DNA of 32,000 nucleotides, from the NCBI RefSeq assembly GCF_000012925.1, contig NC_007517.1, forward strand, positions 1,140,001-1,172,000, in the 5' to 3' direction. Of the stretch, positions 1 to 32,000 are shown one piece after another. Position 1 is the first letter of the stretch. Every line of letters begins with the position of its first letter. The position numbers and the translations under genes were made by a program. The stretch comes from Geobacter metallireducens GS-15 (GTDB lineage Bacteria; Desulfobacterota; Desulfuromonadia; Geobacterales; Geobacteraceae). The notes beneath the pieces were generated by a model. The model was not told where the DNA came from, did not search any database, and saw nothing but the letters and a program-made list of their open reading frames with translations.

Positions 1-481
1 CCCCGCATCCTGGGGGCGCCTCCTGGGCGACCCGCTCCGTCTCGCCGTCCTTGAAGTGACCGGCCTTGCCCTCGGGCTGTTCACCCTTGCCGGCATCGTG
101 GTCCTTCTGTTCAGGCGGATCGCCAGTCCGAAGGCGTGGGCGGTTGTCACGGTCATGGACTTGTTCCTGTTGGCCGTCCTTGTTCTTCAAGTGGGTACCG
201 GACTTTACAATGCTTTCGTGTATCGCTGGGGTTCCCTCTGGTATCTTTCCCTGGCCGTCCCCTGGCTCCACTCCCTGGCATGCCTGAACCCGGATATCAA
301 ATACATTGTTCCACTCCCGTTGCCGGTTAAAGTGCACCTGTTCAACGCCTTTGTCATCTTTGTTCTCTTTCCGGTCACCCGGCTGGTGCACATCGTGTCG
401 ATACCCGTTTCCTATCTCTGGCGCCCCTGGCAGATAGCTGTCTGGAATAAGCCTCCGCGTTGGATGATCCCAAGGAAGTGA
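1..481 (+). CDS. NarI/DsrM-like membrane cytochrome b subunit (nitrate reductase gamma family), 5' end outside window
   Basis: Frame is open from nt 2 with no stop. Protein is multi-helix hydrophobic. C-terminus ...FPVTRLVHIVSIPVSYLWRPW resembles NarI-family C-termini. Confidence 0.6.
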   Translation, partial: PASWGRLLGDPLRLAVLEVTGLALGLFTLAGIVVLLFRRIASPKAWAVVTVMDLFLLAVLVLQVGTGLYNAFVYRWGSLWYLSLAVPWLHSLACLNPDIKYIVPLPLPVKVHLFNAFVIFVLFPVTRLVHIVSIPVSYLWRPWQIAVWNKPPRWMIPRK

Positions 482-867
482 ACGGGATCGTGGTGGAGAG
501 CGAGCAGGGCAGGGGAACGACCGTGCGGGTCCTGATTCCGCGGACCGAGCAGATCGAACGGGCACTCGCATCGGCCCGCACGGAACCGACCCTCTTTCCC
601 CAGCACCTCCCCCCCGACATCCGCGTTCAGATCGCGCGGGCAGCCGTGGAGCAACCCGTGTCAGGGGCAGGTCCCCATCGGATCACCCAATCGCTGCCGC
701 GGCTCCAGGACTTTCGCGAAACGGTGCTCGCCCGGGCCGAAAAGGAATACCTGCGCGATCTGCTCTCCCTCACCGGCAGCGATCTCAAGGAGGCGTGCCG
801 CATTGCCGGACTGTCACTGTCGCGGTTGTACGCCCTTCTCAGCAAGCACGGCATCAAGCCTTCGTAA
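460..867 (+). pseudogene. Gene remnant: histidine-kinase HATPase_c tail joined to a Fis-type HTH tail of a sigma-54 activator
   Basis: NGIVVESEQGRGTTVRVLIP is a typical kinase G2-box/C-terminal strand. AEKEYLRDLLSLTGSDLKEACRIAGLSLSRLYALLSKHGI is a typical HTH_8. There is no ATG in all 135 codons: the ORF opens with TTG 12 nt after an in-frame stop and overlaps the upstream gene's end. Confidence 0.45.
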
Positions 868-1028
868 CGATTTCCAACCGGTTTCAGTCCCGTGATGCCA
901 CAGAATCTGTCCTCCAAAATTCTTTCAAAAAAAGTGTCGAGCTTTAATCCTTCCTTCATCTTCGCTTTGCTAGGCTGAAGTCAAAGCATGGGGGAAAACC
1001 GGAGTCGCTCCCGGAAAAGGAGGAGAGT

Positions 1029-1436
1029 ATGAAGAACTTTATTACAACCATGGCAAAGGAACTGATCGCGGCATTCGAGAGAGAGTATGCGGAGGCCGAA
1101 CAGTACAAAAGTACCGTCTCCGGAACGGTCAGAAGCCTTCCCGAAGGAATGACCGGCATCTGGGATGTGGATGGCAGGGAGGTCAACGTGCCGAAAGGGA
1201 CCTTCATCAAGGCGGATCATGGAAAGGCCGAAGTGGGCGCCTCTGTGGAGGTTGAGGGGACCCTTAGCGGCAAGACGCTGAATGCTTACCGGATTGCCGT
1301 AACGAGGGGCGCCACGGAAGCGCAGAAAATCCGCGGGGCCGTCGACAAGCTTCCGGTCGGCAAGTATGAAAAATGGAGCGCGCACAACGCGGGGATGCTG
1401 GTGGCAACGAGATGTCGCCATCAGGCAAAAGCGTGA
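1029..1436 (+). CDS. DUF5666-like protein, paralog 1; no signal peptide; second repeat appears frameshifted
   Basis: GGAGGAG RBS before the ATG. The core GTVRSLPEGMTGIWDVDGREVNVPKGTFIKADHGKAEVGASVEVEG parallels the downstream gene. A second repeat starts at IRGAVDKLPVGKYEKW and continues in another frame. Confidence 0.5.
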   Translation: MKNFITTMAKELIAAFEREYAEAEQYKSTVSGTVRSLPEGMTGIWDVDGREVNVPKGTFIKADHGKAEVGASVEVEGTLSGKTLNAYRIAVTRGATEAQKIRGAVDKLPVGKYEKWSAHNAGMLVATRCRHQAKA

Positions 1437-1519
1437 CAGGACAGAAGGTGGGGCCTGTGAGGAGGTTGAAGGCCCCAATGGGGGAGGCACGGTCGGAATC
1501 ACCGGGACAGGAGGATAAC

Positions 1520-1840
1520 ATGAAAAACTTCATCGCCATCGTGGCACTGGGGCTGTTCGTGGCGCTGGCGGCAGGAGTTACATTCGCCAGCGAGCATGGA
1601 AGGCATGAAGGAAAAGAGGCGGGACAGTATGAAAGCACGATCTACGGAACGGTCAGAAGCCTCCCCAGCGGGATGATCGGCGTCTGGAACGTGAACGGCA
1701 GGGAGGTCAACGTAACGAAAGCCACCAGTATCAAGGAAAAGCATGGAAAAGCTGAAGTGGGGGCCTACGTGGAGGTGGATGGGCACCATGCCGGCAAGGT
1801 CTTTTCCGCCGGCAAGATCGAGGTAAAAAGGGGAAAGTGA
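1520..1840 (+). CDS. Secreted DUF5666-like protein, paralog 2
   Basis: ATG at 1520 preceded by GGAGGA. Signal peptide MKNFIAIVALGLFVALAAGVTFA. The OB-like repeat GTVRSLPSGMIGVWNVNGREVNVTKATSIKEKHGKAEVGAYVEVDG is present. The 1373 start in the ORF track is rejected. Confidence 0.65.
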   Translation: MKNFIAIVALGLFVALAAGVTFASEHGRHEGKEAGQYESTIYGTVRSLPSGMIGVWNVNGREVNVTKATSIKEKHGKAEVGAYVEVDGHHAGKVFSAGKIEVKRGK

Positions 1841-1938
1841 TAGGCACTGAGTCGGGGCGGGGTCTTCCCTGCCCCGGCAACGGTTCCCTCTGGTAGAATG
1901 AAAGGAAGTCATGACCTCTGGCCTAACGGTGGCGCGAG

Positions 1939-2613
1939 ATGAAAATCCTCATTATCGAAGACGAAAAGAGAATGGCCGGGATTCTGAAAAAGGGGCTCGA
2001 GGAAAACGCCTTCATCGTCGACCTGGCCGGCGACGGTGAAGAAGGGTTGTACATGGCCGAGAACTATCCCTACGACGCGGTACTGCTCGACATCATGCTC
2101 CCGGTCATGGACGGCCTCTCGATCCTGAGCGCGTTGCGGTCGAAGAGAAGCGAGGTACCGGTCCTCCTGATCACCGCCCGGGGGGAGATCGAGAGCAGAA
2201 TAAAGGGGCTCAATTTCGGAGCGGATGACTATATCGTGAAGCCCTTTGACTTTCATGAACTCCTGGCGCGGCTGAAATCGGTGATCCGGAGGAGCAAGGG
2301 GAGACCTTCACCCCTTGTTGCAATCGACGACCTATCACTGGACACGAACTCCCGGAGCGTATGCCGCGGCGGGAGAGAGATCCGCCTGTCCGCTACCGAA
2401 TACAATCTCCTTGAATACCTGGCGCTGAACAGCGGCAGGGTAATCAGCAGGACTGAACTTACGGAGCATATCTACGACACGGACTTCGACCGCGACAGCA
2501 ACGTCATCGACGTCTATGTGAACCACCTGCGAAACAAGCTGGATAAGGGCTTTGACCGACAGCTCATCCACACGGTGCGGGGCGCGGGCTACATCCTGAA
2601 AGGCGATGCATGA
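1939..2613 (+). CDS. OmpR-family response regulator (CusR/CopR-like)
   Basis: Receiver domain (DLMLP-type LLDIMLPVMDG, K in YIVKPF) plus a winged-helix Trans_reg_C (LSATEYNLLEYL...IHTVRGAGY). Confidence 0.95.
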   Translation: MKILIIEDEKRMAGILKKGLEENAFIVDLAGDGEEGLYMAENYPYDAVLLDIMLPVMDGLSILSALRSKRSEVPVLLITARGEIESRIKGLNFGADDYIVKPFDFHELLARLKSVIRRSKGRPSPLVAIDDLSLDTNSRSVCRGGREIRLSATEYNLLEYLALNSGRVISRTELTEHIYDTDFDRDSNVIDVYVNHLRNKLDKGFDRQLIHTVRGAGYILKGDA

Positions 2614-4043
2614 GAGGGATGCCGAACTCCATACAAGGAAGGCTCTTCCTCTCGATTGTCACGTTTACGTCTCTGTTGTTCATCGCGGTCGGCGTCTTCA
2701 TCTACCGCGAGGTAAACGGGATCGTTATCGGCGCGGTTGACAGGACCCTTCACTCCAAAGTACAGGTGATTACCGGGCTCCTCCATGAGGAGGACCACAC
2801 CATTGAACTGGAGTTGGAGGAGGTTGTTTCCGGGGAATATTCCATCCCGCGGTCCGGGCACTACTTCAAGGTGATGATGAACGGGAAGCTCCTCGCCGCA
2901 TCGCCTTCGCTGGTTAACGACAGCTTCGATCTCGGCGCCGGGGCACCTGAACCTTCTGACGAAGAACTCGGAGAAGATATCTCTACCTCCGTGGGGCCTG
3001 CCGGCGAGCCGATTCGGGTGCTTCGGCACAATCTCAGCGCCTTTGGCATGACGTTCACCGTCTTTGTGGCGGAGAGCCTCAGCGACAGCCTCGATATGAT
3101 CAGCACCTTCAGACGTTTTCTCCTTCTGGTCATCCCTTCGGGGATCGTGATCGCCTCTCTCATCTGCCTGTGGATAGCACGGCAGTCGCTGGCCCCCCTC
3201 GCGATATTTTCCGGCAGGATCGAGACCATCACCCACAAAAACCTGGGGGAAAGGATCGATGCCGAATCGGAGACCCGGGAGTTGGCCGGACTGGCCGGCT
3301 CATTCAATAAGATGCTCGATCGGTTGCAAAAGGTGTTCGAGAGCGAGAAAAGACTGATCGCGGATGCTTCCCATGAGCTCAAGACCCCGGTTTCGGTGAT
3401 CAAGGTCCAGTGTGACGTGGTGCTGCAAAGGGAACGGACGCCGGAAGAGTACATTGATGCCATACAGACCATCAGGACGGTCTCCGATACTATCAGTATG
3501 ATCGTGAGGGACCTTCTCTCCCTCGCCCGCCTTGACTCAGGTGTCTTTTCGCAGGGATTTGCGGTCGTATCCCTTAACGCCTGCATCGGGAGAGCGCTGG
3601 ACATGACGAAGCCTTTTGCCGAAAAGAGACACCTTCAGGTTATCGCAGCACTGGGAGACGACGTCGCCATCCTGGGAAATGGTGAGAGTCTGACGGAGGC
3701 GTTTCTCAACATTCTCGAAAACGGCGTGAAATATAACAGGGAATACGGCATGTTGGAGATCACCGTCGTCGGGAGTGGCGCGCAAGCGGTTGTCTCCATA
3801 AAAGACACCGGCGTCGGTATGGAAAAGGAGGATCAGGCACGGATATTCGACCGATTCTACCGGGCCGACACTGCACGAAACTCCGATGGCACCGGGCTCG
3901 GCCTCAGTATAGCCAAAGCGATCATCGATGCCCACGGCGGTGCGATCACGCTGGCAAGCGAACCGGGAAAGGGAGCCACCTTTACCGTAATCTTGCCGGT
4001 CAATCACCACACGGTCGAAAAGGGAATACTACCGGGGGCCTGA
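2610..4043 (+). CDS. Sensor histidine kinase (CusS-like: 2 TM, HAMP, HisKA, HATPase_c)
   Basis: ATGA overlap with the regulator gene. H-box ADASHELKTP, N-box ENGVKYN, G-boxes DTGVGM and GTGLGLSI. Confidence 0.95.
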   Translation: MRGMPNSIQGRLFLSIVTFTSLLFIAVGVFIYREVNGIVIGAVDRTLHSKVQVITGLLHEEDHTIELELEEVVSGEYSIPRSGHYFKVMMNGKLLAASPSLVNDSFDLGAGAPEPSDEELGEDISTSVGPAGEPIRVLRHNLSAFGMTFTVFVAESLSDSLDMISTFRRFLLLVIPSGIVIASLICLWIARQSLAPLAIFSGRIETITHKNLGERIDAESETRELAGLAGSFNKMLDRLQKVFESEKRLIADASHELKTPVSVIKVQCDVVLQRERTPEEYIDAIQTIRTVSDTISMIVRDLLSLARLDSGVFSQGFAVVSLNACIGRALDMTKPFAEKRHLQVIAALGDDVAILGNGESLTEAFLNILENGVKYNREYGMLEITVVGSGAQAVVSIKDTGVGMEKEDQARIFDRFYRADTARNSDGTGLGLSIAKAIIDAHGGAITLASEPGKGATFTVILPVNHHTVEKGILPGA

Positions 4044-4287
4044 CACCGGACAAGTGGCCAGGTGCTCCGAAGACGGCGTGCGTACCGCGCCTTAACCAAT
4101 GCCTCCCGTTCTCCCGCGAAAACCTCTTTACCAGAGCGCAGGAGTCCTTCTCGCGGATCAAGCCCACCTCAGAAATCTCTTGTAGAACTGGAATCATTCC
4201 CGCGTCGCAGGAAAATCTTTAGTCCCTCCCGACAACTCGCCTGGCGCATCTATCCAGAATTGCTGCACAATCAACAATATCTCCCTC

Positions 4288-4303
4288 TGGCATGCACCAT
4301 GCT
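4288..4303 (+). promoter_or_regulatory. Sigma-54 (-24/-12) promoter candidate
   Basis: TGGCATGCACCATGCT has GG and GC at the canonical spacing of TGGCAC-N5-TTGC. It lies ~45 nt upstream of the ATG at 4347. Confidence 0.5.
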
Positions 4304-4346
4304 GTAGGGTCATTGAATACTGAGACTCAGAGCGAGGTTATTGCCT

Positions 4347-4734
4347 ATGGATGTGCTGTTCTACGCCCCTGACGGGGTTGGCGACGATATCCGGAAAACG
4401 GTCTCGGGGTTATTCCCGGCCTGGAAGTGTATCGGACAATGGGAACACTGACGGAACGCTTCCGCCGGGTGCTGGAGCAACCGGCAATAACCGTTCTGGT
4501 AGTCCGGGACAGGGATGAACTGGAGAGTCTGCATGCAATGCGAACCGCTCTCCGCGACACGAGGACCGTCCTGGTTCTTCCCGACAGACAGGCCGAGACA
4601 GTCAGTACCTGGAACCACGATTCATGAGTTACCTGGACCAGAACCCGGCGGAGGTGGCCGCCGTGCTCGGGAAAATGGTGAAGGCCGGTAACGGAAATCG
4701 GGATCCGGCAGGTGAACGGATGCCGCTGCTGTAG
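4347..4734 (+). pseudogene. Small conserved-hypothetical gene split over three frames (two apparent frameshifts), or three overlapping mini-ORFs
   Basis: MDVLFYAPDGVGDDIRKTVSGLFP... (frame 0) continues as ...LEVYRTMGTLTERFRRVLEQPAITVLVVRDRDELESL...LVLPDRQAETVS (frame 2). It then continues as ...LEPRFMSYLDQNPAEVAAVLGKMVKAG (frame 1). Each piece reads through the previous piece's stop. Confidence 0.4.
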
Positions 4735-4773
4735 TGGCGGCGGGAGCGAGGAAGAGGCAAGGAGGTTTGAGCT

Positions 4774-5223
4774 ATGGGAATGAACGGCAGAGTACTCCAT
4801 GGAGAAGCGACGCCGCCGGGCATTTGTCCGGGTGACCCCTATCACGGCAATACCGGAGAGGTTGCTGTTCCTGTGACCGACAACGGGAACTGGCTCCCGG
4901 CGGTGGAGTTTTCGGAGACGGAAGAAAGTCTCATGGTGTCGGTCGAACTTCCCGATGTTCAGGCGGAAAATGTCGCCGTGAGCGTCGACAACGAACTCAG
5001 CATCAGGGGGGAACGAGTGGAGGACGAGGTGTCGAGCGAACATCCGTCTCGCTCGGCGGTCTCGTTCTGCCGTTCCTTTCCGATGCCGGCCATATCTGGA
5101 GGAGATTACGTCCAAGAGGCGTTGCGCGTAGTCGGACCAATTACTGCGGAGAGAGGAGTTTTACGGGGGGGCAAGAATCCCCTGCTTTTCCCTAGGGTGT
5201 TCAAAAGGGAATTCAAAAAATAA
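4774..5223 (+). CDS. Hsp20/alpha-crystallin family small heat-shock protein (divergent C-terminus)
   Basis: AAGGAGG RBS. Alpha-crystallin core WLPAVEFSETEESLMVSVELPDVQAENVAVSVDNELSIRGER...SFCRSFPMP. The C-terminal GVL segment is atypical. Confidence 0.7.
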   Translation: MGMNGRVLHGEATPPGICPGDPYHGNTGEVAVPVTDNGNWLPAVEFSETEESLMVSVELPDVQAENVAVSVDNELSIRGERVEDEVSSEHPSRSAVSFCRSFPMPAISGGDYVQEALRVVGPITAERGVLRGGKNPLLFPRVFKREFKK

Positions 5224-5260
5224 AAGGGGTTACGCTGCTTTTGCGTAACCCCTTGTTATT
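5222..5260. terminator. Bidirectional intrinsic terminator between hsp20-like gene and tRNA
   Basis: 11-bp perfect stem AGGGGTTACGC / GCGTAACCCCT with a 7-nt loop, flanked by an A-run and a T-rich tail. Confidence 0.75.
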
Positions 5261-5262
5261 GC

Positions 5263-5339
5263 TGGCGGGCGGTATACGATTCGAACGTACGACCTCAGGC
5301 TTCGGAGGCCTGCGCTCTATCCAGCTGAGCTAACCGCCC
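5263..5339 (-). tRNA. tRNA-Arg (anticodon CCG)
   Basis: The reverse complement folds as a cloverleaf: acceptor GGGCGGU/ACCGCCC, D-arm GCUC/GAGC, anticodon loop CU-CCG-AA, T-loop UUCGAAU, encoded CCA. Confidence 0.92.
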
Positions 5340-5480
5340 GTGGAATTTTCATTGATACACTACAGCGCTAAAATTCTCAAGAAAAAGTTTCGTTCGCCTC
5401 AAATTAGTCGATGCCTGAGCAACGCTGTCATTTTGTGGCCTCTTTTGTTACACTGGTCAGAAAAAACGGGTGTGAGGTCC

Positions 5481-6329
5481 ATGAAAAAGCTTCTTCTCTC
5501 TCTGACCCTTACGGTGCTCCTGGGTTTACTCGGTCGGCCCGCAATAGCCGCAAACTATGAGATAAAGCTGGTCGACGAGGGGGTGTTCGCCGCCATTGCC
5601 CTTCCTGAGGGAAAGGCGGCCAGCAATGCCCTCATCATCATCACCCCCCATCAGGTTATCCTTGCCGGCGCCCACTTTGTTCCCGAAGGGATAAAGGAAC
5701 TCATTGCCGATATCGCCGAGATTACCCCGCTCCCGTTGCGCTCGGTCATCCTCACCCATCACCATAAGGGGTTCAACTACGTTGATTTCGATTTCCCCGC
5801 CAATGTCGAAATTATCACGTCATGGCAGACATGGCAGGCGCTGAAGGCTGAAACCCGGCCGCTGCGCAACCCCGTTACCTTTTTCGAGAAGGGGCTGACC
5901 CTTCTCAGGAGCAACACCACCATTGTCCTCAGTAGTGCCGACTTCGGTCACACCGAGGGGGACGTGTTTCTCTTTCTCCCCAACGAAGGGATTCTCTTTG
6001 CCTCGGATCTCTTTTACAACGACGTGGTGGGCTATATGGGCGAAGGACATATGCGGGACTGGGTGATCACCCTGGAGACCTTGGAGGCCGTGGGGGCGCA
6101 ATACGTGGTCCCGGGGCTCGGCCAGGTGACAGACCGGTCAGGCCTCAGACGCTTCCGGCTCTTCTTCAAGGATTTCCTGACAGAGGTCCTGCGCCATATG
6201 GAGGCAGGCAAGACCCTGGCCGAGACGAAGAAGCTCTTCAGGCTTCCCGCCCATGAAGGGATGCCGGGGTATAAGGCCTTCCTGGATGTGAATCTTGATA
6301 GGGCCTACCAGGACCTGCGGGACCAGTGA
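5481..6329 (+). CDS. Secreted metallo-beta-lactamase-fold protein with degenerate HxHxDH motif
   Basis: ATG at 5481 with signal peptide MKKLLLSLTLTVLLGLLGRPAIA. MBL-like blocks ILTHHHKGFNYVDF and GHTEGDVFLFLP...ASDLF. Motif 2 reads HHHKGF rather than HxHxDH. Confidence 0.6.
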   Translation: MKKLLLSLTLTVLLGLLGRPAIAANYEIKLVDEGVFAAIALPEGKAASNALIIITPHQVILAGAHFVPEGIKELIADIAEITPLPLRSVILTHHHKGFNYVDFDFPANVEIITSWQTWQALKAETRPLRNPVTFFEKGLTLLRSNTTIVLSSADFGHTEGDVFLFLPNEGILFASDLFYNDVVGYMGEGHMRDWVITLETLEAVGAQYVVPGLGQVTDRSGLRRFRLFFKDFLTEVLRHMEAGKTLAETKKLFRLPAHEGMPGYKAFLDVNLDRAYQDLRDQ

Positions 6330-6338
6330 CGCCCCAGG

Positions 6339-7034
6339 CTACTTGGCAACCGACCCGTAGAGGGGAAGCGTTATTTCCGGTTTGCCCGGGATGTCAGTGG
6401 CAATGATGATGAACCCGCTCAGGAAGCGGTCTTCGGGGCGGGGCGAGACAGTCACTGACAGCTGGGTCCTTTCTCCCGGCTTAAGGGCGTGTTTCTTAAT
6501 GGTTGCCTTTACCTGGGGCATGGGAGTGGTGACCGAGAGTATCTTGACGGTCCTTTCGCCATGATTTTCCAGGGCAACGGAGGCTTCCTTGCTGCTTCCC
6601 GCCTTGGTCTGTCCAAGATTTATCTGGTGTGGGGTCACCACCAGTTCTTCGTTGATGTTTCCCTTGATGGTAAGGGTTGTGGTGGGCGAAGCAGGGTCAT
6701 TGCTTTCAACGGTAATCGTCTTGGTTACCTTGCCGCCGAAATTTGCCGAGTCAAAGGATATTTTCAGATCCGCGCTTTTCCCCGGGGCAATGGTCTTTGT
6801 TGAAACATTTGCAACAGTACAGCCACATGACGTCTTCGTTCTGTTGATGGTGAGGGGGGAATCTCCCTTGTTCATGAGCTTGAAGACGTGCTCGAGCTTT
6901 TTGCCCTGGGATATGGAGCCGAAATCGAAAACCGGCCTGTCTACTTCCAGAACCGGGGCGGCAAATGCCGGAAGAGACAATGTCAGGATCAGGAATGCAA
7001 CAACTGCAAGGGTGTGAAGGGGGTGGCGGATCAT
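6339..7034 (-). CDS. DUF1573 domain-containing secreted protein
   Basis: AAGGAG RBS before the internal ATG (MIRHPLHTLAVVAFLILTLSLPAFA signal). Hallmark FDFGSISQGKKLEHVFKLMNKGDSPLTINRTKTSCGCTVA. Confidence 0.8.
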   Translation of the reverse strand: MIRHPLHTLAVVAFLILTLSLPAFAAPVLEVDRPVFDFGSISQGKKLEHVFKLMNKGDSPLTINRTKTSCGCTVANVSTKTIAPGKSADLKISFDSANFGGKVTKTITVESNDPASPTTTLTIKGNINEELVVTPHQINLGQTKAGSSKEASVALENHGERTVKILSVTTPMPQVKATIKKHALKPGERTQLSVTVSPRPEDRFLSGFIIIATDIPGKPEITLPLYGSVAK

Positions 7035-7131
7035 CGTTTGCTCCTTGCCCGAAGGGGATTGGCTTAATGGGAAGCCTGGATTCATACTCTTCATGTATAT
7101 AGCATAAAGGGGATGCGGTGACCATAATGAT

Positions 7132-7160
7132 TTGACCTAAGTCCTTTTCTCTGTTATAGA
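7132..7160 (+). promoter_or_regulatory. Sigma-70 promoter candidate for the zinc-ribbon/DUF3426 gene
   Basis: TTGACC - 17 nt - TATAGA, ~65 nt upstream of the ATG at 7230. Confidence 0.5.
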
Positions 7161-7229
7161 AAATGCCGAAAATCACGCCTTTGCGTAGGTTTGCCCAATG
7201 ACACGTACTTTCCACCTGCGGAGTGACAG

Positions 7230-8735
7230 ATGATTATACAGTGTGCACAGTGCAAAGCCAGATTCAGGCTCGACGATTCAAAAGTCAGTGATGCCGGGAT
7301 CAAGGTCCGGTGCTCAAAGTGCAAGCACATTTTCGTGGTGAAGAAAGAGGCGCCAGTCGAGGAAAGTGATCTTGATGTTCTTCTCCAGGGGCTGGGCTCG
7401 CCCTCTGCAGGTACTGAACTTGCCGCGGGTGCCGGGACGGTTGCGGCTGTTACCGCCATGCCCGCAGACCAGGCTTTGGAAGCAGCAACGCCTCCCCCTG
7501 CTGAAGAACCGTTTTCCTTTAGCGGTGCCCCGGAAGAGTTTTCGTCATCGGTCGTTGCAGAATCATCCGAAGATCGGGAGGGGTATTCACTCGGTATCGA
7601 GCCCGCAGAGCCGGAAAAGCCGGTGGCGGATTTCCAGGAGAACACTCGTCCGGAAGAGGCGTTCGGCGGCTTCGAGTTCGAGAAGGATGATTCTGCTGCT
7701 GCCGCCATCTCTGGTGAGGCGGGCTTTCTAGCCTCCGATTCGGCCATGTCCGAGGGGGGAGAAGAGCTGGCAGGGAGCGGCACCATCGAAGAGGAAGAGA
7801 TCAGTTTTGGCGAGGTGAGCCCCGAGGCTTTTGCCGCAGCGACCGGTGCGTCTGCTTCTGGCGTCGAAGGATCGGAAGAAGAGGAGATCTCTTTCGAGTT
7901 TGAAGAGGCTGACGCGGCTGTTTACGGAGAAAATGCCGAAGCGGAAGAGTCAGCGGCCGGTGATGTTGACTTTGGCGAAATAGATTTCGGGATTGAGGAT
8001 GCTGAATCGGAGTCAGTCAGTGGCGGTGAAAACCTGTTTTCAGCTTCCGCCGTTTCAGAACCGGAAAGTGCGCCTATGGACAAACCCGCGGGCGAGGAAC
8101 TCCCGGTAACAGAGATACCACCCATCCTCCCTGCGGCGGCGGCCGAGGGCGAAGCTCCACCCCTGAGCATTGCATCGCGCCGTAAAGGGAGATCGTTCTT
8201 GCCGTCCGTTGTCATTGCGTTTTCAGTTCTCGTGATCGTCGCCCTTGCCGGCTTCGGATTTTATTTTTTCAAAGAGGGGCCGGAGCTCCTCAACAGGCTG
8301 GGTGTCGGTTTTCTTGCCGAGTGGTTTGGTGTGGAGGGTCGCGAGGAGGGGGTGATTTCCCTCGATAAGGTTGGCGGCACCTATCTTGTCAATTCCGAGG
8401 CTGGAGAGGTGTTTGTCATCCGTGGGGAGGCGGTGAATAATTACCGCAAGTCCCGGGCTGCCATTCAGGTTCGCGGCGCGCTATTGGCGGCAGGTGGTCA
8501 GGCGGTGGTGCAGAAGGTTGCCTATTGCGGCAACAATCTCACCGACGAGCAGATAAAAACACTTCCGTTCGCGCGGATTGAAGCGGCCATGGGAAACCAG
8601 TTCGGCGATTCTCTCGCGAACCTTGGCGTCCAGGCGGGCAAGCGGATACCTTTTGTTATCGTGATTGCCAAAATCCCGAAGGATGTTGTCGATTACGCTG
8701 TAGAGGTGGTCGGTTCGACAGTGGCAAGCCAGTAG
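7230..8735 (+). CDS. MJ0042-type zinc-ribbon protein with acidic low-complexity linker, one TM helix and DUF3426-like C-terminal domain
   Basis: N-terminus MIIQCAQCKARFRLDD...VRCSKCKHIFVV (CxxC...CxxC). ~270 aa D/E/A/S-rich region. TM segment FLPSVVIAFSVLVIVALAGFGFYFF. The C-terminal domain has the shape of DUF3426. Confidence 0.8.
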   Translation: MIIQCAQCKARFRLDDSKVSDAGIKVRCSKCKHIFVVKKEAPVEESDLDVLLQGLGSPSAGTELAAGAGTVAAVTAMPADQALEAATPPPAEEPFSFSGAPEEFSSSVVAESSEDREGYSLGIEPAEPEKPVADFQENTRPEEAFGGFEFEKDDSAAAAISGEAGFLASDSAMSEGGEELAGSGTIEEEEISFGEVSPEAFAAATGASASGVEGSEEEEISFEFEEADAAVYGENAEAEESAAGDVDFGEIDFGIEDAESESVSGGENLFSASAVSEPESAPMDKPAGEELPVTEIPPILPAAAAEGEAPPLSIASRRKGRSFLPSVVIAFSVLVIVALAGFGFYFFKEGPELLNRLGVGFLAEWFGVEGREEGVISLDKVGGTYLVNSEAGEVFVIRGEAVNNYRKSRAAIQVRGALLAAGGQAVVQKVAYCGNNLTDEQIKTLPFARIEAAMGNQFGDSLANLGVQAGKRIPFVIVIAKIPKDVVDYAVEVVGSTVASQ

Positions 8736-8756
8736 CGTTCGAGAAATAATTGATTG

Positions 8757-8785
8757 AAGGCCGGATTCGTTCCGGCCTTTTTTTA
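8757..8785 (+). terminator. Intrinsic terminator
   Basis: AAGGCCGGA-ttcg-TTCCGGCCTT followed by TTTTTT. Confidence 0.75.
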
Positions 8786-8794
8786 TGGACGCGC

Positions 8795-8832
8795 AAAAAA
8801 AGAAGCCGGTTCCGATTGCTCGGACCGGCTTC
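8795..8832 (-). terminator. Intrinsic terminator of ferredoxin gene
   Basis: On the minus strand, GAAGCCGGTCC...GGAACCGGCTTC is followed by a U7 run. Confidence 0.65.
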
Positions 8833-8852
8833 GCATGCTGAAACCTGACGAA

Positions 8853-9023
8853 TTAAGCAGCGCTGATGGCGCTGGTCGGGCAGGTGTCGACACAGGCACC
8901 ACAGTCGATGCAGGTGTCACCGTCAATTTTGTGCTTGTCACCGGCCGGGGCGATGGCGTTCACCGGGCAGGAATCGACACAGGAACCGCAGTTAGTACAG
9001 TCATCAGAAATAACGTGAGCCAC
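8853..9023 (-). CDS. fdx: 2x[4Fe-4S] ferredoxin (56 aa)
   Basis: GTG start 9 nt after AAGGAGG. Two CxxCxxCxxxCP motifs: CTNCGSCVDSCP and CIDCGACVDTCP. Confidence 0.85.
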   Translation of the reverse strand: MAHVISDDCTNCGSCVDSCPVNAIAPAGDKHKIDGDTCIDCGACVDTCPTSAISAA

Positions 9024-9141
9024 TGGTCCTACCTCCTTATAAAGGTTTTTGGTCTGAGCCAAATTATCCGTAAACATAGCACGGCGGGTTCCTGAAGTCC
9101 AGCAGAAAGGTGCTGCCCCAGAGTTGGAGTTCACAAAAAAC

Positions 9142-9170
9142 TTGAATTTAAGCCACCTGTATTGTATATA
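9142..9170 (+). promoter_or_regulatory. Sigma-70 promoter candidate upstream of ackA
   Basis: TTGAAT - 17 nt - TATATA in an AT-rich divergent intergenic region. Confidence 0.35.
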
Positions 9171-9283
9171 TAAAAAACAGTTTTATTTTTTGGGGCTTGC
9201 GACTTGCGGTATTTGAAATTATCCTGATATTCCACGTTTTATTACTGTTTAACGTTTTTTATTTTTACTCAATTTAGGAGGAT

Positions 9284-10552
9284 ATGATGGTAATTCTCGC
9301 CCTCAACTGCGGCAGCTCCTCGGTGAAATACCAGTTGTTCGACTGGGAAAAGAAAGAGGTCGTCGCCAAGGGTATGGTGGAGCGGGTCATTATCGGCGAC
9401 TCGTTCATCATGCACGAGGTTCCGGGCCGTGAAACCTACCGGAAGGAATATGAGTGCCCCGACCACAAGGTGGCCATCGATCTGATTATCAGGACCCTCG
9501 TTGATGGGGAGCACGGTGTCCTCAAGGATATCAATGAGATTTCCGCGGTTGGCCACCGTGTTGTCCACGGTGGAGAAATGTTCACCCGCTCGGTTCTCAT
9601 TGACGAGAAGGTGCTTGATGCCGTCAAGGATGTTCAGCACCTGGCACCCCTCCATAACCCGCCGAACATCGCCGGTATCGAGGCGGCCCAGGCTGTTCTC
9701 CCGTCAGTGCCGCACGTTGCCATTTTCGATACGGCTTTCCACCAGACAATGCCCGAGCATGCCTATCTCTACCCGCTTCCCTACGAGTGGTATGAGAAAT
9801 ATGGCGTCCGCCGCTACGGTTTCCACGGGACCTCTCACCTCTTCGTGTCGAAGCGGGCCGCTGTCCTGCTCGGCAAAAAACCTTCGGATTGCAACATCAT
9901 CACCATGCATATCGGCAACGGTGTTTCCCACTGTGCCATCAGGGGAGGGGTGTCCATCGATACCAGCATGGGGCTCACGCCGCTCGAAGGGGCGGTTATG
10001 GGCACCCGGTGCGGCGATATCGATCCGGCTATTCCGGCCTTCATGATGCAGAAGGAAAACCTTTCCGCCAAGGAAATCGACAGCATTCTCAACAAAAAGA
10101 GCGGGGTGCTGGGCGTGACCGGGCGCTTCACCGACCGCCGCGATGTGATCGAAAACGCCAATAATGGCGATCATCGCTGCAAGGTTGCCCTTGAGATCGA
10201 AGCGTACCGTCTCAAGAAGTATATCGGCACCTACATGGCGGTGCTCGGCCGTCTCGATGCGGTGGTTTTCACTGCCGGCGTCGGTGAGATGGGGTGGCCC
10301 ATCAGGGAGAAGACCATTGAAGGGCTCGAAGGTATCGGCATCAAACTGGACCGTGAGCGGAACAAAAGCGCCATGACCAGAAAACGGGAGACGCTCATTA
10401 CCACCGATGACTCCCCCATCAAGGTCTTCGTCATTCCCACCGACGAGGAACTTGTCTTTACCGAGGACGTGGTTGCCATACTCGATGGCACCTACACCGA
10501 CCACATGAACTTTGACTACTCGTTTGCGCGGCAGGACTTCGTTCGGTCCTAG
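9284..10552 (+). CDS. ackA: Acetate kinase
   Basis: AGGAGG RBS. N-terminus ILALNCGSSSVKYQLF, plus HRVVHGG, FDTAFHQTMP and GFHGTSH signature blocks. Confidence 0.97.
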   Translation: MMVILALNCGSSSVKYQLFDWEKKEVVAKGMVERVIIGDSFIMHEVPGRETYRKEYECPDHKVAIDLIIRTLVDGEHGVLKDINEISAVGHRVVHGGEMFTRSVLIDEKVLDAVKDVQHLAPLHNPPNIAGIEAAQAVLPSVPHVAIFDTAFHQTMPEHAYLYPLPYEWYEKYGVRRYGFHGTSHLFVSKRAAVLLGKKPSDCNIITMHIGNGVSHCAIRGGVSIDTSMGLTPLEGAVMGTRCGDIDPAIPAFMMQKENLSAKEIDSILNKKSGVLGVTGRFTDRRDVIENANNGDHRCKVALEIEAYRLKKYIGTYMAVLGRLDAVVFTAGVGEMGWPIREKTIEGLEGIGIKLDRERNKSAMTRKRETLITTDDSPIKVFVIPTDEELVFTEDVVAILDGTYTDHMNFDYSFARQDFVRS

Positions 10553-10582
10553 CAAACAGGTGAACTGACCCTGCCTGGAAAA

Positions 10583-10619
10583 AGGCCGCCGTGGGTTTCC
10601 ATGGCGGCCTTTCTGTGTT
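10583..10619 (+). terminator. Intrinsic terminator of ackA
   Basis: AGGCCGCC...GGCGGCCT hairpin followed by TTCTGTGTT. Confidence 0.6.
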
Positions 10620-10633
10620 ATGCGGACATCAAC

Positions 10634-10675
10634 GAAAAAACGGCCGCCGGGCATTGCGCCTGGCGGCCGTTTTTC
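10634..10675 (-). terminator. Intrinsic (bidirectional) terminator of pta
   Basis: ACGGCCGCC - 13 nt - GGCGGCCGT, flanked by an A6 run and a T5 run. Confidence 0.7.
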
Positions 10676-10702
10676 ATTTTCGGCACAGAATCTCTCTGCG
10701 GG

Positions 10703-11704
10703 CTAGCCTTGTGCCTGGACCGCCGTGATGGCGGCAACGTTGACGATATCATCCACGGAACAGCCGCGGGAAAGATCGTTCACCGGCTTGGCGAGTCCCT
10801 GGATGATGGGGCCGATGGCCTCTGCGCCGGCGACGCGCTCCACGAGCTTGTAGGCGATGTTGCCGGCATCCAGGTCCGGGAAGACGAGGACATTGGCCTT
10901 GCCGGCCACGGCGCTGCCGGGGGCCTTGCGCTCGCCCACCTTGGGAAGGAGCGCCGCGTCGGCCTGGAGTTCTCCGTCGATCTGCAGTGCAGGGTCTATG
11001 CCCTTGGCCAGTTCCATGGCCTTGAGGACTTTGTCCACGTCTGCGTGGGTTGCGCTCCCCTTGGTGGAGAAGGAGAGCATGGCCACCCGGGCGTCCACGT
11101 CGAGGAACGCCTTGCAGTTGCGGGCTGTGGCCACGGCGATGTCGGCCAGGGCCTGGGCGTCGGGGTTGGGGTTCACGGCGCAGTCGGCGAAGAAGATGAT
11201 GCCGTTTTCACCGAAGCTCGGGGTCTTGGTGACCATGAAGAAGAAGGAGGATACCGTCTTGATTCCCGGGGCCGGGCCAACGGTCTGAAAAGCTGCCCGG
11301 AGGACATCGCCGGTGGTGCCGGTGGCGCCGGCTACTTCGCCTCCCGCGTCCCCCTGACGGACCATCATGCCGGCATAGTAGAGGTTGTCGGCGGCGGTGA
11401 GAAGCTTCAGTGCCTCTTCCTTCGTGAGTCCCTTGCTCTTGCGCAGTTCCACGAGGGCGTCGGCATAGTCGCTGAGCTTTGGGGAGGAGGCCGGATCAAT
11501 CAGTTCGACCTTGGAGATGTCGGCGCCGAGGTCGGCGGCTTTCTTCGCGATGGCGTCAGCATTGCCGAGCATGACTACCCTTGCCAAACCCTGTTCGACG
11601 ATCTGTTGGGCAGCGGCGTACATCCGGTCGTCGTAGCTCTCCGGGAGTACGATGGTCTGCAGCTTGTTCCGGGCTTTAGCCTTGATTTGGTCCATCAGGC
11701 CCAT
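10703..11704 (-). CDS. pta: Phosphate acetyltransferase (short form)
   Basis: AAGGAGG RBS before [28 protein letters not shown] blocks ...[16 protein letters not shown]... and ...[11 protein letters not shown]. Confidence 0.95.
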
Positions 11705-11743
11705 GGTCGATCCTCCTTGGTCTAAATTCAAACGGAATTCTAG

Positions 11744-11772
11744 TTTATAGTCTATGCGGGGAAGCTGGTCAA
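11744..11772 (-). promoter_or_regulatory. Sigma-70 promoter candidate for pta
   Basis: Minus strand TTGACC - 17 nt - TATAAA, ~35 nt upstream of the pta ATG. Confidence 0.55.
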
Positions 11773-11773
11773 C

Positions 11774-11798
11774 AAAAAACCCGGCCTGGGCCGGGTTT
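11774..11798 (-). terminator. Intrinsic terminator after the mog gene
   Basis: Minus strand AAACCCGGCC-cag-GGCCGGGTTT followed by TTTTTT. Confidence 0.75.
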
Positions 11799-11823
11799 AG
11801 AAGGGTGGAGGGCGTTTGCCGAT

Positions 11824-12315
11824 TCAGGTGGAGGGAGCGCAGTCACGGGTGTCCCCCTGGATCTTCTCCACGGCGTGGGGTACCGCCGGCCAGACCGCCT
11901 CCAGGTTCTCGATGGCCCCCCTGGGGCTGCCGGGGAGGTTGATGATGAGCGCCTGTTTCCGGATGCCGGCCACGGCCCGGGAGATCATGGCGTGGGGGGT
12001 CTTTTCGAGACTCCTCATCCGCATCACCTCGCCGAAGCCCGGGATCACCCGGTCCAGGACCTTCATGGTGGCATCGGGGGTGACGTCGCGGGGAGATACC
12101 CCGGTGCCGCCGGTGGTGAGTATCAGGTCGTAGAGGCCCGAATCCGCCCACTGGCTGAGCGTGGCCGTGATGAGATCCGCCTCGTCGGGGATGATCTCCG
12201 TATGGGCGGTCTCGACGCCACGTTCCGCCAACCAGGCAGAGAGGGCCGGGCCGCTGGCGTCTGCCCGCTCTCCCCGGGAACCCTTGTCGCTCAAGGTGAG
12301 AATTGCCGCTCTCAT
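11824..12315 (-). CDS. mog: Molybdopterin adenylyltransferase (MogA/MoaB family)
   Basis: [22 protein letters not shown]...[20 protein letters not shown]...INLPGSP. ATGA start/stop overlap with moaC. Confidence 0.88.
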
Positions 12316-12794
12316 GCCGGTTCCTCCCGCTGCCAGGTGCCGCTTTTCCCTCCCTCCTTGAAGAGGAGGCAGATATCGCCGATGGTGATCCCCTTGTCGG
12401 CTCCCTTGCACATGTCGTAGATGGTGAGGGCCGCCACCGCCGCCGAGGTCATGGCCTCCATCTCCACGCCGGTCCGCTCGAAGGCCCGTACCGTTGCCTT
12501 CACCGTGATGGTCCCGGTCTCCGGCTCGGTCTCGAAGTCAACCGCGGCATGGTGGATGGCCAGCGGGTGGGAGAGGGGGATCAGTTCCGGGGTCTTCTTG
12601 GCGGCGGCGATGCCCGCCAGTCGCGCCACGCCCAGGACATCCCCCTTGGTGGTCCGTCCGGCCAGGAGGTCTGCCAGCGTCTCGGGTTTCATGGCCACCG
12701 TGGCGGCGGCGGTTGCGGTGCGCAGGGTAGGCTGTTTTCCGCTCACGTCCACCATGATGGCCCGGCCCTGGTCGTCGAAGTGATTGAAGGACAT
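12312..12794 (-). CDS. moaC: Cyclic pyranopterin monophosphate synthase
   Basis: 160 aa starting MSFNHFDDQGRAIMVDVSGK, with ...KGDVLGVARLAGI..AKKT.ELIPLSHPL... and EMEAMT..AVAALTIYDMCK. Confidence 0.95.
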   Translation of the reverse strand: MSFNHFDDQGRAIMVDVSGKQPTLRTATAAATVAMKPETLADLLAGRTTKGDVLGVARLAGIAAAKKTPELIPLSHPLAIHHAAVDFETEPETGTITVKATVRAFERTGVEMEAMTSAAVAALTIYDMCKGADKGITIGDICLLFKEGGKSGTWQREEPA

Positions 12795-12808
12795 ATCGGT
12801 AATCTCCC

Positions 12809-14026
12809 TTAGCGTTCCAGCATGGTCACATCGTCCCTCAGGAGCATCAGGTCCACCTCGCTCCCGGCGTGGACGATGGACGCTTCCAGGGGGAGCAGCG
12901 CCAGGCCGTTGGCCCTGACCATGGTCCTGAGGATTCCAGTGTGCTGGTCGCCTGCGGTAGAGGCCACGAAGCGCCCTTCCTGCACCGTCACCTGGACCCG
13001 GAGGAAGTTGACCTTGCCCGGTTTCTTTTTCGCGTCTTCCCGGAGGATGGCCTTGACAAAAGGGCGCACCACGCGCCGGTGCCCCATCATCCGCAGCAGG
13101 GCCGGACGGGCAAAGAGCTCGAAGGTGACCATGGTGGAGACGGGGTTGCCGGGAAGCGAGAAAACCGGCTTCGCCCCGTGCATCCCGAAAGCCGTGGGGC
13201 CGCCGGGTTTCATGTCCACCTTCCAGAATATCTGCTCCACACCCATCTCGGCCAGGACGTCCCGGACCAGGTCCCGGTCGCCGGCGGAAACTCCGGCGGA
13301 GGTGATGAGGGCGTCGGCCTTCAGCCCTTCGGCGAGCTTTTCCCGGTGACTTTCCCGGTTGTCCCGGGCAATGCCGATGACGATCGGTTCTGCGCCGCAC
13401 TGGCGCACCGCCGCCGCCAGCGACAGGGTGTTGGAGTTGATGATCTTGCCCGGAACCGGGGGCTCGCCCAGCTCGACCAGTTCGTCGCCGGTGGAGAGGA
13501 TGGCGACGCGGGCCTTGCGGAAGACCGGCACCAGGGCCTTGCCGAAGGAGGCGAGCATGCTGACCTCGGGGGGCTGGATAAGGGTGCCCGCCGGGATGAC
13601 GGTCTCACCGGTGGCTACGTCCTCGCCCTTGAAACGGATGTGCTGGCGTTCCTTCACGGGGGCCACGACCCGGATGGCGGCGCCGTCGTCCTCAGTCTCC
13701 TCTACGGGGACCACGGCGTCGCAGCCGGGGGGGAGGGGAGCGCCGGTCATGATCCTGATGGCGCAGCCAGACTCCACTGCTCCGGTCACCTCGCCGCCGG
13801 CCGGGATATAGCCGGTCACCTTCAGTGCTGCCGGGATGGTTGCGCAGTCGGCGGCTCGCACGGCAAAGCCGTCCATGGCGGAGTTGTCGCAGAGGGGCAT
13901 CTCCCAGGGGGCCACCACGTCCTCGGCCAGGACGCGGCCTGCGGCCTCCAGAATTCCCACCCGCTCGATGCCGAGGGGGGTTACGCGATCGAGAATGATG
14001 TTGCGGGCTTCGGTGAAAGACGGCAC
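12809..14026 (-). CDS. moeA: Molybdopterin molybdenum/tungsten transferase
   Basis: GTG start after GGAAGGAG. SFTEARNIIL..., CDNSAMDGFAVRA, ILSTGDEL and ITSAGVSAGDRD blocks. Confidence 0.95.
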   Translation of the reverse strand: MPSFTEARNIILDRVTPLGIERVGILEAAGRVLAEDVVAPWEMPLCDNSAMDGFAVRAADCATIPAALKVTGYIPAGGEVTGAVESGCAIRIMTGAPLPPGCDAVVPVEETEDDGAAIRVVAPVKERQHIRFKGEDVATGETVIPAGTLIQPPEVSMLASFGKALVPVFRKARVAILSTGDELVELGEPPVPGKIINSNTLSLAAAVRQCGAEPIVIGIARDNRESHREKLAEGLKADALITSAGVSAGDRDLVRDVLAEMGVEQIFWKVDMKPGGPTAFGMHGAKPVFSLPGNPVSTMVTFELFARPALLRMMGHRRVVRPFVKAILREDAKKKPGKVNFLRVQVTVQEGRFVASTAGDQHTGILRTMVRANGLALLPLEASIVHAGSEVDLMLLRDDVTMLER

Positions 14027-14724
14027 GGTTGGATTTCTCCTTCCTCGACAGATGTGGTGCTGAACGATTGCGGCGCGGCGAGACGGCCCGCTGCCAGGTG
14101 GATGCGTTCGCCCTTCAGGCGTTCCAGATGCTCCGGATCGTGGGTGGTCATGACAACGGTGGTCCCCCGCGCGGGGAGTGCGGATATGATGTTCTCCAGC
14201 AGGTCACTCGTGTTGCGGTCCACGTTGGCGAGGGGCTCATCCAGGAGGAGCACCTTGGTCTCAAGGGCCAGTGCCCGGGCCAGGGCCACCCGCTGGGCCT
14301 CGCCGCCGGACAGTTCCCGGGAGCGGCGGTGCCCGAAGCCGGCAAGACCCACAAGTGCCAGCGCCTCCTCGACTCGCTGCTTCAGGCCGTCGCCGTGGCC
14401 GCCGCGCAGCTTCAGGCCGTAGGCCACGTTGGCGGCGACGCTGCCGGTGAAGAGATAGGGGGACTGGTGGACGAGGGTCACGTCACGCCGCTGGCGCTGG
14501 AGGGTGCTGTTGCTCCAGAGCACCGTCTCCCCCTCGAAGACGATCTCGCCTGATGTCGGCGCCGTGAGAAGGGCCAGATGGGAGAGGAGGGTGCTTTTTC
14601 CCGCTCCGTTGGCGCCGGTGAGGATGTAGAGGCGGCCCGCACGGAGGGTGAGCTGGCCGATGTCCAGGACGGTCCGGGAGTCGTAAGAGGTCTGGATGCT
14701 GTCAAGTCGGTAGCGGATGCTCAC
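13981..14724 (-). CDS. tupC: ABC transporter ATP-binding protein (tungstate TupC-like)
   Basis: Walker A GANGAGKST, signature LSGGEAQRV, Walker B LLLDEP. The 3' end overlaps moeA by 46 nt. Confidence 0.85.
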   Translation of the reverse strand: MSIRYRLDSIQTSYDSRTVLDIGQLTLRAGRLYILTGANGAGKSTLLSHLALLTAPTSGEIVFEGETVLWSNSTLQRQRRDVTLVHQSPYLFTGSVAANVAYGLKLRGGHGDGLKQRVEEALALVGLAGFGHRRSRELSGGEAQRVALARALALETKVLLLDEPLANVDRNTSDLLENIISALPARGTTVVMTTHDPEHLERLKGERIHLAAGRLAAPQSFSTTSVEEGEIQPCRLSPKPATSFSIA

Positions 14725-14730
14725 GAAGGG

Positions 14731-15417
14731 TTACCTCTGCTGCAGGGCGTTGAGGGCCATGTTGATCATCAGGGCCACCGTCATGAGGATGAGCCCCAGG
14801 GCAAGTCCCAGGGCGAATTCCCCCTTGCCGGTCTCCATGGCGATGGCGGTGGTCATGGTGCGGGTGTACCCGCGGATGTTGCCGCCGAGCATCATGGCGA
14901 CTCCCACCTCGGCGATGACCCGGCCGAAGCCGGCGATCACCGCCGCCATGATCCCGAAGCGCATCTCCACCACCAGCCGGCGGATGCTCTCGAATGGTCC
15001 GGCCCCCAGGGTGAGGGCCGTGGGAACGATGCGTGGGTCGGCCCCTTTGATGGCGCTCATGGTCAGGTTGGCCACGATGGGGATCGCCAGGAGCGTCTGC
15101 CCCACCACCATGGCCCAGGGGGTGAAAAGGATTCCGAACCCTCCCAGGGGCCCCTGGCGGCTGATGAGGCTGTAGACGAAAAGGCCCACCACCACCGTCG
15201 GCAGGGCCATGAGGGTGTTGAGAAGCGTCACCACGGCCCGCTTGCCGGTGAACTCCGTCACCGCCACCGCCACCCCGGCCGGCACGCCGGCCAGGGAGGC
15301 GAAGAGGGTCGACCAGAGCGACACCACCACCGAAACGGTTACCGCGCTCACCACGTCAGGGTCCCGGGAGGTGATCAGTTCCAGAGCAGTTTTGAGAGAT
15401 TCGGAAAAAAAGTCCAT
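14731..15417 (-). CDS. tupB: ABC transporter permease (tungstate TupB-like)
   Basis: 228-aa polytopic membrane protein of the BPD_transp_1 type, encoded between the binding protein and ATPase genes. Confidence 0.85.
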   Translation of the reverse strand: MDFFSESLKTALELITSRDPDVVSAVTVSVVVSLWSTLFASLAGVPAGVAVAVTEFTGKRAVVTLLNTLMALPTVVVGLFVYSLISRQGPLGGFGILFTPWAMVVGQTLLAIPIVANLTMSAIKGADPRIVPTALTLGAGPFESIRRLVVEMRFGIMAAVIAGFGRVIAEVGVAMMLGGNIRGYTRTMTTAIAMETGKGEFALGLALGLILMTVALMINMALNALQQR

Positions 15418-15471
15418 TTGTGTACTATCACCGAATTCAGGAGCCAGAAGCCAGAAGAATAACCACTTCTT

Positions 15472-16281
15472 CTACTTCTTGTAGATAAAGAACACCGGCT
15501 CGCCGTGGGCCTTGTAGCCGGAGATGATCTTCAACCCTTCGGGACCGGTGACGTAGTCGATGAATTTCATGGCCAGGTCATACTTCACGTGGGGGAATTT
15601 TTTCGGGTTCACGGCGATGATTCCGTAGGGGTTGAAGAGTCCCTTCTCCCCTTGGAAGACGATGGCGAGGTCAGTCTTCTGCCCCTTGAAGGCGTTGTAG
15701 GTACCCCGGTCGGCGAGGGTGTAGCCGCGCCGCTCGGTGGCCATGGTGATGACCGGCCCCATCCCCTGGCCCGCCTCGATGTACCAGCTCCCCTTGGGGT
15801 CGGTGCCGGCGGCCTTCCAGAGTTCCAGTTCCTTCATGTGGGTGCCGGATTTGTCACCCCGGGAGACGAAGGTGGCCTGCCTGGCGGCGATCAGCTTCAG
15901 GGCTTCGGCGGCGGTCTTCGCCTTGGCGATGCCGGCCGGGTCGTTCTTGGGACCGATGATGACGAAGTCATTATACATGACATCCTTGCGGTTCACGCCG
16001 AAGCCGTCGGCCACGAACTTGTCCTCCAGTTTGCGGGCGTGGACGAACACCACGTCCACGTCGCCGGCTTCACCCAGTTTCAGGGCCTGCCCCGTCCCCA
16101 CGGCAATTACGTCAACCTTGCAGTTGTTCTTTTTTTCGAAGGGAGGAAGAAGCACCTTCAGGAGACCCGAGTCCTGGGTGGAGGTGGTGGTGGACATCTT
16201 GAGGCGCTCTTCGGCCGAGGCGGCGCCGCAGAGGACTACCAAGGCAACGAGAGTAAGGATAATGCCGCGCAGCGAATTCAT
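15472..16281 (-). CDS. tupA: Periplasmic tungstate/oxyanion-binding protein (TupA-like)
   Basis: Signal peptide, then the TTTSTQDSGLL and GDKSGTH motifs characteristic of TupA-type binding proteins. Confidence 0.85.
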   Translation of the reverse strand: MNSLRGIILTLVALVVLCGAASAEERLKMSTTTSTQDSGLLKVLLPPFEKKNNCKVDVIAVGTGQALKLGEAGDVDVVFVHARKLEDKFVADGFGVNRKDVMYNDFVIIGPKNDPAGIAKAKTAAEALKLIAARQATFVSRGDKSGTHMKELELWKAAGTDPKGSWYIEAGQGMGPVITMATERRGYTLADRGTYNAFKGQKTDLAIVFQGEKGLFNPYGIIAVNPKKFPHVKYDLAMKFIDYVTGPEGLKIISGYKAHGEPVFFIYKK

Positions 16282-16337
16282 ACAACCTCCTTGTGCGTGT
16301 GGTTATGGTTGGCGGAATGAGGTGTCATTTTGGGGTT

Positions 16338-16364
16338 ACTATATCATTTTTCCCTGCATTTGAA
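16338..16364 (-). promoter_or_regulatory. Possible internal promoter (extended -10) for tupA
   Basis: Minus strand TTCAAA - 15 nt - TATAGT with TGA immediately upstream (TGnTATAGT). Spacer is short. Confidence 0.35.
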
Positions 16365-16399
16365 GCCGTTGAATCTGGATCCCGTTTCTTCCGGGTGAA

Positions 16400-16433
16400 G
16401 GATGCGGCGGGCGGCCCTGTTTCCGCCGCATCC
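16400..16433 (-). terminator. Hairpin after porin gene (weak or partial terminator)
   Basis: 11-bp stem GGATGCGGCGG / CCGCCGCATCC, but only two U residues follow on the minus strand. Confidence 0.4.
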
Positions 16434-16443
16434 AGCGCCGGTG

Positions 16444-17688
16444 CTAGAAGATGATCTGGGCCTGGAGCCGGTACTGCTTGTCGTCGGTCTTCGTCCTCTG
16501 GTCGTGGGTGTTGGTGACGTCGGCCTGGAGCTTCAGGTTGTGCTTGCTGAAGTAGTACGAAACCGCTCCCTGGGTGTCAGTGATCAGGTCGTTGGCCGTG
16601 TCGCGGTTGGGGTCGACGTAGGAGTAGCGGAAGGCCACTTCCACGGTCTTCGGAATGATGCAGTAGCCCGCCTGGGCATAGAAGCCGTGGGCCCTCAGGG
16701 TCTTGTTGCTGGTCTGGCCGTCGGCCTGGCCTATCAGGTATTCGGCCTGGGCCGAGGCGCCGAGCCACTTGAAGGCGGCGTCCACGCCCCAGGCGTTGAC
16801 GTCGATCTTCTCGCTGGTGGCGAAGGTGCTCAGCCCCTTGCCGAGCCAGCCGCTGGAGCCGGCCAGGGTGATGGCGTTGGTCTCCAGGGTGGTGGTGGCC
16901 GTCTTGTTCAGCGTGTTTCGGTAGTAGTTGGCGCCGATGGAAAGGAGCGGTTTCGGGCTGGTGTCGAGGTCGCTCTCGGAGTAGGCCATTTTGCCGAAGG
17001 GGTTGATGGTGGCCCGGGCAGCGATGGCGTTGTCGTTGGAGCTGCGGACGGTGCTCTGGCCGGCGCCGCCGTAAATGCCGAACTCATAGGTGGCGAGTCC
17101 CTTCATGATGTCGCCGTGGAGCTTCGCCCCCACATCGTAGCCCGGACGGAACATGTCAGAGGCCATGGAGCGGTCCACAAACTGCTGGCTTCCGGAGGAG
17201 TTCAACCACTGGCGGCCGAAGGGAACCTTCGTCTGGCCGGCAAGGAGTTGCACTTCGTCAATAAGCCGGTAGTTCAGGTAGGCGTGCTCGAGCATTTTGG
17301 AGGAGCCGCTGTTGGCGAAATCCACCTGGTAGAGGTAGGTCAGGTCCTTGGTAAAGGCGTAGCCTTTCAGCCAGAACTTGATCCGTTTAGCCTCCCACTT
17401 GCTGGAGTCCGGTTTCGAGGCACTGTTTTCCTCCAAGTCGGTGAAGGTGTAGCGGGTCTGGAGCCGACCACCGAGGGTAAGCTGGAACTTCTCGTCCGGG
17501 GAGGTGAGGGTGAAGCCGTTTCCAACCTTGTAATCGAACGCTTTGCTCTTGGTCACTTCCTTGTAATCGGCTTCGGTGATGACACCCTTTTCTTTGAGGA
17601 TGTCCTCCAAGGTCTTGGCCTCCGCTGTGGTGCAGGCCATAGTGGCCGCAAGAATGGCCGAAACTGCCGCGATGTTTCTGTGTTTCAT
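16444..17688 (-). CDS. Outer-membrane porin, phosphate-selective porin O/P (OprO/OprP)-like family
   Basis: AGGAGGAA RBS. Signal peptide ending TTAEA. Alternating beta-strand pattern and C-terminal ...YRLQAQIIF (terminal Phe typical of OM barrels). Confidence 0.78.
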   Translation of the reverse strand: MKHRNIAAVSAILAATMACTTAEAKTLEDILKEKGVITEADYKEVTKSKAFDYKVGNGFTLTSPDEKFQLTLGGRLQTRYTFTDLEENSASKPDSSKWEAKRIKFWLKGYAFTKDLTYLYQVDFANSGSSKMLEHAYLNYRLIDEVQLLAGQTKVPFGRQWLNSSGSQQFVDRSMASDMFRPGYDVGAKLHGDIMKGLATYEFGIYGGAGQSTVRSSNDNAIAARATINPFGKMAYSESDLDTSPKPLLSIGANYYRNTLNKTATTTLETNAITLAGSSGWLGKGLSTFATSEKIDVNAWGVDAAFKWLGASAQAEYLIGQADGQTSNKTLRAHGFYAQAGYCIIPKTVEVAFRYSYVDPNRDTANDLITDTQGAVSYYFSKHNLKLQADVTNTHDQRTKTDDKQYRLQAQIIF

Positions 17689-17761
17689 GTGTTCCTCCTA
17701 GGGGGGTATAGTTGTGAGTCACGCTCACCATGCCGGAACAGGCCAGGCCTGCCGGTGCACA

Positions 17762-17797
17762 ACAAAAAGGGCCTCTCTCCAAACGGAAAGAGGCCCC
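17762..17797 (-). terminator. Intrinsic terminator serving as expression platform of the upstream riboswitch
   Basis: Minus strand GGGCCUCUUUCC-GUUU-GGAGAGAGGCCC (12 bp) followed by UUUUUGUUG. It sits between the aptamer and the porin RBS. Confidence 0.65.
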
Positions 17798-17821
17798 ATA
17801 CCCCACGCAGGGGAATAAAGA

Positions 17822-17920
17822 GTTCTCCTTTCCAAAAGGGAGGCACCGCCGTTTCCAGCGGAACCCGTTGACCGCATACCGTGAGGCTCTGCGCCTGGTA
17901 GGTATGACGGATCGGAGAAA
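17822..17920 (-). promoter_or_regulatory. Moco/Tuco (molybdenum/tungsten cofactor) riboswitch aptamer, copy 2
   Basis: Minus strand CUCCGAUCC...CCUCACGG...CCGCUGGAAACGGCGG-UGCCUCCC-UUUUGG-AAAGGAG carries the conserved CUCCGAxCC, GCCUCCC and AAAGGAG blocks. It is collinear with the copy at 20954-21050. Confidence 0.7.
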
Positions 17921-17933
17921 AAACTAGTATTTA

Positions 17934-17957
17934 AAATTGGTACTTAAATACCAATTT
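17934..17957. promoter_or_regulatory. Perfect 9-bp inverted repeat (candidate operator) over the -10 box
   Basis: AAATTGGTA-cttaaa-TACCAATTT. Confidence 0.45.
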
Positions 17958-17973
17958 AGGGGATGCGTGTCAA
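17945..17973 (-). promoter_or_regulatory. Sigma-70 promoter candidate driving the riboswitch-porin transcript
   Basis: Minus strand TTGACA - 17 nt - TATTTA. Confidence 0.5.
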
Positions 17974-18037
17974 CTGATAAAATGAAATATGCTGATTATT
18001 ACCAAACGGAAGGGGTCTGTTCAGACGTTATGACGGT

Positions 18038-18880
18038 TCATTCCCCCACCGCCGCCAGTGGCGGTTCCAGCAGCACCTCGTCGAATTCCATGTGGAGGAG
18101 GTTCACGTAGATCATCCGGTGGCGGAGCGATTCCCCCTCACCCAAGAGGATCTTGCAGGCTTCTGCCACCTGGAGGCTTGCCACCACCGCCGGGGTGAAG
18201 GAGGGGTTGCCGAGCTGCGATTCAACTCCCTTCGGCTCCGACCAGTTGCCGAAGAGGGATGGGACGATGTCGTCCCCGGGAAGTTGGGAGGCCACTTGCC
18301 CGTACCAGCCGCCTATGGCGCCATGCACGAGGGGAATGGAAAGCCCTCGGCAGCATTCCGCCAGTTCAATGCGTGTGGCGATGCTGTCCAGGCCGTCCAT
18401 CACCACATCGGACCCCGCCAGTATCCCTTGACCGTTTTCCCGGGAAAATGAAAGCTGAAGCGGGGTAACGGTGACCGCAGGGTTGATCTCACCGACGCGC
18501 GCCGCGGCGACCTCAACCTTTGGATGGCCGAGGAAGGCAGGGGAGGAAAGGATCTGGCGGTTCAGGTTGTGCTCCTCGAAGATGTCGGGGTCCACCACCA
18601 CGAGGTTTCCCACCCCGAGGCGGGCCAGTTCCTCGATCAGGTACCCTCCGAGGCCGCCGCTGCCGATGATGACCGCACAGCTACGGCAGAGGCGGAGCTG
18701 GTTGCCGACGGTGATGGTCTGGCGGTTGCGCTGGTAGCGAGCCGGCATGATGCCCTGTTCGAGAGCCGCCTCCTCCACGCGGCCGAGGGTGAGGCCGAAC
18801 CGCTCGGCGGCCTCCACCTGGGCCGTCCAGGGAAAAAGGCCCGCTGGCGCCGCTGCCGTGATGAAGTCGTACAGCTCCAT
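18038..18880 (-). CDS. ThiF/MoeB/HesA-family E1-like adenylyltransferase
   Basis: Rossmann motif IIGSGGLGGYLIEELARLGVGNLVVVDPDIFEEHNLNRQ. The ATG lies 1 nt after the MoaD stop codon. Confidence 0.85.
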   Translation of the reverse strand: MELYDFITAAAPAGLFPWTAQVEAAERFGLTLGRVEEAALEQGIMPARYQRNRQTITVGNQLRLCRSCAVIIGSGGLGGYLIEELARLGVGNLVVVDPDIFEEHNLNRQILSSPAFLGHPKVEVAAARVGEINPAVTVTPLQLSFSRENGQGILAGSDVVMDGLDSIATRIELAECCRGLSIPLVHGAIGGWYGQVASQLPGDDIVPSLFGNWSEPKGVESQLGNPSFTPAVVASLQVAEACKILLGEGESLRHRMIYVNLLHMEFDEVLLEPPLAAVGE

Positions 18881-18881
18881 C

Positions 18882-19106
18882 TTACCCCCCTCCTACGAGG
18901 GGGAACAGCGACAGGGTATCACCCTCGAACAGCCGATGGTCCAGTTTGGCGTGCCGGCTATTGACCAGGACGATGCCCACGTCCTTTTCCGGGATCTTCA
19001 GCTCGCCGGCGATGTCCGCCGGGGTAATCCCATCCCGGTATTTATAGGTGCCCGCGGCGAAACGCCCGACACGGAACATGGCGAACAGTTTTACGGTGAT
19101 CTCCAT
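18882..19106 (-). CDS. moaD: MoaD/ThiS-family sulfur-carrier protein (74 aa, C-terminal GG)
   Basis: GGGGAGGAG RBS. MEITVKLFAMFR...GDTLSLFPLVGGG stop. Confidence 0.8.
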   Translation of the reverse strand: MEITVKLFAMFRVGRFAAGTYKYRDGITPADIAGELKIPEKDVGIVLVNSRHAKLDHRLFEGDTLSLFPLVGGG

Positions 19107-19147
19107 TGCGCTCCTCCCCACGGCCCCTTGGCCTTGCATTGGTAAAG

Positions 19148-19174
19148 GGCGCGGACACGGGAGGTGTCCGCGCC
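19148..19174 (-). other. Intercistronic 11-bp GC hairpin between aor and moaD
   Basis: GGCGCGGACAC-gggag-GTGTCCGCGCC. On the minus strand it is followed by CUUUACC. Confidence 0.4.
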
Positions 19175-19180
19175 GGCGTT

Positions 19181-20911
19181 TCAGAAGTTCCAGAATTCGT
19201 CGATCTCGGCGTCGCTGAAATCCCAGACGGCGTTGTGGGGCGCCACCGGCTCGCTCTTGAAGAACTCCGGCAGGCGGTCGTGCTCACTGGTGAACCCGGC
19301 CGCGATGTTGAACTGCCGCTCGGTCTTCAGGATATATTTCCCCAGGTTGGTCACGTCGTCGCCGGTGAGGCTGATGCCGAAACGGGCGTTGATCATGTCG
19401 ATCAAGGCCGGCAGGCACTCGGGGATATCAAGGGCCGGAAAGGCGACGAAGATGCACATCCCCGTGGAATCCACCGCTGCCGTGGCGATCTGGAGGTTGC
19501 GGGAAAGCTCCACCTGGCCGTCCTTCTTCAGCGGGTCCACGAACCCCCCCACGTTGAGGATGTTGGTGGCGATTGTGTAGCCGGCGGTGTGGTCGGCCCC
19601 CATGGTGCTGGTGGCGTAGGTGATGCCGATCCCCTTCACCGACCGGGGGTCGTAGGCCGGGATGCCCTGGTTCTTAACCACCGGTACCCGGGTGACGCCG
19701 TAGGCCTTGCCCACTGAGCCGGCGCCGCCGCCGAGGATGCGGCCCAACGCGGTCCCCTTGGCAATCTCTTCTTCGAGCAGCCGGATGATCCCCTTGCCGT
19801 CGCCGAAGGGGAGGATGCCCGCCTCCATGGCAACGCCGAACATGACGGCGGTCTCGATGGAGTCGATGCCGATGTCGTCCATGAGGTTGTCGGCCCTGGC
19901 GATGTCGTCCAGGTTGTCGACGCAGCAGTCTGCGCCGAGCCCCCAGATGGTCTCGTACTCGAAGCCGGAGGTGACGTATTTCCCCTCCTTGTCGTGGTAG
20001 ACCTGGGAACACTGGATGATGCAACCGGCGTGGCAGCCGTGCTTGGTTTTTCCGCCGCGGGCAGCGATGGTCTCGTGCAAGGTCTCGCCGGAGATCTTGT
20101 CGTGGCTGTCGAACTGTCCCGCGGTGAAGTTACGGGTCGGCAGTCCCCCTGCCTCGTGGAGGATGTTCACCAGGACGTTGGTGCCATAGGTGGGGAGCCC
20201 TTCGCCGCTCACCGGGTGGTCCAGGAGCGCCTTGGCAAAGGCCCGGGAGGCGGTCCTGAATTTCTCCGGATCGGCGATCGGCACCTTGGGGGCCCCCTCG
20301 TCGTTGATGGAGATGAACTTGATCTTCTTGGAGCCCATGACGGCCCCCAACCCCCCGCGGCCGTGGCTGCGGATCTTGCTGTCCGGGTCCTTGACGGAGA
20401 TGTTGGCTGCGGTCATCTTCAGCTCGCCGGCCGGACCGATGGTGAGGATGCCGGTCTTCTTCCCGAGGCGGGCCTCAAGGGCCTCGATGACGGCGAAATT
20501 CCCTTTCCCCACCAGTTCCGTTTCTTCCTGAACGGCCACCCCGTCCATGGAGACGTGGAGGCTGTACCAGGTATCGGCCTTGGGGATTCCCTCGATGATC
20601 AGCGCCTTGATACCGAGGCGGGCGAGCATCTGGGCCGCGGTGCCTCCGGCGTTGCTTTCCTTGATGGTGCCGGTCAGGGGGCTCTTGGCCCCGGCCGAGA
20701 GGCGGCCCGAGTTGGCGGCCGGCGTTCCGGTCAGGAGTCCCGGGGCGAAGACAAGTTTGTTGCTGGGGCCCAGGGGGTGACAGGTGGGGGGGACCTCTGC
20801 GGCAACGATGGTCGAGGTCAGGCCGCGGCCGCCAAGCCCCGCCCATTCAGCGGGGACCGCCTCGATCCTGGTGCTCAGGTCGGCCATGTTTACGCGGATT
20901 ATCTTATCCAT
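19181..20911 (-). CDS. aor: Tungsten-containing aldehyde:ferredoxin oxidoreductase
   Basis: 576 aa. N-terminus MDKIIRVNM...GLGGRGL...GLLTGT.A..SGR...AKSPLTG. Internal CHAGCIIQC cluster region and GADH..GY pterin-binding blocks. Confidence 0.95.
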   Translation of the reverse strand: MDKIIRVNMADLSTRIEAVPAEWAGLGGRGLTSTIVAAEVPPTCHPLGPSNKLVFAPGLLTGTPAANSGRLSAGAKSPLTGTIKESNAGGTAAQMLARLGIKALIIEGIPKADTWYSLHVSMDGVAVQEETELVGKGNFAVIEALEARLGKKTGILTIGPAGELKMTAANISVKDPDSKIRSHGRGGLGAVMGSKKIKFISINDEGAPKVPIADPEKFRTASRAFAKALLDHPVSGEGLPTYGTNVLVNILHEAGGLPTRNFTAGQFDSHDKISGETLHETIAARGGKTKHGCHAGCIIQCSQVYHDKEGKYVTSGFEYETIWGLGADCCVDNLDDIARADNLMDDIGIDSIETAVMFGVAMEAGILPFGDGKGIIRLLEEEIAKGTALGRILGGGAGSVGKAYGVTRVPVVKNQGIPAYDPRSVKGIGITYATSTMGADHTAGYTIATNILNVGGFVDPLKKDGQVELSRNLQIATAAVDSTGMCIFVAFPALDIPECLPALIDMINARFGISLTGDDVTNLGKYILKTERQFNIAAGFTSEHDRLPEFFKSEPVAPHNAVWDFSDAEIDEFWNF

Positions 20912-20953
20912 GAACTGATTGCTCCCTTTCTATAGATAGCGTTTCTCATTGAT

Positions 20954-21050
20954 GGTTCTCCTTTCCGAAAGGGAGGCGCCGCCGTTTCCGGCGGCACCCG
21001 GTGGCCCTGGGCCGTGAGGTTTCCCTGTTAGGCTTGCAGGCTCGGAGAGT
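20954..21050 (-). promoter_or_regulatory. Moco/Tuco riboswitch aptamer, copy 1
   Basis: Minus strand ACUCUCCGAGCCUGCAAGCC...GGGAAACCUCACGG...GCCGCCGGAAACGGCGGC-GCCUCCC-UUUCGG-AAAGGAG, directly upstream of aor. Confidence 0.72.
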
Positions 21051-21194
21051 GTTGGTTGTTATCTGCAACTATTACGGGTGTCGAATTCGTGCAAGGCCAA
21101 GGCGTCCGAGTGATGCCGCGGAGGCGTAGCAGCGCTACGCCGCACAAGAGCATCGCGAAGGGCAACGCCGGGATTGCGCGAAAGCGGCAGCCGT

Positions 21195-22358
21195 CTACAT
21201 CGCCGCTTTGAAGATGCCGATCACTTGCTCCAAGGTCGCCTTGCGCGGGTTGGTCAGCTGGCAGGCGTCTTTCTTGGCGTTCTCGGCCATGACCTTCAGG
21301 TCCTCTTCTTTCACGTTCAGCTCCTTGAGGCCGGCCGGGATGCCGATGGCCGCCGAGAGCTTGCGGATGGCGGCAATGGCCTTGGCGGCGGCATCCAGGG
21401 GGGCAAGGCCGGTGATGTCTTCGCCCAGGGCCACGGCAATGTCGGCGTACCGCTTCGGGCAGGCGATGGCGTTGAATTCGGAAACCGCCGGCAGCAGGAT
21501 GGCGTTGCAGACCCCGTGGGGGAGGTTGTAGAAGCCCCCCAACTGGTGGGCCATGGAGTGGACGTAGCCGAGGCTCGCGTTGTTGAATGCCATGCCGGCC
21601 AGGTACTCGGCGTAGGCCATCCGGTCCCGGGCTTCCAGGTTGTCGCCGTTAGCCACGGCCGGGCTCAGGTACTCGGCGATCAGCTTGATGGCCTGGAGGG
21701 CGCAGGCGTCGGTGATGGGGGTGGCGATGGTGGAGACGTAGGCCTCGACCGCGTGGGTGAGGGCGTCCATGCCGGTGGCGGCGGTGAGGGGCGCGGGCTT
21801 GCCGAGCATGAGGACCGGGTCGTTGATGGCGATGTTCGGGGTGCAGCGCCAGTCGACAATGGCCATCTTCACGTGGGTGTCAGTGTTGGTGATGATGCAG
21901 AAGCGGGTCATCTCCGAGGCGGTGCCGGCAGTGGTGTTGATGGCGACGAAGGGGGGCATCGGCTTCGTGGATTTGTTAACCCCTTCGAAATCGCGGATGT
22001 GGCCGCCGTTGCCGATCACGAGGCCCACCCCCTTGGCGCAGTCGTGGGAGCTGCCGCCGCCGAGGGAGATGATGGAGTCGCAGCCGTTCTCCTGATAGAC
22101 CTTGACGCCGTCGTGGACGTTGGTGTCGGTGGGGTTCGGCTCGGCGCCGTCGAAGATGACGACCGCGACGCCGGCAGCCTCAACCTGCTGTTTGATCTGG
22201 TCGGCCATCCCCATGGCCGAGATCCCCTTGTCGGTCACCAGGAGCGCCTTCCGGGCGCCCAGCGCCTTTACCTGCGCGCCGGTCTCCTTGGAGGAGCCGA
22301 CCCCCATGAGCGTAACGGTGGGAATGAAGAATCCGAAAGTCTGATCTGCCAGTGCCAT
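21195..22358 (-). CDS. Iron-containing (group III) alcohol dehydrogenase, paralog 1
   Basis: AAGGAGGAA RBS before MALADQTF. GGGSSHDCAKG, TTAGTASE and TGMDALTHAVE..., HSMAHQLG, LPHGVCNA metal-binding blocks. Confidence 0.92.
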   Translation of the reverse strand: MALADQTFGFFIPTVTLMGVGSSKETGAQVKALGARKALLVTDKGISAMGMADQIKQQVEAAGVAVVIFDGAEPNPTDTNVHDGVKVYQENGCDSIISLGGGSSHDCAKGVGLVIGNGGHIRDFEGVNKSTKPMPPFVAINTTAGTASEMTRFCIITNTDTHVKMAIVDWRCTPNIAINDPVLMLGKPAPLTAATGMDALTHAVEAYVSTIATPITDACALQAIKLIAEYLSPAVANGDNLEARDRMAYAEYLAGMAFNNASLGYVHSMAHQLGGFYNLPHGVCNAILLPAVSEFNAIACPKRYADIAVALGEDITGLAPLDAAAKAIAAIRKLSAAIGIPAGLKELNVKEEDLKVMAENAKKDACQLTNPRKATLEQVIGIFKAAM

Positions 22359-22467
22359 GTGTACTTCCTCCTTGTTGGTGTGTGGCGTTCTGCCACTGCG
22401 GTGGAAACTTTCTCTGTTCAACCTGCCAGTTGTCATACGGTTTTTTAGAACGGCTGTTTGTGACTAA

Positions 22468-22483
22468 GGCAAGCCGCATACCA
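22468..22483 (-). promoter_or_regulatory. Sigma-54 promoter candidate for adh paralog 1
   Basis: Minus strand TGGTATGCGGCTTGCC (GG-N10-GC spacing), ~110 nt upstream of the ATG. Confidence 0.55.
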
Positions 22484-22780
22484 AATTTGGAGGGGTAGGG
22501 GATGTGTGGTGGCAATGTATTGAATTCGCAGCAATAATTGAATCTTGAGGTTGGCTTTGGTGGGCAAGTCGAGGATGTGGCTCTACGTTAACGCCGTTCT
22601 GAATTGGTGCAGGCTCGCGTTCTGTTCTGGAACGGTTGTGATGTTATGGAACACCACGCCCCCCTGCCATCTCGCTGGTGCTCCCTTTGGTCGTTCGCCG
22701 GCAGCAAATTAAAAAAGCCTCGGCAGTCGCCGGCTTGGCTTCATTTTCGCCGGAAACCGGCCCCTGTCCCGTGGGGCTAT

Positions 22781-22795
22781 TGGTACTGAACTTGC
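22781..22795 (+). promoter_or_regulatory. Sigma-54 promoter candidate facing the RHH gene
   Basis: TGGTACTGAACTTGC with correct spacing, 75 nt upstream of the ATG at 22870. Confidence 0.45.
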
Positions 22796-22869
22796 CACTA
22801 CCTGTCGCAGGTTGTCTGAGAAACACCGGCGAGGCCGGATGCAGTCATTTCATGGTCAGGAGGTGAATA

Positions 22870-23094
22870 ATGGGAAAACCGGTCAGCGTGAACCCCAAGC
22901 CGACGGTCATATCGGTACGGGTCACCGACGATCAGATGGAGGAGATCCGGCGGCTCATGGAAAAGAAGAAGATGAGCGCCTCGGATATCATGCGCGAGGC
23001 GTTCTGTTCATTCGTGGAAAATGCGGAACAAAGGCGAATGGATGCCATCCGGGCTGCGGCTCTGAAGTACACCGAAGCCCGCGGGGAGGCCTGA
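22870..23094 (+). CDS. Ribbon-helix-helix (CopG/MetJ-like) DNA-binding protein
   Basis: AGGAGG RBS. PTVISVRVTDDQMEEIRRLMEKKKMSASDIMREAF fits a beta-strand/helix/helix RHH pattern. Confidence 0.7.
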   Translation: MGKPVSVNPKPTVISVRVTDDQMEEIRRLMEKKKMSASDIMREAFCSFVENAEQRRMDAIRAAALKYTEARGEA

Positions 23095-23134
23095 TCCGGA
23101 ACGTGCCGCCGACCCGCCGGCGAACCGGTTTCTG

Positions 23135-23180
23135 AAAAAAACCGCTCCTGTCTGCTTAGGGCCGACGGAGCGGTTTTTTT
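23135..23180 (+). terminator. Intrinsic terminator
   Basis: ACCGCTCC - 18 nt - GGAGCGGT followed by T7 and preceded by A6. Confidence 0.75.
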
Positions 23181-23228
23181 ATGGGCTGTTGTGGTGTACA
23201 CTGATGCCAGACGACAAGGGAGGTTCCC

Positions 23229-23438
23229 ATGCTGCTGGAACAATTGGTTGAACAGGCCGCGCAGCCTCCGAAGTACGACTGGGATGCCTACTATCGCTGG
23301 CTGTTCAGCACCCTCGCTGGCCGGGAAGTCACCAGCTTTGCTTTCTGGCAGTGCCCCCACTGTCTCACCATCAACTTTTTCCTCCCTGCGCAGCGGTACG
23401 GGAAGTGCCGCGGGTGCGACCTGATTCACCTTCCCTAG
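23229..23438 (+). CDS. Small zinc-ribbon hypothetical protein (69 aa)
   Basis: GGGAGG RBS. CPHC...CRGC four-Cys pattern in the C-terminal half. Confidence 0.5.
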   Translation: MLLEQLVEQAAQPPKYDWDAYYRWLFSTLAGREVTSFAFWQCPHCLTINFFLPAQRYGKCRGCDLIHLP

Positions 23439-23681
23439 TTTTTCTGTCAATCGGCAGTGTGACAGACAGCGTGCGGTCTTTCTCTTCAAGCAGTGGGGCG
23501 GTTGGGGGGTTCGACGGGAAGAAGGGGGAAAAGGAGGATGGGAAGTGTTGATGGGAAGGACGTGGGACGGGGTGCCGACTCAGCCCGCGAATTGCCAGAT
23601 ACAGAGTCTGACGTCGTAGCTTCCCTTAGCCGGTTTAAGGGGATTAAGTAAAAACAGTCCTCGGAATTCCTCCCTGTTTTC

Positions 23682-25382
23682 CTATCTTCCGAACTGCACC
23701 CCAAGCAACTTATTTTCCGGCTTATCCCCCCGCAAAGTTACAGCAATGGTTTGACATAACTGCTCCCACTCTAGATCACTCAGATATTCCTTCATCGCCT
23801 CAAAATTTTCAGTGTTAATGGATGCTACGTACTGTTTACCATTTGCTGCCGCCGTTGCCACAGCGTTGGTAAACCAGGCGGCACGCGGTTTAGGATCCAT
23901 ATGAGCGAACAGCCGGTTGTCATGCCAGAGAAGGCCGCAATTGTGATTTGCCCCGTTTAGAAGGATAGTCCAGTCGAAACATACGACCTTGGCCGCATTA
24001 ATTCCGTCAGAATCATCACCATCGATTTCGACTGTCAAATTGTACCGAAGCTGATTGTCGCCAGTGTTGGCCTCAAGAATGATACCTGCCGGTGTCCGAG
24101 GATAAAGTAGCTCTGCCAGCGCTGAGAAGTTTTTATCAGCCTGCATCAAAGGCTCAGATTCGGCATAACTCGCCGCGACCCGATCCTCTGCTACCATGTC
24201 CTCCTTGATGTTCTGCACCTTCTTCTGAAGGGTGTTAGCAAAGTCCAGAAATTCACCGAGCCGCTCTCGCTCACCCTCGTACCGTGCAAGCTGTTGGGCC
24301 AAGGCAGCGTATTCATCCAGCGCCCTCTTCCCTTGCAGCGATGCAAGCAGTTGATCCCGCCTTTCGCCTATGGCATTGCGTCTGGACTCGAGATCGTTCA
24401 CCCGAGCAGCCAGTCGGGCTCTATCACCCTCAAGGCGGATTTTCCGATTAAAGGAGAGTGAGTTGTGGAAGGCTTCCACGGCTTCAAAATGGGCCAACAT
24501 TTCCGGCCTGAAAACCTCTTGCAGTCCGGCATAAAGTTCGATCAACTCGTCTTTACTAATATCCGGTTGATTGGTCAGCGCCTTATTGATACCGTCGATT
24601 TGAAACCCACAGATGGCAATCTGCTTCTCGATTTCCCTTAGATCGCTGGTGAGGCTGTTTGTCTCTATCTCAATGGCTCGGTAATCCTCTGCCACACGGA
24701 ATTTGGCAAGGTCCGCCCTAATTCGGAGAATTTCTTTATCTAGCCATTCAGCCCGCACCTTCGGCTGGCTTCCAGCTCTGAACATGTCCCGTAGAACATG
24801 GTCTGTGTCCCAAGTTTTCAGGCTCTTCTTCAGTTCATCGATCCGGTTCTTGTGGGATTTTTTTGCGGCAACAAGATGGCAGTCTCCTCCGAGCAGGTAG
24901 AGGCTGCGTAACAGACCATCAAAATCAGATTCTTTGAAAGTGACGATAGGATCGACACAATCTTTGAGATGGCGTCGTCCGAACCTAGTAAACAGTGAAC
25001 GGAATGTTAGTCCAGGTAGATCAGGAACGAGGCGGAAGACCCCTGATGCATTAAGCCATTCCAGAAGTTTCTTATGGGAAATCTTCCTTTCATCAAGTGC
25101 CAATTTCTTCCCGTCCGCGCTCCGTTCGATCAAGTGATCCTGTCCATCGATGCTGAATTCGAGTGAGAAAACCCATTCTGGGATGCTAGCTTTAAGTTTG
25201 TGGTCGAGCGTTGCGCCGAGGCAGTGATGTACCAGTTTCAGGGCGAGGGTCTTCCCGACGCCGTTACTGCTCCCTTCCTGGCGGTCAGGCGAACTGTCCC
25301 CGACAATAAGGTTCAGGCCGTCTGGATTGAACGGAATCGAGTGAAAAGATTTTTGATTGGCGGAAAGCTGGATAAGTTTCAT
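23682..25382 (-). CDS. ABC/SMC-type coiled-coil ATPase (DUF2326/YydD-like; ABC-3C system ATPase)
   Basis: Start taken at MKLIQLSANQ (ATGA overlap with the upstream gene). LNLIVG + 10-aa insert + SNGVGKT P-loop. ~250-aa heptad-rich central region. C-terminal DSDGINAAK (signature-like) and GLLWHDNRLFAHMD (Walker B/D-loop-like). Confidence 0.85.
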   Translation of the reverse strand: MKLIQLSANQKSFHSIPFNPDGLNLIVGDSSPDRQEGSSNGVGKTLALKLVHHCLGATLDHKLKASIPEWVFSLEFSIDGQDHLIERSADGKKLALDERKISHKKLLEWLNASGVFRLVPDLPGLTFRSLFTRFGRRHLKDCVDPIVTFKESDFDGLLRSLYLLGGDCHLVAAKKSHKNRIDELKKSLKTWDTDHVLRDMFRAGSQPKVRAEWLDKEILRIRADLAKFRVAEDYRAIEIETNSLTSDLREIEKQIAICGFQIDGINKALTNQPDISKDELIELYAGLQEVFRPEMLAHFEAVEAFHNSLSFNRKIRLEGDRARLAARVNDLESRRNAIGERRDQLLASLQGKRALDEYAALAQQLARYEGERERLGEFLDFANTLQKKVQNIKEDMVAEDRVAASYAESEPLMQADKNFSALAELLYPRTPAGIILEANTGDNQLRYNLTVEIDGDDSDGINAAKVVCFDWTILLNGANHNCGLLWHDNRLFAHMDPKPRAAWFTNAVATAAANGKQYVASINTENFEAMKEYLSDLEWEQLCQTIAVTLRGDKPENKLLGVQFGR

Positions 25383-25639
25383 GTGTTCTGCACAGAATAA
25401 ATTCGTCCGTCCCCCACAAATTCCACTGCACCAATGGCATAGAGTACATCCACTGCCAAGACGAGGTGGGTGAAAGAAGGCCGGGATTGCCAACCGGAAG
25501 AATCGCGGTCGACTTGAGTCCATAGCTCGTCGAGAGTATGCGGCTCCACCAAGAGGTGTCGCAGATATCCCGACAAGCCAACAATCGAGTCACTGAAGCG
25601 GACGTGTTTATGCGGGATTAAAGCTGTTCGGATGCTCAT
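25379..25639 (-). CDS. Small middle-component protein of the ABC-3C-like operon (~86 aa)
   Basis: ATG at 25639 (TTG at 25657 is the alternative). It overlaps the upstream gene by 32 nt and the ATPase gene by ATGA. The LxELW...LAVDVLYAIG pattern suggests a small helical or wHTH-like domain. Confidence 0.6.
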   Translation of the reverse strand: MSIRTALIPHKHVRFSDSIVGLSGYLRHLLVEPHTLDELWTQVDRDSSGWQSRPSFTHLVLAVDVLYAIGAVEFVGDGRIYSVQNT

Positions 25640-26558
25640 ATGCGTCACACGTTTCAAAATACTTGGCGATAATAACCTGGGCAGCCTGTCGATATGCCTT
25701 CATGGAATGCGGATGACGTGGTAGTGAGGTAGGAATAAGCCTGTCTATTAGCCAGACATACCGCTCATTAGGCGCATCTGCGGAATTTGGGATGACCTTT
25801 TTACTGTCATGGTACAGGGCTTTGATCTCGAAGGCGATTTTTTGGGCTAAGCCGATGTCCCTAGCATTCAGGAATCGGTCAACATCAGCAACTTGATAAA
25901 AGTAGTAACTTAGCGACTCTGAAACAGGCGATTTTATCCCATTGAGTTTAATCTTCGCATCAAAATCAGGGCTTACTCCATCCAGTAGTGAAGGATGAGT
26001 ATTGTCACCATCGGCAAGACCGGTAAGCAACTCGCTTACTGCATGCGGATCGATAAAGTCCGGGAGTTCTGACGGTATTCCATATACAATCGCCACTTTT
26101 TGCGAATCCTTTAAGCTTATGAACCGAGCTGTTAGGTCAGCCGACGAAAACGGGGTGGCTTCAAGTAGCTTTTCCTGTTTGGCCAAATCCAGCAGCATAC
26201 TTCCGATGGGTGCCGGCATCCCGCAATAGCGATCATTGCAAACAAAATGGTAGCGCTCAACGCCTGGCCATTTTTTCCTCAGCTTCGCAAAATCGCCGAC
26301 AGCCTTTGTCGCCGCCTGTACAACGTTCACTTCTGTTGTCGCCTCCGGCCCATAAACCTGAAAGTACCGGTTTTCTGGTGGGCACCAACCGTCATTACCG
26401 CCATCTCCCCAGTTTCCCCACGGAGCAACGGCCTGAAATCCTGGAAGAGCTTGCTGCATTACCTCGCTGAAGAGCCTCTGAAACGCATTTCCAGAGGCCT
26501 CATATAGTCGCAGTTTGAAAAGCGTTCTATACCAGAAATCTTCATGAAGAGAGGTCAT
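25608..26558 (-). CDS. Putative effector: Mrr-like restriction-endonuclease-fold N-domain + helical C-terminal (ABC-3C CTD-like) domain
   Basis: GAGGA RBS. FQRLFSEVMQQALPGFQAVAPWGNWGDGGNDGW...YFQVYG matches the Mrr-type hhGxxGDxGxDG...Q-x-K layout, but with Y at the Lys position. Confidence 0.7.
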   Translation of the reverse strand: MTSLHEDFWYRTLFKLRLYEASGNAFQRLFSEVMQQALPGFQAVAPWGNWGDGGNDGWCPPENRYFQVYGPEATTEVNVVQAATKAVGDFAKLRKKWPGVERYHFVCNDRYCGMPAPIGSMLLDLAKQEKLLEATPFSSADLTARFISLKDSQKVAIVYGIPSELPDFIDPHAVSELLTGLADGDNTHPSLLDGVSPDFDAKIKLNGIKSPVSESLSYYFYQVADVDRFLNARDIGLAQKIAFEIKALYHDSKKVIPNSADAPNERYVWLIDRLIPTSLPRHPHSMKAYRQAAQVIIAKYFETCDAYEHPNSFNPA

Positions 26559-26593
26559 GGAATCCTCGTCGACAGGGTCGCAACTTGAACTGG

Positions 26594-26602
26594 TTTATAA
26601 CA
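26594..26602 (-). promoter_or_regulatory. Extended -10 promoter candidate for the three-gene operon
   Basis: Minus strand TGTTATAAA (TGnTATAAA) ~30 nt upstream of the ATG at 26558. There is no good -35. Confidence 0.35.
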
Positions 26603-26723
26603 TGGCAACGTAGATAGTTAAAACAAGATAATATGGTCTCGGCTGGCTCAGCAGTTCGTCCCGGTATTCTGTCAGAAGAAATAGAGTAAACTCCCTATAT
26701 TCCCTAATTTCCCACGCAGTCCA

Positions 26724-27239
26724 CTATTCATCCTCCCCCCGCGGTCGCCGCAACTGAATAACCTTCGCAGGCCCATCTTTCAGAAATCGGGCATATCTCT
26801 CCGCCCAGTCATAGTAGTGGGCCACTCCCGCCTCCTCGGCTTCGGCGAGTTCACCAGACCAGTCCGAGCAGAGATCGGCAAGCATGAGGTCGGAGACTTC
26901 CCCTATCCAGGGCTGGTACACGACTTCCCCTTCTCCGGAATCGGTATCCGCCTTCAACAATAGGTATTTTTTCTCTCCGGCAATCTCGGTGAAGATCTCT
27001 TTGTCGTCGCCGGCTGATTCCGTTACGCAGACAGCGTCGACGCCGTATTCCTCAGCAGCGAAATTCCCGCGCCACTCATCAGCGGGGATGGTTTCCGCCC
27101 CGGCAAGGGCTGCAGAGACCGCCTCATTTTCCTCTCCCGCTTCCACCTCAATGTCCACGTACTCGAAGACCGGCCGAACCAGCCTGACCATGAATCTCTT
27201 TTTCTCCATCGGCGTTTTCTCCCTATCCGCATCAAGCAC
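26724..27239 (-). CDS. Highly acidic hypothetical protein (161-171 aa)
   Basis: Alternative ATG at 27209 has a GGGAGAA RBS. My hand count is ~38 D/E versus ~17 K/R. I recognise no motif. Confidence 0.6.
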   Translation of the reverse strand: MLDADREKTPMEKKRFMVRLVRPVFEYVDIEVEAGEENEAVSAALAGAETIPADEWRGNFAAEEYGVDAVCVTESAGDDKEIFTEIAGEKKYLLLKADTDSGEGEVVYQPWIGEVSDLMLADLCSDWSGELAEAEEAGVAHYYDWAERYARFLKDGPAKVIQLRRPRGEDE

Positions 27240-27260
27240 CCGCCATGCTTGCAGCGTTTC

Positions 27261-27623
27261 CTACACCGCGATCTTCAACTGAATCTCGTCGTAATCGACC
27301 CGCGGTGCGAGCGCCCGGTTTCCCGTCGTTTCGACGAGCCCCACCTGAACGAGGAATTTTACGTCCTCGGCCACGTTCTTGATGTTGCGATGTGCGAGCT
27401 TTGCCAGATGGTTAATGGAGACCGGTTTTTCGGTCTTGATTATATGGATAAGCTCCAGGCGCTTGGGGGTGAGTGCCTTGCGGAAGGCCTCCATTGACGT
27501 GAAATAGATGGACGTCTCTTCGGCAACGACCTCGCCGCGGGCCACTGTGTCGCCGGCGGCAATAAAATCATCGAGTGCGCCGCGTGCGCTTTGGATTCCC
27601 ACCGAAATCTCTTTTATCTTCAT
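27261..27623 (-). CDS. HTH (MarR/ArsR-like wHTH) DNA-binding protein, putative antitoxin partner of DUF6516
   Basis: ARGE...SFTSMEAFRKALTPKRLELIHIIKTEKPVSINHLAKLAHRNIKNVAEDVKFLVQVGLVE. ATGA overlap with the upstream gene. Confidence 0.8.
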   Translation of the reverse strand: MKIKEISVGIQSARGALDDFIAAGDTVARGEVVAEETSIYFTSMEAFRKALTPKRLELIHIIKTEKPVSINHLAKLAHRNIKNVAEDVKFLVQVGLVETTGNRALAPRVDYDEIQLKIAV

Positions 27624-27907
27624 TTTGTTTGCTCCTTGAACCGCTCAATATCCGCGAGAAAGTCATCCGCCAGTTTTTGGAGGCTGGTAAAGGCATATGA
27701 CTCCTGAAAATCTCCATAATGCCGGTGATCCCCTTGCCGTTCTCCATTGTCATATCCAATGGCTCGTTCGCCGTTGACGATGTAGACGAGGGAGTACCTG
27801 AAACCATGTGGCTTGTCGGAAGCAGGGGCAACTTGCCATAGCTTCATTTCAAGGGTATTTCCCAACTCGTCGGTTACTTTGGTATGGCGAATGAGCCGTG
27901 CCTTCAT
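27620..27907 (-). CDS. DUF6516-like protein (annotated in some databases as TumE-family toxin)
   Basis: KARLIRHTKVTDELGNTLEMKLWQV...PHGFRYSLVYIVNGERAIGYDNGERQGDHRHY. ATG at 27907 has no SD; TTG at 27925 is the alternative. Confidence 0.72.
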   Translation of the reverse strand: MKARLIRHTKVTDELGNTLEMKLWQVAPASDKPHGFRYSLVYIVNGERAIGYDNGERQGDHRHYGDFQESYAFTSLQKLADDFLADIERFKEQTK

Positions 27908-27942
27908 ATTGGTTTTGTATACCAATAATAGTTGGCTGTCAA
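27907..27942 (-). promoter_or_regulatory. Promoter plus inverted-repeat operator of the TA-like pair; possibly a leaderless mRNA
   Basis: Minus strand TTGACA - 17 nt - TACAAA (or 15 nt - TATACA), ending 6 nt before the ATG. The IR TATTGGT-N7-ACCAATA (27907-27927) spans the -10 and the start. Confidence 0.4.
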
Positions 27943-28090
27943 CGGGGGCATTTCTGTTTCACTGGCCAGTGACAAGCCTGCACAAAAATTCTTTGCAGGC
28001 CCATCAGGCAACCCCTCTGCCGCGTCTCTGGCGGGATAGAGTTACCGATCTTTTCGATGATCCGCGTGCCACTTTGGAACATAATGCGTT

Positions 28091-28131
28091 AAAATGGAGT
28101 AGTGGCCATGGTTCCAAAATGGAGCAGTGGC
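28091..28131 (+). repeat. Two 16-nt direct repeats, 25-nt period
   Basis: AAAATGGAGTAGTGGC and AAAATGGAGCAGTGGC, with one mismatch. Confidence 0.85.
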
Positions 28132-28196
28132 GTGGCCCATTGTGGCGCAAAACGCCGTAAACGCTCGTTCGACGCCTTGTGCACGGGAATTGCACA

Positions 28197-28216
28197 TGTA
28201 TACGGCTGTATACGGC
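28197..28216 (+). repeat. Perfect tandem 10-nt duplication in the adh2 leader
   Basis: TGTATACGGC TGTATACGGC. Each copy contains the palindrome GTATAC. Confidence 0.9.
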
Positions 28217-28239
28217 ATCATTCCCTTGAAGGAGACACT

Positions 28240-29388
28240 GTGAACATCAGCAAGTTTGTGGCGCCGGAGATCATCTTCGGCCAGGGCTCCCTGAGCCAGA
28301 TCGGCGAGAGCGCCGCCCGCATCGGCGCCTCCAAGGTGTTCTTGGTCAGCGACGAGGATGTCATCAGCGCCGGCTGGGTAGACAAGGCGCTCCACTACCT
28401 CCATGCCGTCGGCCTGGAAACGGAAATCTACTCGTCCCTCACCTCCAATCCGAAGGATTTCGAGGTGTTGGAGGGTGCCCGTCACTACGTGGCCTCGGGG
28501 TGTGACGCCATCGTCGCCGTGGGTGGGGGGAGCCCCACCGACGTGGCCAAGGCGGTGGCCATCCTTGCCAGCAACGGGGGGGAGCTGCGCGACTACGAGG
28601 GGATCAACAGGATTTCCCGGCCGCTCCCGCCGATGGTGATCGCCCCCTCTACCGCCGGAGCCGGTTCCGAGGTGAGCCCGTTCGCCATCATAGTCGACAC
28701 CGAGCGGAAGCTGAAGATGTCCATCATCTCCAAATCCCTGGTGCCGGATATCGCCATCGTCGACCCGGAGCTTCTCAGGACCAAGGATGCGAAGCTGGCG
28801 GCCGCCACCGGCATGGATGCCCTCACCCACGGCATCGAGTCCTACGTCTCCCTGGCGGCTACCCCCCTGACCGACATCCACGCCTGCAAGGCGATCCAGC
28901 TCATCGCGGCCAACCTGCGCCGGGCGGTGGCCGACCGGGGTGACATGGAGGCCAACACCAACATGGCCATGGCAAGCCTCACGGCGGGCATCGCCTTCTC
29001 CAACGCCATCCTTGGCGCCACCCATGCCATGACCCATCAGGTGGACGGCCTCCTGGACCAGCACCACGGCGAGGCCAACGCCTCGATCCTCCCCCACGTC
29101 ATGGAGTTCAACCTCTCGGCCTGCCCGGAGCGGTTCAAGCATATCGCCTGGTCCCTGGGGAAGGACGTGCGCAACACCGGCCAAGAGGAGGGGGCCCGGC
29201 TGGCCATCGAGGGGATCCGGGAACTGATTGCCGACATCGGTCTCGCCAAGGGGCTTGGCGCCATGGGGCTGCGGGAGGAGTTCATACCTCTCCTCAGCCG
29301 CAACGCCTTGAACGATGCCTGTCTGGTGACCAATCCGCGCAATGCGACTGTCGACGACATTGAAGCCATCTTCCGCAAGGCGATGTAG
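28240..29388 (+). CDS. Iron-containing (group III) alcohol dehydrogenase, paralog 2
   Basis: GTG start 6 nt after GAAGGAG. GGGSPTDVAKA, STAGAGSE and TGMDALTHGIE, HAMTHQV, HHGEANA blocks. Confidence 0.9.
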   Translation: MNISKFVAPEIIFGQGSLSQIGESAARIGASKVFLVSDEDVISAGWVDKALHYLHAVGLETEIYSSLTSNPKDFEVLEGARHYVASGCDAIVAVGGGSPTDVAKAVAILASNGGELRDYEGINRISRPLPPMVIAPSTAGAGSEVSPFAIIVDTERKLKMSIISKSLVPDIAIVDPELLRTKDAKLAAATGMDALTHGIESYVSLAATPLTDIHACKAIQLIAANLRRAVADRGDMEANTNMAMASLTAGIAFSNAILGATHAMTHQVDGLLDQHHGEANASILPHVMEFNLSACPERFKHIAWSLGKDVRNTGQEEGARLAIEGIRELIADIGLAKGLGAMGLREEFIPLLSRNALNDACLVTNPRNATVDDIEAIFRKAM

Positions 29389-29528
29389 GCCGCGTCCGCC
29401 TTCGGGGCATCTTCGACCCGGCCTCAATCCCATAATCCTCGACGTAGTGCTGCTACGCCTGCGGTTATGCTCAATCGGCCAGGCCAAATCCGCCCCAAAT
29501 TCGAACGCGGCATGACAGGGGAAGAATA

Positions 29529-31187
29529 ATGGAAAACCGGGAAAAACTCCTTGAGCAGCTGACCGGGGTCGACTCCTCCAAGCTCAACTACTATATCGAG
29601 CTGAAAAAGCGCAACCAGGAGATCCTCAAGCAGAACAGCCGCCTGGAGATCCTCCAGCAGTTGACGCGCGACATCAATATCGACATGTCCATGGAGGATA
29701 TCCTCGAACGGGCGTTCACCAAGTTTCCCCAGACCCTTCCCTGCGATTTTCTCGGTCTCGTGAGGGTCCGTGACGGCGAGTTGCGGCTCATGGCCCTGAT
29801 GCCGCGGGATTTCTGCAGAATCGACAATTTCCCTGCCCACTCACCGACGCTCAACGTCATCAGTAACAGGAAGGCCGGGATTTACAACCTGACTCCGGAA
29901 GAACTCAGCCATGTCCAGATAAACCCCCATTACCCGGGGCCGCTCCGGTCCCTGGCGATTGCGCCGATGTTCCAGCGCGACGAGGTGATCGGCGCCCTCA
30001 TTGTCGCCAGCATTATCGACGGCGCCTACAACGAGGCGGATCTCAGCTTTGTCCAGCATCTGGCCGACCAGCTCTCCATCAGCATCCAGAACGCCCGGCT
30101 CTACAAGCAGGTCTCGCGGGCCAAGAAGGAGTGGGAGGAGACCTTCCTGGCGGTTACCGACCCGATTTTCCTGGTTGACACCGACTACAACGTCCTGCTT
30201 CACAACAACCGGCTTTCTCCGGCAATGAGCGGGTTCTGGAACCAGGCGGTGAGCAACAAGTGCTTTGCCAGGCTCCACGGCCGCACCCATCCCTGCGAGA
30301 ACTGCCCCATCAAGGAGGTCCAGCGGACCGGCAAGCCGGTTTTCCAGCGCTGGCAGACCGACGCGGGGCTGCTCCTCGATATTTCCTACTACCCGGTGTT
30401 CAACGAAGAGAAGCAGCTGTCGGCCGTGACGATCATCATCAAGGATGTCACCGACAAGACCAAGATGGAGGCGCAGCTGGTCCAGACGGCAAAGCTGGCG
30501 GCCCTCGGAGAGATGGCGGCCGGGGTGGCCCACGAGCTGAACAGCCCCATGACCGTCATCATCGGCACGGCGCAGCTGCTCCTCAGGGAGCTCCAGCAGG
30601 ATGCCCAGTACGACCGGGCCGAGGTGCTGGAAGACATAGTCAATTCGGGCCTGCGCTGCAAGCGGATCATCCAGAACCTGCTGACCTTCTCCCGGCAGAA
30701 TCAGCCGCCGGTAACGGACATCGACTTGAATGTCGAGGTGGAGCGGGTTCTGAGCATGATCCAGTACCAGATCAACCGGAACCAGATCAAAATTGTCGAG
30801 CAGCTTGCCCCTTTCCTGCCGCGGCTTACCGCCAACGGCTCCCAGATCCAGCAGGTGCTGACCAACCTGCTGATCAACGCCCGGGATGCACTCGGCGAGG
30901 TCGACCGCAAGGAGAAGGTCATTACGGTGGCGACGGCGCTGCTGGTGAGGGACCGGAAGAAGTGGGCCGTCCTCAGTGTGAGAGACAACGGCACCGGCAT
31001 CGCCCCGGAGAACCTGTCGAAGATTTTTACCCCCTTTTACACGAGCAAGGAGGCGACCAAGGGGACCGGCCTCGGCCTCTCGGTCAGCCTGGGGATTGCC
31101 GAGTCCCATAATGGCACCATCGAGGTGGAGAGCCGCCTTGGGGAGGGGAGCACCTTTTCGCTGCTCCTCCCCATAGAGCATCAGTGA
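29529..31187 (+). CDS. Cytoplasmic GAF-PAS sensor histidine kinase
   Basis: No TM segment. GAF-like N-terminal half. PAS with C-X10-C-X2-C. H-box [13 protein letters not shown]-box LLINARDA, G-boxes DNGTGI and GTGLGLSV. Confidence 0.92.
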
Positions 31188-31209
31188 GAAGATCACAGCC
31201 GGAGCGAAA

Positions 31210-32000
31210 ATGTCACAGATCAAGGTATTGATTATCGATGACGAGGCGGATGTCTGCACCTTTTTCCGCCGCCTGCTGACCAGAAAAGGGTATGACGTCG
31301 TCACGGCGTCAAAGGAGCCTGAGGCGATGCGGGCCATCGAAGAGCACCGCTTCACCGTGGCCATGGTGGATCTGAAGCTGCCGGATACCGACGGCCTGAC
31401 CCTCCTTCAGGCGATCAAGGCCCGGCAGCCCGCCTGCGAAGTCATCATCATGACCGGCTACAGCACCATCAAGACGGCAGTCGCGGCCATGCAGCTGGGG
31501 GCCTACGAGTACCTGGAAAAGCCCTTCGACGACATCGACGAAATCGAGGCCCTGATCGAGAAGGCCGCCAGCCACGGGTTCAACCTCCAGCAGGGGAGCG
31601 CCGCCGCCGAGGAGTGGGCCGAGGTGGCCCGGGCCGTCGGTTTCCAGGTGGGGGCATCCTTGGGCATGAGGCGGCTCGTATCCGTGGCCCACAAGATCGC
31701 CGGCAAGAATGTCACCGTGCTGATCCAGGGGAGCACCGGCACCGGGAAAGAGGTCCTGGCCCGCTTTATCCATTCCGCATCGGGACGGGCGGATCAGGCG
31801 TTCATCCCGGTCAACTGCGGCGCCCTGCCGGAGAACCTCCTGGAAAGCGAGCTCTTCGGCCACGAGAAAGGGGCCTTCACCGGCGCGGCCCAGCCCCGTC
31901 GCGGCATCTTCGAACTGGCCAACCGCGGCACCCTGTTCCTCGATGAAATCGGCGATGCCAGCCCGCAAATCCAGGTGAAACTGCTGCGGGTGCTGGAAAC
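31210..32000 (+). CDS. Sigma-54-dependent (NtrC-family) response regulator, 3' end outside window
   Basis: Not in the ORF track because no stop falls in the window. My translation from ATG 31210 gives [12 protein letters not shown]...[10 protein letters not shown] (receiver), then GSTGTGKE (Walker A), [15 protein letters not shown] (GAFTGA) and LFLDEIG (Walker B). Confidence 0.9.

Follow-up and report, generated by a model that had tools for sequence, protein, structure and literature searches.

The OprP and OprO porins of Pseudomonas aeruginosa (PDB 2o4v and 4rjw), which are phosphate- and diphosphate-specific, respectively, and belong to the family PF07396 (Porin_O_P), are the best matches in the PDB, both by sequence and by fold, of the porin Gmet_1042 encoded in the 32,000-nt stretch of the Geobacter metallireducens chromosome analysed here (positions 1140001-1172000; hereafter, the window). 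Like them, Gmet_1042 is predicted to be the outer-membrane partner of a high-affinity binding-protein ABC importer for a tetrahedral oxyanion; however, it is under the control of a cofactor riboswitch instead of phosphate starvation, has TupABC and not PstSCAB as the partner, shares with OprP and OprO 16-19% identity in the structural alignment, and carries a conserved N-terminal helical segment (residues 25-47) ahead of the barrel. Tungsten is used in G. metallireducens by the AOR and by the class II benzoyl-CoA reductase BamB. The passage of tungsten and molybdenum across the outer membrane via porins has been merely presumed in published papers (PMC3417520), and a literature search, confined largely to openly accessible papers, revealed neither a published tungstate/molybdate porin nor a porin arrangement of the kind described below.

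The P3-less variants of the Moco RNA were associated with the tungsten-cofactor genes by Regulski et al. (2008, PMC2408646), who noted multiple Moco RNAs in G. metallireducens and whose text mentions a porin zero times. In the RF01055-controlled tup, mod and moa operons of that work, as in the window, a P3-less aptamer lies upstream of tungstate-transport and molybdopterin genes, and in the window it stands alongside a terminator platform; unlike those operons, the first regulated gene here and in several other families is that of an outer-membrane channel. The tup genes of G. metallireducens were named as such in its genome paper (PMC2700814), the Table 1 numbering of which gives the locus name Gmet_1042, and the same gene was called 'phosphate-selective porin' in the genome paper of G. 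bemidjiensis (PMC2996986). In this tungsten-dependent organism, which is amenable to genetics, the locus provides a named candidate gene together with its own read-out of regulation, the Tuco-type riboswitch.

Locus Layout and Riboswitch Leader

The preliminary description of the segment 16444-17920, which comprises the porin coding sequence and its leader, had placed an OprO/P-like porin gene first behind a cofactor riboswitch with a terminator and ahead of the tupA-tupB-tupC-moeA-moaC-mog genes, and this arrangement was borne out by the RF01055, domain and NCBIfam matches, with all the components on the minus strand (Table 1). The best NCBIfam match of TupA was tung_bind_TupA, and the TupA, TupB and TupC models were the best or near-best ones for the three importer proteins, all under the equivalog cut-offs (257/400, 201/320 and 131/400 bits, respectively), so that the importer is a candidate for tungstate or for molybdate.

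Table 1. Coordinates of the features of the porin-tup-moe-moa-mog array and its leader (positions of the window)
Feature	Position	Strand	Evidence
Candidate sigma-70 promoter TTGACA-N17-TATTTA	17945..17973	-	read from sequence; consensus match only
Moco/Tuco riboswitch aptamer RF01055, P3-less variant	17809..17929	-	63.5 bits vs gathering 36
Intrinsic terminator (riboswitch expression platform)	17760..17797	-	13-bp stem, 8 GC pairs, then U-run
OprO/P-family porin Gmet_1042, 414 aa	16444..17688	-	PF07396 E 6e-28
Intercistronic GC hairpin, 11-bp stem, without U-tract	16400..16433	-	also kept in locus L006
Porin-tupA spacer, 162 nt; moaE position in relatives	16282..16443	-	alignment
tupA-type periplasmic oxyanion-binding protein	15472..16281	-	PF12849 E 8e-54
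tupB-type ABC permease	14731..15417	-	NF041773 201 bits (cut-off 320); NF038017 233 bits
tupC-type ABC ATPase	13981..14724	-	PF00005; NF041774 131 bits
moeA, molybdopterin molybdo/tungsto-transferase	12809..14026	-	MoeA_N, MoCF_biosynth, MoeA_C domains
moaC, approximate start	12312..12790	-	PF01967 in C-terminal part of ORF 12312-13400
mog/moaB	11824..12411	-	PF00994; NF006932 161 bits vs cut-off 158
Operon-end intrinsic terminator, strong	11777..11798	-	9-bp stem, then TTTGTT

The aptamer was matched over its full length (model positions 1-135), with the P3 columns deleted in the alignment, and is followed by the terminator, whose stem occupies 17797-17768 and precedes UUUUUGUUG; the fold stability of the leader corresponds to a z of -4.96. 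An alternative pairing of -19.5 kcal/mol, found with the nascent RNA folded up to the 5' arm of the terminator, joins GGAAAGGAG at the 3' side of the aptamer to CUCUUUCC of that arm, and we infer in it the antiterminator expected of a ligand-dependent off-switch. The P3-less aptamer with the bound ligand would let the terminator form, while in the ligand-free RNA the GGAAAGGAG stretch would be held by the 5' arm of the terminator and the RNA polymerase would read into porin-tupABC-moeA-moaC-mog. The TTGACA of the candidate promoter is kept in the leaders of the locus L006 and of a same-genus genome, G102, while the promoter scan flagged a different site, TGAACA-N17-AATAAT, at 18023-17995. A second P3-less aptamer is located in the window at 20942-21059, ahead of aor.

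The comparison with the genome G102 (L098:9433-9700 against the window 17680-18040) showed that the homologous promoter-aptamer-terminator is joined there directly to tupA in an otherwise identical layout, adh-aor-moeB-riboswitch-tupABC-moeA-moaC-mog, and no homologue of the window's porin was found in the G102 genome. Therefore, the leader belongs to the tup operon, the porin gene being its optional first member and dispensable in G102.

Two to four Moco/Tuco aptamers were observed in the aor-moeB-porin region of several relatives (L017:1233-6806; L073, L081, L082), with tandem aptamer pairs directly 5' of the porin among them. A perfect palindrome AATTGGTA-N6-TACCAATT at 17935-17956, present in a single copy in the window and overlapping the candidate -10 box, was considered as a conserved operator and rejected, the exact copy being present only in this genome and in no relative's leader.

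Gap between the Porin Gene and tupA

The weak hairpin that had been reported between the porin gene and tupA was recovered as the GC stem at 16433-16400, followed by CCUUCACCC, with the U-tract absent; the gap sequence, together with the hairpin, is conserved with the locus L006. In the nearest relatives (L004, L005, L017 and L010), the gap is filled by a gene of the 125-129-aa MoaE (PF02391) with short spacers, while the G. metallireducens genome, the gap included, yielded neither moaE nor a moaE remnant; its lack of moaE was already published (PMC2700814). Since the nearest relatives have MoaE here, the gap marks where a gene was lost from an operon-like array and is not an obvious border of transcription units. 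It may be added that the published absence is now mapped to the exact spot, the window 16282-16443 against L004:8242-8680 and L005:8298-8675, and that the porin frame of the metagenome-assembled locus L004 stays open through the moaE position as far as 8656, owing either to a faulty assembly or to a genuine change.

The gap is also the place to weigh the possibility that the riboswitch controls the porin alone, with the hairpin ending the transcript and tupABC-moeA-moaC-mog being read from a promoter of their own. We consider this rather unlikely. The stable 11-bp hairpin does stand right after the stop codon, and the 162-nt gap, conserved with L006, holds an extended -10-like word, TGaTATAGT, at 16346-16338 (about two dozen such words per window are expected by chance, by our estimate); however, the hairpin is devoid of a U-tract, the promoter scan found no promoter-like site in the gap, the same leader drives tupA directly in G102, moaE with its short spacers makes an operon layout of the same interval in the nearest relatives, and a separate tup promoter would mean the lack of cofactor control, unlike in the relatives. 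Thus, the co-transcription of the porin gene with tupABC-moeA-moaC-mog appears to be the better reading, in which the likely role of the GC hairpin 3' of the porin gene is to stabilise the porin segment of the transcript and not to terminate it.

Family, Predicted Fold and Residues of the Porin

The membership of Gmet_1042 in the OprO/P family, proposed earlier from the letters of the gene, was upheld by both the sequence and the predicted fold. The PF07396 model covers residues 76-413 with 98.5 bits (cut-off 20.9), behind a Sec signal peptide read at about residues 1-24 with the cleavage between AEA and KT. In the phmmer search of the PDB, OprP and OprO were matched at E 1e-6, one other match being insignificant (E 0.19), and a profile of 57 homologues brought OprO and OprP at E 7e-12. 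The AlphaFold2 model is a beta-barrel (pLDDT 87.2, pTM 0.80), whose top Foldseek matches were OprP 2o4v and OprO 4rjw with the TM of 0.68-0.70 (for 2o4v, TM 0.69/0.70, E 3e-22), and a 16-strand OprP-like barrel is accordingly what the model predicts.

By the HMMER alignment, the counterparts of the OprP residues K13, K25, R34, D94, S124/S125 and R133 are K54, K67, R75, E134, S164/S165 and R173, respectively, while OprP K121 aligns to W161, K15 to G56, K30 to T71 and K126 to G166, and the outer arginine ladder of OprP (R218, R220, R226, R242) falls in an unalignable region. The porin subfamily has about twenty conserved basic positions; R102, K/R104, K154, S164, R173, R225, R354, K386 and R407 are retained throughout the clade, down to the deepest relatives. 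The conserved basic residues, taken along the chain irrespective of which of them face the lumen in the coordinates, would be consistent with an anion-selective pore.

Within the Geobacteraceae porins, conservation was observed to be highest in the short N-terminal helical segment AKTLEDxLKEKGVITEADYKEV (window 17617-17548, residues 25-47), with A24, L27, E28, L31, K34, G35 and E39 invariant in the 57 porin sequences; the segment precedes the barrel, has a low model confidence, and in the deep tup-linked clade is either absent or altered.

Conservation of the Linkage to Tungstate/Molybdate Uptake Genes

The gene order was compared over 58 loci from GTDB genomes, in about 22 of which, all of Geobacteraceae, the order porin-(moaE)-tupA(one or two copies)-tupB-tupC-moeA-moaC-mog was found, including loci with porins only 42-50% identical and without the riboswitch. 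No riboswitch was found in the distant Geobacteraceae loci L019-L042, and the pairing of the porin with tup is thus independent of it. Of 400 genomes sampled in the phylum, 43 contained a porin homologue; tupA or modA stands directly beside the porin in 15 of the 29 loci taken from that sample, in at least nine other GTDB families, with TupA, where it is the neighbour, 49-68% identical to that of the window and the porin identity falling to 27-35%. An RF01055 aptamer immediately precedes the porin gene in L068, L070, L073, L075, L081 and L082 and in none of the five non-tup loci, and di-TOBE molbindin genes adjoin the porin in some loci. Even allowing for the non-independence of kindred loci, chance cannot explain why a single-copy gene adjoins the porin in half of the loci, drawn from many families. 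Hence, the tie of the porin to the tungstate/molybdate uptake genes, which had been drawn from this single genome, holds far beyond it.

In the tree, for which a midpoint root only was used, the clades nearest to the Geobacteraceae-type clade are all tup-linked, which suggests that the tup linkage may be ancestral and that the copies linked to ppx (see below) may be derived.

The same comparison bears on the alternative that the channel serves organic anions (dicarboxylates or carboxylates), in connection with the alcohol/aldehyde metabolism of adh-aor, and not metal oxyanions. The genes adh and aor do lie just upstream of the porin region in the window, the G. bemidjiensis homologue is reported to lie downstream of a DctB/D-like two-component pair (PMC2996986), and certain homologues adjoin unrelated genes, such as EAL-GGDEF; nevertheless, a riboswitch of its own precedes aor, moaD-moeB intervene between aor and the porin, the distant loci keep tupA and not adh/aor beside the porin, and the nearest structural relatives are phosphate and diphosphate channels, which makes an organic-anion substrate very improbable.

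Proposed Function

Taken with its leader and neighbours, Gmet_1042 is fairly probably an oxyanion channel of the OprP type, repressed by the cofactor and supplying TupA, and as such the porin is a credible candidate for the crossing of the outer membrane by tungstate and molybdate. It would be an outer-membrane anion channel, probably a trimer of 16-strand barrels, encoded by the first gene of a unit that would be shut off when the tungsten/molybdenum cofactor is plentiful. Tetrahedral oxyanions, i.e., tungstate, molybdate and probably phosphate, would diffuse along the conserved basic residues to the periplasm, where they would be captured by the high-affinity TupA. Against this reading speak the reported place of the G. 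bemidjiensis homologue behind the DctB/D-like pair and the tup operon of G102 that has no porin gene.

The control by phosphate starvation, which the preliminary description had regarded as the contrary case, is not what was found, as judged from the leader (RF01055 with a terminator) and from the neighbours (tup, moe and moa); among the scanned neighbours of the porin, there were no pst/pho genes. If tungstate or molybdate were preferred over phosphate by the channel, the comparison with OprP/OprO would show how a small change of an arginine/lysine pore retunes the oxyanion selectivity, and many genes annotated as 'phosphate-selective porin' would need re-annotation.

Polyphosphate-Linked Copies and Other PF07396 Genes

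The commonest context of the porin subfamily apart from the tup genes is HHH_5-CHAD-Ppx/GppA-porin, a polyphosphate neighbourhood. The CHAD-Ppx-linked paralogues of other Geobacteraceae belong to the same subfamily, are 50-63% identical to Gmet_1042 and up to 80% identical to the tup-linked copies of the same genome, and have the same basic residues; they differ by the polyphosphate-gene neighbours and the absent riboswitch, and the paralogue is missing from G. metallireducens. The array, with divergent DUF155 and LUD/CCG genes, was observed in many Geobacteraceae, in L013, L018, L020, L027, L029, L043 and L051 about 2 kb upstream of each porin. In the G. metallireducens genome itself (C1:967755-971251), chad-ppx and DUF155 are kept, with only about 270 nt and no porin gene between ppx and DUF155. 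The genome has no further member of the porin subfamily; of its PF07396 genes besides Gmet_1042, one encodes an ExtI-like conduit porin and the other is an orphan. Therefore, Gmet_1042 is the genome's sole channel of its type, apparently under cofactor and not phosphate control. Together with the porin-less G102, which has the operon in the same genus, these sister paralogues beside the polyphosphate genes provide natural controls.

The tup-linked L028 and the ppx-linked L051 are on one contig, with their porins 80.5% identical, and the ppx-linked copies are interleaved with the tup-linked ones in the tree. A common clade of all the ppx-linked copies was rejected by the AU test (p 0.0003, for a group named after the tree had been seen), and thus they arose repeatedly or were homogenised with the tup copy; the interleaving implies that the pore is probably not exclusive for tungsten/molybdenum. 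The residue positions 75, 134, 159, 161 and 165 were tested for a difference between the tup and other contexts, and no robust separating residue was found among them, weak trends being seen only at 161 and 165 and not significant on independent contrasts. Thus, position 161 is M, W or F in 23 of the 33 tup/mod-linked copies and in 3 of the 28 others, which amounts to about three independent contrasts (p about 0.25). The exclusivity of the channel for tungsten/molybdenum is, therefore, doubtful, and the word 'dedicated', applied to it earlier, is not supported in view of the near-identical paralogues beside the polyphosphate genes, the AU test, the lack of a robust specificity residue and the G102 operon that goes without the porin. 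A separate clade of the tup-linked porins was also tried and rejected, since the tup label had to change 14 times among 46 rows, which is not below the number for shuffled labels.

The same copies are among the grounds for the reading under which Gmet_1042 is the phosphate/polyphosphate-selective porin of the species, as annotated, with its position at tup being a historical accident that has no role in tungsten/molybdenum uptake. It is in keeping with the PF07396 membership and the counterparts of OprP R34, D94, S124, S125 and R133, with the CHAD-Ppx exopolyphosphatase genes adjoining the sister paralogues, and with the loss of the ppx-linked paralogue here, by which Gmet_1042 became the sole remaining copy; against this, the leader is a cofactor riboswitch and not a Pho-type one, with pst/pho absent among the scanned neighbours, the tupA/modA adjacency and the upstream riboswitch persist across at least nine families at 27-35% porin identity, the frequency of this adjacency to a single-copy gene is beyond chance, and the outgroup clades are tup-linked. 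As a whole, we hold an accidental position at tup to be improbable.

Returning to the cofactor-repressed channel that feeds TupA, a bolder extension is possible, if tentative and short of what we would expect: the tup/mod-linked OprP-like porins may represent an old and widespread class of channels tuned to tungstate/molybdate, with an altered constriction (Trp, Met or Phe in place of OprP K121, and often Ala in place of S125), which would be the missing outer-membrane part of Tup/Mod uptake, while the CHAD-Ppx copies in Geobacteraceae would have arisen by later duplication and been turned to phosphate.

Among the described systems, PF07396 also includes ExtI, the porin of the selenite/tellurite-reduction cluster ExtHIJKL of Geobacter (NF040900); Gmet_1042 scores 34.8 bits against it, far under the cut-off of 150, and the ExtI-like gene of the genome is a separate locus. 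The second PF07396 gene of G. metallireducens (C1:570745-577266, L062) lies between a gene with a rhodanese domain and multihaem cytochrome genes, with a LysR regulator adjoining, and this locus is an ExtHI-like porin-cytochrome cluster.

Follow-up and report, generated by a model that had tools for sequence, protein, structure and literature searches.

An intact ABC-three-component cassette of the Lamassu superfamily in a chromosomal island of foreign appearance in Geobacter metallireducens

Gene layout and genomic setting

The window analysed here, a 32,000-nucleotide stretch of the Geobacter metallireducens GS-15 chromosome, contains an intact cassette of three genes belonging to the ABC-three-component (ABC-3C)/Lamassu family, whose members are bacterial systems directed against phages and plasmids. 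The genes, the domains recognised within the first of them, and the candidate expression signals that precede it are as follows.

26558..25608, minus strand: effector gene (LmuA-like), an ORF of 316 aa
26049..26558, minus strand: N-terminal restriction endonuclease (REase)-like domain of the effector, residues 1 to about 170, alpha-beta-beta-beta-alpha-beta in the AF2 model
25635..26039, minus strand: CTD10 domain of the effector, residues 174-308, Pfam PF20275, a predicted docking and oligomerisation module
25379..25639, minus strand: middle component gene (MC6, LmuC-like in position), 86 aa, ATG at 25639 and stop at 25379
23682..25382, minus strand: ATPase gene (YydD/DUF2326, LmuB-like), 566 aa, ATG at 25382 and stop at 23682
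26602..26594, minus strand: candidate extended -10 element TGtTATAAA, 35 nt upstream of the effector ATG, read from the sequence
26563..26567, minus strand: Shine-Dalgarno-like GAGGA, 4 nt before the effector ATG, read from the sequence

An earlier, sequence-only reading of this DNA had described three genes, all on the minus strand and 316, about 86 and 566 aa in length, joined by a 32-nt and an ATGA overlap, and every one of these details was confirmed in the ORF check. The middle gene begins inside the effector gene, the two sharing exactly 32 nt, and the ATPase ATG shares the tetranucleotide ATGA with the TGA of the middle gene. Mechanical ORF calling extends the second and third genes to 92 and 613 aa; however, the homologues of both proteins start at the equivalent methionine (MSIxTAL... 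and MKLxxL..., respectively), which supports the 86-aa and 566-aa starts. For the middle protein, the start methionine and the location between the other two genes are kept in about 30 loci. The same reading had also credited the operon with an extended -10 promoter candidate of its own. The TGtTATAAA element is indeed present, but a consensus promoter scan listed nothing at its position and returned no more matches in the region than in shuffled sequence, and the candidate remains a bare sequence match with no statistical support.

The cassette sits in a foreign-looking chromosomal island and is itself foreign in composition. Its GC content is 49.9%, as opposed to 63.1% in the left flank and 62.1% in the right flank (window mean 58.7%, sd 4.4), and the lowest-GC 2.9-kb stretch of the window falls within it (minimum 49.8% at 23751). 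The hand counts on which the AT-richness had originally been argued were exact (43.3% at 24001, 43.3% at 25621 and 63.3% at 20401). No known defence system adjoins the cassette in this window, with the exception of a TumE toxin-antitoxin-like pair, and none of the flanking genes of the window travels with the cassette in homologous loci. Homologues of the DUF2326-family ATPase were found on 50 plasmids, often with an annotated MC6 gene adjacent. A search of a phage collection found no homologue. The cassette is present in 7 of 5426 Escherichia coli genomes, the one E. coli locus inspected (H17) lying inside an integrase-bearing island, and copies in E. coli and Acinetobacter are broken by IS insertions.

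Co-occurrence of the three genes, proposed beforehand as a check, was evident in about 30 other genomes, in which the order effector, middle component, ATPase recurs and the first overlap is mostly kept (the 32-nt overlap in L001, L002, L003 and most other loci). The middle component lies directly downstream in every locus with a full-length or C-terminal match to the effector (L001-L029, L037), and the ATPase is also present in all of these except where the contig ends first. Orthologues at about 54% identity occur in Enterobacter, Citrobacter, Pectobacterium and a few E. coli, and on a Rhizobium plasmid the ATPase and MC6 core is paired with an HNH effector.

The foreign composition, the adjoining TumE pair, the frequent residence on plasmids and integrative islands, the IS-disrupted copies and the lack of statistical support for the promoter are all features that a selfish addiction or stabilisation module of a mobile island, with no anti-phage role, might be expected to show, as might a relic that is silent in Geobacter. 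This explanation nonetheless seems improbable. All three reading frames are uninterrupted, with the overlaps preserved, and their identity to relatives from other Desulfuromonadales and from a Chlorobiaceae MAG is 70-87%; the members of the wider family that have been tested are all abortive-infection defence systems. Additionally, the neighbourhood of known defence genes is significantly enriched in the DUF2326 family (defence score 0.487, q = 0; Millman et al. 2022, Table S1), and addiction and defence are not in any case mutually exclusive.

Family assignment and the ATPase and middle component

Pfam profile searches placed the three proteins in the ABC-3C families CTD10 (PF20275; E = 3.6e-10, 41 bits, cut-off 28.1), MC6 (PF20293; E = 6e-14, 52.2 bits, cut-off 27.2) and DUF2326 (E = 4.6e-31, 107.8 bits, cut-off 28.7), each above the curated cut-off. 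The curated profiles and the conserved synteny thereby uphold the ABC-3C assignment, which had been proposed from gene order and domain logic, together with the guess that the ATPase is of the DUF2326/YydD type. Homologues bear the NCBI names 'ABC-three component system protein' and 'middle component 6'; the former is also the name of G. metallireducens GeomeDRAFT_1843, to which the effector is 100% identical. ABC-3C systems were reportedly described by Krishnan, Burroughs, Iyer and Aravind in 2020 and captured in the Pfam CTD, MC and DUF2326 families. With respect to that description, the cassette has all three curated families, the effector-MC-ATPase order and translational coupling, and its architecture presents no difference; what does differ is the N-terminal domain of the effector, which lacks a Pfam model of its own.

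ABC-3C systems have been equated with the Lamassu superfamily in reviews and structure papers (PMC10586767; 10.1101/2025.03.14.643221). Several members have been validated with phage-defence data, including Lamassu-Mrr of E. coli O150:H5 SE15, which acts by abortive infection (Millman et al. 2022; 10.1101/2022.05.11.491447) and which was found in this analysis to carry the ABC-3C domains CTD6 and MC2. Lamassu defence requires the ATPase, the effector and LmuC, and cryo-EM work published in 2025 has provided a mechanism of sequestration, release and tetramerisation (PMC12663957). Cryo-EM shows an LmuA1B2C1 complex that sequesters the effector, the sensing of DNA ends and an LmuA tetramer as the active form. 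The earlier statement that no experimental mechanism was known is hence outdated at the family level. Since validated members and mechanisms exist within the superfamily, the suggestion that the cassette might represent a novel defence system likewise no longer holds; only its subtype is new to testing. A literature search on DUF2326, PDC-M68 and YydD found no functional study, and none of the DUF2326/MC6/CTD10 subtype.

One close parallel is short Lamassu (LmuA-LmuC-LmuB; Vibrio cholerae DdmABC and Salmonella LmuACB; PDB 9NY5, 9HQU, 9HQX, 9UXH), which has the same three-gene order. In both systems the ATPase is SMC-like and close to 600 aa in length, and it has a short coiled coil and a residue other than glutamate after Walker B; the zinc hook is absent here, as it is from the V. 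cholerae protein; and both effectors combine an N-terminal enzyme with a C-terminal docking domain, the latter being predicted in the present case. LmuB is expected to be about 600-800 aa, and at 566 aa the G. metallireducens ATPase fits the 'short' form. The families differ, however, with LmuB profiles, MC2-type LmuC and CTD6 or other C-terminal domains in short Lamassu, as opposed to DUF2326, MC6 and CTD10 here, and the present effector is not Cap4. Walker A in short Lamassu is Gx4GK[S/T] and Walker B is hhhhD[Q/S/T/E], whereas here Walker A is GSSNGVGKT preceded by a 9-residue insertion and Walker B is hhhhDN.

In searches with PADLOC profiles, the ATPase was matched over its full length by PDC-M68B (E = 2e-73), but the LmuB profile matched it only at residues 4-93, the P-loop region (2.7e-11), the LmuA profile PDLC03852 reached only E = 0.021 with the effector, and no profile matched the middle component. 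PDC-M68 is a PADLOC candidate system that was picked out by guilt-by-embedding, from its location inside known defence systems (Payne et al. 2024), and is defined as a two-family cassette, in contrast to the three genes present here. The strong PDC-M68B match is accompanied by a PDC-M68A match that is weak in this effector (E = 0.008) and is shared by 43 of 44 effector relatives (best 8.6e-8). In all cases it is the C-terminal domain that is matched, and the N-terminal domain of the effector thus differs from that of the PDC-M68A models.

The ATPase carries the motifs that had been assigned to it, namely the SMC/RecF-style P-loop GSSNGVGKT, the signature-like DSDGINAAK and the Walker-B-like LLWHDN. 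Across 37 homologues G37, N40, G41, G43 and K44, S458 to N462, and W486, H487 and D488 are invariant, while T45 and N489 are kept in at least 90%. The AF2 model (pLDDT 85.8) has a head split into two halves (residues about 1-165 and 425-566), connected by antiparallel helices that form an arm of about 240 residues, and no CxxC zinc hook; residues 30-41, at the insertion just before the P-loop, are poorly modelled. A profile of the ATPase matched no PDB sequence. In Foldseek searches, the best match to the model was the YydD model (E = 1.3e-23, TM 0.62), followed directly by the Lamassu LmuB chains 9uxh_F, 9hqx, 9hqu and 9ux7 (4.7e-13 to 9.4e-11), which ranked ahead of or among SMC, cohesin, Rad50, RecN and JetC. 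Judged from the predicted model, then, Lamassu LmuB is the closest of the experimentally solved structures.

YydD is the prototype of DUF2326 and is encoded in the Bacillus subtilis yydBCD operon. Despite being the best structural match, it is only 17% identical in sequence to the ATPase described here, and YydB, at 481 residues, is longer than the 316-aa effector. The PDB entry 9A6C is entitled as a YydD-YydB integrative model from cross-linking mass spectrometry data, and no published function of yydBCD beyond Rok silencing was found in the literature.

The residue that follows Walker B (LLWHD) is the nearly invariant N489, which is outside the listed D[Q/S/T/E] set. Since asparagine stands in place of the catalytic glutamate, the protein is more likely to bind ATP as a slow switch than to work as a motor. 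This residue also bears on the notion that the cassette encodes a housekeeping SMC/Rad50-like complex for DNA repair or chromosome maintenance, with the REase-like protein as an Mre11/SbcD-like nuclease partner, a notion prompted by the resemblance of the model to Rad50, SMC heads and RecN and by the proposed derivation of Lamassu from SbcCD. Such a role is highly improbable given the absence of the catalytic glutamate, the patchy and mobile distribution (7 of 5426 E. coli genomes, plasmids, islands), the foreign composition, the unconserved flanking genes, the swapping of effectors on the same core (HNH) and the curated membership in conflict-system families.

The middle component is equivalent to LmuC by position only. 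Comparison of MC6 with MC2-type LmuC by hhalign gave E = 0.52, with no detectable similarity, and MC6 matched no chain among PDB sequences.

The effector and its REase-like domain

The effector combines the two domains listed above, and its AF2 model has a pLDDT of 83.7. CTD10 is present in all 44 effector relatives examined. The N-terminal domain is covered by no Pfam model and reached no nuclease profile, and the effector profile matched no PDB sequence. For this domain 1384 cluster representatives were recovered, and it is also fused to NACHT/STAND and TPR-PIN proteins. Its conserved set comprises E/Q27, D52, D56, Q67, K85, D89, N108, D109 and K/R110; among 140 relatives D52, D56, Q67 and N108 are kept in 100%, K85 in 99% and K/R110 in 91%.

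The sequence-only reading had assigned a Mrr-type endonuclease motif to this protein, an assignment that needs correction. GDGGNDG is invariant across the effector relatives, and the order and register of the motifs (FE/FQ, GDxGxD, YQx) are those of Mrr-type effectors. The SE15 Lamassu-Mrr operon is likewise of ABC-3C type, and its effector opens with a small domain of REase fold, in which the FE..GDxGxD..YQx.. order lines up in register with the present sequence, although that system has CTD6 and a 168-aa MC2 where CTD10 and an 86-aa MC6 are found here. The lysine of the (D/E/Q)xK motif, however, is absent. Position 69, which aligns with K110 in the QCK motif of SE15 LmuA, is tyrosine (QVY) in this effector and Y, F or H in 140 of 140 relatives. 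The SE15 effector matches Mrr_cat (PF04471) at 19.8 bits, whereas the present one has no match at E <= 1; sub-threshold matches were seen in only 3 of 44 relatives (best E = 0.059), and there were none at E <= 0.01 among 55 distant relatives of the domain. A direct hhalign comparison with genuine Lamassu-Mrr effectors was not significant (E = 0.016, probability 2.9%). PDLC03852 (LmuA) was matched by 37 of the 44 relatives through the N-terminal domain, with a best value of 1.3e-7.

The order of secondary-structure elements in the AF2 model fits a PD-(D/E)xK core. Foldseek matches to the domain were weak, all with E > 0.03, and included the restriction enzyme EcoT38I (probability 0.98, E = 0.08) as well as Avs4, Cap4 and Hef, these four all at E >= 0.08; for the effector, a YydB chain ranked second (probability 0.80). 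The predicted fold and the motif order are compatible with a REase core that is Mrr-like at best, and with neither the canonical lysine nor a nuclease profile match, nuclease activity of the effector is not assured.

It could feasibly be, then, that the defence architecture is as proposed but that the effector is no DNase, acting instead through a rearranged active site on another substrate, such as RNA or a nucleotide cofactor, or serving as a non-catalytic DNA-binding or sensor module with a different source of toxicity. The replacement of the lysine in every relative, the failure to match Mrr_cat or any other nuclease model in Pfam, the poor hhalign score and the existence of a Streptomyces relative without Q67 would all be in keeping with this. 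We nevertheless regard it as unlikely. The strict conservation of a set of polar residues speaks for an active enzyme and against a degenerate fold, the motif order and register match those of Mrr-type effectors, and the structural matches include REases as well as the Avs4 and Cap4 nuclease domains. Moreover, the relocation of catalytic residues is well known among PD-(D/E)xK enzymes.

Probable mechanism and significance

The cassette is probably an ABC-3C (Lamassu-superfamily) defence system that was acquired horizontally and belongs to the YydD/DUF2326, MC6 and CTD10 subtype, and its mechanism is proposed to be Lamassu-like. This reading draws on what the analysis showed directly, namely the family membership of all three proteins, the conservation of the operon, the fold link between the ATPase and LmuB, the modularity of the effector domain and the foreign composition. 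The arrangement foreseen from the sequence, with a sensor ATPase that would license the effector through a small adaptor, is a model with experimental support in related Lamassu systems. The stoichiometry of the complex, the trigger, the release and oligomerisation steps and the nuclease chemistry are taken over from Lamassu by analogy. In this scheme, two copies of the 566-aa SMC-like ATPase would fold back on their short coiled-coil arms and, together with the 86-aa middle component, clamp the CTD10 domain of one effector, which would thereby be held monomeric and inactive. An abnormal nucleic-acid structure arising from a replicating phage or plasmid, DNA ends or hairpins for example, might then be bound by the ATPase and middle component, with ATP-driven engagement of the heads freeing the effector. 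The freed effector would self-associate via CTD10, so activating the N-terminal REase-like domain, which would degrade DNA indiscriminately and bring about abortion of the infection or loss of the plasmid.

It is also possible, although proposed here only tentatively, that the DUF2326/MC6/CTD10 branch is distinct in its biochemistry. Its lysine-less, REase-derived domain, in which D52, D56, Q67, K85, N108, D109 and K/R110 are strictly conserved, might have a rearranged active site or a substrate other than DNA, and might have been recruited independently by ABC-3C ATPases, NACHT/STAND NTPases and TPR-PIN proteins, while the ATPase and MC6 core, with its P-loop insertion and the asparagine after Walker B, might sense a trigger other than DNA ends.

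Systems of this kind have been described before, gene logic and probable mechanism included, and the finding is otherwise ordinary. What stands out most is the REase-like domain of the effector, which lacks the lysine, has no Pfam model, is shared with STAND and TPR-PIN proteins and would merit definition as a family. For the superfamily, the cassette provides a well-delimited, intact example of an untried Lamassu subtype in a model metal-reducing bacterium, and the enterobacterial orthologues, at about 54% identity, offer a practical test of whether the release-and-oligomerise mechanism extends to the YydD/DUF2326 branch.

Gene layout and the low-GC island

The three minus-strand genes proposed in the sequence-only reading are present as described, together with their 32-nt and ATGA overlaps, and comprise the following features.

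26558..25608, minus strand: effector gene, ORF of 316 aa
25639..25379, minus strand: middle gene, ORF of 86 aa, overlapping the effector gene by 32 nt
25382..23682, minus strand: ATPase gene, ORF of 566 aa, with an ATGA start/stop overlap

Since homologues of both downstream genes in other genomes use the same start methionines, the 86-aa and 566-aa readings are favoured over longer mechanical ORFs. The effector gene is equipped with a GAGGA ribosome-binding site. The extended -10 sequence that had been suggested for the operon (TGtTATAAA, 26602..26594, minus strand) is indeed there, but the site is absent from the promoter-scan list, and the region upstream of the effector gene contains no more promoter-like matches in that scan than do shuffled sequences. 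The GC content of the cassette is 49.9%, versus about 62-63% in the flanks, and the lowest-GC 2.9-kb stretch of the window lies within it; GC counts made by hand in the earlier reading proved to be exact on recount.

The cassette is located in a 5.6-kb island with a GC content of 52% (versus about 62-63%), which also holds a TumE/HTH gene pair and small RHH and zinc-ribbon ORFs, and which is bracketed by divergent paralogues (43% identity) encoding iron-containing alcohol dehydrogenases.

21195-22436, minus strand: iron-containing alcohol dehydrogenase, left bracket
22870-23094, plus strand: small RHH (CopG/NikA-like) ORF, downstream of the ATPase gene
23135-23180: perfect 14-bp hairpin flanked by A7/T7, bidirectional terminator-like, downstream of the ATPase gene
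23229-23438, plus strand: 69-aa ORF with weak sub-threshold zinc-ribbon matches, downstream of the ATPase gene
26724-27239, minus strand: acidic ORF of 171 aa, directly upstream of the effector gene
27261-27623, minus strand: HVO_A0114-type HTH protein (PF25212, 9e-24)
27620-27925, minus strand: TumE toxin (PF20126, 2.7e-11)
28102-29388, plus strand: iron-containing alcohol dehydrogenase, right bracket
5263-5339, minus strand: tRNA-Arg(CCG), the sole tRNA gene in the window

The TumE and HTH genes overlap by 4 nt and form a toxin-antitoxin-like pair upstream of the cassette, while the acidic 171-aa ORF has no Pfam or PADLOC match. Neither terminal repeats, an integrase nor a tRNA gene were found at the edges of the island, and no integrase was found inside it. 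To the left of the island there is a gene for an aldehyde:ferredoxin oxidoreductase, and on its right side one for a GAF-PAS histidine kinase. The first 10 kb of the window, which contains the tRNA gene, is generally lower in GC, and a separate dip to 45% is evident at 9.0-9.5 kb (9001-9500).

The ATPase and middle component

All three proteins exceed curated Pfam thresholds for families of ABC-3C systems, which bears out the ABC-3C identity initially proposed: the matches are MC6 for the middle protein (52.2 bits, cut-off 27.2), DUF2326 for the C-terminal head of the ATPase (107.8 bits, cut-off 28.7) and CTD10 for effector residues 174-308 (41 bits, cut-off 28.1). The PADLOC check envisaged in the sequence-only reading revealed that PDC-M68B matches the ATPase from end to end (2e-73), with LmuB profiles reaching only its first 90 residues (2.7e-11). 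Searches of NCBIfam gave no meaningful match for any of the three proteins, and sequence searches of the PDB, conducted with the effector and ATPase and with N-domain (effector residues 1 to about 170), MC6 and ATPase profiles, returned chance-level matches or none.

The AF2 model of the ATPase (pLDDT 85.8) has a LmuB-like fold, comprising N- and C-terminal head halves linked through a helical arm some 240 residues long. The top Foldseek match to this model in the PDB is the B. subtilis YydD model (9A6C_A, 1.3e-23), followed by Lamassu LmuB chains 9UXH_F, 9HQX and 9HQU (4.7e-13 to 1.6e-11). SMC heads, cohesin, condensin, Rad50, RecN and JetC come next, two of these standing just above a further LmuB chain, 9UX7_A, which ranks a few places below the first three (9.4e-11). 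The P-loop, signature-like and Walker-B-like motifs picked out in the earlier reading have invariant core residues across 37 ATPase homologues, namely G37, N40, G41, G43 and K44 in the P-loop, S458-D-G-I-N462 in the signature-like motif and W486-H-D488 in Walker B; T45 is retained in at least 90% of them. A CxxC hook is absent from the ATPase. The residue following Walker B is nearly invariantly Asn rather than Glu among the same homologues, which suggests slow hydrolysis and switch-like behaviour of the ATPase.

The effector and its N-terminal domain

The AF2 model of the effector (pLDDT 83.7) starts with an alpha-beta-beta-beta-alpha-beta unit at the N terminus and continues into a helical CTD. 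Its Foldseek matches are all weak and include the EcoT38I restriction endonuclease (probability 0.98, E = 0.08), the YydB model (probability 0.80) and the nuclease domains of Avs4, Cap4 and Hef. The N-domain is covered by no Pfam model. The Mrr-type assignment made in the earlier reading is overstated, since Mrr_cat gives sub-threshold matches in only 3 of 44 close effector relatives and the profile-profile alignment with Lamassu-Mrr effectors is not significant; among 55 distant N-domain relatives, none matches Mrr_cat at E <= 0.01. In hhalign comparisons with Lamassu-Mrr effectors, a two-sequence template gave E = 0.089, and an alignment of 113 such effectors gave E = 0.016 at a probability of 2.9%, which is not significant. 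The register is nonetheless kept at FE/FQ, GDxGxD, YQx and YxFV. Membership of Mrr or Mrr_cat was therefore rejected and, because the alignment is in register but not significant, the domain is referred to as REase-like with an Mrr-like layout. Across 140 N-domain representatives, E/Q27, D52, D56, Q67, K85, D89, N108, D109 and K/R110 are essentially fixed, and all 140 carry Tyr, Phe or His at the site aligned with the QCK lysine found in true Lamassu-Mrr effectors. The predicted REase-like effector is likely to have nuclease activity.

The N-domain is modular. When 1.84 billion representatives were searched with a profile, 1384 cluster representatives proved to carry it, the majority being proteins about 310 aa long that also have CTD10. 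In some, the N-domain (GDGGNDG..YYQVY..FVYNDK) is fused to NACHT/nSTAND3 NTPases, and in others it stands at the head of proteins of about 1270-1290 aa with TPR repeats and a PIN-TPR-GreABC-type PIN domain; such fusions were noted at a Desulfobacter MAG locus (L034, 4965-8831) and in P0321, P0322, P0324, P0354 and others. Fusions of this kind are characteristic of portable immune effectors.

Distribution, mobility and kinship with Lamassu systems

Loci for the study of synteny came from scanning genomes with the effector alignment, which yielded 33, and from two homologue look-ups and an E. coli search, which supplied more. The MC gene lies directly downstream wherever the effector match includes the C-terminal part, with the ATPase gene after it except where the contig stops short. 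The effector-MC-ATPase order, for which co-occurrence analysis had been proposed, recurs in about 30 other genomes. The cassette ranges over Desulfuromonadales, Gammaproteobacteria, Alphaproteobacteria, Acidobacteriota (Terriglobus), Synergistaceae and one Chlorobiaceae MAG. Fifty plasmids carry DUF2326-family ATPase homologues, often next to an annotated MC6 gene; a search of the phage collection gave no ATPase homologue. On the Rhizobium lusitanum plasmid NZ_CP050306 (L039, 2618-6044), an HNH_2 endonuclease precedes the MC6 and DUF2326 core, indicating that the same sensor core is used with a different effector.

None of the genes flanking the cassette in the window (171-aa ORF, TumE pair, RHH, zinc-ribbon) recurs beside it in other genomes, so the three genes are the mobile unit, and the flanking ORFs were rejected as members of the system. 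The cassette is of foreign origin. It is present in 7 of 5426 complete E. coli genomes; at H17, the single locus examined there, its neighbours are ars genes and two tyrosine integrases.

Several variants were also observed. In E. coli Combat11I9, the orthologous cassette has two tyrosine integrases around it as well as an arsenic-resistance cluster, and the region looks like an integrative island; directly downstream, on the opposite strand (L037, 11984-12919), is a gene for a 311-aa protein with a weak match to HEPN/RES N-terminal domain 1. An insert of about 2.8 kb separates effector and MC genes in Acinetobacter variabilis (L022, 5001-9735), and the cassette is interrupted by an IS903B or ISSen4 element in E. 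coli loci H16 and H20. In the R. lusitanum variant, a Hypoth_Ymh (TIGR02391) protein follows the core and is a possible fourth component.

ABC-3C, DdmABC and Lamassu are treated as one superfamily in reviews and structural papers (PMC10586767; 10.1101/2025.03.14.643221). Millman et al. validated four Lamassu-family operons, including E. coli SE15 Lamassu-Mrr, with an abortive-infection phenotype, and defence needed the ATPase, effector and LmuC (10.1101/2022.05.11.491447). The SE15 proteins, taken from the supplement of that study, have CTD6, MC2 and a sub-threshold Mrr_cat match, indicating that validated Lamassu systems are ABC-3C systems of other subfamilies. SE15 Lamassu-Mrr was rejected as an orthologue of the cassette, given its different CTD and MC families and its absence from the seven E. 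coli DNA hits. The cassette is a putative defence subtype of the Lamassu/ABC-3C superfamily, and the novelty first claimed for it was too strong, other subfamilies having been validated. In Table S1 of Millman et al. (10.1101/2022.05.11.491447), which does not yet count the DUF2326 family as defence, the defence-island score of this family is 0.487 (407 genes, 104 genera, q = 0). The DUF2326 branch is listed as the guilt-by-embedding candidate PDC-M68, and the PDB holds an integrative model of YydD with YydB; no experiment on this branch was found in the literature.

In the V. cholerae and Salmonella systems studied by cryo-EM, a pair of folded LmuB protomers and LmuC hold one LmuA, DNA ends are bound, and LmuA, once freed, assembles into a tetramer that makes up the active nuclease site (PMC12663957). 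From homology and architecture, we infer a stoichiometry, trigger, release step and chemistry for the cassette in which an ATPase dimer and MC6 would sequester the effector via CTD10. The effector would be released when aberrant DNA of an invader is recognised and ATP is bound, and CTD10-mediated oligomerisation would then activate the REase-like domain such that the cell is killed or arrested. Compared with the solved Lamassu systems, however, MC6 has no detectable similarity to MC2-type LmuC (hhalign, E = 0.52), the ATPase has an insertion at the P-loop and a Walker B of the form hhhhDN, and the effector is lysine-less with CTD10 in place of another CTD family, differences that would allow another trigger or another chemistry. 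The DUF2326 branch may, although we consider it rather unlikely, possess an effector chemistry and trigger of its own.
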